NCBI GenBank assembly: GCA_046482545.1
Contig: JAWOEX010000023.1
Location: 27,836-91,835, forward strand
Reading direction: 5' to 3'
Origin: Candidatus Thorarchaeota archaeon
GTDB lineage: Archaea > Asgardarchaeota > Thorarchaeia > Thorarchaeales > Thorarchaeaceae
Length of the DNA stretch: 64,000 nucleotides
The notes beneath the pieces were generated by a model. It was not told where the DNA came from, did no database searches, and saw only the letters and a program-made list of their open reading frames with translations. Positions 1 through 64,000 of this stretch are shown piece after piece. Position 1 is the stretch's first letter. Every line of letters starts with the position of its first letter. Made by a program: the position numbers and the translations under genes.

Positions 1-126
1 AGTTGGGATGATGTGATGGCGAAGACCGCTACGTTCAGTTATCAGGAAGGTTTTGAGATTCTTTATACCAACCTTGTTTAGTTGAATGCGGTGATGTGGT
101 TTCTCGTTCTGCGTATCAAAGACCAT
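1..126 (-). CDS. GTP cyclohydrolase FolE2/MptA family, N-terminal part (runs off window edge)
   Basis: Not in ORF track. Manual translation from ATG at 126: MVFDTQNEKPHHRIQLNKVGIKNLKT..., matching the D.Q...P...I.L.(K/R)VGI N-terminus of FolE2/MptA. Lies directly downstream of queD. Confidence 0.7.
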   Translation of the reverse strand, partial: MVFDTQNEKPHHRIQLNKVGIKNLKTFLITERSGLRHHIIPT

Positions 127-150
127 GAATATCACATTCGTCTTCGTAAT

Positions 151-603
151 TTAAACCTCATAGCAACCAAAGCTATATCGGGACTCAGCAACACATACCT
201 TCAGCTGCTCAAATTCTTCGGATAAGCCGGACCGTTTCAATATGAGCTCAGCAAGAAGCTCTGCCGTGGTTGCCCTAATCGGCAGAACAACACAATCACT
301 TGAAGGGATAACATAGCGCCTAGAATCTACCATTACTTCAATCGAGTCATCTTCATGTTCGAGATTTATTGAATCGGATTTTCCAGGCAACAGAATCTTG
401 TGGTCAAGTTCTTCGCAAATCTCTCCAACTCGCTGCTTGATTAGCCTGAAATCCGCCACCATATCATGCTCGTCAAGCTGACCCAAAATCTCGATCTCAA
501 CGTAGTAGTTGTGACCGTGCAGTCTTTCACATCCCTTTGTATCTTCAACAAAATGTGCAGAACTGAAGTGCATTTTTGGATCGTTGACTCTTATGCTGTG
601 CAT
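151..603 (-). CDS. queD: 6-carboxy-5,6,7,8-tetrahydropterin synthase / 6-pyruvoyl-tetrahydropterin synthase
   Basis: FSSAH, CERLHGHNY, LDH and TAELLA motifs. Likely start is ATG 603 rather than the track's 687. Confidence 0.85.
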   Translation of the reverse strand: MHSIRVNDPKMHFSSAHFVEDTKGCERLHGHNYYVEIEILGQLDEHDMVADFRLIKQRVGEICEELDHKILLPGKSDSINLEHEDDSIEVMVDSRRYVIPSSDCVVLPIRATTAELLAELILKRSGLSEEFEQLKVCVAESRYSFGCYEV

Positions 604-690
604 ATCCGGACCTCCGGATCTACTTTCGCCTAGCAACCGTTCTATATGTAAAACTGTCGGAACCGGGTACTCTATCTTTGGGAACAATCA

Positions 691-2454
691 CTATTTTTCA
701 TAATCAATGGCTTGGTTTCTCTCATAGATATCGATTAATTCACCAACCGAGGTTGCATCTGTTGGACCTTTGTCGTCTCTCCACCTTCCCGTGAATCGCG
801 GGAAGCGAATAGCAAGTCCATCATCGTCTAGTCTGCCTGTTCCTGCTAGGTGAGTGGGACTCAAAGTGATTTCATCGCCGAGTACTTCGATGACCAAAGC
901 AGGTTCTATCCATACATCCGCGTCAATATCGGACTGGACTCGTGGATCCTTCCGTGAAATAATGCGCTCTTCCAAACGTTCTTTGAATTCTGCTAGCATT
1001 TCATCAGTGAATCCGGTGCCAATTTTGCAGACAGTAGGAAATTTCCCTGTTCTTTCATCATAAGCTGATGCGAGAATGGCTCCATAGACACCAGTCCTTT
1101 TTCCTCGACCATGCAAGGCACCAACTACAACAAGGTCAACCGAATCGCTCATTCCTTCTGTGTAAGATGCCTTCAGTTTAATCCATAGCCAGCTACGGGC
1201 TCCAGCCTGATAAACCGACTTCTCGTGAATGGCCTTGGCTATCACACCCTCGTTACCTATTTCTAGGGCCTCTTGAAACATCTCATCAAGTGTAGTAGCC
1301 TCTTTGATTACTTTTCCCTGCGTTAAAGAAACCATGTCGTTTTCTTCAATCATTTTCTTCAATGCTTTACGACGTTCAAGCATAGGAAAGTCGGTGAGGT
1401 TTTGTCCGGCAGCATAGAGTGCATCGAAGAAATACATAGCTACAGGCACTTCCTCTCGGAACTCTTCTATTCTCTCTTTGCGACGGCGACGCATCAGCGT
1501 CTGGAACGGCAGAGAACGACCTGTGTCCAGATCAATCGCAACGCATTCGCCTTCGAGGATGCACTGCTCAACTGTTACAGAATTAGCAATCATCTCAACA
1601 ACATCAGGATACTGGGATGTGATATTCTCTTGACGTCTTGAGTACAGCGTTACGATATCTCCATTTTTGTGCACTTGTATCCTTTCACCATCATATTTGA
1701 ATTCGACAAGAGCGGAACCCTCAACTTTCTCTAATATCTCGGTAGACGATGATAATTTCTGTGCAGCCATCATCCGGATAGGAATCCCGACCTGCGGCTT
1801 TATTGAAGTAACCGCTTCGATTCCGTCCCGTGCAAGAAGCTCTCCAACGTATCCAAGGTCACTACTGAAGTTGTAAGCCCGTTCCAGGTCCCCCCGGACT
1901 TCACGATTGCCGATGAATGCTTGAGATAGAGCATCCAAAATACTCATGTCGCCAAGACCAAGACGCAAATCACCGGTTACTGTTCGCAGTATATAGCGAG
2001 CCTCCAAAGGCGAAGCGTTACTGAGAACCCCCACCAAAAGAGAGATTTTCTCTCGAGTGCTTCCTTTCCCCGATATGCGAGAGACTTCATCGAGTGTGTT
2101 GTATACCAAGTCCACCGTTACGTTGTTTATGACGAGTGTTGATTGAGCAGTCTGCGAAAGCAATTCCTCCGCTACGAGGCCTATATCTCCATGCCTCCTT
2201 AGCCCACTCACAACCTTCGATTCTGGGACGGATGCTGCAGCTGCAACAACTCGAACTGTCATTTTCTCTGCAATGCCAATTTCAGGCTCACCCTTCCAGT
2301 CAGGATGAAGCTTTCCCCTTGTAAGGGCAATCACCTTGCTTATTTCTTCAGCATCAGCATCTTTTAGCACACCAGCAAAGATGTTTATCTTTTCTAAAAG
2401 CCCACTGGTAGATTCGATATCCAAGTAAGCGTTTGCCAAATTTTCATAATTCAT
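691..2454 (-). CDS. lig: ATP-dependent DNA ligase (archaeal)
   Basis: KYDGER adenylation motif, EGVIAK, WIKLK, IRFPRF..WRDDK; 587 aa. Confidence 0.97.
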   Translation of the reverse strand: MNYENLANAYLDIESTSGLLEKINIFAGVLKDADAEEISKVIALTRGKLHPDWKGEPEIGIAEKMTVRVVAAAASVPESKVVSGLRRHGDIGLVAEELLSQTAQSTLVINNVTVDLVYNTLDEVSRISGKGSTREKISLLVGVLSNASPLEARYILRTVTGDLRLGLGDMSILDALSQAFIGNREVRGDLERAYNFSSDLGYVGELLARDGIEAVTSIKPQVGIPIRMMAAQKLSSSTEILEKVEGSALVEFKYDGERIQVHKNGDIVTLYSRRQENITSQYPDVVEMIANSVTVEQCILEGECVAIDLDTGRSLPFQTLMRRRRKERIEEFREEVPVAMYFFDALYAAGQNLTDFPMLERRKALKKMIEENDMVSLTQGKVIKEATTLDEMFQEALEIGNEGVIAKAIHEKSVYQAGARSWLWIKLKASYTEGMSDSVDLVVVGALHGRGKRTGVYGAILASAYDERTGKFPTVCKIGTGFTDEMLAEFKERLEERIISRKDPRVQSDIDADVWIEPALVIEVLGDEITLSPTHLAGTGRLDDDGLAIRFPRFTGRWRDDKGPTDATSVGELIDIYERNQAIDYEK

Positions 2455-2493
2455 CGGCTAAAGGCGTCCTAGAAAGCCGTTGACACCATATGC

Positions 2494-2501
2494 TTTATAA
2501 A
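2494..2501. promoter_or_regulatory. Palindromic TATA box (TTTATAAA), candidate bidirectional promoter for lig and rps17e
   Basis: Sits in the 96-bp divergent gap, 40-50 nt from each start codon. Confidence 0.5.
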
Positions 2502-2550
2502 CACAATCTAGGGCCTGAAGACAGTCGTTACAGAATCAGGTGAATCATCG

Positions 2551-2802
2551 ATGGGATCAATTAGACCAAATTTCATCAAAACAGCAGCAAGGAAACTGCT
2601 TAGATACTACCCAGATGAATTCACAACTGATTTTGAAACCAACAAACGGCTAGTGGAACAGTATTCAGATGCCAAGACCAAACGTGTTAGAAATAGAATA
2701 GCAGGTTATTTGGTTCGTCTGATTACGATTGAGCAAACCCGTGCAGAAGCTGAGGCAATGGCTGCTGCGCAGGAAGAGCAACTAGCTGATATGGAAATGT
2801 GA
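2551..2802 (+). CDS. rps17e: 30S ribosomal protein S17e (eS17)
   Basis: MGSIRPNFIK...FTTDFETNK...RVRNRIAGY signature; SD GGTGA upstream. Confidence 0.97.
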   Translation: MGSIRPNFIKTAARKLLRYYPDEFTTDFETNKRLVEQYSDAKTKRVRNRIAGYLVRLITIEQTRAEAEAMAAAQEEQLADMEM

Positions 2803-2901
2803 TTGTCCACACCAATCGCGCACTATTTTTCGGCTTACTTCCTTATTTCCAGTATCAAGTCGTGGATATCTCTTGAGCATTTGATACGCTGGGATGCTCT
2901 G

Positions 2902-5610
2902 TTAGATTTCCAGCTTCTTCTTCTCTTGGGTCAAAGCCTGCGCTTCTTCCATTGCAGATTCGTAGACATCAATCGGGAAGTTGTCATGCAAAGGTGATAT
3001 TTTTGCGCCGGCATAAACTGCTCCGTAGAATCGCTTAGCCAACCACCCAATTCCCGTCACCTTAACCATTTTCGCGGATTTTCCAAATTCTGCAAGGGTG
3101 TTCTCATCCCATGCCCCAGTTAGCCCGCTGACGAAGGAGTAGAAGTACAGTGACGGTAAGGTAGCAATGAAGAACAGTATAGCAGACGTAATGAGATCAT
3201 TTACTCCACCCCAGAATAGCTGGCTCAGAAACTCAAGCACGAGGTAGTTCGCCACTGCAGCTAAAGCAGGTCCCACATAGCTTTGCCAGACGTAAAGTTT
3301 CGGCGCGGTTATCTTCCGCCGAATCAGTGCCCAAACTGCTAAGTTCTTGCAGAAAAGAGCAATGCTGTAAGCTGTTATGATGCCGGGCATGCCTCCGAGG
3401 TAAACCCCGTAAACTATCGGCTCATATACGACAAAGAAGATCATTCCCACCGCCCTGATGGATTGCTCAAGAATCCACACTCCAGCCGCCAAGTCTGTTC
3501 GTTCAGCTGCTGCAAACACCCAATCACCAAGCCATGACCAGAACCCCATCAACTGAAAGACTAGGAAAAACTGCAGAAGAACAGCTGCGTATGACCAAGC
3601 CTCACCCGCTGCTCCGAGTATCGCTCTAGCACCAACTGCTGCTAGGCCGGAAATAAGCCAGAAAACAAAGAATGCACCCCATCTGAGAGCCTGAGCAGTA
3701 TAAAGCTCTGTCAACTTCTCCTTTGCATGTGAATATGCTTCAGAAATTCCGCCCAACATGCTTTCCATGAAAAGGCCTACAACGCTGACAAGAATAGCTA
3801 AATCCCACGCCAGTTGGAATTGGCCTTGTAAAGCAGACCAGTTCAGCAAATTCGTACTGACAACAAGCATCTGAACAAACCAGACAATTGGAACAGCGGC
3901 TGCACCTACTGTCCACTTAGCTCCGAATTTCAAGGCTTTCTTTATCTGTTTCATATCGAAGTCTACCCTGAATAGCGTCCCCACATTGAAACCTAGTCGC
4001 TTGAACAGATATACCGAGACACCGAAAGTCAGCCATTCATTGAAGTACATCCCAACAGCTTGCCCAATAGCCCCACCTAGTGCCTGTCCAAATATCGGAT
4101 TCTGTGCCCCCCACCAGCGAAATACGAGAATCATGATGTAAGGCGCAGCTATGTTGAACACGGCCCAATAGAGGATGTTGATTATTTGCTGCAGGTCTAT
4201 GCGGTTCATTCCTCGAAAAACATGCACAAACAAGAGACAGAACCCTGGAAACTGGAAAAGCGAATGAGCTATGAAGACATACGAAAGGTGAGCCAAGTAC
4301 GTATGGGGAAACAAAATCGACCCGATAAAGGCTACCCCGGTTATCTGCACCATACCGGTTATGAGCTGGAACCAGACGAAGATTTGGGCGTATTTGACCG
4401 CTTCCTGTGGCTGGTCTACACGGTACTCTGCGAAGTATTTGGCAAGAGCTACAGAAGTCCCGAGATCGAACACGACCCACAGTCCTTGGAAAAGGTTCAC
4501 GCTGAAGCTGAACCACCCACTGGCCTGCGGAAATGGCATGATAAATCGGGGGTAGATCATGATGCTGAGGACTACACGAGGAATTACGATTAGCAGCGTG
4601 ATGAAGAGCTGAATGAGAAATCCGCTGATCTGCCTGTGCATGCCGATTTCCTCCCACTCATCAATCTCGTCTTCCGTTTCGACGAGAAGCTCAGCTCGCT
4701 CGATTTCTGTTAGCACCTCTTCTTCTTCGGAACGTCGCTTCATGGTGCGATATGCGGATACGGTTGTGATGCCGAGAACCAAAACAATGATACCAATGAT
4801 AATCTGCTGGGTCCTATGAGGAACAGGTGAATAGGACCAAGCGGCATAGCTCAAAGGCTGTTGGCCTGCCAGATGGGTGGCTGTTGAGTAGGTCAAATAG
4901 TTGAAGTATGGCCATAATGTAAGTTGTTCATTGATTTCATTGCCAGTTTCATCGAGTGTTAGCCAAGCGGTGAGCACTATAATCTCACCATCACCCTTCG
5001 CTGTTCGAGTCAATACCGGTGCGCCCCCAGTTTCAAAACCTGTTTCGTTGGCCAGAAGCACAGTTGTCTCTTCTGTTACTGAAGGAAGCAATGTCATCTT
5101 CTGAACTGTAGGCGCTGAAGACCAGTCAAAGCTGGTAAGGGGCGTTTCCTTAGTCATCGTCTTGATTGCAACATCAGCAGTGTCATCACTCACTTCAATC
5201 CCAGGTGTGGAGATAACACCAAGATTCTGAAGCGTAGTGCCATTTTGCGAGCTTTCAGGGCCGAGAAGATAGAGCAACCCGCCCCCATTCTCAACAAACA
5301 GTCCTACTTCTGTTGTCTCGCTACTTGTTAAAACTTGATCTGCCAAAATCAGCACGTCAGGCGCTGATGAAAGAGCATCTATTACTGAAGAACATTCATT
5401 CACCTCAAGGCTTTCTGTATCAAGGCGAAGTGATGATACAACGCTCGGAGCAACGTCAGCACCGACAACGGCGACTTCAACACTGTCTCCTATTTGTTCG
5501 GGACGAAAGGGGTCTGCTACTACGGACATCATAACGACCCCGGGGAGAACCATGATTGCCGTGAACATAGCTACGATGAGTAACTTACTACCATCCATAC
5601 AGAACACCAT
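2902..5610 (-). CDS. Large membrane protein: N-terminal signal/anchor, extracellular GATase1-like alpha/beta domain, C-terminal MOP-superfamily (Wzx/MATE-like) flippase domain
   Basis: Hydrophobic N-terminus; DVLILAD...FVENGGGLL; single TM then acidic linker; about 12-14 TM helices with DLGTSVALAKYFAEY resembling polysaccharide flippases. Confidence 0.6.
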   Translation of the reverse strand: MVFCMDGSKLLIVAMFTAIMVLPGVVMMSVVADPFRPEQIGDSVEVAVVGADVAPSVVSSLRLDTESLEVNECSSVIDALSSAPDVLILADQVLTSSETTEVGLFVENGGGLLYLLGPESSQNGTTLQNLGVISTPGIEVSDDTADVAIKTMTKETPLTSFDWSSAPTVQKMTLLPSVTEETTVLLANETGFETGGAPVLTRTAKGDGEIIVLTAWLTLDETGNEINEQLTLWPYFNYLTYSTATHLAGQQPLSYAAWSYSPVPHRTQQIIIGIIVLVLGITTVSAYRTMKRRSEEEEVLTEIERAELLVETEDEIDEWEEIGMHRQISGFLIQLFITLLIVIPRVVLSIMIYPRFIMPFPQASGWFSFSVNLFQGLWVVFDLGTSVALAKYFAEYRVDQPQEAVKYAQIFVWFQLITGMVQITGVAFIGSILFPHTYLAHLSYVFIAHSLFQFPGFCLLFVHVFRGMNRIDLQQIINILYWAVFNIAAPYIMILVFRWWGAQNPIFGQALGGAIGQAVGMYFNEWLTFGVSVYLFKRLGFNVGTLFRVDFDMKQIKKALKFGAKWTVGAAAVPIVWFVQMLVVSTNLLNWSALQGQFQLAWDLAILVSVVGLFMESMLGGISEAYSHAKEKLTELYTAQALRWGAFFVFWLISGLAAVGARAILGAAGEAWSYAAVLLQFFLVFQLMGFWSWLGDWVFAAAERTDLAAGVWILEQSIRAVGMIFFVVYEPIVYGVYLGGMPGIITAYSIALFCKNLAVWALIRRKITAPKLYVWQSYVGPALAAVANYLVLEFLSQLFWGGVNDLITSAILFFIATLPSLYFYSFVSGLTGAWDENTLAEFGKSAKMVKVTGIGWLAKRFYGAVYAGAKISPLHDNFPIDVYESAMEEAQALTQEKKKLEI

Positions 5611-5712
5611 GAAGGGTACCTAGGGTTATGGTAGGATGGCATTAATATCGATGTCGGATTGTAGGGAAACAGTTATGCGTGTATCCTCGGGTGAAAAGAC
5701 AAGGGTCCGGAA

Positions 5713-6984
5713 ATGAGCAATGCCGAAAACGATGAGAAATCCAATTCAAAAGAAAGATTCGGCAAAGGGCAGACTGTTGCATTGGTTTCCCTTGTAGTGG
5801 TTGCATTTCTCGCCATAACGAAAGCGGCTGTAGGATTTCTCTATGGTAGCATTGCATTGCTCGCTGATGCCGTTAATTCATTCTCAGACATCTTGGCTTC
5901 AGGACTCGTTTGGTCAGGTCTTACTCTATCTCAGAAAGAACCAACGGAAAGATTTCCGTATGGCTACTACCGAGCAGAAACCCTAGCCTCTCTAGTCGTT
6001 TCTGCGCTGATTATATTCTCAGGAGTCGAAATACTCTGGGAGGCAGTAAGAAATATTCGCGCTCCTATTGCTGTTCCACTTGCGATTCCTCCCCTTGCGG
6101 CAGCTGCTCTATCAATGATACTATACTACGCCCTGTTCAGATACAAGAAACAAGTTGGTTCGGAGATAGATAGCAAAGGCCTCGTTGCTGATGCGAAGCA
6201 TTCGCTTGCGGATGTAGCTAGTGGTTTCATAGTATTCATCGGCATCTTGCTCTCCGGTGTAGGATATCCCATAGCAGAAGTAGTCGTCGCTATCCTAGTT
6301 GGAATTATCGTAGTCAAAGAAGGTTTTTCTCAAGCCAAAGATGCTGTTCTATATCTTATGGACGCGTGCCTTAGTCCCGAGATGGTTTCGGAAATGCGAG
6401 ACATTGCAACTAAAGTAAAGGGCATCACTGACGTTCATGATGTGCGGTTACGCCAAGCAGGTCCAGTCTATTTTGGTGAAATGCACATTACTGTGAACAG
6501 GAACCTCAGCATCAAGCAAGCTCATGTGTTGGCTGACAAAGCAGAAGCAAAGATAATGGCAAACACCGAGAACTTAGAAAACGTTACCATTCATATCGAT
6601 CCGACCGAAGAATCGGTGCACCATATTGGAGTACCTGTTCTAGAACAAAACGGCCTTAGTTCAAAATTGTCTCCTCATTTTGCCAAGGCCCCCTATTTCA
6701 TGATTATCGTTCTGAAAAATGAGAATATTGAGAGCACAATTTTTATCGAAAATCCAGGACAGAACTTAGACCGAAGAAGAGGAATCAAGGCAGTAGAAAC
6801 TCTGGATGAACAGGATGTTGATACAATCATGTGCAATGAGCTTGGGGAAGGTACGTATGAACTGCTTACGGCCAAGGGTGTGGAGCTATACCAAATTCCT
6901 GCCAACAAAAGCACAGTACGGGAAGTGCTGAATTTGTTTTTGGGAGGTAATCTCCAGCAGATGAAAGTGCTGAATAGTCAGTAG
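5713..6984 (+). CDS. Cation diffusion facilitator (FieF-like) fused to C-terminal NifB/NifX-like (FeMo-co-binding-like) domain
   Basis: SIALLADAVNSFSD, FPYGYYRAE, ADAKHSLAD, IHIDP; C-terminal SPHFAKAPYF...N.G.G motif of the NifX/NifB fold. Confidence 0.9.
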   Translation: MSNAENDEKSNSKERFGKGQTVALVSLVVVAFLAITKAAVGFLYGSIALLADAVNSFSDILASGLVWSGLTLSQKEPTERFPYGYYRAETLASLVVSALIIFSGVEILWEAVRNIRAPIAVPLAIPPLAAAALSMILYYALFRYKKQVGSEIDSKGLVADAKHSLADVASGFIVFIGILLSGVGYPIAEVVVAILVGIIVVKEGFSQAKDAVLYLMDACLSPEMVSEMRDIATKVKGITDVHDVRLRQAGPVYFGEMHITVNRNLSIKQAHVLADKAEAKIMANTENLENVTIHIDPTEESVHHIGVPVLEQNGLSSKLSPHFAKAPYFMIIVLKNENIESTIFIENPGQNLDRRRGIKAVETLDEQDVDTIMCNELGEGTYELLTAKGVELYQIPANKSTVREVLNLFLGGNLQQMKVLNSQ

Positions 6985-7196
6985 TATCCGGCATTCACTT
7001 TCATTCTTCATCTTGCTTCTTCTTGCTCCTTCCAATCACTGCAAACTGGCAGTTCACGATTAGGAAATGCTAGTTCTTCGTGAATGGCGCGGTTGTCAGT
7101 GCTATTTGATTTCACGTTGTTCTGGCGGTACTATTGCTGGCTACATTAAGGGGCACAATCGTGGTAATCCCTTCCAGAAACGCGAATTTGAGTAAG

Positions 7197-7205
7197 AAAT
7201 AAATA
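7197..7205 (+). promoter_or_regulatory. TATA-like box for a probably leaderless pur operon transcript
   Basis: AAATAAATA centred about 28 nt upstream of the purN ATG; no SD before purN. Confidence 0.4.
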
Positions 7206-7228
7206 AGCCTCCTCAAGCGGCTGTTTGC

Positions 7229-7834
7229 ATGACACGCATCGGGGTTCTGATATCAGGAAGGGGTACAAACCTTCAGGCCCTCATCGATGCCCAGAAACGC
7301 GGAGATTTTGATGGGCAGATTGCCATTGTGATTAGTAATAAGAGCAAAGCTGAGGGCTTGAAACGTGCTGATCGAGCGGGAATCAAGACAAGGATAATCA
7401 CGAAAAAGGACTATCCAGTTCGAGAAGAACATGATCGAGCGGTCATTCAAGTTCTTAAAGAGCACGATGTAAATCTTGTCGTACTAGCAGGATACATGAG
7501 AATTCTGTCACCGTTCTTCTGCCAAGAGTACAAGCACAGGATGATTAATGTGCATCCCTCACTTCTTCCCGCTTTCAAGGGCGTGAAGGCCCAGTGGCAG
7601 GCAGTAGAATACGGAGTCAAGGTCTCCGGATGTACCACACATTTTGTCGAGCCTGATGTCGATGCAGGGGCAATTATTCTACAGACTCCCGTTAAGGTCC
7701 GTCAGAACGACACAGGAGAGACCCTTGCAGCGAGGATTCTACCAGAAGAGCATCGAATACTTGTCGAGAGTGTGAAGCTGTTCTGTGCAGACCAGTTGAC
7801 AGTTGATGGGAGAATTGTAAAAATCAAGGAGTGA
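7229..7834 (+). CDS. purN: Phosphoribosylglycinamide formyltransferase
   Basis: ISGRGTNLQA, LAGYMRIL, NVHPSLLP, GCTTHFV..VDAG. Confidence 0.97.
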   Translation: MTRIGVLISGRGTNLQALIDAQKRGDFDGQIAIVISNKSKAEGLKRADRAGIKTRIITKKDYPVREEHDRAVIQVLKEHDVNLVVLAGYMRILSPFFCQEYKHRMINVHPSLLPAFKGVKAQWQAVEYGVKVSGCTTHFVEPDVDAGAIILQTPVKVRQNDTGETLAARILPEEHRILVESVKLFCADQLTVDGRIVKIKE

Positions 7835-7840
7835 GGAGGT

Positions 7841-9238
7841 TTGTGTGGTGTTCTCGGTATTCTTGGCAATTATGAGCTGACCGCCTCGAAGGAGCTTTTG
7901 CTGCTCCTTGCACACCGTGGACAAGATGCCTCCGGGTTGCTCTGGAAAGAGAATGAAGGATTCGGACAATCCAAGTCAATGGGAAGTCCTTCACAGATAC
8001 TTGTTCCTGAAGAAACCTCGAACTTCTTGTTGGGTAGCACAAGGTATCCCACATCAGGACGAAGAGTGTGTTCTGAGAATGACCTCGAAGATTTCGTGGC
8101 CCCATTCCAGAGGGGCGAAGTAGCCATTACGCATAACGGGAATATCACAAATCTTCGTCAGTTAACAGAAAAGGAATACCGATGCGATACCCAGTTCATA
8201 TGCGATAGGCTTCATAATCATCTCAGTCATACCGAAGGTAACCTTCCGGAAGCCTTCTCCCGACTTGTAGATGAAATTGATGGCGCGTACAGCCTAGTTG
8301 GAATGTACGACGGAATACTATTTGCATTTCGAGATTCTCGAGGGATAAAGCCGCTTGTGTTTGGAAGATCAGAAACACACACAGTCATCGCTTCTGAGAG
8401 CATGGTTCTCGACATGGCTGGAGTTGGGCTTGAGAGGGATGTGTATCCAGGAGAGTTACTGCTGTTTGGTACAAATCAATCGATGCAATCGTATGCTATA
8501 ACGCAACATGATTACCACTCCCATTGCTTCTTTGAGTACGTCTATTTCGCAAATCCAGCTGCCAGAATTCAGAACCAACTTGTGTATGACGTCCGCTTCA
8601 GATTGGGGAGAGCCCTAGCCAAATCGTTCATGAAACTAGCGCTTGAAAAACCGGATTACGTAGTCCCCGTACCGGACACTAGTCGCCCGGCAGCTCAGGC
8701 ACTTGCAGAGGAGCTCGAGGTACCAATGAGAGAAATAATCCTCAAGAATAGATACCTTGGGCGCACATTCATCGCACAGTCTCAGAACATGAGAAATTTA
8801 ATGGCTCGGTACAAGTACATCTACCTTGATGACAAAATTCGGGGGAAGACCATCTTGGTAGTGGATGATAGCATTGTGAGGGGCACAACTGCTAAGATGA
8901 TTGTTGCAGACTTGAAGCAACGTGGTGCAAGGAACGTCTACTTCGCCGTAACCTGCCCACCCCAGAAGCATCCGTGTTATTATGGAATCGATATTTCAAC
9001 TTCGAGCGAGTTGATAGCCTCCAATGCGAATCAGGATGAAATCCGTGAATTCGTAGATGCTGACGCTCTCATCTACCAAGATATGGATGGGCTCATCAAT
9101 GCAATTGGAATCCACGATATGTGCTTAGCCTGTCTCGACGGGCACTACCCTACAGAATATGCGAATAAGATTCAGCGGGCGGTCAAGGAAAAGGAAGGAG
9201 CAGAAGGAATCAGGGATTACGAGAGGATTATAGAATGA
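7841..9238 (+). CDS. purF: Amidophosphoribosyltransferase
   Basis: TTG start after GGAGG; N-terminal MCG, HRGQ, HNGNI, VVDDSIVRGTT PRPP loop, Fe-S cysteines (CFFEYVY, PCYYGID, CLAC). Confidence 0.96.
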   Translation: MCGVLGILGNYELTASKELLLLLAHRGQDASGLLWKENEGFGQSKSMGSPSQILVPEETSNFLLGSTRYPTSGRRVCSENDLEDFVAPFQRGEVAITHNGNITNLRQLTEKEYRCDTQFICDRLHNHLSHTEGNLPEAFSRLVDEIDGAYSLVGMYDGILFAFRDSRGIKPLVFGRSETHTVIASESMVLDMAGVGLERDVYPGELLLFGTNQSMQSYAITQHDYHSHCFFEYVYFANPAARIQNQLVYDVRFRLGRALAKSFMKLALEKPDYVVPVPDTSRPAAQALAEELEVPMREIILKNRYLGRTFIAQSQNMRNLMARYKYIYLDDKIRGKTILVVDDSIVRGTTAKMIVADLKQRGARNVYFAVTCPPQKHPCYYGIDISTSSELIASNANQDEIREFVDADALIYQDMDGLINAIGIHDMCLACLDGHYPTEYANKIQRAVKEKEGAEGIRDYERIIE

Positions 9239-10188
9239 AGATTGGCACAATCGCAAGTCATAGTGCCCTCAACATTATCTCAGGTGCACGAGCGGAGGGA
9301 TTTGAGACAGTATTACTTTGCACACCTGAGAGGAGAGAGTTCTACAGTACATTCGGTCTGTCGGATAGTATTCTAGAAATCTCAAGCTTTGATGAGATTC
9401 TGGAGATGAACCTTTCAGACACTATAATGATTCCACATGGCTCCTTCGTTGCGTACATTGGTGCAAATCGAATTCTTGAATCTAATCTACGTTTGTTTGG
9501 CAGTAAAGAGTTACTGCGTTGGGAAGAGGACAGGCAGCTCAAATCCAATCTTATGAAAGCAGCCGGGTTTCAAGTTCCCAGAGAGTTCTCTCATGTCGAT
9601 GAAATCGATTGTCCTGTTATAGTAAAGACCCACGGGGCAGCTGGAGGAGAGGGTTATTTCATCGCAAAGGATAAACAGGAAGTACTTGCGAAACAAGACT
9701 CCGAGACTCAGTACACGATGCAGGAGTTTATCGTGGGCACGAAGATCTTCGTTACCTACTTCAACTCATTCGCTCGGGAGCGACTGGAGATCTTTGGGGT
9801 GGATATCCGGTATGAAACAGACGCAGATGCCAATCTAAGATTCAATGATAAGCCTTCATTCGTCGTTGTTGGTAATCTACCCATGGTGCTAAGAGAGTCG
9901 ACGCTTTCAAAATATTATAGAATGGGAAAGGACTTCTTGGACGCTTTTCGCGACCTGACAGGAAAGGAGCTGCCAGGGCCATTCTGTATTGAGACCATTA
10001 TAGACAAAGAGCAACAAATCTACACTTTTGAGTTCAGCGGGCGAATTGTCGCGGGCACAAATGTTTGGATACCAAACTCGCCCTATAGCTATGTGATGTT
10101 CAATGAACCCATGTGGATGGGGAAAAGAATAGCTCGCGAGATTAGGGAATTACAGGACGAGGATTCTCTTGATGAGGCGATTCAATGA
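9235..10188 (+). CDS. purP: PurP-family ATP-grasp protein (formate-dependent AICAR transformylase / FAICAR synthetase), paralogue 1
   Basis: IGTIASHSAL, PHGSFVAY, GAAGGEGYF, GPFCIE, FSGRIVAGTN. Confidence 0.88.
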   Translation: MKIGTIASHSALNIISGARAEGFETVLLCTPERREFYSTFGLSDSILEISSFDEILEMNLSDTIMIPHGSFVAYIGANRILESNLRLFGSKELLRWEEDRQLKSNLMKAAGFQVPREFSHVDEIDCPVIVKTHGAAGGEGYFIAKDKQEVLAKQDSETQYTMQEFIVGTKIFVTYFNSFARERLEIFGVDIRYETDADANLRFNDKPSFVVVGNLPMVLRESTLSKYYRMGKDFLDAFRDLTGKELPGPFCIETIIDKEQQIYTFEFSGRIVAGTNVWIPNSPYSYVMFNEPMWMGKRIAREIRELQDEDSLDEAIQ

Positions 10189-11258
10189 AACTGCCTACTA
10201 TTGGAATGATTGGCTCACACAGTGCAGAGGAAATAGCAACATCAGCAAAATCAAGCGGTTTTGAAACAGTGGTAGTCTGTCAGAAGGGAAGAGAGCGGCT
10301 CTATAGCCATCATGACAGGTATCTCTACGATACCGTAATTGTGCTCGATAAATTTGCAGATATGGTTAATGATGATATCCAGGACCAACTACGGGAATTG
10401 GACACTCTGTGGATTCCTAATCGTTCGTTCTCGGTGTATGTGGGTTATGACAATATCGAGGAACGATTTAACATTCCCATGTACGGGAACAGGCATATCT
10501 TGAGAGTTGAAGAACGAGGGCTAGAACGCGACCAGTACTGGCTCATGGAAGAATCGGGTATTAGAATACCGAAGATGATAGATCCTCACGATATAGATAG
10601 GCTTGTGATCGTCAAGGTTCAACAGAAAGAGCGCCCTCTAGAACGAGCCTTCTTCTACGCTAGTTCTACTGAAGAATATGAGAAGAAGAGTCAAGAGATG
10701 GTAAAAAGGGGGGTTATATCTGAAGATGATCTTGAAGATGCCACTGTCGAGGAGTTCATTCTTGCACCGCGGTTCAATGCGAACTTCCAAGCTTATACTA
10801 TGACGGCCCATTATGGTGACCTCGATCTCGTAGGATTTGACGACAGAATCCAGACCAATCTGAGTGGACTATTGAATCTCCCAGCAAGGGATCAGCTCGG
10901 GCTAGACGTTCCCATAGTCAATGAGGAGGTTGGCCATAAAGGGGTCACCATGCGGGAGAGTAAGAAGCCCTTAGTCTATGCTGCTGCAGAGAAACTCCTA
11001 CAAGGAGTGAAAGAGCATTTTCCACCAGGGATGATAGGACTATTTGCACTTCAAGGAGCATTGACAACTGAATCAGAGTTTGTTGTTTTTGATCTGAGCC
11101 CGAGAGTACCTGGATCCCCATGTGTAGGTCCCACGAGCCCAGAAATGAGGCGTCTCTCTGTCAAAATGGGGAGGGATATCCATAGTCCATTGGATCTCTG
11201 CATGATTGATATTGAAACTGCGGCAAGAGAAGGCCGTCTGGATGAAATCTATACATAA
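10185..11258 (+). CDS. PurP-like ATP-grasp protein, paralogue 2
   Basis: GSHSA, PNRSFSVYVG, LERAFF, MRES, IGLFALQ, DLSPRVPGSP: second archaeal PurP-like subfamily. Confidence 0.85.
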   Translation: MKLPTIGMIGSHSAEEIATSAKSSGFETVVVCQKGRERLYSHHDRYLYDTVIVLDKFADMVNDDIQDQLRELDTLWIPNRSFSVYVGYDNIEERFNIPMYGNRHILRVEERGLERDQYWLMEESGIRIPKMIDPHDIDRLVIVKVQQKERPLERAFFYASSTEEYEKKSQEMVKRGVISEDDLEDATVEEFILAPRFNANFQAYTMTAHYGDLDLVGFDDRIQTNLSGLLNLPARDQLGLDVPIVNEEVGHKGVTMRESKKPLVYAAAEKLLQGVKEHFPPGMIGLFALQGALTTESEFVVFDLSPRVPGSPCVGPTSPEMRRLSVKMGRDIHSPLDLCMIDIETAAREGRLDEIYT

Positions 11259-11267
11259 TTACTAACG

Positions 11268-12284
11268 ATGACGAGTGGCGGACGAGATATGAAAACACAA
11301 AAAGGAAATGGAGCAAATTTGGAAATCATTGCCGAAGGGAAGGTCAAACGAATCTTTGCCGACCCTGATTCTGCTGATAAGATAATAATCGAATTCACCG
11401 ACAGAATCACAGCCGGCGATGGCGAGAAGAGGAAGATTGTTGAAGGAAAAGGAAAAGTGGCATGCATTACATCCCAGTTTCTCCTGAACTATCTTGCAAA
11501 CAAGGGAATTGCAACTCATCTCATAAAGCAACTTGATGATACTATACTTCTATGCCACAAAGTGGATATATTTCCACTTGAAGTCGTATGTAGAAATGTC
11601 GCTGCAGGTTCATTCTGTAGGAGGTACGGAATAAAAAGAGGGAAACACCTTCAGAGACCTTTCGTCGAGTTCTTCCTCAAAGATGATAGCCTCAATGATC
11701 CGCTATTGTCAACCGAAAGCATCCAAGCGTTGTGCATTGCTACTGATGAAGAAATTGCCTTCATGCAGGTGGTCACCCTCTCGGTCAACTACTATCTAGG
11801 AGAGCTCTTGAGTCAGGTTGGACTACATCTCGTCGATTTCAAACTTGAGTTTGGCAAGACTGAAGATGGCGCAATTCTGCTCGCGGATGAAATCTCGGGA
11901 GACACCATTAGGGTGTGGAATAAGGAAGAGGGTTCCTTGGACAAGGACATCTTCAGGGAAGATAAAGGGAAAGTTATGCATGCTTACAATAAATTACTGG
12001 AAATACTCAAAGACACCAGTGCAGAAGATGTATCTACCAGAACAGAAACGCTCTCGGTTCTGGTTCTGCCCAAGGATGGAATCAAGAATCCTCCGGGAGA
12101 TGTCACTAAGAAAGCCATGATAAGACTCGGATTCAAAGATGTGGTTGATGTTCGTGCTGGGCGAGTCTACCGAATTAGTGTTGACCGTCCTATTAATCCA
12201 GCCCTCTTAGAAGATCTCCGAGAAATGAACGTGAAGCTTCTCTCTAATCCAATCGCTGAGAAGACAGAATTGAGGCTAATATAA
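11268..12284 (+). CDS. purC: SAICAR synthetase fused to C-terminal PurS domain (PurC-PurS)
   Basis: EGKVK, PLEVVCRN.AAGS, LVDFKLEFG, LADEISGD; last ~80 aa (VLPKDGIKNPPG...LLSNPIAE) are PurS-like. Start may be ATG 11289. Confidence 0.92.
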   Translation: MTSGGRDMKTQKGNGANLEIIAEGKVKRIFADPDSADKIIIEFTDRITAGDGEKRKIVEGKGKVACITSQFLLNYLANKGIATHLIKQLDDTILLCHKVDIFPLEVVCRNVAAGSFCRRYGIKRGKHLQRPFVEFFLKDDSLNDPLLSTESIQALCIATDEEIAFMQVVTLSVNYYLGELLSQVGLHLVDFKLEFGKTEDGAILLADEISGDTIRVWNKEEGSLDKDIFREDKGKVMHAYNKLLEILKDTSAEDVSTRTETLSVLVLPKDGIKNPPGDVTKKAMIRLGFKDVVDVRAGRVYRISVDRPINPALLEDLREMNVKLLSNPIAEKTELRLI

Positions 12285-12980
12285 TTGGCAATCGCAGTCT
12301 TACGGTTTCCCGGGACGAATAATGAGCATGACGTGATGCGAGCACTTGATAGGGTCTCGGGTGCCGATCCATTTCTAGTTCCAAGTCGTTTAGGTCGGAG
12401 CGCACTTGATGGTGCGGATGGTGTAGTTATCCCTGGAGGTTTCTCATACGGAGACTACCTCCGGGCGGGTGCTGTTGCTGCCGCGGGTGACATTATAGAA
12501 GGTGTGAACGAATTAATCGAAGAGGATAAGCCAGTCGTTGGCATATGTAATGGATTTCAAATCTTAGCAGAATCAAAGCATCTGCCGGGAGCTCTCCTCA
12601 CCAACGAATCTGCACATTTCATTTGTAAATGGACCTATCTGAAAGTCTCTGAAGATGCAACGCGTTTCACCCGAGGTCTTGAAAATACAATTATTCGGAT
12701 ACCGATTGCTCATATGCTCGGAAACTACTACTGCACAAGTGAGGAACTCGATAAGCTCGTATCAGAGAAACAGATTGTCTTCAGATACTGTGACAAGGAA
12801 GGTAATGTTTCCGACAAGACGAACCCCAATGGATCAACCATGAACATTGCTGGGATAGTGAACAAGAGAGGAAATGTGCTTGGAATGATGCCTCACCCCG
12901 AACGAGCTTCTAGAAGTATTCTTGGCTCCCGTGACGGATTGCTGATACTTGAGAACTTTGTGAGGGATTCAATATGCTGA
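12285..12980 (+). CDS. purQ: FGAM synthase glutaminase subunit
   Basis: FPGTN, PGGFSYGDYLRAG, GICNGFQIL, MMPHPER; TTG start. Confidence 0.97.
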   Translation: MAIAVLRFPGTNNEHDVMRALDRVSGADPFLVPSRLGRSALDGADGVVIPGGFSYGDYLRAGAVAAAGDIIEGVNELIEEDKPVVGICNGFQILAESKHLPGALLTNESAHFICKWTYLKVSEDATRFTRGLENTIIRIPIAHMLGNYYCTSEELDKLVSEKQIVFRYCDKEGNVSDKTNPNGSTMNIAGIVNKRGNVLGMMPHPERASRSILGSRDGLLILENFVRDSIC

Positions 12981-15142
12981 CGAAAACCGAACTGAAACAT
13001 GCTTCAAATGTTCTTGGTAGAAAGCCCAATGAAACAGAACTTGCAATGCTTGACGTATTGTGGAGTGAACATTGCAGCTATAAGAGTAGTAAGAGATGGT
13101 TTCATCTGTTCAAGACAAAGGGAAAACAAGTCTATTTGGGTATTGGAGAAGGAGCGGGGCTTGTTGACATAGGGGATGAGACCCTTCTAGGGGTGGCAAT
13201 GGAATCGCACAATCATCCAAGTCAAATTGACCCATACAACGGAGCTGCCACAGGCGTTGGCGGAATAATCCGAGATGTGATATCCCAGGGCTGTAAGCCG
13301 GTTGGATTGATGAATTGCCTGCGGTTTGGTCATCCTAGTAAGCTAAGGAATGCATATCTTCTGGAGCATGTTGTGAGAGGAATCTCAGACTACGGTAACA
13401 GTGTTGGGATTCCCATGGTAGGAGGTGACCTAGAGTTTGATGACTCCTATAATGGTAATTGTCTCGTGAATGTGGCCTGCATTGGTGTCGTCAAACCTGA
13501 CAAAGTTATCAGAAGCATTGCACGAACTCCGGGGCACCACTTGGTTATGTTTGGTTCAACAACCGGAAGAGACGGTATTGCTGGTGTGAGCTTCGCCTCA
13601 GAGAGCTTCTCCGACCAAGAGGAGGAAAAAAGAAGCGCGGTCCAGATAGGCGACCCCCTAGCCAAGAAGGTTCTCCTTGATACCCTCAATGAATTAGTAG
13701 AAGAGGAGATTATTGTGGGTCTCCAAGATTTGGGAGGTGGTGGCCTTGCGTGTTGTGCAGGAGAGATGGCGGCGAATGGTGGCACAGGTGCAAGAATCGA
13801 GGTAGATAAAGTACCCCTAAGAGAGAAGGATATGGCATCGTGGGAAATCATCGTGTCAGAATCACAGGAAAGGATGCTCGCAGTGGTTCCACCCAAGAAC
13901 TTGGACGCCGTGCTGGAGATATTAGCAAGAAATGAAACACCACATGCGGTTGTTGGCCAAGTGACAGATGATGAGCATTACACAGTCTTGCAGGCGGGCG
14001 AGGTTAAGGCTAAGGTACCCATTGACCTTCTTATCGATGGATTTCCCGTGCCTGAACGAGTTGAAGGTGCTATACCGGCACAGAAGCAGAACCTAGATTG
14101 GATCGAAGAAGAATACGATTTCTCCAGTATAATCTTGAATCTGATGAAATCCCTCAATATCTGCGATCGTTCTTGGGTTTATTCGCAGTATGATCAGCAT
14201 GTCCAGACAAATACCATCGTGGACATCGGAGAGAATGCGGGTGTTCTTGAATTCCCATTCGATAAGAAGATAGCATTCTCAAGTTCCTGTAAATCTTATT
14301 GGTGCCTTCTTAATCCTCAGCAAGGTACAGCCAACTCTGCGGCCAATGTGCTGCGGAATATTGTCTCCATGGGAGCAAGTCCTATCCTGATAGCAGACTG
14401 TCTCAACTTTGGCAACCCCGAACGACCCGAATCCTATGCTCAGTATGTAGAGGCGGTAAGAGGGCTCGGAAGATTCTCCAATGATTTCGATATACCCATT
14501 GTAGGAGGAAATGTTTCACTCTATAATGAGAGTAAGTCAAATGGGAAGGTTCGCCGGATTAACCCGACCCCAGAAATAATGATAGCCGGATTGTTTGAGC
14601 CCGGGTACATGCCTGTCAGAAGAAATCTAAAGACGCCCGCGTCGAAGTTATTGCTGGTAGGAGAGACTATGCCAGAACTCAACGGGACAGCTTTTCAGGA
14701 GACCTCGACTGGAAAGGTAAAAGGGTCCCCTCCAATCTATCGTCCCAGCTTGGAGAAAAACGTAATGAATGCAATGCTTGAAGCTCACAAAATGCAATTG
14801 ATACAGTCATGCAATAACCTAGGAAGAGGGGGGTTTGCCATCGCAATGATGAAGATGGTCATGAACAGTGACCATGGCTTCAAGATAGACTTGGAATCCA
14901 TACCGGGAAGTGCTTCGAGAGATGTAGAGATACTTTTCTCTGAGTCTTCTGCTCGATATTTGGCTGAGGTCACCAAATCGAATCAACAGAAGTTCATGGG
15001 TTTGATGGAGAAGCACGAAGCACCCGTAATCGAGATTGGGAGGACAGTAGATGAACACGTTTCTGATTTCGGAGATTTTCGGGTCGATCTGGAAGCAGCA
15101 GAACAAGCCTATAGAAAGGGCCTAAGAAAATACATGGAGTAA
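12974..15142 (+). CDS. purL: FGAM synthase synthetase subunit (small PurL)
   Basis: WSEHCSYKSS, ESHNHPS, GAATGVGGIIRD, QDLGGGG, SESQERM, GGNVSLYN. Confidence 0.97.
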   Translation: MLTKTELKHASNVLGRKPNETELAMLDVLWSEHCSYKSSKRWFHLFKTKGKQVYLGIGEGAGLVDIGDETLLGVAMESHNHPSQIDPYNGAATGVGGIIRDVISQGCKPVGLMNCLRFGHPSKLRNAYLLEHVVRGISDYGNSVGIPMVGGDLEFDDSYNGNCLVNVACIGVVKPDKVIRSIARTPGHHLVMFGSTTGRDGIAGVSFASESFSDQEEEKRSAVQIGDPLAKKVLLDTLNELVEEEIIVGLQDLGGGGLACCAGEMAANGGTGARIEVDKVPLREKDMASWEIIVSESQERMLAVVPPKNLDAVLEILARNETPHAVVGQVTDDEHYTVLQAGEVKAKVPIDLLIDGFPVPERVEGAIPAQKQNLDWIEEEYDFSSIILNLMKSLNICDRSWVYSQYDQHVQTNTIVDIGENAGVLEFPFDKKIAFSSSCKSYWCLLNPQQGTANSAANVLRNIVSMGASPILIADCLNFGNPERPESYAQYVEAVRGLGRFSNDFDIPIVGGNVSLYNESKSNGKVRRINPTPEIMIAGLFEPGYMPVRRNLKTPASKLLLVGETMPELNGTAFQETSTGKVKGSPPIYRPSLEKNVMNAMLEAHKMQLIQSCNNLGRGGFAIAMMKMVMNSDHGFKIDLESIPGSASRDVEILFSESSARYLAEVTKSNQQKFMGLMEKHEAPVIEIGRTVDEHVSDFGDFRVDLEAAEQAYRKGLRKYME

Positions 15143-15147
15143 TCTAT

Positions 15148-16584
15148 TTGACGGACGTACTGGTAATTGCAGGTAGCAAAAGCGATGCCAAGATAGTAAG
15201 AAAGGCAACACGGGTACTCAACGATCTCTCAGTCTCACATATTGTGGAGTATGCATCAGCTCATCGAGAACCAGAAAGAGTGAGAGAGATTGTTGAAGAT
15301 ACAGAAGCCAATGTTATAATTGCAATTGCTGGCCTTGCGGCAGCACTTCCGGGAGTTGTTGCATCGCTCACAGAAAAGCCGGTGATTGGAGTTCCAGTCT
15401 CTGCAGCTATCGGGGGCCTTGATGCCCTCTTATCGATTGCGCAGATGCCAAAGGGTGTACCAGTGGCAACTGTAGGTATTGACAACGGTCAGAATGCAGC
15501 CTATTTGGCCGCTCGGATAATGGGGGTAAAACCACCACACCAAGCAGAGGTACCCCAGACTTACGCAGAGGCAGGAGTAGAAGAGGAAGAGGTCTCCAAG
15601 GGACTGGAAGTACTTGGAAAATATGTGAGAGAATCCTTTCAGTATGGAGAAGTCATGCAGGACTATGGTCACTATGCGAACACAGTGAAGATTTCAGACA
15701 ATCTATGTATCGCTCTATCAACTGACGGTGTCGGAAGTAAGGTCCTCGTTGCCGAGATGGCGGAGAGATACGATACAATTGGGCAAGACTGCGTCGCGAT
15801 GAATGTTAACGACCTAATCTCGATTGGTGCTATGCCAATAGGATTTGTTGACTACCTGGCCTCGAAGGAACCGCTTCCTGTTCAGATTCTTGAGCAAATC
15901 GGTCAGAGCCTTCTCGATGCGTGTACTGAATCCGGAATCCCTATCCTCGGTGGTGAAATGGCAATCCTTCCCGAAATCATACAGGGAGCCTCGGACATTG
16001 CCTTAGATTTAGCTGGGACAGCCGTTGGCATGGCTCATCCGTTGAAACTCATTGATGGTAGTGCAATAGAAAATGGGGATGCAATTTTAGGTGTTTCATC
16101 AAATGGACTCCACTCAAATGGATTCACGCTTGCTAGGAAGGTGGTTTTCTCATCACTCAATATCAATGACAAATTTCCATGGGGCAGGAATGTCTCAGAT
16201 GAGTTGCTAAGACCAACCAGAGTATATGTCCCTCATTTCCGAGCATTGAGAGAACATGGGATTGAAGTCCGTGGAGTTGCACATATCACGGGTTCAGGAT
16301 TCAAGAAAATTCTCCGCCTTCACACTGCAAGATTCAAAATCAAGAGATTTCCTGATGTTCCACCAATTTTCTCGTTTCTTCAGAAGCAAGGAGATATCAA
16401 ATGGAAAGAGATGTTCTCTACTTTCAATATGGGAGTTGGCCTAATCGTAATTGTCTCTCACAGTCAGAAACAATCGGCATTTCAGGCCCTCTCCGCCCTT
16501 GATGAAACCTATGATTTAGGGGTTGTGGAGAAGACAGACACACCTTCAGTATTCATTGAGCCATATGGAGTCGAACTATCGTGA
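15148..16584 (+). CDS. purM: PurE (AIR carboxylase/N5-CAIR mutase) fused to PurM (AIR synthetase)
   Basis: N-terminal GSKSD, SAHR, PVIGVP, QMPKGVPVATV (PurE); C-terminal TYAEAGV, STDGVGSK, GLHSNGF, HITG, TFNMGVG (PurM). Confidence 0.93.
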   Translation: MTDVLVIAGSKSDAKIVRKATRVLNDLSVSHIVEYASAHREPERVREIVEDTEANVIIAIAGLAAALPGVVASLTEKPVIGVPVSAAIGGLDALLSIAQMPKGVPVATVGIDNGQNAAYLAARIMGVKPPHQAEVPQTYAEAGVEEEEVSKGLEVLGKYVRESFQYGEVMQDYGHYANTVKISDNLCIALSTDGVGSKVLVAEMAERYDTIGQDCVAMNVNDLISIGAMPIGFVDYLASKEPLPVQILEQIGQSLLDACTESGIPILGGEMAILPEIIQGASDIALDLAGTAVGMAHPLKLIDGSAIENGDAILGVSSNGLHSNGFTLARKVVFSSLNINDKFPWGRNVSDELLRPTRVYVPHFRALREHGIEVRGVAHITGSGFKKILRLHTARFKIKRFPDVPPIFSFLQKQGDIKWKEMFSTFNMGVGLIVIVSHSQKQSAFQALSALDETYDLGVVEKTDTPSVFIEPYGVELS

Positions 16585-17837
16585 CCAACGTCCTGCTAAT
16601 CGGAAACGGAGCCAGAGAGCACGCCATAGCTCGCGCACTCCACAAATCGGGTGTCATTCTATGGTCACTGATGGAATATGTAAATCCAGGCATCGAATCG
16701 CTTTCAGAACGAGCATTTCAAGGAAAGCTCAACGAGATAGACACAATATCGAATCTAGAAGAGATTGATTATGCTGTTGTTGGACCTGAAGCCCCACTAG
16801 GGAAGGGAGTTGTTGATGAACTCGAGCAGCGCGGAATTCCTGCTGTCGGTCCCTGCAAGGGCCCGGCAAATCTCGAAATCAGCAAGGTCTTCGCCAGGCA
16901 GCTGCTCCAACGCGTATCGCCAGAAGCGAATCCGAGATTCGAGGTCGTGAATAGAGCAAAGGATATCAACACCGCAATAGATGAAATTGGCCTTGAAGAT
17001 CTTGTAATCAAGCCAGATGGCTTGACTGGTGGAAAGGGTGTAAGACTGTTTGAGGAGCATGTACATTCACGCGATGAGGCTATTGATTATGCAGAAAGAA
17101 TGATCCAACGGGATGGATGTGTAATCTTGGAGGAGAAGCTTGCCGGGCGAGAATTCACAGTTCAGGCGTTTGTTGATGGGTCCGGAAGAATCGAACCCAT
17201 GCCTCTTGTTCGGGATTTCAAGAGAGCCTTTGATGGTGACACCGGGCCTAATACCGGTTCAATGGGTTCCTATTCACGGCAATCCCACGATTTGGAATAC
17301 CTGAGTAATAGCGAGGCTGATACTGCTGTGGATATTATGAGAAAAACCGTTAAGGCAGTAGAGAAAGAGACTGGCGAGTCCTACAAAGGTATTCTCTATG
17401 GCCAATTCATGAAGACTCAAGACCAAGTCAAGGTAATTGAGTTTAACGTGAGATTTGGCGATCCCGAGGCGATGAATGTTCTCTCAATCTTGGAAACACC
17501 AATGAACGAGGTGTGCCAGGGCATTATCAACGGCTCACTGAAGAAGCCACAATTCAAGAATCTTGCAACAGTTTGTGTTTACATCGTACCCGAGGGCTAT
17601 CCAGGCGATAGTGTCCTCGTTGATGAGCCCTTATTTGTCAGGAATGGAATCGAGAATGAGCTCTATTACGCGTCAGTCTATAGGAGAAAACGAAGCATCT
17701 ACACAACTGGAAGCCGCTCTATTGCTATTCTGGCAAAAGGTCCTTCTGTCAGAGAGGCTAGAAACGCCGCCTATAGGGATGTCGATAAAATCGACGGTAG
17801 AGTCCGATATCGAAAAGACATTGCAGAAGAGTTCTAG
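16581..17837 (+). CDS. purD: Phosphoribosylamine-glycine ligase
   Basis: GNGAREHA, VGPEAPL, KPDGLTGGKGV, GPNTGSMG, EFNVRFGDPE. Confidence 0.97.
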   Translation: MTNVLLIGNGAREHAIARALHKSGVILWSLMEYVNPGIESLSERAFQGKLNEIDTISNLEEIDYAVVGPEAPLGKGVVDELEQRGIPAVGPCKGPANLEISKVFARQLLQRVSPEANPRFEVVNRAKDINTAIDEIGLEDLVIKPDGLTGGKGVRLFEEHVHSRDEAIDYAERMIQRDGCVILEEKLAGREFTVQAFVDGSGRIEPMPLVRDFKRAFDGDTGPNTGSMGSYSRQSHDLEYLSNSEADTAVDIMRKTVKAVEKETGESYKGILYGQFMKTQDQVKVIEFNVRFGDPEAMNVLSILETPMNEVCQGIINGSLKKPQFKNLATVCVYIVPEGYPGDSVLVDEPLFVRNGIENELYYASVYRRKRSIYTTGSRSIAILAKGPSVREARNAAYRDVDKIDGRVRYRKDIAEEF

Positions 17838-17853
17838 AAAAGGTGATTAAGTC

Positions 17854-19416
17854 GTGACCGCCACAGAGTGCGTCCTAGTGGTTGATTTTGGAGGGCAATA
17901 CACACATCTCATATCTCGTCGATGCAGAGATCTAGGCGTTTTCGCTAAGATTATTCCTCAAGACAAAGCCCTGACCGGTGAGGATTTACAGGGTGTAAAA
18001 GGAGTGATTCTCTCAGGGGGTCCTCGATCGATTGAAGACGGTGATTTGGGAGCTCCCTTTGACGCAAACATGGAACAGCTTCATGAGAAGCAGATTCCCG
18101 TTCTAGGAATCTGTTTCGGACATCAACTGCTGGCGATTTGGAAAGGAGCACAACTCTCTCCCGGCGGCAACCCCGAGTATGGCAAAACAGAACTACAGCT
18201 GTTGGAGAGGGAGTCTATCTTAGCCGAGCTTGAAAATGAGCAGCAAGTCTGGATGTCTCATAGCGATGAGGTTGCGGAGTTGCCACAGGATTTGGAGCCT
18301 CTGGCAATGAGCGGAGAAGCGAGAATTGCCGCTTTCCGTAGCAAAGATGACCTCCTCTTTGGAGTCCAGTTCCATCCAGAAGTCACCCATACTCCAAATG
18401 GTATGACGGTTCTACAGAGATTCCTGCGCAATAAGTGTCAATGCAAAGACACATGGACTCCTGAAGAAGAAGTCAGCAGTATATTCAGTTCAATACAGAA
18501 GAAAGTGGGCAATGGCAGAGTGCTAATGGGTACGAGCGGAGGTGTTGATTCTACTGTAGCAGCATACCTAATCCATCAGGCAATAGGTGAGAGACTTTAT
18601 TGTGTCTTTGTGGACAATGGTCTCCTTCGAGCTGGAGAGCGTCATGAGGTAGAGAGAGCCTTCAGGGAGATGAATTTCGAACACTTCGTTGTCGTGGACG
18701 CCTCGGAAAGATTCCTCAAGCAGTTGGAGGGGGTTGAAGACCCCGAAGAGAAGCGCAAAGTGATTGCGGATACGTTTATTGAAGTTTTTGAGGAAAAAGC
18801 CAAGAATCTCGGAGACGAAATCGGAGAATTCGATTTCCTGGGGCAGGGAACCATCTATCCAGATCGGGTAGAAAGCGCAGCCACAGGAAAGTCGACTGCG
18901 GTCATCAAAAGTCACCATAATGTACGATTACCGGCGTGGATGAGCCTCAAATTGGTGGAACCCCTGAAGAACCTGTACAAAGATGAGGTTCGGAAAGTGG
19001 GAATTTCCCTCGGGATTCCAAATCATATGGTTCGGAGACAGCCTTTCCCAGGACCATCCCTTGCTATCAGAATTGGAGGACCAGTAACTAAGAAACAAAT
19101 CGCAATTGTTAGAGAGGCTGACGCCATATTGCAGAATGAGCTCAAAAATGAGCCAATCTACTCCTCGATATGGCAATCGTTCTGCGTGCTTCTTCCTGTT
19201 AGATCGGTGGGTGTTATGGGGGACGAACGTACCTATGATCAGGCGATTGCTATACGAATCGTTGAGAGCTCTGACGCAATGACAGCATCTGTAATTAGGC
19301 CCGATTGGAGCTTGCTTCTTCATATATCTTCGAGAATAGTGAATGAAGTCGACGGAATCAACAGAGTGGTATATGACCTCACATCAAAGCCACCGGGAAC
19401 AATAGAATGGTACTAA
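17854..19416 (+). CDS. guaA: GMP synthase (glutamine-hydrolysing), two-domain form
   Basis: DFGGQYT, GICFGHQ, QFHPEV, SGGVDS, IKSHHN, KPPGTIEW. Confidence 0.97.
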   Translation: MTATECVLVVDFGGQYTHLISRRCRDLGVFAKIIPQDKALTGEDLQGVKGVILSGGPRSIEDGDLGAPFDANMEQLHEKQIPVLGICFGHQLLAIWKGAQLSPGGNPEYGKTELQLLERESILAELENEQQVWMSHSDEVAELPQDLEPLAMSGEARIAAFRSKDDLLFGVQFHPEVTHTPNGMTVLQRFLRNKCQCKDTWTPEEEVSSIFSSIQKKVGNGRVLMGTSGGVDSTVAAYLIHQAIGERLYCVFVDNGLLRAGERHEVERAFREMNFEHFVVVDASERFLKQLEGVEDPEEKRKVIADTFIEVFEEKAKNLGDEIGEFDFLGQGTIYPDRVESAATGKSTAVIKSHHNVRLPAWMSLKLVEPLKNLYKDEVRKVGISLGIPNHMVRRQPFPGPSLAIRIGGPVTKKQIAIVREADAILQNELKNEPIYSSIWQSFCVLLPVRSVGVMGDERTYDQAIAIRIVESSDAMTASVIRPDWSLLLHISSRIVNEVDGINRVVYDLTSKPPGTIEWY

Positions 19417-19597
19417 TCGCAGGTCTCATTATTCAAGGTATAAGAGTACGTTTCATGATGAGGACACCACAACGCAGAATGTATAGTCCATTGAGTGTTG
19501 CTTCCCCACTACGCCTCAGCAGGCACTTGAACCTCTCCCAGCGAATCCGTCTCACTTCTTGTTTCCCACACCATGGTTATACACACCAGCACGAGAG

Positions 19598-20461
19598 TTA
19601 TACAAGCATTTCATCGATTATATCTTGCAGAACTTCAGCATTGTTTTTATGGTCTCTAAGCCTTCCTTCAGGAAGCGCCAATTCGTCTGCCAAGTGTGTT
19701 CTCTCATGTTTGTAAAAAACGCCAGTTGGAATGCTATCTCCAAACTCGAATGATTTCTCCAAAGCTGCAGATTTGTCACTACTGTCGTGTTCAGTATCTT
19801 TCAGTTTGTACACCCTTTCCCTGAAGAAATCCCAGTCCCATTTCGGGTTAAACACTACACAAGGTTGCATTATCTCGACCAATGCAAATCCGGAATGTTG
19901 CACCCCATCTACTATCAGCTGAGTAAGCTGCTGAATATCGCCAGCAAAGCCTCTAGCCACAAATGTCGCTCCACCCATGATTGCCACTCCAATCGGATTC
20001 ACTGGATCCATTGGAACTCCTATTGGCGGCGGTGAAGTCTTGCTCACAAAGCCATGAGGAGAAGTGGGAGAGTATTGACCTTTGGTCAGACCATATACGC
20101 CGTTGTTGTGGAGAAGGCAGGTTATATTGACATTCCTTCGTGCTGCGTGCATCAGATGACCAAGACCTTCGCCAAGCAAATCTCCGTCTCCCCCATGTAC
20201 AATCACTTTCAGGTCAGTGTTGGCAACGTGAGCTCCTGTTGCAACTGGAATCGCCCGCCCGTGAAGGGTGTGGAACCCATTCAGATTGATGAAATGAGGA
20301 GTTTTTCCTGATTGCCCTATTCCAGACACCAAGAAGAACTCATGTTTAGGATGTCCGAGCTCCATCACAGCCTGTTTGAGCGCTCGTAGGATTCCGAAGT
20401 TGCCACAACCTGGACACCATTGGATTTCCTGAGGGGGTTCCAATTCTTCTCGGTCTATCAT
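19598..20461 (-). CDS. 2-oxoacid:ferredoxin oxidoreductase beta subunit
   Basis: WCPGCGNF, HGRA, GGDGD TPP motif, YGLTKGQYSPT. Confidence 0.95.
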   Translation of the reverse strand: MIDREELEPPQEIQWCPGCGNFGILRALKQAVMELGHPKHEFFLVSGIGQSGKTPHFINLNGFHTLHGRAIPVATGAHVANTDLKVIVHGGDGDLLGEGLGHLMHAARRNVNITCLLHNNGVYGLTKGQYSPTSPHGFVSKTSPPPIGVPMDPVNPIGVAIMGGATFVARGFAGDIQQLTQLIVDGVQHSGFALVEIMQPCVVFNPKWDWDFFRERVYKLKDTEHDSSDKSAALEKSFEFGDSIPTGVFYKHERTHLADELALPEGRLRDHKNNAEVLQDIIDEMLV

Positions 20462-22173
20462 CGTACACCAACCTCCTTCAACTGGTTTATTATCCAGCGG
20501 GGTGTCATGGGACGCCCATCATACTTGTTGATTTCCTGATCGACGCTCAATCCCGTTTCCATCCTAACAAGCTTCGCAAATTGCGATGTTGCATTTTGTT
20601 CCACAGAGACCACATTCTTAGCATGTTTCCAGGTTTCACGGAGGATGTCAGTCTTCAGTGGATAGAGATAAGCGTAATGGAGATGATTGATGGACAACCC
20701 TTTTTGAGACAATCTGAGCATCGCCTCATATGCCGCCCCCCAGGTAGACCCCCATGTCAGGAGTGTGTATTCTGCTCCCTTGTTCCCATATAACTTCGGT
20801 TCTTCGAGTTCTTCTAGTATGCCAGAAATTTTCGCCAATCGTTTCTCGACCATGTCTTTCCGATTATCGGGGGCCTCTGAAATATGGCCGAATTCATTAT
20901 GGGAGTTCCCGGAAGCAGCAACCACCACGCCTTCGTCGCCAGGAAATGCTCGCGGGGAAACACCATCGTCAGTTATTTTGAATCGCTTGTAAGGATTATC
21001 TACATTCTCAGCAAGTTCTCCTCGGTTCATGTTGATGTCTTTTACTTCAATTCTTGGAATATTCATGCTAAACTCTGCGAGATGGTGATCACCAAGCAGC
21101 ATAACGGGGACCTGAAATCGGTCCGCTAGACGAAAAGCATTCTTCGTGAGCTGATATGCTTCGAGAGGATCCTTTGGGGCAATCATGATTCTTGGAAACT
21201 CACCCTGTGAAGCATGAAGCATGAATAGCAGGTCACCCTGTTCCGTTCGTGTTGGCAAGCCTGTACTCGGACCGGGCCGCTGGGCATTATAGATTACTAT
21301 CGGGATTTCAGCCATGCCTGCCAGTCCAAGAGCTTCCACCATCAGTGAAAATCCCCCACCGGAAGTTGTAATCATGGATCGAGCGCCTGTGTGTGAAGCT
21401 CCAAGCGCCATATTTAGTCCAGCTATTTCATCCTCTGTTTGGAGTCCACCAATCTTCAAGCGCTCTGCATTCTGGATGATAAACTGGAAAAGTGATGTCG
21501 AGGGGCTCATGGGATAGGCAGATATCCACTTCAAATTAGCCGCGATAGCTCCGATGCCAATAGCCTGATTTCCGGTTACAATCAATCGGTCTTTAGAAGG
21601 ACCCCGTTCAACACTGCTGAAATCGTGGTCGCATTGATTGGCGAATTCACCCGCTACCCGTTCATACAAAGTCTTCGCAACTCTAATGTTCGCTTCTACC
21701 AAACTCTTTCCTTTGTCACCAAAGATACCCTGCAAAGCGTTCTCTGCGAGTGAAAGTGGCATTTTAAGAACTGATAACATAGCTCCCAAAGCGGCTGCAT
21801 TCATCATACGAACATCACCACCCACTTTCTTGGCCGTTTCTTTAAGAGAGAGGGGCAGGTGACACTTCTCACATTCGTCAAAGCGGAGTGACTCATCAAA
21901 TATGATAACACCGCCCTCAACAAGTCTGTCTCGCTGTTTGATAATCGCCTCTTTTGTCAAAGCAACAATCACATCGATATCATGAACGGGAGTATATACA
22001 GGCTCATCTGATACGCGAATCTGGCTGAAGTTGTAACCTCCTCTAACTCGTGACATGTAGTCCTTTATCGTAAATGTATAGAGGCCGTTCTTCACAAAGA
22101 CTTGGGCTACTAGGTCTCCTATAGTGTTGATGCCTTGACCTGCTGCGCCGCCAATATTGAAATTAATATCCAT
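20458..22173 (-). CDS. 2-oxoacid:ferredoxin oxidoreductase alpha subunit (gamma-alpha fusion)
   Basis: GGAAGQG, YPMSP, EDEIA, TSGGGFSLM, RPGPSTGLPT. Likely start ATG 22173. Confidence 0.95.
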   Translation of the reverse strand: MDINFNIGGAAGQGINTIGDLVAQVFVKNGLYTFTIKDYMSRVRGGYNFSQIRVSDEPVYTPVHDIDVIVALTKEAIIKQRDRLVEGGVIIFDESLRFDECEKCHLPLSLKETAKKVGGDVRMMNAAALGAMLSVLKMPLSLAENALQGIFGDKGKSLVEANIRVAKTLYERVAGEFANQCDHDFSSVERGPSKDRLIVTGNQAIGIGAIAANLKWISAYPMSPSTSLFQFIIQNAERLKIGGLQTEDEIAGLNMALGASHTGARSMITTSGGGFSLMVEALGLAGMAEIPIVIYNAQRPGPSTGLPTRTEQGDLLFMLHASQGEFPRIMIAPKDPLEAYQLTKNAFRLADRFQVPVMLLGDHHLAEFSMNIPRIEVKDINMNRGELAENVDNPYKRFKITDDGVSPRAFPGDEGVVVAASGNSHNEFGHISEAPDNRKDMVEKRLAKISGILEELEEPKLYGNKGAEYTLLTWGSTWGAAYEAMLRLSQKGLSINHLHYAYLYPLKTDILRETWKHAKNVVSVEQNATSQFAKLVRMETGLSVDQEINKYDGRPMTPRWIINQLKEVGVR

Positions 22174-22349
22174 AGCAATGCGTCTCCGAGAAAGAAACCC
22201 GTCTGGATGGTTTATCTTGGGGTGCAAAACGTGAACCTCGCTTATTAGCATGTTCGTATCGGGAATTTGTAACGATTTTCTGAAATCTCAGGAGAAATCT
22301 ATCGTGTGCTTGAAAAGCTGCCAATGGTGGATAAAGCAATCTTTTTAAA

Positions 22350-22401
22350 CGAAACGCATGTACAGTTTTCTCAGTGTATTGCGAAACGCATGTACAGTTT
22401 T
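22350..22401 (+). repeat. Perfect 20-bp direct repeat CGAAACGCATGTACAGTTTT (22350-22369 and 22382-22401) directly after TATA box TTTTTAAA (22342-22349); candidate operator
   Basis: Read directly from sequence; 32-bp period; each unit contains the dyad AAAC-N9-GTTT. Confidence 0.85.
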
Positions 22402-22472
22402 GTCAAGAAAAGTCAGGCACTCTGTACTGCGATTCCGCACTTGAACAATAGACAAAAATGAGGTATGAAAAT

Positions 22473-24155
22473 ATGGCACAAATGAGTGGTACTCCAGTAC
22501 TTATTCTAAAGGAAGGTACCTCGCGTACTCGAGGCAGATCCGCACAAGAGAACAACGTAAACGCAGGCAAGATTATCGCAGAAGCGGTCAGGTCAACACT
22601 TGGCCCACGCGGTATGGACAAGATGCTGGTTGATTCGCTTGGTGATGTTACAATCACTAATGACGGTGCATCTATTCTCAAAGAGATAGATGTTCAGCAT
22701 CCCGCTGCAAAAATGCTTGTAGAAGTCGCTAAGAGCCAAGACCAGGAGACTGGTGACGGCACTACGACTTCGGTTGTGATTGCCGGTGAACTGCTGAAGA
22801 GAGCAGAGGACCTTCTAGAGAAGAACATCCATCCAACAATTGTCGTTGGTGGATATCAGAAAGCAGCTGAAAAAGCTACAGAGATTCTTAATGAGATTTC
22901 AGTATCGATGGAAGGGATGGATAAGGACATTTTGAATAAAATTGCTTCCACATCTATGAACAGCAAATCCATCGTTGGAACCAAAGATCATTTCGCCAAC
23001 ATCGCTGTTGATGCGGTCCTTCAGGTCAATGAAGTTGTTGACGGCAAAAATGTTGCCGACATTGATATGATTGAAGTCATCAAGAAGCAGGGCAAAAGCC
23101 TACTTGAGACAGAGCTTGTGGATGGCATGGTTGTGGACAAAGAGGTCGTCCATGCAGGCATGCCCAAGACAGTTTCCAATGCAAAAATCGCTCTGATCAA
23201 TGCACCCATCGAGGTTGAGAAGACCGAATTCGATGCGGAAATCAAAATCGACAGGCCGGATCAGCTCAAGCAATTCATCGACGAAGAAGAGCGCATGCTC
23301 AAGAAGATGGTTGACAGAATTATCGATACAGGTACAAACGTCCTAATCTGTCAGAAGGGTATTGATGACGTAGCCCAGCACTATCTTGCTAAGGCAGGCG
23401 TACTTGCTATTCGCAGGGCTAAGAAGAGCACTCTTGAGAAACTTGCCAAAGCTACAGGCGCGACTGTTGCTAGTAGCTTGGATGAGCTCGACGAAGAAGC
23501 ACTCGGTGTAGCAGGCCTTGTTGAAGAGGTCAAGATTGCCGATGATAAGCTCGTCTATATCAGAGAATGCAAGGATCCCAAGGCAGTTTCGATTGTCATT
23601 CGTGGTGGTACTGAGCATGTTGTTGACGAGGCTGAAAGAGCACTGCATGATGCTCTCTGTGTTGTGAGGAATGTCGTTGAAGACGGTACATACGTTGGAG
23701 GCGGTGGAGCTCCCGAGGCAGAGATATCCAAGAGGCTTGAAGCCTATGCGAAGAAAGTAGGCGGTCGTGAGCAACTCGCCATAGAGGCATTCGCCGAGGC
23801 ACTAAGAGTTATTCCAAAGACTCTAGCTGAGAATGCTGGTCATGATCCCATCGATATCATAGCTGACCTCAACAAAGAACACTCTGGCAAGGCAGGTATC
23901 TGGGCGGGCGTGAATGTGCTCGAAGGTAAGATATCTGACATGCAGAAAGCCGGGGTCATTGAGCCTGCTCGTGTGAAACACCAAGCCGTTCGATCCGCAG
24001 CTGAAGCAGCCCAAATGATACTGCGAATTGACGATGTCATCGCAGCCAAAGCCACTGAAGCTCCCGCTGGTCCACCTGGTGGAGGCGCGGGTGGTATGGG
24101 TGGTATGGGCGGTATGGGTGGCATGGGCGGTATGGGCGGTATGCCCCCAATGTGA
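22473..24155 (+). CDS. ths: Thermosome subunit (group II chaperonin)
   Basis: [28 protein letters not shown]; (GGM)n tail. Likely start ATG 22473. Confidence 0.97.
24090..24143 (+). repeat. Coding 9-bp tandem repeat encoding (GGM)6 chaperonin tail
   Basis: ggYggYatg x6. Confidence 0.9.
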
Positions 24156-24191
24156 TAGTTTAGTACAAAGATAGATTGAATCTAAGAGAAA

Positions 24192-24228
24192 GGAGCCCTT
24201 CGGGCTCCAACCTCTGCTTTTCTTTTTT
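24192..24228 (+). terminator. Hairpin GGAGCCC-TTC-GGGCTCC followed by T-tract after thermosome gene
   Basis: Perfect 7-bp inverted repeat 24192-24208, then ctgcttttctttttt. Confidence 0.7.
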
Positions 24229-24244
24229 CCGGGGAGAATAATCC

Positions 24245-25108
24245 TTGACCACAAGAATCCTGATTTCTGGCATCAACCCATTTCGTTCAGGTAAGACAAC
24301 CTTTGCGATTCAGTTAGGTCAATTCTTGCAGGAAAAAGGTGTGGATTCGGAATACTTCAAACCAATTAGTGGTCATAGTTACTGGTTTCATCATGATCAC
24401 ACCAGAGACTGCCTAGACCAAGGAAGACTGTTCTCTCTGGATGCCAAACGCGTACGGGACAAACTTGGATCAAACTTCCCGGTGACTGTAACAAATCCAG
24501 TACACAGGATGTTCGCTCCTGCGGTCATCGATAAACCGGGTCGGCTTCCGATTACCTCTCTTGCGCTCGCAGGTTGGGATTCCGTCTTGGTCATGCAACG
24601 GTTTACCAAATCTGAGAACAGTGAACTACAATCGAGCATGGTAGTAGGAACTGAACTCATTGAGAAGGGAACAACAATTGTGGATAGAGAGACAATGGAA
24701 ACTCTCTCTCAAGATAGCAAGGTTATACCTGTAGACTCGCTCAAGCAGGTCAGAGAATATGAACAGCAGAACTTCGAGGAGTGTGTACAGAGTTGTTTCG
24801 AAGCTATTGAAGCTGAAGCTGATGCAGTAATTATCGAATCGTTCAATAATTCCATCTGGCCATGGGAACACCTCAAGAAAGTGGACCAAGTATTCGTTGT
24901 TGGACCCGCTCAGGCCTTCGAATATGACCCGGAGAAATTCAGCAAGGCTGCATTTATGATGAAGAGAGGACGAGAACCCCTTCGAGAAGTCACGATGAAT
25001 AGAGTGGATGATTTGCTGAGTCCTCTACAACGTTTTGATTTGCTACCTAACAGAGGTATCGCCGAAAGAGACTTGCGCAGAATTTCATTAGTCACAAGAA
25101 AAGATTAA
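24245..25108 (+). CDS. Predicted archaeal P-loop ATPase/GTPase (COG4028-like)
   Basis: ILISGINPFRSGKTT, FKPISGH..W, NPVHR, IIESFN pattern. Confidence 0.7.
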   Translation: MTTRILISGINPFRSGKTTFAIQLGQFLQEKGVDSEYFKPISGHSYWFHHDHTRDCLDQGRLFSLDAKRVRDKLGSNFPVTVTNPVHRMFAPAVIDKPGRLPITSLALAGWDSVLVMQRFTKSENSELQSSMVVGTELIEKGTTIVDRETMETLSQDSKVIPVDSLKQVREYEQQNFEECVQSCFEAIEAEADAVIIESFNNSIWPWEHLKKVDQVFVVGPAQAFEYDPEKFSKAAFMMKRGREPLREVTMNRVDDLLSPLQRFDLLPNRGIAERDLRRISLVTRKD

Positions 25109-25164
25109 ACATGGTCTGTTAATTCACGGTTTGTAAGCAGTAAATTTCAAGGAGAAAAATTTTG

Positions 25165-26115
25165 ATGTCTGAAGAGAAGCTTGACTGGGAGCTTGTAGTT
25201 ATCGGCGGAGGTCCTGCTGGAATGACTGCCGCTATCTACGGGGGGCGGTATGGACTAGATACGCTCCTATTGGAATCCAAGGTTCTGGGTGGAGCTCAAG
25301 CGACAAGCCCAGGCATTGAGAACTATCCTGGCTTTACGTTCATCAAAGGAATCGATCTCGCAGAACGAATGAAGCAACAGGTCCGAGAATGCGGCTCCAA
25401 AATACAAGAGATAACGGAGGTCGAGAATATCGAAATTGATAATGATGATAGTCGCGGATTTATCCTTGAAACCAAGCGAGGGAACTATACTGCGGAGGCA
25501 ATTATTGTTGCCACTGGGGGAGGACACAGGGTTCTCAATGTGCCAGGTGAAGAAAAATACACTGGGCGTGGAGTCTCTTTCTGCGCCACATGTGATGGAC
25601 CACTTTTCAGGGGTCGGGAGGTCGCAGTTGTGGGAGGAGGAAATACTGCGGCGACTGAAGCTGTATATCTATCCGAAATCACTTCGAAGACCTACATGAT
25701 TCATCGTCGTGACGAGCTCAGAGCAGAACACGCCATGGAAAGAGCCCTGATGAAATCGGATGTAGAAATCCTTTGGGATACCATCGTGAAGGAGTTCAGA
25801 GGAAATCAAGTTCTTGAAGAACTCCTGATAGAGAATGTTCAGACAGGCAAACAGAGTACACTTGAGGTTGATGGAGCATTTGTGGCTCTTGGCTCCAATC
25901 CAAACAGCGAGATCGCTCAGGATATAGGGGTCGAGACCAACGATGCCGGCGAAATCCTAGTAACCGATAAGATGGCTACTAACGTAAAAGGAGTATTTGC
26001 CGCAGGAGATGTAGTTGATTCTTTGAAGCAGATAGCTGTTGCTGTAGGGCATGGAGCTGTCGCCGCAGATTCTGCATACGCCTATATCAGACAGATGGAA
26101 AAGGGGCCACGATAG
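25165..26115 (+). CDS. trxB: Thioredoxin-disulfide reductase
   Basis: GGGPAG, ENYPG, GVSFCATCDG, VGGGN, HRRDELRA, FAAGD. Confidence 0.95.
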   Translation: MSEEKLDWELVVIGGGPAGMTAAIYGGRYGLDTLLLESKVLGGAQATSPGIENYPGFTFIKGIDLAERMKQQVRECGSKIQEITEVENIEIDNDDSRGFILETKRGNYTAEAIIVATGGGHRVLNVPGEEKYTGRGVSFCATCDGPLFRGREVAVVGGGNTAATEAVYLSEITSKTYMIHRRDELRAEHAMERALMKSDVEILWDTIVKEFRGNQVLEELLIENVQTGKQSTLEVDGAFVALGSNPNSEIAQDIGVETNDAGEILVTDKMATNVKGVFAAGDVVDSLKQIAVAVGHGAVAADSAYAYIRQMEKGPR

Positions 26116-26222
26116 AGTACATTCGTTGTTAATGGGAAAGCTTAATTACCGACTCCGAGTCCGATGCAAAACACGCAGCGCAAACCACAGTTTGCAGCAT
26201 TTGCACTGGCCGTGATGTTCCT

Positions 26223-27425
26223 ATGAATAAGGTCAAGATTACAGGATTAGCCGTGGTATTCACATTATTGTTTCTATCAGCAATCACTCAGCCTGCCCAA
26301 GCCAACCCAGCGACGAGGCTGCAAACCGCAAACCAGTATCTTGATGATATGTATGAAAGTAGTGAAGGTGGGTTTACAGTTCCTACTGCCAGTGCTTCAA
26401 GAGTAGCAGGCACCTTCGGAGCAATTGTATTCAGGCATCACATGCCACCTAATGTAGACGGAGGATATCTGTCCTCCAGACCACCACCATTCAATCTTGT
26501 CAAAACAAAGAATTTCACGCAGAAGGTACAATGGGTATCCGGAGATGTTGAGAGTGATAAATATGGCGGCTTCGCAGCCTATGTTGCAGGGCCTGTGTCG
26601 ATTATCTCTTCATTCAGAGCCATTCAAATCTGGCAAATACTGAATGAGCATAATGACATTCCAGGCATGGAAGAAGTAACCATCAATGCTACAGCGGTGC
26701 TAGTGTACGTAAACAAAACCCAATCCACAAACGGCGGTTTTGGGCCTCAAGCCGGTGCATCACCTGATTTGCTTTCCACGTACAGGGCGCTATCAATCAT
26801 GGAATATGTTCTCACCATCACAGATGAATCCATGAATGAGTGGCTGCTAAACAAGACAAAGACTATCGAGTGGATTATGTCCTGCAGGCAGGGTAATGCA
26901 TTCACATTGACTCCGAGTGCAAGAACAGTAGGTGTAACACCAACCGCAGCAGCTCTAATCTCCCTTGACATCTTGGGGGGCCTTGCGACTACCGAGGATA
27001 TTCAAGGAATAGCTGACTGGATTCAGGAAAGACAAGTTTTCGAGTCATCATCCGGAGAGTTCATCGGTGGATTTCAGGAAGGCGTTGCAACAAACGACAC
27101 TAATCTTGTTAGTACGTATTTTGCAGTAGAGGCGTTGAATCTTCTGGACGCCCTTCCAGAGAATACATCTGTTATTGGAGAGTTCGTGGCAAGCTGTCAG
27201 GCTGCGGACGGAAGCTGGGCATCTGTTCCCGGCCTTGAAGAGGGGGACATTGTCTATATGGCCCATGCTGCTCGTACTCTATCCATCATAGATGAAGGCT
27301 CTATTCTCCGTAAGGAGGATCCCAACAATCCCACGCCTCCATTGATTGACTGGAGAATTCTATTCATAGCATCAATCATCATCGTGATACTGATTGTGGC
27401 CATATTATCGGTTAGAAAAGACTAG
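26223..27425 (+). CDS. Secreted/membrane-anchored prenyltransferase/squalene-oxidase-repeat (alpha/alpha barrel) protein
   Basis: Signal peptide (AQA site); repeated Q..xGG(F/W) motifs; C-terminal TM followed by RKD. Confidence 0.7.
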   Translation: MNKVKITGLAVVFTLLFLSAITQPAQANPATRLQTANQYLDDMYESSEGGFTVPTASASRVAGTFGAIVFRHHMPPNVDGGYLSSRPPPFNLVKTKNFTQKVQWVSGDVESDKYGGFAAYVAGPVSIISSFRAIQIWQILNEHNDIPGMEEVTINATAVLVYVNKTQSTNGGFGPQAGASPDLLSTYRALSIMEYVLTITDESMNEWLLNKTKTIEWIMSCRQGNAFTLTPSARTVGVTPTAAALISLDILGGLATTEDIQGIADWIQERQVFESSSGEFIGGFQEGVATNDTNLVSTYFAVEALNLLDALPENTSVIGEFVASCQAADGSWASVPGLEEGDIVYMAHAARTLSIIDEGSILRKEDPNNPTPPLIDWRILFIASIIIVILIVAILSVRKD

Positions 27426-27507
27426 CGAGCACAATATCTTTATCACGACTTGGCTCAATTGAGCAGTATAGACACAGTCTCAGCGTGTGCTGTTGTGAGT
27501 TGATAGA

Positions 27508-29058
27508 ATGTCAGAAAGAAATGATAATAGCAGTCAGAGTCGAGCCTATCAACGTGGGTACGAATGGTTCTCAAACACAATAAGAAAGGGTCTTGATAAT
27601 CGATCCTGGAAGAGACTGGGTATCTTCTCCTACTACGAAGCACCATTTCTGGATACGCCGGATCTCCATCTTTCGCCTGAACAGACGATGTTGGCCATGG
27701 CGAAATATAGGTCAGAATCTGAAGGGGCTACCGTATTCATCCTAGATATCACTAGTGAACGTGAAACAACAATAGTAAGTGAACGAGGATTCAATGATTT
27801 CCTTCGTATTTTCAGTAAGGAGTTTCCAAATTCAAAGAAGTTCTATTTTGGTTCCAAGACCTCTGAACGGACATGGTTGCATGAATATGAAGCGCATAAA
27901 ATACCTCTCAAATGGCTAGTAAAAAGGCCGAACATATTTGCAGAGGTTCTCAGTGATGCATCTCCTGTTGGAGAAGATATTGGTCCCGGGGATGCTTCCT
28001 TTGAGAATATTGTGGGAATGATTGAAGTACTGAAAGAGAAATTGGGTCCCCCTTCACTGACAGAGGAAGTCATGGGAAAAATAAAGAAAACGGAGGCTAG
28101 CGAATACGCCGGAGAAGCTGTAGGCCTTATGACTGTCTTCGTCAGCCCTACGGTTGCTGTGTCACGGGGAGTCAAGTATCTCGGGAAGTTTATGAATCTC
28201 TTAAAAGACCGCAGAAAACAAGAAGTGAAGGAGGTGTACGAAGAATGGGAGCAACGAGTCGAGGAGACATTCTCTGAAGAACACTTGTTGAATTTTTTTC
28301 ACGATGATGAAAATTACCAGAGTCCCCTGATTCAAGCAGTTGATGATGAGGAAATCATTCTACTCATCAATGAAAGTCGGGACACGCTTTACGATCTGTT
28401 CTTTCCTCTGGTTCTCCATCACCTCATGGAACTCAAGGGGTATGTGCCGCCACATAGGCGAAGGAGAGTCGATCCTCGTGCAGACGAAGAAGCTCAACAA
28501 GCTAGTATTTACAAAAGCGAGGTTATGAATGAGGAGGAAGAAGAAGAGTTCCATGAATTGGAACAGGAACTGATTGATGCTGCAGAAAGCATCGAAAAGG
28601 AGGAAGAAGAGCAACCAGATACGAAGGATTTTCAAGATAAACCACAAATCAGCATATTTCTAGACTCAGCAACATACCTGTCCAAGCTGTCCAAGTCGTT
28701 TGAATTTGCTCTTTCCATTCCTGAGACCTATACGAATACGTCGTTAGCAGCATACTTCTTTACTGACTTGCAGGAAGTATCTGAACCGGTTAGAGATGCT
28801 GTTCTCAAGTTCATCAGTGAAAAGGCACTAGTATTTGATCTGCATCCGGTCCTGTTTGACCTAGCGTCAGATGGCATGCCAATCACCAGAAAAGTCTGGT
28901 TAGAAAGCATTTTCAGACAAATCGAAGAGAAGCGACACAAGGACAGATTGGGTTTTCTCGAATATGACATAAGCCTTGAAGATAATTGGAGAGTACACGA
29001 GCTGCAGAGGCCTGAACCGAAGATAGTATCTGATATCAAGGGTTGGTTTGGTAGATAA
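27508..29058 (+). CDS. Hypothetical protein, possibly degenerate HerA/VirB4-like P-loop fold
   Basis: 516-aa ORF with acidic insert; VFILD..SE and ISIFLDSA segments; no Walker A. Confidence 0.6.
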   Translation: MSERNDNSSQSRAYQRGYEWFSNTIRKGLDNRSWKRLGIFSYYEAPFLDTPDLHLSPEQTMLAMAKYRSESEGATVFILDITSERETTIVSERGFNDFLRIFSKEFPNSKKFYFGSKTSERTWLHEYEAHKIPLKWLVKRPNIFAEVLSDASPVGEDIGPGDASFENIVGMIEVLKEKLGPPSLTEEVMGKIKKTEASEYAGEAVGLMTVFVSPTVAVSRGVKYLGKFMNLLKDRRKQEVKEVYEEWEQRVEETFSEEHLLNFFHDDENYQSPLIQAVDDEEIILLINESRDTLYDLFFPLVLHHLMELKGYVPPHRRRRVDPRADEEAQQASIYKSEVMNEEEEEEFHELEQELIDAAESIEKEEEEQPDTKDFQDKPQISIFLDSATYLSKLSKSFEFALSIPETYTNTSLAAYFFTDLQEVSEPVRDAVLKFISEKALVFDLHPVLFDLASDGMPITRKVWLESIFRQIEEKRHKDRLGFLEYDISLEDNWRVHELQRPEPKIVSDIKGWFGR

Positions 29059-29201
29059 TTCCCCCGTGATTGCGCTCCATATTGCAGGATTCACAGGTCG
29101 AAACACTAGCTACAACTAGGCGCAAGAAATATAGGACACAAAGATAGGGAACAAGGGTAGAGTCCTTTGTCCGGAGGATAATAGATTTGAGTAGAGCCGA
29201 T

Positions 29202-29609
29202 ATGACCCATGCTAAGGTATTGAAGATAGAAACTGGAGACACCATAACTCTGCCATCTGATTTCGTTGGTGCAATTAACGAAGAGTATGGATTAGCTATT
29301 CTCGTAATGAAGGATCAAAACGTGAAGCTATACCCAATAAAGAGTAGTGAGGTGATGTATCTCCGACTTGAGATTCAAAAACTAAGCAAGAGCTTCTTGG
29401 AAGAGCTCACCATGGTTTTTGAGCAGGCAGGACTCGAAGACATTCTCTTTACGAGTGGAATATGTCAATCCGAACAAGAATGCTATTACGAATGTTACTT
29501 TACACCTAAGCAACTGAAAATCGATGCTGACAAAATGAGAGAATTATTGGATAACATACCCGGAATCAAGAAAATCCTGCTCAAAGCTGTCCCTGTTGGT
29601 GGACGATAG
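29202..29609 (+). CDS. Hypothetical protein, AbrB-like N-terminus plus ACT-like C-terminus
   Basis: GDTITLP...VKLYP resembles a swapped hairpin; beta-alpha-beta-beta-alpha-beta pattern ending LDNIPGIKKI. Confidence 0.5.
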   Translation: MTHAKVLKIETGDTITLPSDFVGAINEEYGLAILVMKDQNVKLYPIKSSEVMYLRLEIQKLSKSFLEELTMVFEQAGLEDILFTSGICQSEQECYYECYFTPKQLKIDADKMRELLDNIPGIKKILLKAVPVGGR

Positions 29610-29666
29610 GATTCTTCGCAAGCTCCGGCTTCTGCGGGCATTCGGGTAGGAGTTGCCACCCATAAG

Positions 29667-31229
29667 ATGACTGGTATCTGCGGATTGTTGTTGGACGGCG
29701 ACCATTCTGTTGTCTTAGCGAAGCTGAAAGAAATTTCCTCAGGCATAGCACACAGAGGTAGGGCACACAGTCACATTTTCAGCGCAGAACGCTTGATGGA
29801 AAGCAAATCTCCCAGTGATAACCCGAAAAATGAATCCAAGCTCATTGGCCTATCAATTCTCGAAAGAGGGGATTACGGCCCTCATTTTGACACTCATAAT
29901 AAGAAAATCATGATTCTGGATAGTAATCTACCACGCAAAGTATCACCAGAGATATTGAAAGGATTTGCTACAGATTTTGCGCGGTCAATATCTGGCGCTG
30001 GGACATCCTTATTGCGAGTTCTCTTTGGCACGGTAGTATTCTATCTCAACGAGAAAGGGCTCTGGCTGTTCAGATCTGTGGACGGGACGAAGCCCATTTT
30101 CTACAGCAAAGAAAAGGGTATTCTGGCTTTTGCAACCGAGAGGAAGGGCCTATGGAAAGCTGGTTTCAAACAATCCGATAGGATTCAACCTGGTTTTGCC
30201 CTTAGGGCAGATTGGACTGGCAATATCTTGGTATCTAGAGTCACACATCGATACCGAGAGCTCAACTTGCAGAGATGCTTCAAGAGCGAGATTGTTTCCC
30301 AGCTTAAAATGTCGCTCACAAAATCATTTGAAAAGCTGAGTTCCCAGAAGTGTGCTATTTTGTTTTCAGGAGGCATTGATAGCTCACTCGCCGCCTTATT
30401 GGCAGATAGAATAGCAGATCAAGTCATTCTCGTAACGGCGAAAGCGGAAGGCTCACACGATGCTAGAGCTGCTGTCAAAGCTGCGGACATCTTGGGAATG
30501 AACCACTTCGAAGTTGAAGTGGACGAAAAGACTGTTTGGAACGTCCTTCCACGTATCATATATTCTATCGAAACCACGGATAAAATGGATGTTGAAATTG
30601 CGATTCCTATCTTCCTCTCTACCCTTGAAGCGGCGAAAAGGGGCTACGAAATCATTGTGTCTGGACAGGGGCCGGATGAACTATTCGGAGGTTACTACAG
30701 GTATCTTGAGATGTATGACCCGGAAAATCCTGCGAAACTTATTGAAGAAATCAACTCAGATATATCTAGTACATACAGGAGAAACATAGAACGGGACGAG
30801 ATGGCTATTGCTAATAGCGGAGGAAATGCATTTTTCCCGTATCTATCAACCGACTTCGTGGAGTTAGCATTGGCTGCCCCCATCAGCTACAAGATTTCTC
30901 CTGATGATAAACCATCGCGGAAAAGAATACTTCGCGAGCTCGCTCTCTCTATGGGGTTACCACTCGAATTGGCATCCGTTCCGAAGAAAGCAACACAGTA
31001 CAGTTCGGGGAGCTCAAACATACTTGTAGATTCTGTACGAAATAACGTACCGAATCTTTCCGATTTTGGAAGAAACCGAGCCGGCAGGCGAGTTCAGGAG
31101 GTCCTAGATGCAATCGGTTATAAATTGGGAGTCCCATCAACCAGAGAAGGGCAATCAAGCTTGGAAATCGATATGACTGCTACGGATACCTTCTTGAAAG
31201 ATTTAGAAAGTGAGATTTCCATAGATTGA
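29667..31229 (+). CDS. Asparagine synthetase B-like protein with degenerate glutaminase domain
   Basis: HRG, GTKPIFY, FSGGIDSS, GQGPDELFGGY, KKATQYSSG; N-terminus MTGICG lacks Cys1. Confidence 0.8.
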   Translation: MTGICGLLLDGDHSVVLAKLKEISSGIAHRGRAHSHIFSAERLMESKSPSDNPKNESKLIGLSILERGDYGPHFDTHNKKIMILDSNLPRKVSPEILKGFATDFARSISGAGTSLLRVLFGTVVFYLNEKGLWLFRSVDGTKPIFYSKEKGILAFATERKGLWKAGFKQSDRIQPGFALRADWTGNILVSRVTHRYRELNLQRCFKSEIVSQLKMSLTKSFEKLSSQKCAILFSGGIDSSLAALLADRIADQVILVTAKAEGSHDARAAVKAADILGMNHFEVEVDEKTVWNVLPRIIYSIETTDKMDVEIAIPIFLSTLEAAKRGYEIIVSGQGPDELFGGYYRYLEMYDPENPAKLIEEINSDISSTYRRNIERDEMAIANSGGNAFFPYLSTDFVELALAAPISYKISPDDKPSRKRILRELALSMGLPLELASVPKKATQYSSGSSNILVDSVRNNVPNLSDFGRNRAGRRVQEVLDAIGYKLGVPSTREGQSSLEIDMTATDTFLKDLESEISID

Positions 31230-31318
31230 ACAAAATGAAGTCATAGTTCTGAACATAAGATAACGATACATGTCTTATGGCGGCGTTAGTGATAAATACG
31301 GGTATCTACAAAGACCCC

Positions 31319-31441
31319 TTCGACGGCATACCAAAGTCGAATCTTTCAATCGTTGAAAGACGATGGTGAGGAGGTTTCGGTATGACAACGTTAAAATATA
31401 AGTGCTCGGCGAGCAGTTTAACTCGAATATTGACGTACTAA
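31319..31441 (+). promoter_or_regulatory. Structured leader candidate (two stacked hairpins, possible pseudoknot, strong SD, 19-codon uORF) upstream of HMG-CoA synthase
   Basis: TTCGAC/GTCGAA and TCTTTCAA/TTGAAAGA stems; loop CATACC complementary to GGTATG at 31379-31384; SD GGTGAGGAGG; ORF 31382-31441. Confidence 0.35.
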
Positions 31442-31485
31442 GTTTCGGCAATTACCGAACTCAACAATAGGAGAAAAGAATTGTT

Positions 31486-32529
31486 ATGGTAGGTATAGTA
31501 GGCTATGGCGTCTACATCCCACGCTATCGGATCAAAACGGAGGATATCGCCGATGTATGGGGTGAAGACGGTGAAAGAATGGCAAGCGGACTAGGTGTGT
31601 ACGAGAAATCACTTCCAGGTCCTGATGAAGATGTTGCAACCATTTCTGTCGAGGCTGCAAGGAATGCAATCAAATATGGCCAAGTAGACCCAACAGATAT
31701 TGGTGCAATTTATGTTGGATCAGAATCACACCCCTATGCAGTAAAACCGACCGGTACCATTGTGTTAGAAGCGGTCGGCTGTTCTCCCAACATGACTGCT
31801 GCAGATTATGAGTTCGCATGCAAAGCGGGAACTGCAGCAATCCAGACCTGCATGGGTATGGTCAAATCCGGCATGATTAAGGTGGGTTTAGCCATAGGTT
31901 CAGACACAGCGCAGGGCCGGCCAGGAGATGCGCTAGAATATTCGGCCGCTGCTGGTGGTGCAGCATATCTTATCGGAGAAGAAAACGTAGTTGCAACAAT
32001 TGAAGACACAACATCATTTACAACTGATACACCCGACTTCTGGCGAAGAGAGGGGCAAGACTACCCCAGTCATGGTGCAAGATTTACAGGAAAACCAGCA
32101 TACTATCGACATGTTATGGAAGGGGCGAACCTCCTCTGGGAAAAAACAAATACCACCGTTGATGATTACGATTATTTTGTTTTTCATATGCCAAATGGCA
32201 AGTTTCCAGTTTCTGTAGCACGTAAACTAGGCGTACCTAAGGAGAAGCTCGAAGACAGCTTGGTGGTGCGTCAAATTGGCAATACGTACTCAGGCTCAGC
32301 CATGATTGGCCTTGCCCGAATCCTTGACATAGCCGAACCTGATGATAGGATATTCATGGTCTCATATGGCTCAGGTGCAGGGAGTGATGCATTTGCCATT
32401 CGCGTGGAAGATGCGATCACCAAACGAAGAGGGGAAGTTCCAACAGTAGACGACTACATTACAAGGAAGACGTATGTCAAATATGCAATATACGCTAAGT
32501 ATCGACGCAAGATAAAATCACTTGAATGA
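31486..32529 (+). CDS. Hydroxymethylglutaryl-CoA synthase (archaeal type)
   Basis: [19 protein letters not shown] catalytic Cys, [25 protein letters not shown]. Confidence 0.96.
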
Positions 32530-32541
32530 GGAGGAGAGAGT

Positions 32542-33702
32542 ATGAGCGACAGAGTAGCAATCGCAGGAGTAGGAATGTCCAAGTTTGGTGAGCTGTGGAA
32601 CAAGAATCTGCGCGATATAACCCTAGAAGCCGGCATGGGAGCAATCGTAGATGCAGGTGTTGCAGGAGCAGACATTGAAGCAGTCACTATAGGAAACATG
32701 AGTGCAGGCAGATTCACCGGCCAAGAACACTTGGGTGCCTTGGCTGTTGATATGGGGGGTCTCGGCGACATACCCGCCTACAGTGTGGAAGCAGCGTGTG
32801 CAAGTGGGGGAGCTGCAATACGTCATGCCTACATGGCCATTAAATCTGGAGAACACGAGGTCATACTGGTTCTCGGATGTGAGAAGATGAGTGACGTTAA
32901 CCAAACTGAAGCTATGAAAACTATTAGTGTTGCTTCAGATTGGGAATGGGAAGGCATGCTGGGGGCCACATTTCCAGCTCTTTATGCATTCATGGCAAGA
33001 CGACATATGTTGGAATATGGAACCACAGACGAACAACTTAGCTTGGTCGCTGTAAAGAACCACAAGAATGCAGTTGACAATCCGTATGCTCAGTTCAGAA
33101 GAGAAATTCCGTTAGAGGTGGTTATGAACTCAGGATACCTCGCTGATCCAATACGGTTGCTTCATTCTTCACCCATTACAGACGGAGCTGCAGGTGTAAT
33201 AATGTGCACAGAAGAGAAAGCAAAGGAGTACACCGATACACCTGTTTACATTGAATCATCAGCACAGGCTAGTGACACCCTCGCCCTGCATGAAAGAGAT
33301 GACATAACTACGATGGGTGCTGTCGTGAAATCAGCATCAAAAGCGCTCAAACGTGCTGATTGCTCGATAGAAGATATCGATGTATTTGAATTACACGACA
33401 GTTTCACAATAAGCGAAATTATGTTGACTGAAGACGTCGGCATCGTTGACAAGGGAGAAGGCGGCAGTGCAGTAGAGGAGGGCTTAACCGAGATAAATGG
33501 CGAGTATCCTGTGAATCCCTCAGGTGGACTCAAGGCCCGGGGTCATCCAGTAGGAGCTACGGGCGTTGCCCAGGTGGTCGAACTGTATCATCAGGTGCTG
33601 GGAGAAGGTGGAAAACGGCAGATACCCGACGCCGAGAGAGGATTAGCTGTCAATACTGGCGGAACAGGTGCAACATCAATAGTGCACATAGTAGGAGTAT
33701 GA
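32542..33702 (+). CDS. Acetoacetyl-CoA thiolase (archaeal, SCP2-thiolase-like)
   Basis: VEAACASG, KNH, SPITDGAA, ELHDSF, NPSGGLKARGHPVGATG. Confidence 0.95.
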   Translation: MSDRVAIAGVGMSKFGELWNKNLRDITLEAGMGAIVDAGVAGADIEAVTIGNMSAGRFTGQEHLGALAVDMGGLGDIPAYSVEAACASGGAAIRHAYMAIKSGEHEVILVLGCEKMSDVNQTEAMKTISVASDWEWEGMLGATFPALYAFMARRHMLEYGTTDEQLSLVAVKNHKNAVDNPYAQFRREIPLEVVMNSGYLADPIRLLHSSPITDGAAGVIMCTEEKAKEYTDTPVYIESSAQASDTLALHERDDITTMGAVVKSASKALKRADCSIEDIDVFELHDSFTISEIMLTEDVGIVDKGEGGSAVEEGLTEINGEYPVNPSGGLKARGHPVGATGVAQVVELYHQVLGEGGKRQIPDAERGLAVNTGGTGATSIVHIVGV

Positions 33703-33708
33703 TGGCAA

Positions 33709-34131
33709 ATGGCAGAACACGGAGTAGCAAAAGTTTGGCGTAAGCAACAGGAAATATACAGAATCCAGGGGAATCACTGCAAAACATGTGACAAGTATTT
33801 CTTTCCACCTCGACCGATATGTCCGAGATGTAGAAGAAAGGGAAACCTAGAAACTCACAAGTTCAAGGGCCTTGGCAAAATACACACCTTTTCTATAGTC
33901 AGGCAGGCCCCACAGGACTTCAAGAGACAGATACCCTATATCGTAGCTCAAGTTGAACTCGACGAGGGACCCCGGCTGACAACACAGATTGTTAACTGTA
34001 ACATAGAATCAGTACATATTGGTATGGAGGTCCGGGCGTGTTTCCGGAAGATTACTGAGTACGGACCAGGCGGTATCATCGTGTATGGCTACAAATTCGA
34101 GCCCACTATGCGGGTGACAGGGCACGAGTGA
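33709..34131 (+). CDS. DUF35 Zn-ribbon/OB-fold scaffold protein of the thiolase/HMG-CoA synthase complex
   Basis: CKTC...FPPR.ICPRC, OB fold, YGYKF; canonical third gene of this operon. Confidence 0.93.
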   Translation: MAEHGVAKVWRKQQEIYRIQGNHCKTCDKYFFPPRPICPRCRRKGNLETHKFKGLGKIHTFSIVRQAPQDFKRQIPYIVAQVELDEGPRLTTQIVNCNIESVHIGMEVRACFRKITEYGPGGIIVYGYKFEPTMRVTGHE

Positions 34132-34135
34132 GGCC

Positions 34136-34858
34136 TCATTCGGTTCCGCTCTCTCTTTTAATTATCATAGACAGCTTCAAGCCTGTGACCCCTTCTGCTG
34201 CGGGAAGGGCTACATTTCTGACGAGTGTGGGGCCAATTCTGGTCTCCTGTCTCGTTGCATCGTGAACATGTCCATGTATGACGAGATTTGGTTTTTCCGC
34301 TTCTATCATGCTATAGAATTTTTTGCTTCCAAAGGCACCGAATGAGCGGTCATTAGCACCCTGACAGGTCTCAAGACAAGGGGCATAGTGCATCAGCAGA
34401 ATCCGATAATCAGTTTTTCTTGATAGCTTCTTGAGGAGGTGTTCGACACGTGATGGTCTTCTACCAAAAACTCGCTTGATTCGTGGCAGGTTTTGTTTTT
34501 GCCATCTTGTAGGTTTATCAAGAGACCCCTGAGTACCTACGATACCGAATCGGATGCCTTGTATCTCCAGGACTATGGATTGATCATCTAGGAACGAGAT
34601 TCGGTCTCCAAAAATATCAGCAATCTCGTCTCTAACCTCTAAATATTCCTCGTTACCAAAACAAGCTACTATCGGGAAATCATCATCAAAACGTTCCTTG
34701 ATTGCATTCAAAACTACATCATACTGAGATATCCTCCCTCTGTCTATCATATCTCCTGCTAATAGAAAGAGGTCGGGTGCCTTCATCTCAGCTAGACTCT
34801 TTTCGAACATATGAAGATATCGTGGACAGTGAACGTCCGCTACTGCAAGTATTCTCAT
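34136..34858 (-). CDS. Calcineurin-like metallophosphoesterase
   Basis: ADVH, AGD, GNEE, MHY, HGHVH. Confidence 0.88.
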   Translation of the reverse strand: MRILAVADVHCPRYLHMFEKSLAEMKAPDLFLLAGDMIDRGRISQYDVVLNAIKERFDDDFPIVACFGNEEYLEVRDEIADIFGDRISFLDDQSIVLEIQGIRFGIVGTQGSLDKPTRWQKQNLPRIKRVFGRRPSRVEHLLKKLSRKTDYRILLMHYAPCLETCQGANDRSFGAFGSKKFYSMIEAEKPNLVIHGHVHDATRQETRIGPTLVRNVALPAAEGVTGLKLSMIIKRESGTE

Positions 34859-34946
34859 GTTCTCAACACATCTTGGAACTCTTGAAAGGGTGGAGAGACA
34901 CAGATATTAAAGCTTCGAGGTAAACTACAGCGATAGTGAAAAGCTA

Positions 34947-35939
34947 ATGGCTGGTACTTGGGCGCTAAACCTCTTTGACAGGCTGCATCTTGGGCATGAG
35001 ATTCTCCTAGAAAGGCTTTCACAAAAGCACGACCCAACTGCTGCAGTGACTACAGGTGAATTGATTGAGCACGGACTTGAACTCGCCTCCATTATTCAAT
35101 CCACATCCTATCGAGTAAAGAAGGTGACTGAATTTCTGGAATCAATCGATTTGGTAGACAAGATAGAGGTAAAGGAAATCCACAGATATGCAGAATTTCT
35201 TGAGATTCCAGGCAAGACCAAGTTCATGATGTATATTGGACCTTGTTGCACTGACCTCGAACAGCACGGAGTTGATCTTAGGAAAACACAATTGGGCATT
35301 AATGACGAAATTGAATATCTCAAACCTGTTCGAGCGGATGATGGCAAGAAGCTCTCTTCAGCAAGAATACGGAAAGGAAAAATAGATCCACAAGGGCACC
35401 GCCTGCGTGGAACCGAAGAACCACCAAGAAGATTGGATACTAGGACACGGAAAGGTCTCAAAACTCCTAAAGGAACAGTATACAATGAGAATGATTGCAT
35501 ACCTGAAAAAGAAGTAGCAGAACGAATTCAAAAAGAGGAACCACAATGTGTGGTTGCCGTTGGAGACGTTACAAGTGCTACCCTTATGAACGAAGACTGT
35601 ATCCCTGATGTGTCCATCGTTGATGGTAAAACCAAACGAGGACCGTTCGGTGATAGCTTCTCTGGAGAGAAGGAGTATCATGCGTACAACCCAGCTGGTA
35701 TGCTTTATCCAGAGGCTTGGTCTGTAATAGATACAGCAATTCATGATAACAAGAAATCGATTGTTTTCATAGAAGGTGAGGAGGATCTCATGGGATTCCC
35801 TGCAGCTGTTCTGGCACCCCAAGGGTCTGTGATGCTGTACGGTCAACCTGATGTTGGAATCGTATGGGTCCCAATCACTGCAGAGAATGTCAAACTTGCC
35901 AAGCAATTTCTAAAGGCTATGCCAGAAATCAATGGTTAA
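34947..35939 (+). CDS. Phosphopantetheine adenylyltransferase-like domain fused to DUF359 GTP-dependent dephospho-CoA kinase
   Basis: FDRLHLGH and KLSSARIR (HxGH nucleotidyltransferase); VGDVTS, DGKTKR, NPAG, GEEDL, YGQP (DUF359). Confidence 0.82.
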   Translation: MAGTWALNLFDRLHLGHEILLERLSQKHDPTAAVTTGELIEHGLELASIIQSTSYRVKKVTEFLESIDLVDKIEVKEIHRYAEFLEIPGKTKFMMYIGPCCTDLEQHGVDLRKTQLGINDEIEYLKPVRADDGKKLSSARIRKGKIDPQGHRLRGTEEPPRRLDTRTRKGLKTPKGTVYNENDCIPEKEVAERIQKEEPQCVVAVGDVTSATLMNEDCIPDVSIVDGKTKRGPFGDSFSGEKEYHAYNPAGMLYPEAWSVIDTAIHDNKKSIVFIEGEEDLMGFPAAVLAPQGSVMLYGQPDVGIVWVPITAENVKLAKQFLKAMPEING

Positions 35940-37452
35940 AAGAACGAATAGCCTGTGGAATCCGTTCTATACAATCAGTAGGAAGGATATGGTAACCGAA
36001 GTCATCAAAGGCCTTTTCGCCTGCAATTCCAGACACAAAAGCAGAGGCACATGCTGCAGTAAAGGCATTTCTCCGTCTTGCAAGAAAAGCAGCTGTAATC
36101 CCCGTCAACACATCTCCCGTTCCACCAACTGTCATGGCAGGAGTCCCGGTCTTATTCAGTTTATATCGTCCTCCAGGCTCTGCCACAATGTCGATGTGAC
36201 CTTTGAGGAGGATTACGGAGTTATATGAATCCGCAGCTTCTGTTGCATAGTTAATTCTATTTGTCAAATCCTTTGAATTCCCAAGCTCCTTCTCAAGAAG
36301 AACACTCAGCTCGCCCCAGTGGGGAGTAAGCACCGACTCTTCTGAATTGAATGAAGTGAAAGTTCCAGCTATGCTCTTCAAGCCATCGGCATCAACAACG
36401 ACCCTCTTCCCCATCTCAACAAGGGCTGCAAGTATCTCGCAAACGGCCCTAGATGTTTCTTCTTGGAGACCAAGTCCTGGACCAATTGCTATCACATCAC
36501 ATTTCTCAGCAAGCTTGATAGCCCTCTCAAGGGAATCAGGGAGTAGCACATCTGTTCCCAAATTATGCACAATAAGGCTAGGATTATACGATCTAATCGC
36601 TGGCACAACAGGGTTGGGAGCCAGAATCTCAACCAAATCTGCACCAGTTCGAAGAGCGCTTAAACCACAAAGTGCTGGTGCCCCAGAAAAAACGTCGCTA
36701 CCTCCTATTACCAGAATACGACCATAGTCACCCTTATGAGAGTGTGCGGGTCTGGGGCCTGCTACAAGTGAGAGGTCACCCGGGCCACATATCACGTCCG
36801 CCTCAGGAGGAATACCTATTGGAACCGTTACTATTTCACCGGTGTATTCCTTAGCTTCACCAAGGCCTCTTTTGGGTGCATGCATGGTGATTGTTGCGTC
36901 AGCCTTGATTACCGTCCCCCATATCTTTCCCGTGTCCGAATCTATGCCCGTAGGTATGTCAACTGAGTAAACCATCGCGTCAGAGGCATTGGTGCGTTCT
37001 ACGGCTGATCTTATGGGTTCTCTTACGTTACCACCCAGCCCGATTCCCAACATGGCATCAATGATGATATCTGCATCGTCAATTGACTTACAACTAGCAA
37101 CAGCAGATTCTGTTTTTATTTCGCTTTTCTGGATGCCATCCAGATTCTGCAGAATAGCCCAGTTATGCCGGGTATCACTGCTGGTTATTCTATCTTCAGA
37201 ACCAAGAAGGCAAACCTTAACGGATGCACCAACCTCATGGAGATGAATAGCGGCTACCATACCGTCTCCGCCATTCCCGCCACGCCCAGATAAAACTACA
37301 ATCTTGCGACTACGGACGTCCGACCGTTTGATGATTTCTCGGGCAATTTCTCTTCCAGCATTCTGCATGAGTGTTCCGAGACTTATCCCGAGATACTCGG
37401 AGTTCAGTTCAAGGACACGCATCTCATCAGTTGTCAAGGCTTCTTCCTGCAT
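35929..37452 (-). CDS. nnr: Bifunctional NAD(P)H-hydrate epimerase/dehydratase (NnrE-NnrD)
   Basis: GGNGGDG, DIPTG, HKGDYG, GPGLG, VDAD, LTPH.GE, GGTGDVL. Confidence 0.95.
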   Translation of the reverse strand: MQEEALTTDEMRVLELNSEYLGISLGTLMQNAGREIAREIIKRSDVRSRKIVVLSGRGGNGGDGMVAAIHLHEVGASVKVCLLGSEDRITSSDTRHNWAILQNLDGIQKSEIKTESAVASCKSIDDADIIIDAMLGIGLGGNVREPIRSAVERTNASDAMVYSVDIPTGIDSDTGKIWGTVIKADATITMHAPKRGLGEAKEYTGEIVTVPIGIPPEADVICGPGDLSLVAGPRPAHSHKGDYGRILVIGGSDVFSGAPALCGLSALRTGADLVEILAPNPVVPAIRSYNPSLIVHNLGTDVLLPDSLERAIKLAEKCDVIAIGPGLGLQEETSRAVCEILAALVEMGKRVVVDADGLKSIAGTFTSFNSEESVLTPHWGELSVLLEKELGNSKDLTNRINYATEAADSYNSVILLKGHIDIVAEPGGRYKLNKTGTPAMTVGGTGDVLTGITAAFLARRRNAFTAACASAFVSGIAGEKAFDDFGYHILPTDCIERIPQAIRSFNH

Positions 37453-37645
37453 GTTTTCTCACCTTGCTCTTGACAAGTAGATGGAACATTCCTAATGAAG
37501 CCTTTCAAATACTCCATTCTTCTATGAGTTCATAAAATATGGGAGGATAACTGACTTCTAATTGGAAAAAGGATGAAGAAAAGTCCGGACGGTTGTTTCA
37601 CACGGACTCTCAAACCAGACCGGTTGGCACCTGAATCCAATGACG

Positions 37646-39178
<1,533 letters not shown>

Positions 39179-39189
39179 TCATGGATGAA

Positions 39190-39760
39190 TAGGGCAGAGT
39201 TTCCGTTCTTCATATCGATTGAGATCAAGCAGGCACGGAATAATCCCAGAAGAACGGTTTGAACAACATAATGAAATACGGTTTTAGAGTCTGCATCTAT
39301 CAGGAAGCTTCTCAAAGAAGATTTTGCCCATCCAGTTCTTGAGAAAATCGAGACAACCTCTGCCAAAGTTGAAGATTTCAGGAATCTCGAAATTTTCAGT
39401 AAGCAGAAACTAGAAGCCCTTGGCTCAAATGAGCTTGCTCTTGGCCTACGAATGTTCGCACAAGAGAAATTCCAGTTGGCATACAAACATTTTCAGACCG
39501 CGGCCCAATTTGATCGGGATAACATTGTTGCTTTTTGGAAACTCGGAAGGCTCGCCAAAATTCAAGAATTCGCAAATAGATGCAAGTTCTAGTACCGTCT
39601 TGCTATGTCTCTTTCAAACCGTCTACAGAACCCTCTTCGAGACAAAATTCAGGGAAGACTCAAAGATGAAAAATCAATGGATCAAAAACATATTGAAAAA
39701 CTGGTTATGCCCGTGTCGAGTTTGTACCATTTAAGAAGAGAAATGTATCTCGGGTGGTAA
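39190..39760 (+). pseudogene. Decayed TPR-repeat protein gene between nfnA and nfnB
   Basis: Frame from 39281 reads ...LGLRMFAQEKFQLAYKHFQTAAQFDRDNIVAFWKLGRLA...KF*YRLA..., with in-frame TAG at 39590 and stop at 39760; the 5' part is frameshifted. Confidence 0.6.
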
Positions 39761-39855
39761 AAAATTGACCCTTTTTTCATTTCAATGCTATACAAAGAAA
39801 CGAATGAAGTCGAACCAGACAGATACCAATTGAGTAATAGACCAGGTATACTGGT

Positions 39856-40689
39856 TTAATGTCCGTGTTCAAACCGGGAGACAGCTATAGCTTCCTCTTG
39901 CCAGTATGCGTTCAACCGCCCCATGAGCTCATCGAAATCAACTTTATGACCATCGAATTCTGGGCCATCGACACATGCAAATTTCATCTCACCGTCAATA
40001 TTAACACGACAGGCACCGCACATACCCGTACCATCAACCATGATACTGTTCAAGCTAACGATGGTGGGAATCTCCTGTGCTTCTGTGGTCTTGCTAACGA
40101 ATTTCATCATGGGAACGGGTCCGACAGCGAAAACGAGGTCAATTTGTCGACCCTTTTCGATTAACTCACTAAGGACAGTAGTAACAAAACCGTGACGTCC
40201 ACAAGTTCCATCGTCTGTTGTCTCATAGAATTCGTCGCTAAGGTCATACATTTCTTTTCGGTACAACAGAAGGTCCATGCTGCGTGCGCCGTTTATTGTT
40301 ATCATATAGTTGCCTGCCTGTTTGAAGTCTCTAGCAACGGGATAAGCAATGGCACTTCCACAGCCTCCGCCAACTACCACAACGGTTCCATAGTGCTTGT
40401 CGCTCGGAGTGGGTTTTCCAAGTGGTCCTACAACATCTAGAACTTCATCACCAACCTCTAGGCTACCCAGAAGCTTTGTTGTTTTGCCAACTTCCTGGTA
40501 GACGATTGTTATATCGCCCTTTCCTCTATCGAAATCAGCAATAGTCAAAGGGATTCGCTCCCCTGTTTCGTTCACTCGGATTATGACAAACTGGCCCGGT
40601 TTGCATACTTTCGCTATGTCGGGTGCCCGAATAACATTCATTTTTGTGACCGGGTTCAAGATGTCTTTGAAAGTAATCTCATATGGCAT
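39856..40689 (-). CDS. Ferredoxin-NADP reductase-like NfnA/SudB small subunit
   Basis: PGQFVI, ERIPLTI, GPLG, MVDGTGMCGACR, CVDGPEF. Confidence 0.93.
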   Translation of the reverse strand: MPYEITFKDILNPVTKMNVIRAPDIAKVCKPGQFVIIRVNETGERIPLTIADFDRGKGDITIVYQEVGKTTKLLGSLEVGDEVLDVVGPLGKPTPSDKHYGTVVVVGGGCGSAIAYPVARDFKQAGNYMITINGARSMDLLLYRKEMYDLSDEFYETTDDGTCGRHGFVTTVLSELIEKGRQIDLVFAVGPVPMMKFVSKTTEAQEIPTIVSLNSIMVDGTGMCGACRVNIDGEMKFACVDGPEFDGHKVDFDELMGRLNAYWQEEAIAVSRFEHGH

Positions 40690-40965
40690 CACTCATCGCC
40701 TCAAAAGGGCCTTTAGTGGTCCGATAGACATATGCCGGTGCCACTTCACATCAGAGATAAAAGTTTGGGTTTTGTCCTTTGCCTGTCCCTGCGAAAGGAG
40801 GACGAGGATCATACATTCACCAAGTTTCTCAACTGACAACGAACTAGGTGAAAATTATCACTGGTCTGTCAAAGGAAATCTTGTTCCATTATCTCTCGCA
40901 CCCACTAACAGGAATATAAACTCACCAGGGTGTAGACTAGCGGCATCTGTAGCTGAATAAATGGG

Positions 40966-41000
40966 TTTATACACAAGGGTATGCATATACAAAGGTGTAT
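40966..41000 (+). promoter_or_regulatory. Candidate vapB autoregulatory operator/promoter
   Basis: TTTATA box; ATACAC...GTGTAT dyad with internal TATGCATA palindrome; two imperfect TATACA.AAGG repeats abutting the start codon. Confidence 0.5.
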
Positions 41001-41202
41001 GGCAAAGAACATACCTGTAACCGATGATGTCTACAGAGAGCTAGATGAGTTAAGGCGAGAATATGAGAGTTTCAGCTCTCTCATCCGAAGACTGCTCAGA
41101 ACACAGGCCAAGATTTCAAACCTGGTTGGTTCTTCAACGCTAAACATCGAAGAATGGCTGGAAATGAAACAGCTAGAATCTGAACAGGCAAAGATGGATT
41201 GA
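40999..41202 (+). CDS. VapB-family antitoxin (archaeal, COG1753-like)
   Basis: MAKNIPVTDDVYREL...ESFSSLIRRLL pattern; likely start ATG 40999. Confidence 0.8.
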   Translation: MAKNIPVTDDVYRELDELRREYESFSSLIRRLLRTQAKISNLVGSSTLNIEEWLEMKQLESEQAKMD

Positions 41203-41231
41203 AAGCATGCGAAATCCTTTCTGTCCTAACA

Positions 41232-41579
41232 AAAAGGGTGGCAAGACAGGTAGATGATGCATCCGACATTCAGGCAATTTCGGTAATTACTGTTCATGAG
41301 TATCCTGGGGGATAATGCTATCGTTTTATGAACGAAAGGATACTTGATGAAAAATTGCAGAGAGGTTTTGCTGGTTTATCTCATTTTGAGCAATTGGAAG
41401 TCACATCTGAGATTCCGCGAGAAGCTGTATATATTGATGCATTATTATTTAGAAATGGAGACGTAATTCTTCATTGTGCCTGTCCAATTGCTGTAACAGC
41501 AGCCCATCACAATTTGTCCCTCGTCAATCGTGATTTCCATCTTCGGTGAATAGAGGATTTACTCATAATTGACTACTAA
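41232..41579 (+). pseudogene. vapC PIN-domain toxin pseudogene
   Basis: AISVITVHEY..G*...IAVTAAHHNLSLVNRDFHLR*IEDLLIIDY*: PIN C-terminal pattern with two in-frame stops; N-terminal catalytic Asp segment lost. Confidence 0.75.
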
Positions 41580-41634
41580 TCGCCGTAGTATGCCGGGTTT
41601 GTTGTCCAGAATACAAGGAGCAATCTCGTTGCCG

Positions 41635-43377
41635 TCAGCGTGCATAGATTCTTCGCGTTTCTCGCACTACCAATCCGAAGAGATCGTCAGCAGAATCCAA
41701 CGGTATAACCTGTGCGCCAGCCCTAGAAAGATCGGCATCCAGATTATCACCTGAATATCTTGAAGATCGAATATGAAACAGGAAAAACCTATGGCCAGCC
41801 GAACAGATTCGCTTGATAGACTTCAGTAATCCGTCCCAGTTAGATATTTCCGCATCAGTCATCATCAGCACCAGAAGACTCCCTTTGGAGGATTCACACA
41901 GATTTCGGATTTCATTGACTGGCGCAATGGTAGACCCCCCCTGATAGGATGCGAGAATATTTTCTATTCTTGCACGTTCCCTAGTCAGCCCTGACGTTTT
42001 CACAGTTCCCGAGAAGTTGATAGCTGCTACCTTCTTCGCTTTCTTCAGCGCAAAATCAACTGCGGCAAATGCAGATAGGAGGGCAAGATGATAGGGACCG
42101 CTAGGTTTGCCGTTTTGTATCGACCAGTTCATCGACCCGCTTGAGTCTATTACGACCAACAGATTGGGCAATGAAGCAGGTATACCTGAGCCCTCTACAT
42201 TTGTTTTCAACCATCTGCGAGTAGACATATTGGGAACAAGCACCGGAAAGGCCTGCAAAGATTGAACAATATCAAGCTCCTCAACAGGGTCGCCTATCCT
42301 CCATGCGGAAGGTGCCAGCGGAATATTGCCCTGTGTGGATTCTGATGTAACATCAATTCTTAGCATGTCCTGTACCGCTGCCCGGTACCAGAAACGAATC
42401 CATCTCTTCTTTGATTGATTCTTACCAGCAAGCAGGTAGACTGACTCAAGGTCATCCAAATCACCGTCTCGCTCGATGACTTGTTTTGCCATGCTGCCCA
42501 TCACGGCCTCTTCGTCGTAGGGCTCATTTTCATCAAGACACTTTTTCACTCTATCTTTGTTTCTGATTTCGATTGGACTACCCATCATCACCTCAACGTC
42601 TGATGGGACAGCAACCTGCCTTCTGGAACCTTTATCGGAATCCTCCGTTCCTTCAGAGGGTATTTCCGTTGACTCAAGCAGCTCCCCTCCGGATTCCTGT
42701 GACCAGTCAGCCAAGACGCACGCGATTTCACCTGTTGCCTTCGGCCACAGTCTTTCCAATTTCATATACTTTAGAGCAATACTGGATATGTCCTCAGCAG
42801 TTGATAGTGTATCCGCATCCAAAGAGACTCCTTTGGGCAATTCTAAACCCCATAAATGATGGTAGCAACTCACTATGAGCCGCCAAAGCTTGGACTGCGA
42901 ACGTTGAAGACCGGCGGAATGTTGAATTGAATGAGAAAGCCGATTCTTAGTGATAGCCAGAAATCGATCCATTAGATTAGAATCAACCACCATGTCAGCA
43001 AATAGATTGCATGCAAACATTGCGTTGGCATCATCGAGGTACTTCCTCGCTCGTGAAAACATCATGCCATTGGTTACACCGTCATACGGGCACAGAAGAT
43101 AGTGCTGAACCTCATGCTGACAAATCGATCTGAGAAAGGATTTGGTAGCCTCGGTTTTCAGATTTGGTGGAATGCCTTTGAGGTTGATATGTACGGTCCA
43201 ATCACATGGGTCTATGTAAAAGTAGCTAGATGCTTCCGTCTTGTTTTCAATGATTGGCTCAGGAAGAGGAGGGTGATAGAAGTCATCCATGGCATACGAC
43301 CAAGCCTCTTTGGCTAACTGGATAGGATTTGAAGTACGCCTTTCATCCTTTAACCAGTCAACCATCGAAAAATTCAC
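41635..43377 (-). CDS. vWA (MIDAS) domain protein with N-terminal HExxH zincin-like metallopeptidase domain
   Basis: HEVQH then NLFADMVVD; C-terminal VIDSSGSM, INFS, GGST, MMTDAE. Start overlaps MoxR stop (GTGA). Confidence 0.85.
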   Translation of the reverse strand: MNFSMVDWLKDERRTSNPIQLAKEAWSYAMDDFYHPPLPEPIIENKTEASSYFYIDPCDWTVHINLKGIPPNLKTEATKSFLRSICQHEVQHYLLCPYDGVTNGMMFSRARKYLDDANAMFACNLFADMVVDSNLMDRFLAITKNRLSHSIQHSAGLQRSQSKLWRLIVSCYHHLWGLELPKGVSLDADTLSTAEDISSIALKYMKLERLWPKATGEIACVLADWSQESGGELLESTEIPSEGTEDSDKGSRRQVAVPSDVEVMMGSPIEIRNKDRVKKCLDENEPYDEEAVMGSMAKQVIERDGDLDDLESVYLLAGKNQSKKRWIRFWYRAAVQDMLRIDVTSESTQGNIPLAPSAWRIGDPVEELDIVQSLQAFPVLVPNMSTRRWLKTNVEGSGIPASLPNLLVVIDSSGSMNWSIQNGKPSGPYHLALLSAFAAVDFALKKAKKVAAINFSGTVKTSGLTRERARIENILASYQGGSTIAPVNEIRNLCESSKGSLLVLMMTDAEISNWDGLLKSIKRICSAGHRFFLFHIRSSRYSGDNLDADLSRAGAQVIPLDSADDLFGLVVRETRRIYAR

Positions 43378-45107
43378 CCTTCACCGTCAAGAATCTTCTC
43401 TACTTCCTGCTTCAATTCGACCGCCGACTGGCCTCCAGAAACCTCAAAGAAGACTGATGAGTCTGGAGAAGAGCCAGTGGTGTAGATGACCATGGTCATA
43501 TTATCTGCTCTAGCTACCTTACGCCTCGGGGGCTTGAGTGTCTCTTTGAGCAGTGGAGTAAGTTTGGGGAATTTCATACTGACAGTGGTCCAGAGATCTT
43601 TCCATTGCTCAAATGTCAGACTGTACTGTGAAAGCGTTAGTTTGTGTAACGCATCATTTACCCTTCCCACTAGTTTGCTTCGATTTGGAAAATCAGTATC
43701 TGAAAGAAGCTTGTCTTGAACTTGACTGAGCTCCTGCACATCTTCTGAGGAAATTGCATCATCGATACGGCGTACCATTTTTTTGTATCGGGACTTGTTC
43801 AGTTCAGAAGCAAGATCCACATAGTCAATCTTTACCAGCAAATCGCTTTTTGCCATATCTTTGATTTCACGGATAGCCGAATCACTAGCTCTACCCTCTT
43901 TGAAATCGTGAAGCAATTCTATCGCTGTTTGTCGCTGAGCAAATCTATTTGCAGCTAGTTCTACAAGATGGGTTGTGAAGGCAAAGCGATCCCCGTAGAA
44001 TGGGGAACCCTCAATTTTGTCCCGCACGTATTCGGTACGGTGCCAGAAAACCAGTGGTGCAATTGATTTGACCAGCTCAACGCTGACCTCACCTGCACCC
44101 AGCAGCCAAGCAGCTGCTTTTGAATATCTCTTCAGGTCTTTTGCTGCTCGAACGCTGAGGGGGATGATTACACTGTTGCATATACCCTTTGGCGTATTGA
44201 AGTGGCATCCATCGCATAGTCCTGACTGAACTGTCAGTTCCTGTGATTGGCTCTTGTCGACCCTAACGCATGCTCCAAACTCTCGAACGAGGGATCTCAT
44301 GAACTCAGAAGATTCAGCAGTAACTGGAACTTTATCCACAAGGTTCCAGATTGTCAAGAGATTCTCTTCATTGAGTATTGCAGGAACCTGCCATAACTCG
44401 TCATATCCGAAAAGTTTCTCGTCTCTAGTGGATAGTATCAAATCCAAATCATCCACAGTAGGCATTGTTATCGGTACAGCTATACCGAACCTGTCGAGGA
44501 AAGGTGGCGAAAGCTCAAAGGTACCTGCATCAGCCGGATTCATTGTTGCATACAGACAGAATTCTTGACATCTCTTGACTTCATCATAGTACTTTAGTTC
44601 GCCTTCAGCCAACATTGAAAGCAGAATATTCTGAGCATGTGGAGTAAGCCTGTTGATTTCGTCCAAGATTTTCCAGAAGCCTGTTACGAATTTCCGCCAT
44701 ACAACCACTTCCACCCCTTCCTTCATCAGAGGGCCAGGACGAAGGGTAGCGACCATCTTCTCTTCTGTCAGCTGCGGATGACCCCTCAGTACACCGTCAT
44801 CAATCTCATCAAGGCTCTTTCCAGTCATCATCCGTCCCAAGAGTTTGATAAGCGTCGTTTTTCCACCACCATGACCTCCAACCAAAAGCATAGCGGACCT
44901 CGGAACTAATGCGTTCAGGACACAAGCACCAACAACCAGGGGAAGTCTCTTGGTCTTAGCGCGAACTGAAGAGTCACCAGCCGGTCGGAATCGCAAATCA
45001 AGATCGGTTGAGTGAACAAAGAGACCGCGGCTTTCCAGTGTGGTGATAACCTGCCATACCTTGTCTTGCAGGTTGGTTGAAGTACTCTCCATTGTGTCCT
45101 TCACCAT
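43374..45107 (-). CDS. MoxR-family AAA+ ATPase
   Basis: GGHGGGKTT, ILDEINR, ATMNP, FLDRF, SVRAA; Cys cluster C..CDGCHF...C; start uncertain (45092/45107/45119). Confidence 0.88.
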   Translation of the reverse strand: MVKDTMESTSTNLQDKVWQVITTLESRGLFVHSTDLDLRFRPAGDSSVRAKTKRLPLVVGACVLNALVPRSAMLLVGGHGGGKTTLIKLLGRMMTGKSLDEIDDGVLRGHPQLTEEKMVATLRPGPLMKEGVEVVVWRKFVTGFWKILDEINRLTPHAQNILLSMLAEGELKYYDEVKRCQEFCLYATMNPADAGTFELSPPFLDRFGIAVPITMPTVDDLDLILSTRDEKLFGYDELWQVPAILNEENLLTIWNLVDKVPVTAESSEFMRSLVREFGACVRVDKSQSQELTVQSGLCDGCHFNTPKGICNSVIIPLSVRAAKDLKRYSKAAAWLLGAGEVSVELVKSIAPLVFWHRTEYVRDKIEGSPFYGDRFAFTTHLVELAANRFAQRQTAIELLHDFKEGRASDSAIREIKDMAKSDLLVKIDYVDLASELNKSRYKKMVRRIDDAISSEDVQELSQVQDKLLSDTDFPNRSKLVGRVNDALHKLTLSQYSLTFEQWKDLWTTVSMKFPKLTPLLKETLKPPRRKVARADNMTMVIYTTGSSPDSSVFFEVSGGQSAVELKQEVEKILDGEG

Positions 45108-45264
45108 GTAATCTTCCAATATGAGACATGCTTATGGCTACTATGGTTATAGCTCTATCTGAGGACTTCACGAACCAATAAAGGCGCGAAAAGGGGAACC
45201 GCTTGCAAAGGTATTAAGTGTTCAACGGGAAATTTCGAGAAGGTGTTAACGCCGGGTAAGCACT

Positions 45265-46332
45265 ATGACGACAGAAGATATTGGCGAAGTCATCGATTTT
45301 CAACCAGCGGACGAAATTGACTCAGAAAAGATTAGACAGCATAGTGTTATTCAGAAATCTAAGGAATTCATCGCCAGCCTGAAGGAATATGGAAGGGTTG
45401 GAGGAGAGCTGAACAGGAAGGTGAAAGTGTTTTCGGGTTCAGCTCTATTGTTTGGAAGTAAAGGGACGGATTTTCTCGGCTTTGCAGAAAATGTAGCTCT
45501 AAATCTCAAAGCGAACATTGTGAGATTCAGACTCTCTCAGGCTTTATCTGAAGATGCGAATATCGCGTTAGCACTCAGAACATTATTTGGTTTTGCAGCT
45601 CGAAACAAACCAAGTCTAGTTTTCCTAGAGCATTTGGATCTATTTGCAGAGGAATCTACGAACCAAGCGGCTGTTCTGAAAGCAGAGATTTCCCGTATTG
45701 ATTGGGTTAAAGAAGATACAGTATTCATCGGGTGCACCACCAGACCACGCCAGGTTGATACCCAAATTCTTGGAACCGTTGATAAGACATACATTATTCA
45801 GAAAACAACCACCGAGGACAGAATCAGACTACTAGAAGAAGTGTTGGCTCAACGTTCAGATTTGGATGCGAAATCGGTGGCGGAGGCTACAGAGGGTTGG
45901 AGCTATTCCGACTTGAAACACCTAGCAGGAAGTCTGCTTCTCATGGACCCTAGTAGAAAAGATGAACATTCTCCAGCGACAGTTAGGGCGATGATTCAAG
46001 CCGCCAATATCCTGCCAGTAGGACGCCCACAGATGGCCGAAGCTGCTTTCAAACAAATCGAAGAGGGATACAGCCCACAACTGCAAGATTTAGAGGAGAT
46101 ATATCCTGACACCCTTATTGACCAGCTGTACTTGATGGCGGTCGGAGAGGATTACGTACGAACTCAAGAAGTGGTTGAAAATCTGAACAAAGGGATGCCG
46201 CTATCAACTGAAGAGCAACAGTTTCTGAACAAGTACCCATTTCTGCTGCAAGGCGAATCAGAAGACAGGCTGACAAGGCTATTGAGAGCAAAGAAGACAC
46301 ATGATAGGCTGAGCAGGGTGTTAGGAAGATAG
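45265..46332 (+). CDS. Catalytically degenerate classical-clade AAA protein (CDC48/Vps4-like pseudo-ATPase)
   Basis: ALLFGSKGTDFL (no Walker A Lys), PSLVFLEHLD, IGCTTRP, no Arg finger, TEGWSYSDL lid motif. Confidence 0.72.
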   Translation: MTTEDIGEVIDFQPADEIDSEKIRQHSVIQKSKEFIASLKEYGRVGGELNRKVKVFSGSALLFGSKGTDFLGFAENVALNLKANIVRFRLSQALSEDANIALALRTLFGFAARNKPSLVFLEHLDLFAEESTNQAAVLKAEISRIDWVKEDTVFIGCTTRPRQVDTQILGTVDKTYIIQKTTTEDRIRLLEEVLAQRSDLDAKSVAEATEGWSYSDLKHLAGSLLLMDPSRKDEHSPATVRAMIQAANILPVGRPQMAEAAFKQIEEGYSPQLQDLEEIYPDTLIDQLYLMAVGEDYVRTQEVVENLNKGMPLSTEEQQFLNKYPFLLQGESEDRLTRLLRAKKTHDRLSRVLGR

Positions 46333-46354
46333 GACAGGAGGTCGTCAAGGAGCG

Positions 46355-49300
46355 TTGCCACATGAAATCAGAATTCGGTCGATATGTATCAAAAACTTCC
46401 TTAGCTTCTATGAGGGGGAAGTTGACCTCAGTCCAGGGCTTAACGTGATTGTTGGACCTAACGGTGCTGGAAAGACCTCAATTTTTCACGCGATGAAATT
46501 TGCCCTAGGATCTAATCAACGAGAAAAGAGATACAGCAAGTGGAGTGATTTCATTCGTCATGGTGGTAGAACAGCCAAGGCGGAAATCACAGTTGATACA
46601 GAGAAAGAATCACGCACACTAACTCGGAAGATATCAAGAGGGGGTGTTCCCAGAGCTTACATCGACGGAAAACGTGTGAAAGCTTCAGAACTTCGAATGC
46701 TTGTCGATTCCTACGACATTGATGTGGATAACAACTTGGTATTCATGCCTCAAGAACGCATCAACGCATTGAGAAACATGAATCCAGTTGAAGTTCGGAA
46801 ACTCATAGAGGAGGGAACCGGCCTTGACGAACTCAGACAGCAAATCGAAGCCGAGGTTACTAGGCTAGCCGCCACAAAAGAGAGGCTTGAAACAGCAGTA
46901 AGCGAATCTGAAACCGTGAGAAATCAACTTCATCTTCTCAGTTACGATCTTGAACGGCTCGAAAAGAAGAGAGATTTACTTGAGAAAAAGAGGACATTAC
47001 AAGAGGAGCTGAACTGGGCAAAAATCAAGCATTTGGAAAAGGGGATTGCTGCACTTCAGAAAGATATCCGGGAGAAGAACAAAGGTCTCAGTAAGGTGAT
47101 TGAACAATCAGAACATGCCAAGGCCAAGAAAGATGCCACCGACGAAAAGGTAAGCAGCTTGAACGAGCAAACAGACGATATGAAGATGGAAATGGCGAAA
47201 CTTGAGGCTCGAATTGAACAAGAAGAAGAGAGATTGGAAGGACTTCATGAGGAGAATCGGAACAATCTCAAGGAAATTCAGGAACTCAGGAAGAGAATCA
47301 AGAAGAAGGCCACGCGATCACATACATTAGAAGAGCAATTGGATAATCATAACCTGATTGTGGAGAGCTATGAGAGTAGAAAGAAAGAGCTGCAGCAATC
47401 GCTTGAAGAAATTGAATCTGAGCAGGAAGAAATCGAAGAAAAACTGACGGAATATGCGGAATGGAATGCAGAGAGAGCAAGAGTTCACGGCGATTACAAA
47501 ACGCTCAAGAGCGAATTGAAAGGGAAGGACGTTCTCTCAAGAAGTCTCATGGAACGCCTACAAGTTGAAAAAGCAGAACTAGATGGCATCGAAAAGAAAT
47601 GGGCGGATGTGTGGTCAAAGCTCGAGAAAACCGATGAGGACGGGTTGAGGGAGGAAAAAGTAACCCTTGATACAAGAATAAACCAAATCAAAGAGCAACA
47701 ATTTGAAGTCAAAAGCCAAGCAGCGACTATCAGCAAGGAGATAGACAGTATTGAAACTCAACTATCAGAGTTCTCAGCGAGAATACCTGATTCAGTCAAG
47801 AAACTCAGTGAATCTGTCAAGAAACGCGGCCTAAAGAGAGTCTTTGGACCAATAATAGAGATTCTCCGACCTCAAGAAAAATTCTCAAAAATGCTCGATT
47901 CGGTTCTCCGCGAAGATTTGCCATTTGCGTTCATTGTGGAGGAAAGTGCAGATTACCAACTTATGCTCAAAATCCGTAATCAACTAAACGCACCTTCCCC
48001 GTTGATTTATGTAAAGGAAAACAAAAATCCCGGAGAAACGAGTTTAGAGCATAAAGAACTCGAAAAACATGAGAATATTCTTGGTGAGCTATGGGAACTT
48101 GTCGGGCTATCTGAGGAGATGCTAAACAGGTTCCGTGCAGCCTTTGGCAGCTATGCAGTGACCCGTGATGGTGATTCAGCCGCACAAGTTGCTTCTGAGC
48201 AGCACATAGGAACAATTTCACAGAAGGGGGATGTCTTTGATGCACCGACAAACGCTGTCATCAGCTATCCACCCAGAGAGGATACAGGATTGTTATCAAC
48301 GGCACCTTTGAAGGATCGGTTGGATGTGCTCCGTCAAAACCTGCAGGAAAGAGAACGGGCGATTGCAGAGCTTGAAGGTCGCTCTGAAGAGCTAATACAA
48401 GAAAGAAACCAAATTGCAGAGTTCATCGAGCAGGTACAGATGTGGGATAGCACATGGAACAAGAGAAATGACCTCAGAGAAAGTATCAGCAACCTAGACG
48501 AAAGAATTGAATTGGTTGAGGAAGATAAGGCCGAAATTGCGGCCAATCTGAGCACACGAGAAGAAGAACTGAAAGAGCTCGAATTGAACCAACCGCCAGG
48601 GCGTAGCAAGCTCATGGGCCAGCGGTCTGCCCTGACGAGCAAGAGGAGGAGACTAAGAAAAGAAATCAATGATATACGTTCAAGATTGAAGCAAGCAGAA
48701 CACAAGGCAGAAGAGCTGCGAAGGGAACTCCATGAGGTTAACCATGACAAGAAAATCTATTCAGAAAGCCTGAAACAACTCAAACAAACAGTTTCGAAAT
48801 CTGAAGAAGAGGCAACAGGTATACTACAAAAGATCGAAGCGATGAGAGAAAGACACGGTAATGTAGAGCAACAGTATCACACAACCATGGCCTCTCTTGA
48901 AAAAGCCAGGGAAGAACAGCGGAAAATCGGAGAGAGACTCGTTGAGCTCAATTTACGAATCAGAGACAGTAAATTGGAAACGATGCAAAGCCAGAGACAA
49001 TTAGATAACATGAGAGATGAATTCAAGGCAGCAAAACAGGAACTTGGTGATTCAAAAAGACCTGATGCAGTAAGAGATTTCGAAACTGTTACCAAAGATC
49101 TCGTCAAGACACGCCACCAGCTTGATGATTATAATGATGTATCAGAAGCTGTCGCTCACACGGAATCGAAACTGAAACAGCGGCTTGTTACGCTTGAAAC
49201 TCGAGTGAGCGAGACAAGAACCGAGCTGAAAGAAGCAGAAGAAACGGTGAGTGATATTCGTATCCAGTATGAAGAGGGTATGAGAGATGTTCTCACCGAA

Positions 49301-49750
49301 ATCGAGGAAAAAATACATCGAATTCTTTCAACGGTTTCTTTCGCTGGCGAGGTCAGATTCGCTCTTGAAAACCGGGATGACTACGGGGTTACCTTTGAGA
49401 CCCGATTCAGAGAGGGTGACTTCAGAAGCTTGAGCGCTGGTTCTGGCGGGGAGCGATCCCTTATTGCCATCGCCCTCATACTAGCATTACAAGATCTCAA
49501 TCCTGGCCCAATCTACGCGCTAGACGAGGTGGATACGTTCCTTGACGCAACGAACACAGAGATGATCAGCAAACTACTTTATGATTCATCACGGCGAAGT
49601 CAATTCATTCTGTTCACCCCCGCAAAGACAACATACCTTCTGAAGCATGCAGACAAGAGGATTGGTGTGGTATCTCCAAAGGGCACAGAGCCATCGGTTA
49701 TTATCGAAAGCCCTGAGTTCCTGAAATCCGAGAAAGCAGAGGTAGTCTAG
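46355..49750 (+). CDS. SMC ATPase, Smc5/6-related type
   Basis: GPNGAGKT, FMPQERI Q-loop, two long coiled coils, hinge VFGPI...AFIV...D lacking GX6GX3GG, SGGERS signature, LDEVDTFLD, FILFTP. Confidence 0.9.
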   Translation: MPHEIRIRSICIKNFLSFYEGEVDLSPGLNVIVGPNGAGKTSIFHAMKFALGSNQREKRYSKWSDFIRHGGRTAKAEITVDTEKESRTLTRKISRGGVPRAYIDGKRVKASELRMLVDSYDIDVDNNLVFMPQERINALRNMNPVEVRKLIEEGTGLDELRQQIEAEVTRLAATKERLETAVSESETVRNQLHLLSYDLERLEKKRDLLEKKRTLQEELNWAKIKHLEKGIAALQKDIREKNKGLSKVIEQSEHAKAKKDATDEKVSSLNEQTDDMKMEMAKLEARIEQEEERLEGLHEENRNNLKEIQELRKRIKKKATRSHTLEEQLDNHNLIVESYESRKKELQQSLEEIESEQEEIEEKLTEYAEWNAERARVHGDYKTLKSELKGKDVLSRSLMERLQVEKAELDGIEKKWADVWSKLEKTDEDGLREEKVTLDTRINQIKEQQFEVKSQAATISKEIDSIETQLSEFSARIPDSVKKLSESVKKRGLKRVFGPIIEILRPQEKFSKMLDSVLREDLPFAFIVEESADYQLMLKIRNQLNAPSPLIYVKENKNPGETSLEHKELEKHENILGELWELVGLSEEMLNRFRAAFGSYAVTRDGDSAAQVASEQHIGTISQKGDVFDAPTNAVISYPPREDTGLLSTAPLKDRLDVLRQNLQERERAIAELEGRSEELIQERNQIAEFIEQVQMWDSTWNKRNDLRESISNLDERIELVEEDKAEIAANLSTREEELKELELNQPPGRSKLMGQRSALTSKRRRLRKEINDIRSRLKQAEHKAEELRRELHEVNHDKKIYSESLKQLKQTVSKSEEEATGILQKIEAMRERHGNVEQQYHTTMASLEKAREEQRKIGERLVELNLRIRDSKLETMQSQRQLDNMRDEFKAAKQELGDSKRPDAVRDFETVTKDLVKTRHQLDDYNDVSEAVAHTESKLKQRLVTLETRVSETRTELKEAEETVSDIRIQYEEGMRDVLTEIEEKIHRILSTVSFAGEVRFALENRDDYGVTFETRFREGDFRSLSAGSGGERSLIAIALILALQDLNPGPIYALDEVDTFLDATNTEMISKLLYDSSRRSQFILFTPAKTTYLLKHADKRIGVVSPKGTEPSVIIESPEFLKSEKAEVV

Positions 49751-49752
49751 CC

Positions 49753-50400
49753 ATGGTGGGAATCAACGACCTCGAGAATACAGTAAGAAGATTGCTCAGG
49801 GAAGTCGAAGCTGGAGAAAAGGACCCGCTTGCTATCAAGCTGGTCGAGTCCTACAGAAACCTTAGGGATGTAGATGCGGGCGTCGATAGGAGAATCGATG
49901 TTGATGGGACACTGAACACTCTGCTGGAGAATAAGACAACTAGAATTCAGGAACTAGCCAGAATACTCGCTTCACCTGAGGTGTATGTGAACAGGATAAG
50001 CGAAATGAAACCGATGAGTATAGCAAAGCTGATTTCTTACAGACAGCCTATGACCATTTCACACCTCAATGTCAGTGGTATGCACAAATCATTTTCCCGG
50101 ATTCTTGGCATGATGGAATCTAGAGAGAAAAGCATGCTTGAAGAGGAGAATCCTCCGTCAACTGCTCAGCCGCAAGACGAAGTAATGGAAATAGAGGACT
50201 CTATAACCATGGAGAATTTGAACAGGTTCTTGAAGTACGTTCCTGAAAACCAAACAATCAGCTTGAAGGAACTACTCGCCAGTCCAAATATGGACGAATT
50301 CCTTAGAAGATTTCTGTGTGTAGTATTGCTGATATCGAGGGGATTGCTGAAATATGATGGAGAAAACGTGAAACGAATGGAGATGCGGACCGATGAATGA
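49753..50400 (+). CDS. Kleisin (ScpA/Nse4-like)
   Basis: N-terminal VEAGEKDPLAIKLV resembles ScpA GEIDPWDI; C-terminal wHTH ISLKELL...FLCVVLLISRGLL; starts 2 nt after the SMC stop. Confidence 0.72.
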   Translation: MVGINDLENTVRRLLREVEAGEKDPLAIKLVESYRNLRDVDAGVDRRIDVDGTLNTLLENKTTRIQELARILASPEVYVNRISEMKPMSIAKLISYRQPMTISHLNVSGMHKSFSRILGMMESREKSMLEEENPPSTAQPQDEVMEIEDSITMENLNRFLKYVPENQTISLKELLASPNMDEFLRRFLCVVLLISRGLLKYDGENVKRMEMRTDE

Positions 50401-50905
50401 ATTCGCGGTCTTGATGAGGCTTCTCACGCAACCCGGAGTGCCCAAAGGGGCTGGAGTACAGGACATGCTCGATGCCATGGGACTCCCTGAAGAAACTGGC
50501 AGAAGTGTCCTGTTCAAGAAGCTTGGCAAGCTCGAACGTCAGCTAAGAAGGCTTGGTCTGCAAATCAGGCACAATCCGATTCACCACGTATTCTATATCG
50601 ATATGCAAGAGGATATTGAGGTTCCAATTACCGAGGGGCGCTTGCCTGATCGCCTAGCTGCCACTCTCCTTGTTGTTCTCACGCTTACGTATCAAGAAGG
50701 GGGATGGGTTTCGGTAAATCGAGTCAAGAAGTTTAGGAAAAAGTCACTTCGCAGCGTAAGGACGGACCTGCGAGAACTCGAAAGGATGAACTATATACAG
50801 CTTGATGATGATAGCCAAAAAGTCCGACCCGGATTCAAAGTAGCATTCGAAGTAGATTACGACTCGTTTTTTAGAGAATTGACGGATTTAGAGATGGAAG
50901 AATAG
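50393..50905 (+). CDS. Kite (tandem winged-helix, ScpB/Nse1/Nse3-like) subunit
   Basis: 170 aa; LERQLRRLGLQI...FYI, AATLLVVL, LRELERMNYI, VRPG..VAFE; overlaps kleisin stop. Confidence 0.7.
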   Translation: MNEFAVLMRLLTQPGVPKGAGVQDMLDAMGLPEETGRSVLFKKLGKLERQLRRLGLQIRHNPIHHVFYIDMQEDIEVPITEGRLPDRLAATLLVVLTLTYQEGGWVSVNRVKKFRKKSLRSVRTDLRELERMNYIQLDDDSQKVRPGFKVAFEVDYDSFFRELTDLEMEE

Positions 50906-50961
50906 GTACGCATTCGCTAGTTTTATCAGGGAAAGACACCGCAATTGAATTGGTTCCAAAG

Positions 50962-51321
50962 ATGGCAGATAAACGTGGACTTCGATTCTCAAAAGCAACC
51001 TGCCCAATCTGCGGATGCAAAGAAGTCGCCCATGATTCAAGGAAAGGTGAGCTTCTGTGTACCAACTGCGGCCACATTATCGTACGCAAAGAGACCAGAT
51101 CAGTAGGAAAGTTCGAGATTGCTCAGCGCCTCAAGCGTAACGGGCAGATGGACTTCTCTGGCTTAGTGGAGACAACAAATGCATCAGACGATAGCCTATT
51201 TGGCACTCTACAAACCATGGAAGACAGAGGTCTTATCCGTAACTCTGGTAATCAATATATGCTGACGAAGAAAGGAAGGCGTTGGTACAGGCAAAGATTG
51301 GGGCAAGAATGGGGCTATTGA
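50962..51321 (+). CDS. TFIIB-type Zn-ribbon fused to winged-helix domain
   Basis: CPICG...DSRKGELLCTNCG; LQTMEDRGLI...YMLTKKG. Confidence 0.72.
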   Translation: MADKRGLRFSKATCPICGCKEVAHDSRKGELLCTNCGHIIVRKETRSVGKFEIAQRLKRNGQMDFSGLVETTNASDDSLFGTLQTMEDRGLIRNSGNQYMLTKKGRRWYRQRLGQEWGY

Positions 51322-51438
51322 ATTAGTTCAGAGCTCTTTTTTCAGCTGATATGCCTTATTGCCGCTTCACATGAAATTCAAGCGAATACTCCTTTCGGTT
51401 CCGGCAACGTGTGTCTTATTATCCAAGAAGTAATTCAT

Positions 51439-51564
51439 AAGTCACGGGGCCCATTGCGGAGCACAATCATATCTCCCCTCCTAACCACGCGAATACCTCC
51501 ACGGAGGCTTGATGCCTCCGCTGGATAACCTACTTTCTCTTTTTTGCTCCGTGGGCCCTGACTT
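51439..51564. ncRNA. Candidate ~125-nt structured ncRNA or cis-element (long closing stem, large internal loop, apical hairpin)
   Basis: AAGTCA..GGGCCCA..CGGAGCA pairs with TGCTCCGTGGGCCCTGACTT; inner TCCA-CGGAGGC-TTGAT-GCCTCCG-C-TGGA. Confidence 0.5.
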
Positions 51565-51587
51565 TTGTTGCATTAATTTTGTCAAAA

Positions 51588-51622
51588 TCATCGCCAGTCA
51601 ACTGATGGACAGCTAGCGATGA
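51588..51622 (-). terminator. 3'-UTR hairpin just downstream of the NYN gene
   Basis: TCATCGC/GCGATGA stem extended by a G-U pair on the minus strand, followed by TTTT. Confidence 0.45.
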
Positions 51623-51631
51623 CAATTTCAG

Positions 51632-52969
51632 TTACGGGCATTCCACGGCGTAGCCTAGTGGTTCAAGTTCTGAGTTGACAACATCGATAACATCTTCACA
51701 ATCCCAGCGCTTGCCAAACAGGATTGAGACAATGATTTGTTCGTACGGCGGAATAAACGATAGACCGCTAGCCCGGAGGATTCGCTGATACTTCTCCTGA
51801 ATCTGTTTGTCTTTCAGATACTTTTCCATTTCAGAGATGCTTGCGTTGTACTTATACAACATCTGGATGGTTCGCTGGATATACCGGTCGCGCGGGACTT
51901 TTGCACCTGAGCCAAAGAAATCCTTCACATTCTGCTCGTACCATTCCTTCATCTGGTCAACAGTGTATACAGGCATAACTGCAGGAGGTTTGCCTTCTTG
52001 GGGTTCAATGCGCACGAGATTGCGACTCTCAGCAGCTCTCACAAAATCTCCAAACTTGTCATAGCCAAGCTTTGTGAAATCAATACCGGCACTTCGTACC
52101 TTTTGAACAACACGTTCCATACCCATGTAATCGCTCTGGCTAGCCATTGATTCTACAAGATCCCTGAACCGTTCGAATGTGGCGTCAAGGGTATCGGTCT
52201 GATCTTCAGTCAATTTGGCAACTGATTTCCTGAGTTTGAGCTCAGAATACGGTTTCTCTCCTTCCTTGACAACGAGCTCCTCAATCAACGCTTGTGAAAT
52301 CAGCTGCCCCCAGTCATCAAAGCCTAATCGGGTAATATCGATTTCCGGATTCAAGTGTTTCACAACTGCTTGAACATACCTCGGATATGTTGCCTTACCG
52401 AGCTTTTTGATTCTGACAATTGTCTCCTGGAGTCTCCTGAACCCTATGGCTCGCACCTCTTCAGGTGAGCGCTGCGCGGTTTCTTCTTCTCCAATAATCT
52501 CCAAATCGTAATCAGCAGGGCGGAATGAATCGATATCGTAATACTCATCAGAACGAATCACTGTTTCAGGTCTAGTAATCATTGGACTGCTGACAACAAT
52601 CACATTCTTGCCTTGCTTCTGGAGCGCAATCATAAGAGGCTCGAAAACAGCGTCGGATGATACGAGTATGAATGATTCCGTTTCAGGCGACCGCACAAGC
52701 CAATCCACAACGTAGGTGGCCATCTGGCAATCAGCACTATCTTTCAAATCATCCGGCACATGTATCAGGTCAAAATCGATGCGATAGAGCCGCTTTCCAA
52801 CATCTTGATACGGTCCGTTCCAATCTGCAAATGCATATTTTACTTCAGCATTATAATTCTCATCAAGCCAATTCTTGAAACCCTTTGCTATCCGTTCATC
52901 TCGCACTGAGGTTACATTCTCGGCATCCCAAAATACTGCTGCTTTTTGCGTGTTGATATCAGGACTCAT
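51632..52969 (-). CDS. NYN (LabA/DUF88, PIN-fold) ribonuclease with LOTUS/OST-HTH-like repeats
   Basis: FWDAENV, AFADW, KDSAD, LVSSD.VF; two repeats D.T.LG(F/Y)..(W/F)G...... Likely start ATG 52969. Confidence 0.8.
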   Translation of the reverse strand: MSPDINTQKAAVFWDAENVTSVRDERIAKGFKNWLDENYNAEVKYAFADWNGPYQDVGKRLYRIDFDLIHVPDDLKDSADCQMATYVVDWLVRSPETESFILVSSDAVFEPLMIALQKQGKNVIVVSSPMITRPETVIRSDEYYDIDSFRPADYDLEIIGEEETAQRSPEEVRAIGFRRLQETIVRIKKLGKATYPRYVQAVVKHLNPEIDITRLGFDDWGQLISQALIEELVVKEGEKPYSELKLRKSVAKLTEDQTDTLDATFERFRDLVESMASQSDYMGMERVVQKVRSAGIDFTKLGYDKFGDFVRAAESRNLVRIEPQEGKPPAVMPVYTVDQMKEWYEQNVKDFFGSGAKVPRDRYIQRTIQMLYKYNASISEMEKYLKDKQIQEKYQRILRASGLSFIPPYEQIIVSILFGKRWDCEDVIDVVNSELEPLGYAVECP

Positions 52970-53226
52970 TGCATTGCCACCTGAAACTGAGGAACTGTGT
53001 GACTGATTATTCAAAATAGAGACTCCAATTATACTTTCTTGCTGTGAGGAGAAGAGCCCTTTTCGGTGGTGAACTTTGAGGACTATTGTCCCCCTCGTGT
53101 TTAGCGGTCATTCATCACTTATAGGTTACTCGGCAGAGGAAACAAACTATCAAAACCTCTGAATTCCCCGGGTAATACAACCATGTGTGACAGGTGTCTT
53201 GTGAAATTCTCGTACCTCCCAACCGG

Positions 53227-53580
53227 CTATTTGCAGACTTCCTTGTGAATGCGAATAATCTCCTGCTTTGTGATTAATCCAGTGATTACGCGAGTCCCAA
53301 TCACAATTCTGGGAAGCGTTCTTCCTGAGAGACGTTCTTTTAGTTCCCGCACAAATCCCAAGCTGTTGATATCTGTGATACTCAACTGACACCCCGATTC
53401 CTCTGCGGCCTTCTCTGCAGAGAACAGAATCGTTGCAGTATCTTGTGGTATCCATTTTGCCCCCTTGGTCAGGTCCATATGACCACCTTTATCCAAGCAT
53501 TCACATTGTTAATGTGAGACAGGAGCCTCAGACCCTGTAACCTTGCTTCGAAGAACAGGTGGATGCTTTCACTCACTTCA
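53227..53580 (-). pseudogene. Probable disrupted small hypothetical protein (thioredoxin-like pattern at C-terminus)
   Basis: 89-aa ORF continues upstream through TAA at 53509-53511 (VLRSKVTG...SH*QCEC) and a possible frameshifted GTG start (SESIHL). Confidence 0.35.
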
Positions 53581-53693
53581 ATCACGCTCAATGGATATAG
53601 ACGAGGGATACCTGCAGCTATTTAGCATCCATAGCTGCGCAACCTCAATTAGCACTGAACCGGAATTTGTAAAAACCGAAAGAGGAAAAGTAA

Positions 53694-53769
53694 TGGTGGA
53701 CCGGGTGGGATTTGAACCCACGCCCTCTTGATTGCAAACCAAGCGATCTGCCAGCTGATCTACCGGCCC
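53694..53769 (-). tRNA. tRNA-Ala(UGC), intron-less, CCA encoded
   Basis: GGGCCGG acceptor stem with G3-U70, D arm GATC/GATC, anticodon TGC, GGTTCAAATCC T arm, 3' ACCA; 76 nt. Confidence 0.97.
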
Positions 53770-53854
53770 ACTGGTTCGTGTCTGCCATAAATGTTGAAAT
53801 GCGTGATTCCATGCAACAGCAGCTTGTACTTTTTTTTTGCTAAAGAGGGTAGTT

Positions 53855-54469
53855 TTAATCCTTGCGTTCCTGCTGTACGTATTCGTCTCTCAGATTATCC
53901 AGCCAGAATGGTGCCCCTCGAAGCTCAGAAGCTTCTTCGTCAGATAGCTCCCTGCGCTCGACTTTGGTCATATCATCAGGAAGAATGGCACTAACCCCTG
54001 CAGGGTCCTCGATGACTAGTGTAAAGCTCAGATTTCCTTCCAGAGCTTCGCCCAATTTTTCCATTATTTCTTTGCCCAGTTCTTGCTGCTCTTCGGTGTC
54101 AGCACTCCGCAGTGCAATCCCGGTCACATCGTGCATCCGCTGGACAACACCTTCAACATTCGAAATGAAGGCTTCTGCTGCCGGTCCGGGTTCAACATCG
54201 ATACCGAAACCGGGTAGTCTCATGGTTCCAGAACCCGAACGAATGACCCTTGTTTTCAATAACTCAGCGTCATCAACTTCAAGTTCCCAACGAACTGGAG
54301 GTCGCTGTTCCACCGAGAAGATGTCTTTCTGGGTAAATCCACATTCAGAGCATTTCATCATGAAAATGACCAACTCATTGAAATAGGGCACGGGATAAAC
54401 CATGGACTTCACTGTCATGCTTTTTTTCTCGCATGCAGGACACTCGACGGTAATCTCATCAGCAGACAT
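53855..54469 (-). CDS. ZPR1 zinc-finger domain protein (archaeal)
   Basis: CPAC...VPYF...CSECGF, RVIRS, ISNVEGV, EDPAG.S. Confidence 0.93.
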   Translation of the reverse strand: MSADEITVECPACEKKSMTVKSMVYPVPYFNELVIFMMKCSECGFTQKDIFSVEQRPPVRWELEVDDAELLKTRVIRSGSGTMRLPGFGIDVEPGPAAEAFISNVEGVVQRMHDVTGIALRSADTEEQQELGKEIMEKLGEALEGNLSFTLVIEDPAGVSAILPDDMTKVERRELSDEEASELRGAPFWLDNLRDEYVQQERKD

Positions 54470-54687
54470 AGGTCAGACGCTCGAAACTCCACTTATAGCA
54501 CTATTTGAATGAGCACACGTGGATAATAAGAACAAATATCACTTAAAACTCAAAGAGAATAAAACTGCTGTGAGGAACCACAGTTCAGGGGAATCGCGCC
54601 GCGCTATGAGAAAATTTGGTCAATTTGGTTTTTGCATCTTGGCCCCTAGATGCCAAGAACAATGAACACATGGGAAGATTGCCACTC

Positions 54688-55887
54688 ATGAACATAAAGA
54701 GCATATACATCATAAAAAGGGAAACCGGTGTATGCATGTACCATAAGGACTTCCAAGAGGCAATTTTCGATCCGGACCTAATTTCTTCGTTTTTGTCTGC
54801 AATGACATCTTTTCTCGATCAGGCCACTGGTACCGTCAAATCGAGAGCACGCGCTTTTGAAGGTACAGATCACCGAATAATAATCGAGTTCGGCGATTGG
54901 ATCCTAGGAGCGCTTTCTGTGGAGCAGGAAAGTGCACAGCTGAGAGAGAAACTCAAAAGAACCGTACAAAAGTTTGAAGAACAATTCAACCTCTTGCGGT
55001 GGGTAGATATCGACTTGGCTGTGTATTCCAGATTCGAAAAGGTGGTTTTGAACGAATTCGTCCGTGATAGAATCCAAGAAGACAGTATCATCCAAGTGAA
55101 ACATAGCTGGGAGCTTTATACAGGACAAGCTGAGGTTAGGTCGTTTCTAAATCTGATTCCCAAGAGGTGTTCAGTTCAAGATGCAGCCGATTTTCTAGAA
55201 ATTCCCCTAGATTTAGTCGTAGATCTCGCTTCGAAAGCATATTGGGACAAGGCCATAGAAGTGAGTAGTCCCGTCACGTTAGATGATATATATCAGACAA
55301 CCTTCCTGAACCAAAATGATAAGCAAATTCAAGGAGTGTCAGAGAAAACAATCAAGGCACTGGGAGAGTTGGATGGCGAAACCCCCCTAGTCATAGCGGC
55401 TGAGAGAGTAAAAACCAAAGATGTGAAACGCTTTCTAGAAGAAATTGCTCTGCTAGCTGAGAAGCATGCAGTTGAACCAGTTCCAGAAGTCCAGAGCATC
55501 CTTGTATTGTATAAGAACGTCCTCCAGACAACGGTTTCAAGTTGCACGAAACTCATTGGGCACAAAGCGGCTGCAGCTACCTTTAGAAAATCACAAAGGG
55601 CTCTCCTTGAGGTCTATCCGTGGCTCAGGCTTGTTTGCCTTGAAAATCAGGTGGACGTGGAAATCAAGAACCAGTTGAATTCGGCAGTAGTAAGGAGGGC
55701 AATATCAGCAGAGACTATCAGCAAAGGCTTCGGGGAACTGATGCGTTACATAGCAGAGGGCACAAGTTATTACACAGGATGTTATATAGCCAATCGTATA
55801 GTAGAGAATACTAGAAACGAAACAAGAAGGCAATTTCCACGATTGGTAAACAGTATCGCGTGGGATAAGCTTGCTGTGACAATCTAG
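54688..55887 (+). CDS. Longin-like domain protein with central winged-helix-like repeats
   Basis: IKSIYII...GVCMY...DPDLISSFLSAMTSF longin pattern; LDGETPL...A wHTH-like segment. Start uncertain (54670/54688). Confidence 0.65.
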   Translation: MNIKSIYIIKRETGVCMYHKDFQEAIFDPDLISSFLSAMTSFLDQATGTVKSRARAFEGTDHRIIIEFGDWILGALSVEQESAQLREKLKRTVQKFEEQFNLLRWVDIDLAVYSRFEKVVLNEFVRDRIQEDSIIQVKHSWELYTGQAEVRSFLNLIPKRCSVQDAADFLEIPLDLVVDLASKAYWDKAIEVSSPVTLDDIYQTTFLNQNDKQIQGVSEKTIKALGELDGETPLVIAAERVKTKDVKRFLEEIALLAEKHAVEPVPEVQSILVLYKNVLQTTVSSCTKLIGHKAAAATFRKSQRALLEVYPWLRLVCLENQVDVEIKNQLNSAVVRRAISAETISKGFGELMRYIAEGTSYYTGCYIANRIVENTRNETRRQFPRLVNSIAWDKLAVTI

Positions 55888-55912
55888 TCCAAGGAAAGAG
55901 TCGCCAAGAAGA

Positions 55913-56719
55913 GTGATTATCTTGGAAAAGATGGATATACATCAATCACCAAAGGCAATATTCATCGCTTTATTGACTATACTATATGCCATCGTAGTTC
56001 TGATTACAGGAATTCTTTTGATAGGAACCGGCTCCGCCGCAATAGTCTCTTCTATTGCAGGGGCTTTGTTGGTCCTGACGCCTCTACTGTTAGGTATTGT
56101 AAGTATCAGTGAATTTGCAAGAGCGGGGGTAGCTTTTGGCGACCGATATAGTATCATGAATACATCAAGTGCTTTCGCTCTTTGTGTGCTGGCGATAGCA
56201 GAAGCTACCTTTCTGACACTTCAAAACTTTAATCCCAACGACATAGCGAAGGTCGTCTACTACGTCGTCGCATCTATTGGGTTACTGCCGTGGATGGCAA
56301 GTGCAGTTAGTTATCTTCGCCAGTCAAATGAAGTATTGGAATTTTTCTCAAATCGTAATCTTAAGAAAGTACTTGTCTTGTGTGCCGTTCTGTGCCCTAT
56401 GCCGGTGATTCTAATTATGTCTACAATGATTGAAAACATAGGCTTGGCCGTCATCGTGACATTCTACCCTCTTCTGACCATGACTTCTCTGCTTCTATTC
56501 ACACTAGGGCTAATTTCTTGGATCTTCCGAAAAGGACAGCTGGTGAAACATATCCTGTGTGCTTTTCTCGGTGTTTGCTTGCTCGCGATGCACTTCGCAA
56601 TACAATCAGTTTCGTCGACGGTAATCTTACTTGCATTCAATCTGCTAACCGGGATAGAAGGATATTCCCTCATAGGAACATCGCTTCTACTCGCTGAAGC
56701 AACGGCGGATAGAGCTTAG
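55913..56719 (+). CDS. Polytopic (about 8 TM) membrane protein of unknown function
   Basis: Alternating hydrophobic segments; 25 nt after the longin gene. Confidence 0.7.
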   Translation: MIILEKMDIHQSPKAIFIALLTILYAIVVLITGILLIGTGSAAIVSSIAGALLVLTPLLLGIVSISEFARAGVAFGDRYSIMNTSSAFALCVLAIAEATFLTLQNFNPNDIAKVVYYVVASIGLLPWMASAVSYLRQSNEVLEFFSNRNLKKVLVLCAVLCPMPVILIMSTMIENIGLAVIVTFYPLLTMTSLLLFTLGLISWIFRKGQLVKHILCAFLGVCLLAMHFAIQSVSSTVILLAFNLLTGIEGYSLIGTSLLLAEATADRA

Positions 56720-58641
56720 GAGCGCGATCGATCTTCTCTTCTAGATTTAGGATTAGGTGTGCTCGACTCCGCAACTGGAGCTTTGACCTCCTCGGGGCAT
56801 TTGGATACCTCTTTTGCGGCTGTGCTCGCAATTGTCTCTGAGAGCTCTTCAATACCCTGATGAGCGTAGTATGTGTCGTACAGCCTCTTGAAGACACCAC
56901 CTAGTTCCAATAACTCCTCATGAGTCCCGCGTTCGACGATTTCCCCTTCTTTAAATACAAGAATTCGTGACGCATTTGTGATGGTCGTCAGACGATGTGC
57001 GATAACTACAGTTGTCCTTCCAGAGAATAACTTCGCTTGAGCATCTTGTACAAGAGATTCACTGTAGGCATCCAATCGACTTGTAGCTTCATCCAGAATG
57101 AGAATCTTGGGATCAGCCAGCATGGTCCTAGCAATCGTTATCATTTGCTTCTGGCCTGAACTAACATTCTTACCTCCTTGAATCATCTTCGTATGATAGC
57201 CATCAGGAAGTGAATCAATGAATTCGTCCGCTCCAATCAGTTTGCAAAGCTTTACGATTTCCTCTTCAGTTGCAGAAGGTTTGCCATATCTGATATTCTC
57301 AATTACGGTTCCATCAAATAGGTAAGGTTCCTGTGGAATGAGCGATACCTCATTGTGGAGAGAATCCAGTGTTATGTTACGAAGGTCTTGGCCTCCAATG
57401 AGTATCTGTCCTGAATCAGGATCATAGAAACGGTTGATTAGCGCTGCAACAGTGGTCTTACCTGCACCAGTATGGCCTACGACTGCCACGGTCTCCCCGG
57501 GATTCACGGTGAAACTGACATCTTTCAATACAAGCTCATCTGCGACATATGAAAAGTTCACGTTTCTGAATTCTATTCCGTCGCTTTGCTTTTGCAGGGG
57601 CTTGGATTCAGGTGACTCGGTAATGGAAGGGTCCTTTTCGGTCACATCTGAGATTCTGTCCATTGCAGCCAGTGAGGATTGAACTTGTGCGGCATTCATC
57701 GATAAGGCGAGAAGCGGCCACATGAAACGACTTGTCATAGTGATACCCACAAACAATTCGCCTACTGTTAGAGCAGTGGTTGTTCCCACTGCGAAGCTGC
57801 CACCCACAAAGAGAACAGCTGCAATACCAAATTGTCCTATTGATCGCATAAGAGGCTGCATAGCGCTCATCAGCATCATAAATTTGAAACCGTAGTTGTA
57901 CGCCTCTTGGTTCAACTCCGACATCCTTTCTGATAGCTCATCTTCTCTGTTGAAGGCTTTAGCCACATGCACGCCAGCAAGATTCTCAGCAATTTGACCC
58001 GATACTCGCCCGTATGCTCTCCTTGAATCAAGCATAATACGTTGGCCTATAGTTCCAAAGAGTACAGCGATGAACAATACACCGGGGACTACCACCAGAG
58101 TTGTAAGAGCAAGAGTTTGAGAAATGGACCAGACAATGAAGAATGAGGCAACCATTAGAAGAAGATGACTTGCGAAATCTATAAGAACTTGCATGCCCAT
58201 CGAAAGCTGATCAACATCAGAAGTTACTCGAGAAGTCACATCTCCGCTTTGCTGAGACGTGTGATATGACAAGTCAGCATTAATCAAGTGGTCATATACA
58301 TCCGACTGGACATTCTGTGTTAGGCCAGCTTGGGCTCCTGCCAGAAACCAAAGCTTTCCTCCATTAAGGGCCCACGCAGTTACTTTGAGGGCCACGTATA
58401 AGCCAATCAGCAGGATTAGCGATTCCCAGCCGCCTGCTGTAGACAAAACAGCATCCAACCCCTGAGACAGTACCGGAATATCGAAAACGCTAACGACAGT
58501 ACCGAGGATCGAGAAGGTTGCACCTATAGCTAATTCGCGTTTGAACCCGCCTAGATAGCCAAAGAGTCTTCTGAGAAGAACTCCAACAGGACGGCTACGC
58601 TCCTGACGTTCTAAATCTGGTCCATGTCGTCTCATACCCAT
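56716..58641 (-). CDS. ABC exporter half (TMD-NBD), consensus Walker B/H-switch subunit
   Basis: GHTGAGKTT, VSSGQKQ, ILDEATS, AHRL. Confidence 0.93.
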   Translation of the reverse strand: MGMRRHGPDLERQERSRPVGVLLRRLFGYLGGFKRELAIGATFSILGTVVSVFDIPVLSQGLDAVLSTAGGWESLILLIGLYVALKVTAWALNGGKLWFLAGAQAGLTQNVQSDVYDHLINADLSYHTSQQSGDVTSRVTSDVDQLSMGMQVLIDFASHLLLMVASFFIVWSISQTLALTTLVVVPGVLFIAVLFGTIGQRIMLDSRRAYGRVSGQIAENLAGVHVAKAFNREDELSERMSELNQEAYNYGFKFMMLMSAMQPLMRSIGQFGIAAVLFVGGSFAVGTTTALTVGELFVGITMTSRFMWPLLALSMNAAQVQSSLAAMDRISDVTEKDPSITESPESKPLQKQSDGIEFRNVNFSYVADELVLKDVSFTVNPGETVAVVGHTGAGKTTVAALINRFYDPDSGQILIGGQDLRNITLDSLHNEVSLIPQEPYLFDGTVIENIRYGKPSATEEEIVKLCKLIGADEFIDSLPDGYHTKMIQGGKNVSSGQKQMITIARTMLADPKILILDEATSRLDAYSESLVQDAQAKLFSGRTTVVIAHRLTTITNASRILVFKEGEIVERGTHEELLELGGVFKRLYDTYYAHQGIEELSETIASTAAKEVSKCPEEVKAPVAESSTPNPKSRREDRSRS

Positions 58642-60494
58642 CGGGCAGCACCTCCTTGCTCAGCTGTCGAAGTAAAGAATCGCTCAGCCCCTGGAAGCCG
58701 CTCGAATATCTTCTGGTAGTGCTCTGAGGTCCTGAGCAACTCCTCGTGTGAACCTGCCGCTAGCAGCTCACCTTTGTCCACAATTATGACCATATCAGAC
58801 TCCAGAAGTGTCCTTAGTCGCTGGGTAACAGTAATGCTGGTACGTCCTTTCATTACTTCGTCCAAAGCCTGTCGGAGTTGAAATTCCGTCTGTGCGTCGA
58901 TAGCACTGGCCGAGTCATCTAGAAGTAGAATCTGTGGGTCTTGGATAATTGCTCGCGCTATAGCCAGCCTCTGACGTTGTCCGCCGCTAAGAGTCATTCC
59001 CTTCTCTCCAACCATTGAGTCATATCCTTTGGGTAGTTTCTCAATAAATTCGTGCGCCTGAGCACGCTTCGCAGCCTGAATGATTTCCTCGTCTGTTGCT
59101 TCTGGCCTTCCGAACGCTATATTCTGTTTCACGGTCATTCTGAATAGGAAGATATCCTGTTCAACGAGACCTACGTGTTCCCTTACATCTGCTGTACGAA
59201 TCTTGTTCAAGTCAACTCCACCAATCCGCACACTCCCTTCTGTGGGATCATAGAGGCGTAGAATAATCTTGAGAATAGTGCTCTTGCCACCCCCCGGTCC
59301 ACCAATAACTGCCACTCTTGACTCCCTAGGAATACTGATGCTGAAGTTTTTCAAAGCTGTTGCGCTACCGTTGGAGTTGTCCGCGTTATATGAAAAGCTG
59401 ACATTATCAAATACGATGTCCCCGTTCCAATCAATGCCCTCCGAAGATTTTGTGGGTTCAACCATAGGATCTTCCCAATTGATTAAATCCACAATTCGAC
59501 CTGCATTAACATATCCTCCTCTTAGAGCCAGTAGCATTCTAGGTAGCATGAAGTTAAAGCCTTGTAGGCCAATCAATAGCCCCACAACCTGTGTAAGGTT
59601 TCCAATAGTCAAGATATGGGAAAGGACAGCATACCCGCCATAAAGGAATGCAAGAGTAGTCATCGCAGTTAGAATAAGCGATGGAATATAGAAAGATGCT
59701 AGACGACCTTCGCGAGCTACTAACTGTTCATATTCAGTTGTGGCGTCCTCGAATTTCTCCGCTTCCCAATCCTCCTTTCCGAACGCTCTTACCACTTCTA
59801 TGCCCCTGAATACCTCTTGGGAGGAAGAAGTGAGATCCTCCATCTTCTCTGCACGCTTGCGACGGACAGGCTCAACATTGTTAGCGTATCTGTAGGCAAA
59901 GGCCAAGTAAAGCGGGAAGCCGATAATCATGATGATGGTAAGACCATGAGCTGGGAATCCAAACAAAGAGAAAAGGGTAAATCCCTGATCAACTCGGAAG
60001 ATAAGCAAGGTGGTTACTATGAATGAAGAAATCCCAAAGACAATGTTTCTGAGTGCAGGGTTCAGTGACAGCCGCACCCAGTTTATGTCCTGCATCGCCA
60101 CAGAAAGGAGTCTCTTACTGTCTATTTCATCATGGAAAGCCATACTATTCTCCTGAAGGAGATCAAAGAAATCCTGTCTTGCATCTCTCTCCCAAGCCAG
60201 CGTGACTCTGGCCCATGCATAGCCCACAAGGAAATACAGCACTAGATAACTTGCACCTAGACCAACAATGAGCCAACAATAATTCACAAATGTAGCAGTG
60301 AAACCATTAACAGTAAGCTCATCAATAGCGTTACCCACAATAGTCATTGGCAAAGTCACTAAGAGAGACGAAACAACGGTCAGAATCGTTGCTCCAGCAA
60401 TTACTCCCGGATGTTTACGGAGTCCTGAGAACATATAGTCCGTTGCGTCATCAAATTGTCGTTCTTGTTGTTCCTCTTGTTTTGTCACTAGCAA
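58632..60494 (-). CDS. ABC exporter half (TMD-NBD), degenerate-site subunit
   Basis: GGPGGGKST, LSGGQRQR, LLDDSAS (E to D), TQRL (H to Q). Confidence 0.93.
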   Translation of the reverse strand: MLVTKQEEQQERQFDDATDYMFSGLRKHPGVIAGATILTVVSSLLVTLPMTIVGNAIDELTVNGFTATFVNYCWLIVGLGASYLVLYFLVGYAWARVTLAWERDARQDFFDLLQENSMAFHDEIDSKRLLSVAMQDINWVRLSLNPALRNIVFGISSFIVTTLLIFRVDQGFTLFSLFGFPAHGLTIIMIIGFPLYLAFAYRYANNVEPVRRKRAEKMEDLTSSSQEVFRGIEVVRAFGKEDWEAEKFEDATTEYEQLVAREGRLASFYIPSLILTAMTTLAFLYGGYAVLSHILTIGNLTQVVGLLIGLQGFNFMLPRMLLALRGGYVNAGRIVDLINWEDPMVEPTKSSEGIDWNGDIVFDNVSFSYNADNSNGSATALKNFSISIPRESRVAVIGGPGGGKSTILKIILRLYDPTEGSVRIGGVDLNKIRTADVREHVGLVEQDIFLFRMTVKQNIAFGRPEATDEEIIQAAKRAQAHEFIEKLPKGYDSMVGEKGMTLSGGQRQRLAIARAIIQDPQILLLDDSASAIDAQTEFQLRQALDEVMKGRTSITVTQRLRTLLESDMVIIVDKGELLAAGSHEELLRTSEHYQKIFERLPGAERFFTSTAEQGGAARWV

Positions 60495-60500
60495 GCCTCA

Positions 60501-61016
60501 CTACTTCGTGTCTTCAATAAGGCGGTTAAGTTTCTCCCGGATTGATTCCAGCTGAGTGGCATATTCGACAGCCATATCGCTGGATAAAGAGTCAGTTGCA
60601 TGCAGCAAACTGTCAGTTATCTGATTCATTCTTTGAAGAAGGAAGTCTAATCGATCCTCAGGTGCCATCAAGGAAAGCGATAATCTGAAACCAGTCCTGA
60701 TATTCTCTGACATAGTCTTGTGCCGCTCTGAAAGCTTCTTGATAAACGCCAGCCCCTTGTCCGTAATGGTGTAGGGTTTTTTTCTGCCCTTCTTGTCTAA
60801 CTTCTCTATGAAGCCTTGTTCTTCAAGACCTGAAAGAGCAGGATAAATCGAGCCAGGACTCGGCCTCCATTCATGGCCACTTTTTTCTTCAAGGATTCGG
60901 CCAATTGCCGCTCCAGTCAAATCACTGGTCTTGAGCAAATGCAGAATCAGATGCTTCAGGAGGCCCCTAGGGATGGACTGGGGATCCGGAATTTCATCGC
61001 ACGGCATTGGTGTCAA
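60501..61016 (-). CDS. PadR-family transcriptional regulator
   Basis: PRGLLKHLILHLL, WRPSPGSIYPAL..LE, YTITDKG. Confidence 0.92.
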   Translation of the reverse strand: MTPMPCDEIPDPQSIPRGLLKHLILHLLKTSDLTGAAIGRILEEKSGHEWRPSPGSIYPALSGLEEQGFIEKLDKKGRKKPYTITDKGLAFIKKLSERHKTMSENIRTGFRLSLSLMAPEDRLDFLLQRMNQITDSLLHATDSLSSDMAVEYATQLESIREKLNRLIEDTK

Positions 61017-61032
61017 ATTTACTCAAGCCTAA

Positions 61033-61050
61033 AATATCGCATCCGATATT
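61033..61050. promoter_or_regulatory. Perfect dyad AATATCG-N4-CGATATT, candidate PadR operator
   Basis: Lies between a minus-strand TATA (TTTATAAG, 61053-61060) and the padR start. Confidence 0.65.
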
Positions 61051-61120
61051 ATCTTATAAAGAATACCATGTCCGACGCAATACAACTAAAGGATGTTAAG
61101 GAACGTTCATAAGAAACACG

Positions 61121-63001
61121 TTGTCCGCTAGAGAAGAGGAGTCAGAAGGTGGAACCAGATTGAGTGAGAAAGCAAAGGTAAAGGAAACAACTAGGCTGTA
61201 CTCGCGAATCTGGCAACTGCCAACCCACAGAGGAATGTTAGCAAGGCTTGGGTTACTAGTAGTTATTGCATCGGTAGTAATGGTTGCAGGAGATATGATT
61301 TCAGGTTTGACACATCAACCCATCCAATTACTTATGGTTTACCTAGTCGTTCTGGCAATCCCCACATATCCGGGTACTCTTCTTCTCTATGCACTCATAC
61401 GTCGAGAATCATCTCCGTTGGATTTGAGACGAACTACAGGGGTAATTCAGTTCGGAGTGGTAATCTGGTTTTCTTTCGGAATAATCGGGAGAATCGTAGG
61501 ACTGGTTTTGGGAACAGGATTCGTAAGCAGATTTTGGCTTCTAGGTGCCAATATGGGCTACCTAATGTTTGTGTTCTTAGTAGATGGCCTCAGTGAATAC
61601 GGAACAATCAGAAACTCTCTTGCCGCTTTCATACCTGTCCTGTTGTGGATTGTAGGCCTTGTCATCGGCAATCACTTCATGGTGGATTTGATGGGTTTTC
61701 CAGCAACCTGGCCAATCGTCCTTTTCGGCGGAGGAACGATTATCGCAGTTGCAGTCGCGTACATCTACGATGCTATTAGCAAACCATTTGAACGTGACCT
61801 CGGAATCGATGGCCCCGCCCTTCTGAGAGGTTTTGGGTATGATTACTTGGCCAATGACTCACGCCCGCTTGAGAATATGCTTACCAGCATATCTGAAAGA
61901 CAGAACATACCCATTGATGTGCTCGTATTGAAGACCGATGATGATTTGATAGGCATCGGAGTAGTCCTATATGTTCATCCAGGACCTTTCCGCAACCTTG
62001 GCAGTAGTGCCCTCCCTTCATATATTAGTGAGCACATTAGGGAGAGGTATGGGGTACCTAGTTTTGTTATGCATGGTAGCTGTACCCACCACCAGAATCT
62101 AACAACCAAAGAAGATTTTGAGAAAGTGACTGAAGAGCTAGACAGGCTCGTAGAGAAGCAACATACACTACACAACATTCGGGGGCCAACGTGGAAGGAA
62201 TCAGGTAAATTCAAAACGTGGTCACTGGGAGTGGGACGAAAAGCACTCACCATTGTAACTAGTGCACCCCAATTCACCGATGACATCAGTCTCAAGGTGG
62301 GCATGAAAGCCAATCAGGCGGCCTTATCTGCTAGTGATAACATCGAACGGGTTGCTGTGGTAGATGCTCACAACTGCATAAACGATAACGCAGTCTCGAT
62401 TATGTCTGGTGACCCGGAAGCAGAAGAGTTCGTTCAAGCTGTCAGAGAAGCTGTCGTTGATAACTCAGATAAAACAGCAGAGTCATTTGGAATTGGCTTC
62501 TATCAAACCAGTCCCGAGGGAATAACAAAGGAAGATGGCTTGGGACCAGGTGGAATCTCCGTCATTATCTTGGAAGTTGGGAGTGAACAGATAGCATTCA
62601 TATCGATTGATGGAAACAATATGGTTCCAGGTATGCGGCAAGAGATACTTGATTCACTGAAAGCCATCGGAGTTGAAGAAGCGGAACCAATAACAACGGA
62701 CACGCACGTTGTGAACGCCATTTCGCTCTCTAGTGGAGGTTATCCGCCCGTAGGTCAATACAAGCGTCAGAGAATAATAGAAGAGATTGTAGACGCTGTG
62801 AGACAAACTTGTTCAAGAATACGTCCTGGGAGGGTAGCTATGGAATCAGGTACAATAGCTAATCTGAGAACCTTCGGCGAGAAAGGGTTTGATACGTTGA
62901 CACAAGACATCGTGGAAGCCACCGAAATTGCCAAAAGAACCGGAATAGCTGCGGCTGCAGGGTCATTCCTTGTAACTCTGATCTTAACATTCGCACTCTG
63001 A
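61121..63001 (+). CDS. DUF2070 family membrane protein
   Basis: N-terminal TMs; HPGPF..LGSS, HGSCTH, DAHN, DGNN, TTDTH. Confidence 0.88.
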   Translation: MSAREEESEGGTRLSEKAKVKETTRLYSRIWQLPTHRGMLARLGLLVVIASVVMVAGDMISGLTHQPIQLLMVYLVVLAIPTYPGTLLLYALIRRESSPLDLRRTTGVIQFGVVIWFSFGIIGRIVGLVLGTGFVSRFWLLGANMGYLMFVFLVDGLSEYGTIRNSLAAFIPVLLWIVGLVIGNHFMVDLMGFPATWPIVLFGGGTIIAVAVAYIYDAISKPFERDLGIDGPALLRGFGYDYLANDSRPLENMLTSISERQNIPIDVLVLKTDDDLIGIGVVLYVHPGPFRNLGSSALPSYISEHIRERYGVPSFVMHGSCTHHQNLTTKEDFEKVTEELDRLVEKQHTLHNIRGPTWKESGKFKTWSLGVGRKALTIVTSAPQFTDDISLKVGMKANQAALSASDNIERVAVVDAHNCINDNAVSIMSGDPEAEEFVQAVREAVVDNSDKTAESFGIGFYQTSPEGITKEDGLGPGGISVIILEVGSEQIAFISIDGNNMVPGMRQEILDSLKAIGVEEAEPITTDTHVVNAISLSSGGYPPVGQYKRQRIIEEIVDAVRQTCSRIRPGRVAMESGTIANLRTFGEKGFDTLTQDIVEATEIAKRTGIAAAAGSFLVTLILTFAL

Positions 63002-63069
63002 TGCTAACTGGTCATTGACCAAGAACATATCGATGAAATAGAGAACTATCCTGGATGGCTTGTTGAAAA

Positions 63070-63636
63070 ATGAAAAAAATACTCCTCTGCATGACCGGCG
63101 CAAGTGGATCGATTTATGGAGTTAGGTTGCTCCGCAAACTGAAGAAGATGGGGCATGAGGTTCATCTAATCCTTAGTAAGTGGGGTACTGAAACGCTCAA
63201 GCATGAAATGGAGGTCAATCCTGCTGAACTAAAGCAGGAAGCTGACATGTCATATGATGAAACCGATATGGCTGAAGGGCCAGCAAGCGGAAGTTTTGCG
63301 TTGGACGCAATGGCTATTGCCCCGTGTTCAATGAAAACACTTGCAGGAATCGCCAGCGGATATGCCGAAAATCTGATTCTCCGGGCTGCCGATTGCAGCT
63401 TGAAGGAGGGAAGACCCTTAGTTCTTGTTCCTCGTGAAGCTCCCTACAATCTCGTTCACATAGAGAATATGAGCAAAGCCACAAGGGCTGGAGCATTGAT
63501 AGTACCTGCAAGTCCTGCATTTTGGCATAAGCCGAATACAATCGAAGATCTTGTCGATTCTATAGTGAGTCGAGTCCTAGTCCATTTAGGAATTAATGTG
63601 AATTCAAAAATCGAATGGAGTGGAATGCCCGATTAA
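63070..63636 (+). CDS. ubiX: Flavin prenyltransferase
   Basis: TGASG..YG, ASGS, PCSMKTLA, RAAD..LKE.R.LVLVPRE.P. Confidence 0.95.
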   Translation: MKKILLCMTGASGSIYGVRLLRKLKKMGHEVHLILSKWGTETLKHEMEVNPAELKQEADMSYDETDMAEGPASGSFALDAMAIAPCSMKTLAGIASGYAENLILRAADCSLKEGRPLVLVPREAPYNLVHIENMSKATRAGALIVPASPAFWHKPNTIEDLVDSIVSRVLVHLGINVNSKIEWSGMPD

Positions 63637-63732
63637 AGACAGGAGAAAGAGGTAGAGAGGGTTGGAAGAACAGTACAATTCTTCCAAACCCTAAATATTC
63701 AGTCCTTATGCATAGAAATCTTTAGCTGATAT

Positions 63733-63999
63733 CTATTGGAACTGATTCTCTGTAGTTGTTTCCTCGGGTTCCTCTACTTCCTCTACTTCCTCTGGTTCCT
63801 CTGCTTCTTCTGCTTCTTCTGGTTCTTCTGCTTCTTCTGGTTCCTCTGCTTCCTCTGGTTCTTCTGCTTCCTCTGGTTCCTTTGCTTCCTCTTTGGCGGC
63901 TTTGAACTTCTTTAACGTTTCACCAAGGATTTCTTCACCATGCTGAACAGCCAATGGGAGGACGAAGAAGAGTATAAGCACGTTTCCAGCTATCAAGAG
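63733..63999 (-). CDS. C-terminal end of a membrane protein with acidic tail (partial)
   Basis: Open to window edge; TM segment then E/P-rich repeats. Confidence 0.65.
   Translation of the reverse strand, partial: LLIAGNVLILFFVLPLAVQHGEEILGETLKKFKAAKEEAKEPEEAEEPEEAEEPEEAEEPEEAEEAEEPEEVEEVEEPEETTTENQFQ
63761..63890 (-). repeat. Coding 9/18-bp tandem repeat encoding (EEPEEA)n
   Basis: Repeated ttcctctggttcttctgc-like units. Confidence 0.85.
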
Positions 64000-64000
64000 T

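Follow-up and report, generated by a model that had tools for sequence, protein, structure and literature searches.

The locus described here, which lies in the window of 64,000 nucleotides analysed from a Thorarchaeon, is moderately favoured by the available evidence to be a vertically inherited chromosome-maintenance unit of Asgard archaea comprising six genes. These genes encode an SMC5/6-related SMC, its kleisin and kite, a pseudo-AAA protein, and an optional remodeller/peptidase formed by a MoxR ATPase and a vWA protein. The features of the locus are as follows.

41635-43377, minus strand: zincin-like peptidase, acidic linker and vWA adaptor, 580 aa (HExxH H88-H92, N124/D128, MIDAS D411-S415)
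43102-43116, minus strand: putative zinc site HExxH (HEVQH) of the vWA protein, on a predicted helix; invariant in the SMC-associated clade
42994-43008, minus strand: partner motif N124-x3-D128 of the vWA protein
42133-42147, minus strand: MIDAS motif DSSGS of the vWA domain
43374-45119, minus strand: active-type MoxR-clade AAA+ ATPase, ~577-581 aa, whose lid region carries an insertion with four Cys, followed by an extra C-terminal domain
45120-45264, no strand: divergent intergenic region of 145 nt between MoxR and pseudo-AAA
45265-46332, plus strand: pseudo-AAA, 355 aa, of classical AAA fold; likely fourth subunit of the SMC complex
45454-45474, plus strand: degenerate P-loop of the pseudo-AAA
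46096-46329, plus strand: conserved 78-aa helical C-terminal domain of the pseudo-AAA
46355-49750, plus strand: SMC5/6-related SMC, 1131 aa, with an ortholog cluster in MK-D1
49753-50400, plus strand: kleisin, 215 aa; orthology with the published cluster places it in the Nse4-related type
50393-50905, plus strand: kite, 170 aa, with a tandem wHTH; orthology places it in the Nse1/3-related type
50950-51321, plus strand: TFIIB-like Zn-ribbon and wHTH gene, a Thorarchaeales-only neighbour outside the unit

A check of the ORFs in the window showed that the vWA and MoxR genes overlap by 4 nt, and that the gaps between AAA and SMC, SMC and kleisin, and kleisin and kite are 22, 2 and -8 nt, respectively; all seven ORFs, with their positions, strands and these three gaps, had been given correctly by the earlier sequence-only reading. 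A sigma-70 promoter scan of the divergent region, using a model that is unsuited to archaea, gave results at chance level.

The SMC-kleisin-kite core and the pseudo-AAA

It can be stated with high confidence that the plus-strand operon encodes a second SMC, which is SMC5/6-related and has a kleisin and a kite of its own. These three genes are adjacent in one operon in the window and in the loci of its relatives, and they are distinct from the canonical SMC-ScpA-ScpB set that this genome carries on contig C23. The Walker A, signature and Walker B motifs are all intact in the SMC sequence, whereas Pro replaces His at the switch position and the hinge is lacking the GX6GX3GG motif; the score against TIGR02169 is 287 bits, compared to a cut-off of 729. 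In the context of its Q-loop and in the Pro of its switch position, the head is of SMC5/6 style. In a tree of SMC heads, from which seven rows failing the P-loop pattern (five of them Lokiarchaeia orthologs of family f9) were omitted, the SMC forms a separate clade with support of 96/92. Profile searches against the PDB did not separate SMC5/6 from condensin/cohesin, as the N-head profile ties Smc5 with another eukaryotic SMC head and the C-head favours Pyrococcus Smc. The best profile match of the kleisin is the C-terminal wHTH of Pyrococcus ScpA (4i99_C, E 0.02; also 5xns_C), and the kite matches ScpB (PF04079, E 1e-6) in one family member. It is from these weak but specific matches, together with orthology to a published cluster of Promethearchaeum syntrophicum MK-D1, that the two proteins are identified.

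An archaeal "SMC5/6-related" SMC-kleisin-kite operon has been published by van Hooff et al. (bioRxiv 10.1101/2024.01.07.573240), and a further source on such operons is Yoshinaga & Inagaki 2021 (PMC8665677). As in the present case, the published operons contain a second SMC, accompanied by a separate kleisin and kite, besides the canonical SMC-ScpA-ScpB set. The MK-D1 ortholog cluster is DSAG12_00496-00499 (pseudo-AAA, DSAG12_00496; kleisin, DSAG12_00498), and we match it to the published MK-D1 genes 495-497 of van Hooff et al. because the gene numbers differ only by an offset of 2, while gene order, strand and the spacing of ~0.31 Mb to the condensin-related set agree. The accessible main text of that work counts two SMC sets in MK-D1 and mentions neither AAA genes nor a pseudo-AAA, MoxR or vWA partner; the MK-D1 genome also contains a third, kleisin-less SMC-ScpB pair beside MoxR-vWA. 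A literature search, with subscription journals outside its coverage, found no paper describing the accessory genes and nothing relevant on MoxR with SMC/kleisin or Asgard archaea. Hence, the Smc5/6-type core, although correctly recognized in the sequence-only reading, had already been published, and the suggestion that the arrangement is undescribed holds, within this coverage, for the accessory genes.

The first of these accessories, the pseudo-AAA, was described earlier as a dead classical AAA, and this description is borne out: fold searches place it in the classical clade (FtsH/spastin/PAN), and it is lacking both the Walker A Lys and the Walker B DE. A canonical P-loop is present in 1 of 191 homologs; the Freyarchaeum ortholog keeps a canonical P-loop, but has Asn in place of the catalytic Glu. 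At every locus examined, the pseudo-AAA is directly upstream of an SMC5/6-related SMC, and even its weakest matches (E about 1e-4) directly precede an SMC, due to which it is probably a dedicated subunit. It is likely that this protein, as a subunit without catalytic function, contacts the ring via its conserved C-terminal helical domain, in a role resembling that of the loader or arm-binding factors of other SMC complexes. An Atlas structure search with this domain returned its own family only. Open frames of ~1580 aa in two Lokiarchaeia genomes, considered as AAA-SMC fusions, proved to be separate ORFs.

Distribution and extent of the unit

The distribution of these genes was surveyed over 221 genomes. 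The pseudo-AAA is present in single copy, by family, in 47/55, 1/1, 3/4, 1/1, 47/51 and 4/4 genomes and the vWA gene, likewise in single copy and in the same order, in 49/55, 1/1, 3/4, 1/1, 40/51 and 4/4, so that the two match in their distribution over the families. The unit is found in 85-92% of the genomes of the large families, and its tree follows taxonomy; in the Jordarchaeales family f7, SMC and vWA are jointly present or jointly missing in 5/5. The MoxR and HExxH-vWA pair adjoins the SMC5/6-related operon in three layouts. In Thorarchaeales the pair is divergent from the AAA-SMC operon; in Jordarchaeales and Baldrarchaeia the genes form the co-directional run MoxR>vWA>AAA>SMC>kleisin>kite, with vWA>AAA>SMC also co-directional in a Helarchaeales contig; and at one locus (L173) the order is AAA>SMC>kleisin>kite>MoxR>vWA, with gaps of 1-6 nt at kite/MoxR/vWA. 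Since in Thorarchaeaceae the unrelated NfnAB genes are nearly as syntenic (20-22/26 loci), synteny in this family alone proves nothing. However, the pair and the pseudo-AAA are found beside the SMC in at least five Asgard groups, have stayed there through rearrangements and are deleted together with it, and the synteny proposed by the sequence-only reading thus extends to related genomes. Flanking genes common between groups are limited to the Zn-ribbon gene, which two Thorarchaeales families share, and a PIN-like toxin gene shared by Jordarchaeales and Baldrarchaeia.

In 12 Lokiarchaeia genomes from two families, MK-D1 included, the pair is within about 6 kb of a different SMC (clade B) and its ScpB, which also speaks for a link to SMC genes. 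The association is not universal. In the main Lokiarchaeia genera the pair is kept without an SMC neighbour, and among long metagenome loci of the pair, 22 are beside an SMC5/6-related SMC, 3 beside a clade B SMC and 12 without an SMC. The pair was not found in four Lokiarchaeia genomes (93-100% complete) that retain the pseudo-AAA, nor in six Freyarchaeum genomes with AAA-SMC-kleisin-kite.

The limits of the unit are indicated by the genus g4, where four genomes are lacking exactly vWA, MoxR, pseudo-AAA, SMC, kleisin and kite while keeping both flanks; the breakpoints are no more than about 30 nt away from the stop codons of vWA and kite, and in a congener these flanks enclose the six-gene block. 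As a single event that removed contiguous genes, the g4 loss is to that extent a point against the reading. As the Zn-ribbon/wHTH gene survives this deletion, the seven-gene unit proposed earlier is ruled out, and this gene, absent from the Jordarchaeales, Baldrarchaeia and Lokiarchaeia loci, is merely a Thorarchaeales neighbour. A mobile island is also ruled out, as there is no GC shift (0.456 for the unit vs 0.460 for the genome) and the g4 junction shows no repeat longer than 2-4 nt.

The MoxR-vWA pair and its possible role

The earlier identification of the MoxR AAA+ protein agrees with an AAA_5 match (E 5e-15) and with intact Walker A (GGHGGGKT), Walker B, Arg finger and sensor II motifs; its mean column identity across four families is 70%, and it contains four invariant Cys. 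In Lokiarchaeia of family f9, the MoxR genes carry inserts of 30 nt. Its partner was equally well named an HExxH-vWA gene: the fold matches vWA domains with Z 18 (NorD vWA among the top matches), and HExxHY, NxxxD and the MIDAS DSSxSM are present in 120/120 homologs. The architecture of the vWA proteins is uniform (556-650 aa). The HExxH is located on helix 75-94 of the predicted structure, and it is lost as a set with N124/D128 in a sister MoxR-vWA clade, which has another partner gene and no SMC within 10 kb. That 430-490 aa partner, considered as a pseudo-AAA relative, is unrelated (hhalign probability 0.5%). The N-domain (residues 15-235) shows a weak CobT feature likeness, although the DUF2201_N and CobT profiles gave no match to the gene, and PDB fold searches with the whole protein returned only vWA domains, by which the N-domain was masked. 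Whole-length structural relatives exist in bacteria, and one such Atlas relative (TM 0.68) has Peptidase_M48 in 13% of its members. At the position where gluzincins usually have the third-ligand Glu, the peptidase domain has Asn, due to which protease activity is uncertain; the N-domain is a putative zincin peptidase.

Well-known MoxR-vWA chaperone pairs are CbbQ/CbbO, NorQ/NorD and RavA/ViaA. By analogy with them, a MoxR hexamer would dock on the vWA protein, the MIDAS would grip a client, and ATP hydrolysis by MoxR would pull this client while the attached zincin domain cut its exposed parts. We lean towards the view that the pair may be an optional remodeller/peptidase, driven by ATP, with SMC rings or the chromatin substrates of these rings as its targets. 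The client would fairly probably be a component of the SMC ring, or else a protein by which the ring is blocked on DNA, and in either case the pair would be an optional unloader or recycler. More tentative is the proposal of a dedicated ATP-driven unfoldase-protease that would pull on and cut one of the ring subunits, be it the kleisin or a different one, so that SMC rings are opened or recycled, with the dead AAA as fourth ring subunit; if true, this would be a convergent prokaryotic counterpart of the control that separase, Wapl and Cdc48 exert over eukaryotic SMC complexes. Specific cleavage of the kleisin by the pair is rather unlikely.

Of the alternatives, the one that survives best, even if it is improbable, holds that the real unit is pseudo-AAA, SMC, kleisin and kite, and that MoxR-vWA is a general chaperone/peptidase for some other complex, placed near the SMC through ancestry or co-regulation. 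The absence or unlinking of the pair in many Lokiarchaeia and its absence in Freyarchaeum fit this view, as do the other partner of the sister clade, the chelatase-like gene seen by sequence reading near the pair in family f23, and jumbo-phage MoxR-vWA pairs with an N-terminal metallopeptidase and a proposed assembly role (PMC7824862). However, the pair adjoins SMC genes in four layouts, two of them tight co-directional runs, it was co-deleted with the others almost to both outer stop codons, and the HExxH is kept only in the SMC-associated clade. A nuclease-free defence, in which the ring senses plasmid or viral DNA, as do Wadjet and human SMC5/6, and a MoxR-vWA effector destroys invader proteins or triggers a response, is considerably less probable. 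The unit is dispensable and patchy across the phylum, and ternary MoxR-vWA systems with an inactive NTPase have been described as conflict systems (PMC7159879). Nevertheless, the single copy, the high retention in large families, the taxonomy-following tree, the genome-like GC, the metabolic flanks and the lack of variable effectors all disfavour the defence machine offered as an option earlier; in PADLOC, moreover, the vWA, kleisin and kite proteins were without a match, and those of the remaining proteins were generic SMC/AAA ones only. Least probable is that the pair unfolds and cuts DNA-stuck proteins near a ring that is not its client, as Cdc48 with Wss1/SPRTN does in eukaryotes, in a repair of DNA-protein crosslinks or roadblocks: the unfoldase and zincin architecture and the action of eukaryotic SMC5/6 at stalled forks speak for it and the genomic link fits equally well, but the searches with the peptidase domain gave nothing of DNA-binding or SprT type, and no repair genes are conserved nearby.

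Comparison with known systems

The ternary MoxR-vWA conflict systems of iSTAND and FtsH types (Kaur et al. 2020, PMC7159879) likewise combine MoxR, vWA and a nearby catalytically inactive NTPase. In the Asgard unit, however, a single pseudo-AAA of the classical clade, linked to the SMC rather than to MoxR, takes the place of the third component; it is not of VMAP, iSTAND, FtsH or propeller type. There are no variable vWA effector domains, and the inheritance of the unit in archaea is vertical. Wadjet (JetABCD/MksBEFG) similarly has SMC, kleisin, kite and a fourth gene, but the Asgard unit, with the gene order SMC-kleisin-kite, is lacking the JetD/MksG Toprim nuclease at every locus examined, as the sequence-only reading had noted for the window, its kleisin and kite match no JetA or JetB profile in PADLOC, and its JetC matches are partial and generic (E 7e-12). 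The MoxR-vWA pairs CbbQ/CbbO, NorQ/NorD, RavA/ViaA, CobS/CobT and those of jumbo phages share an intact MoxR gene overlapping a full-MIDAS vWA gene; the Asgard pair differs from them in its association with SMC genes, in the four invariant Cys of its ATPase and in an N-domain unmatched by the DUF2201_N or CobT profiles.

Eukaryotic SMC5/6 (Nse1-6) is also a kite-type SMC complex, but the Asgard unit has one SMC gene, one kite and no RING or SUMO ligase, and its accessory is a dead AAA instead of Nse2/5/6; no AAA+/vWA partner of the eukaryotic complex is known to us. To our knowledge, loading and removal of prokaryotic SMC rings are understood for few bacteria only, and we know of nothing reported on the accessories of the archaeal SMC5/6 ancestor. 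The unit offers three concrete accessory candidates, present in cultured MK-D1, with the genus g4 as natural knock-outs, the sister clade without HExxH as a natural catalytic-site control, and the Freyarchaeum and Helarchaeales pseudo-AAA as near-active ancestral forms. These accessories point to undescribed SMC-ring-handling machinery in the closest prokaryotic relatives of eukaryotes, and what regulated SMC5/6 before Nse2/5/6 is a question which the unit opens to experiment.

The SMC-kleisin-kite core and the pseudo-AAA protein

The seven open reading frames, strands and gaps described in the sequence-only reading were all confirmed on the window sequence. As a canonical SMC-ScpA-ScpB set is located on another contig of the same Thorarchaeon genome, the SMC in the window is a second SMC of this genome. 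In profile searches it scored 287 bits against TIGR02169 (cut-off 729); it retains the Walker A, signature and Walker B motifs. Pro replaces the switch His, and the hinge motif GX6GX3GG of the canonical copy is missing from this SMC. The matches of its partners are weak but specific, viz. the profile of the kleisin (215-aa gene) best matches the ScpA C-terminal winged helix 4i99_C (E 0.02), and one member of the kite (170-aa) family matches ScpB (E 1e-6). SMC5/6-related SMC-kleisin-kite operons are described from TACK and Asgard archaea by van Hooff et al. (10.1101/2024.01.07.573240), who give genes 495-497 of Promethearchaeum syntrophicum as one such operon; the main text of that paper makes no mention of an AAA gene. 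The ortholog cluster in this species (MK-D1, G235) includes DSAG12_00496 (pseudo-AAA) and DSAG12_00498 (kleisin), and it lies on the plus strand, ~0.31 Mb round the origin from the minus-strand SMC-ScpA-ScpB set. Because number, order and spacing agree with the published numbering, we infer that this cluster is the published operon. By this match, rather than by similarity scores to SMC5/6, which do not decide, the core of the unit is assigned to the archaeal SMC5/6-related class; the Smc5/6-type core proposed earlier is borne out, but such operons were already published.

In the model, the pseudo-AAA has a classical AAA fold (FtsH, spastin, PAN), and no other part of the protein is as well conserved as the 78-residue helical domain that comes after this fold. 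The Lys of the P-loop and the acidic Walker B residues are lost, and a canonical P-loop is seen in 1 of 191 homologs. Of 221 Asgard genomes, 104 from six families have one copy of the C-terminal domain, which matched 107 representatives among 1.8 billion proteins; in all loci opened, with matches down to E ~1e-4, the gene is directly upstream of an SMC5/6-related SMC. Since orthologs in Freyarchaeum (WXG40903.1) and one Helarchaeales contig retain an intact Walker A, the gene has decayed in place from an ATPase, and as catalysis was lost yet the operon was never left, it is most simply interpreted as encoding a structural partner. At the Freyarchaeum deiterrae locus (L125:6694-11701), the AAA with intact Walker A carries an extra N-terminal coiled coil. 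It is followed by an SMC shortened to 835 aa, then by kleisin and kite; the MoxR-vWA pair was not found there.

Other SMC types were also observed. Lokiarchaeia have a third SMC of ~1200 aa, forming its own clade, with a ScpB partner and no adjacent kleisin (L095:3177-7393, L096, L103, L105, L148, L149, L151), and their SMC-ScpA-ScpB set comprises an SMC of 1470-1500 aa and long forms of ScpA and ScpB. A non-canonical type of 943-1082 aa in families f17, f20 and f6 (L128:2174-8731, L129:1290-7122, L131:7428-12535), which in the SMC tree groups with the window's SMC on long branches, has downstream of it genes of kleisin and kite size and, beyond these, ubiquitin-system-like genes (E1/ThiF-like, JAB-like, Cys-rich; by eye). 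Jordarchaeales genomes (L123, L124) contain two canonical-type SMC-ScpA-ScpB sets, one adjoining a Cdc48-like gene.

Linkage of the MoxR-vWA pair to SMC genes

Neighbouring features in the window are:
35929-40692 (-): genes read from the sequence as NnrDE-like repair enzyme and NfnAB/SudAB-like transhydrogenase; their conservation as neighbours is confined to Thorarchaeaceae
51632-53014 (-): NYN nuclease that also has LOTUS-like domains; of 26 related loci, just 1 has it here
53855-54469: ZPR1

Synteny with the SMC in related genomes, whose lack the sequence-only reading had named as one part of a refutation, was found for the pair and the pseudo-AAA in several layouts across Asgard groups. 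Within Thorarchaeaceae it is near complete (MoxR in 26 and vWA in 25 of 26 loci), but because the unrelated NfnAB genes are nearly as syntenic (20-22 of 26 loci), this alone is little proof, and it is four further lines that carry weight. First, the genes are rearranged: in Jordarchaeales and Baldrarchaeia, MoxR, vWA, AAA, SMC, kleisin and kite follow one another in a single direction, one Helarchaeales contig has the order vWA, AAA, SMC, and in locus L173 the pair is downstream of the kite with a gap of 1 nt; groups with differing layouts have almost no other genes in common. Second, in Lokiarchaeia the pair has moved out of the SMC5/6-related operon, yet in 12 genomes of two families it is <=~6 kb from another SMC and its ScpB. 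This Loki-specific SMC, which has no ScpA adjoining, forms a separate clade in the SMC tree (support 100/100), and in MK-D1 the orientation of its ScpB is switched to that of MoxR-vWA. Third, the six-gene block is absent from four genomes of genus g4, where NfnA abuts the Zn-ribbon gene on one contig; in their congener G200, those flanks enclose the complete six-gene set. The breakpoints are <=~30 nt from the vWA and kite stop codons, so that of the seven-gene arrangement proposed earlier, six genes (vWA, MoxR, AAA, SMC, kleisin, kite) form the unit and the Zn-ribbon/wHTH gene, kept at the deletion, falls outside; this is one event, in which contiguous genes can go together. Fourth, the sister clade of MoxR-vWA relatives (100% support) has another upstream partner gene and no SMC within 10 kb of its loci, and its vWA proteins have lost H88, E89, H92 and D128. 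As kin are not independent, the evidence amounts to roughly four layouts independent of each other, a single co-deletion and a single loss of the motif.

Large Loki genera, however, keep the pair without an SMC neighbour. Among 80 metagenome loci, 22 adjoin the SMC5/6-related operon, 3 the Loki-specific SMC and 12 long ones neither, the remaining 43 being short on one or both sides. Neither MoxR nor vWA gave a match in four well-completed Loki genomes having the pseudo-AAA, or in six Freyarchaeum genomes (one closed), where the SMC is shortened to ~835 aa. Because the pair is missing or unlinked in many Lokiarchaeia and missing in Freyarchaeum, it is optional.

Proteins of the pair

The MoxR has intact ATPase motifs, is 70% conserved and contains four invariant Cys. 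The N-domain of the vWA protein is helical and carries HExxH and N-x3-D; a linker modelled at low confidence connects it to the vWA domain, whose MIDAS is complete. In a bacterial whole-length structural relative, Peptidase_M48 is seen in 13% of the members, and peptidase activity of the HExxH domain is plausible. The sister operon has three genes, viz. a 430-491 aa protein, for which no family match was found, MoxR, and vWA with a dead peptidase domain (L109, L110, L111, L140-L143, L145). At L173:1400-9947, a second AAA_5 and HExxH-vWA pair, of another family, and four unknown genes are directly upstream of the pseudo-AAA-SMC operon.

Some Loki f9 MoxR genes bear 30-nt in-frame inserts with stop codons, within an invariant motif:
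L098:6329-6358 region (G195): 30-nt MoxR insert between RGH and PQ
L100 12050-13831 (G119), (-): MoxR gene with an insert between RGH and PQ and a second insert site
These are candidate mRNA introns rather than pseudogenes: the first is compatible with a bulge-helix-bulge, and the frame is restored if each 3-nt bulge is cut between its second and third bases. Split MoxR genes were seen again in nine metagenome loci (L214, L238, L240-242, L247, L248, L251, L252).

Proposed mechanism and known systems

MoxR hexamers work through vWA adaptors, the MIDAS of the adaptor gripping a client that is remodelled with ATP. By this model the ring, with the pseudo-AAA as a non-catalytic subunit, would act on the chromosome, and MoxR-vWA would grip a ring subunit or an obstacle, which would be unfolded and then cut, so that the ring is released or recycled. 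We consider this reading somewhat probable. An unrelated chaperone role of the pair is unlikely, if the least so of the alternatives. That the unit is a defence system, an option of the sequence-only reading, is improbable, as the genes are single copy and highly prevalent, their tree follows taxonomy, their GC is genome-like, and there is neither a nuclease nor a PADLOC system match. Crosslink repair by the pair is slightly less probable still.

Our literature search found no paper tying MoxR-vWA or a pseudo-AAA to SMC. The six-gene unit is not a member of Wadjet or of the MoxR-vWA ternary conflict systems (PMC7159879); the MoxR with metallopeptidase-vWA of jumbo phages (PMC7824862) is similar in architecture to the MoxR-vWA pair described here.
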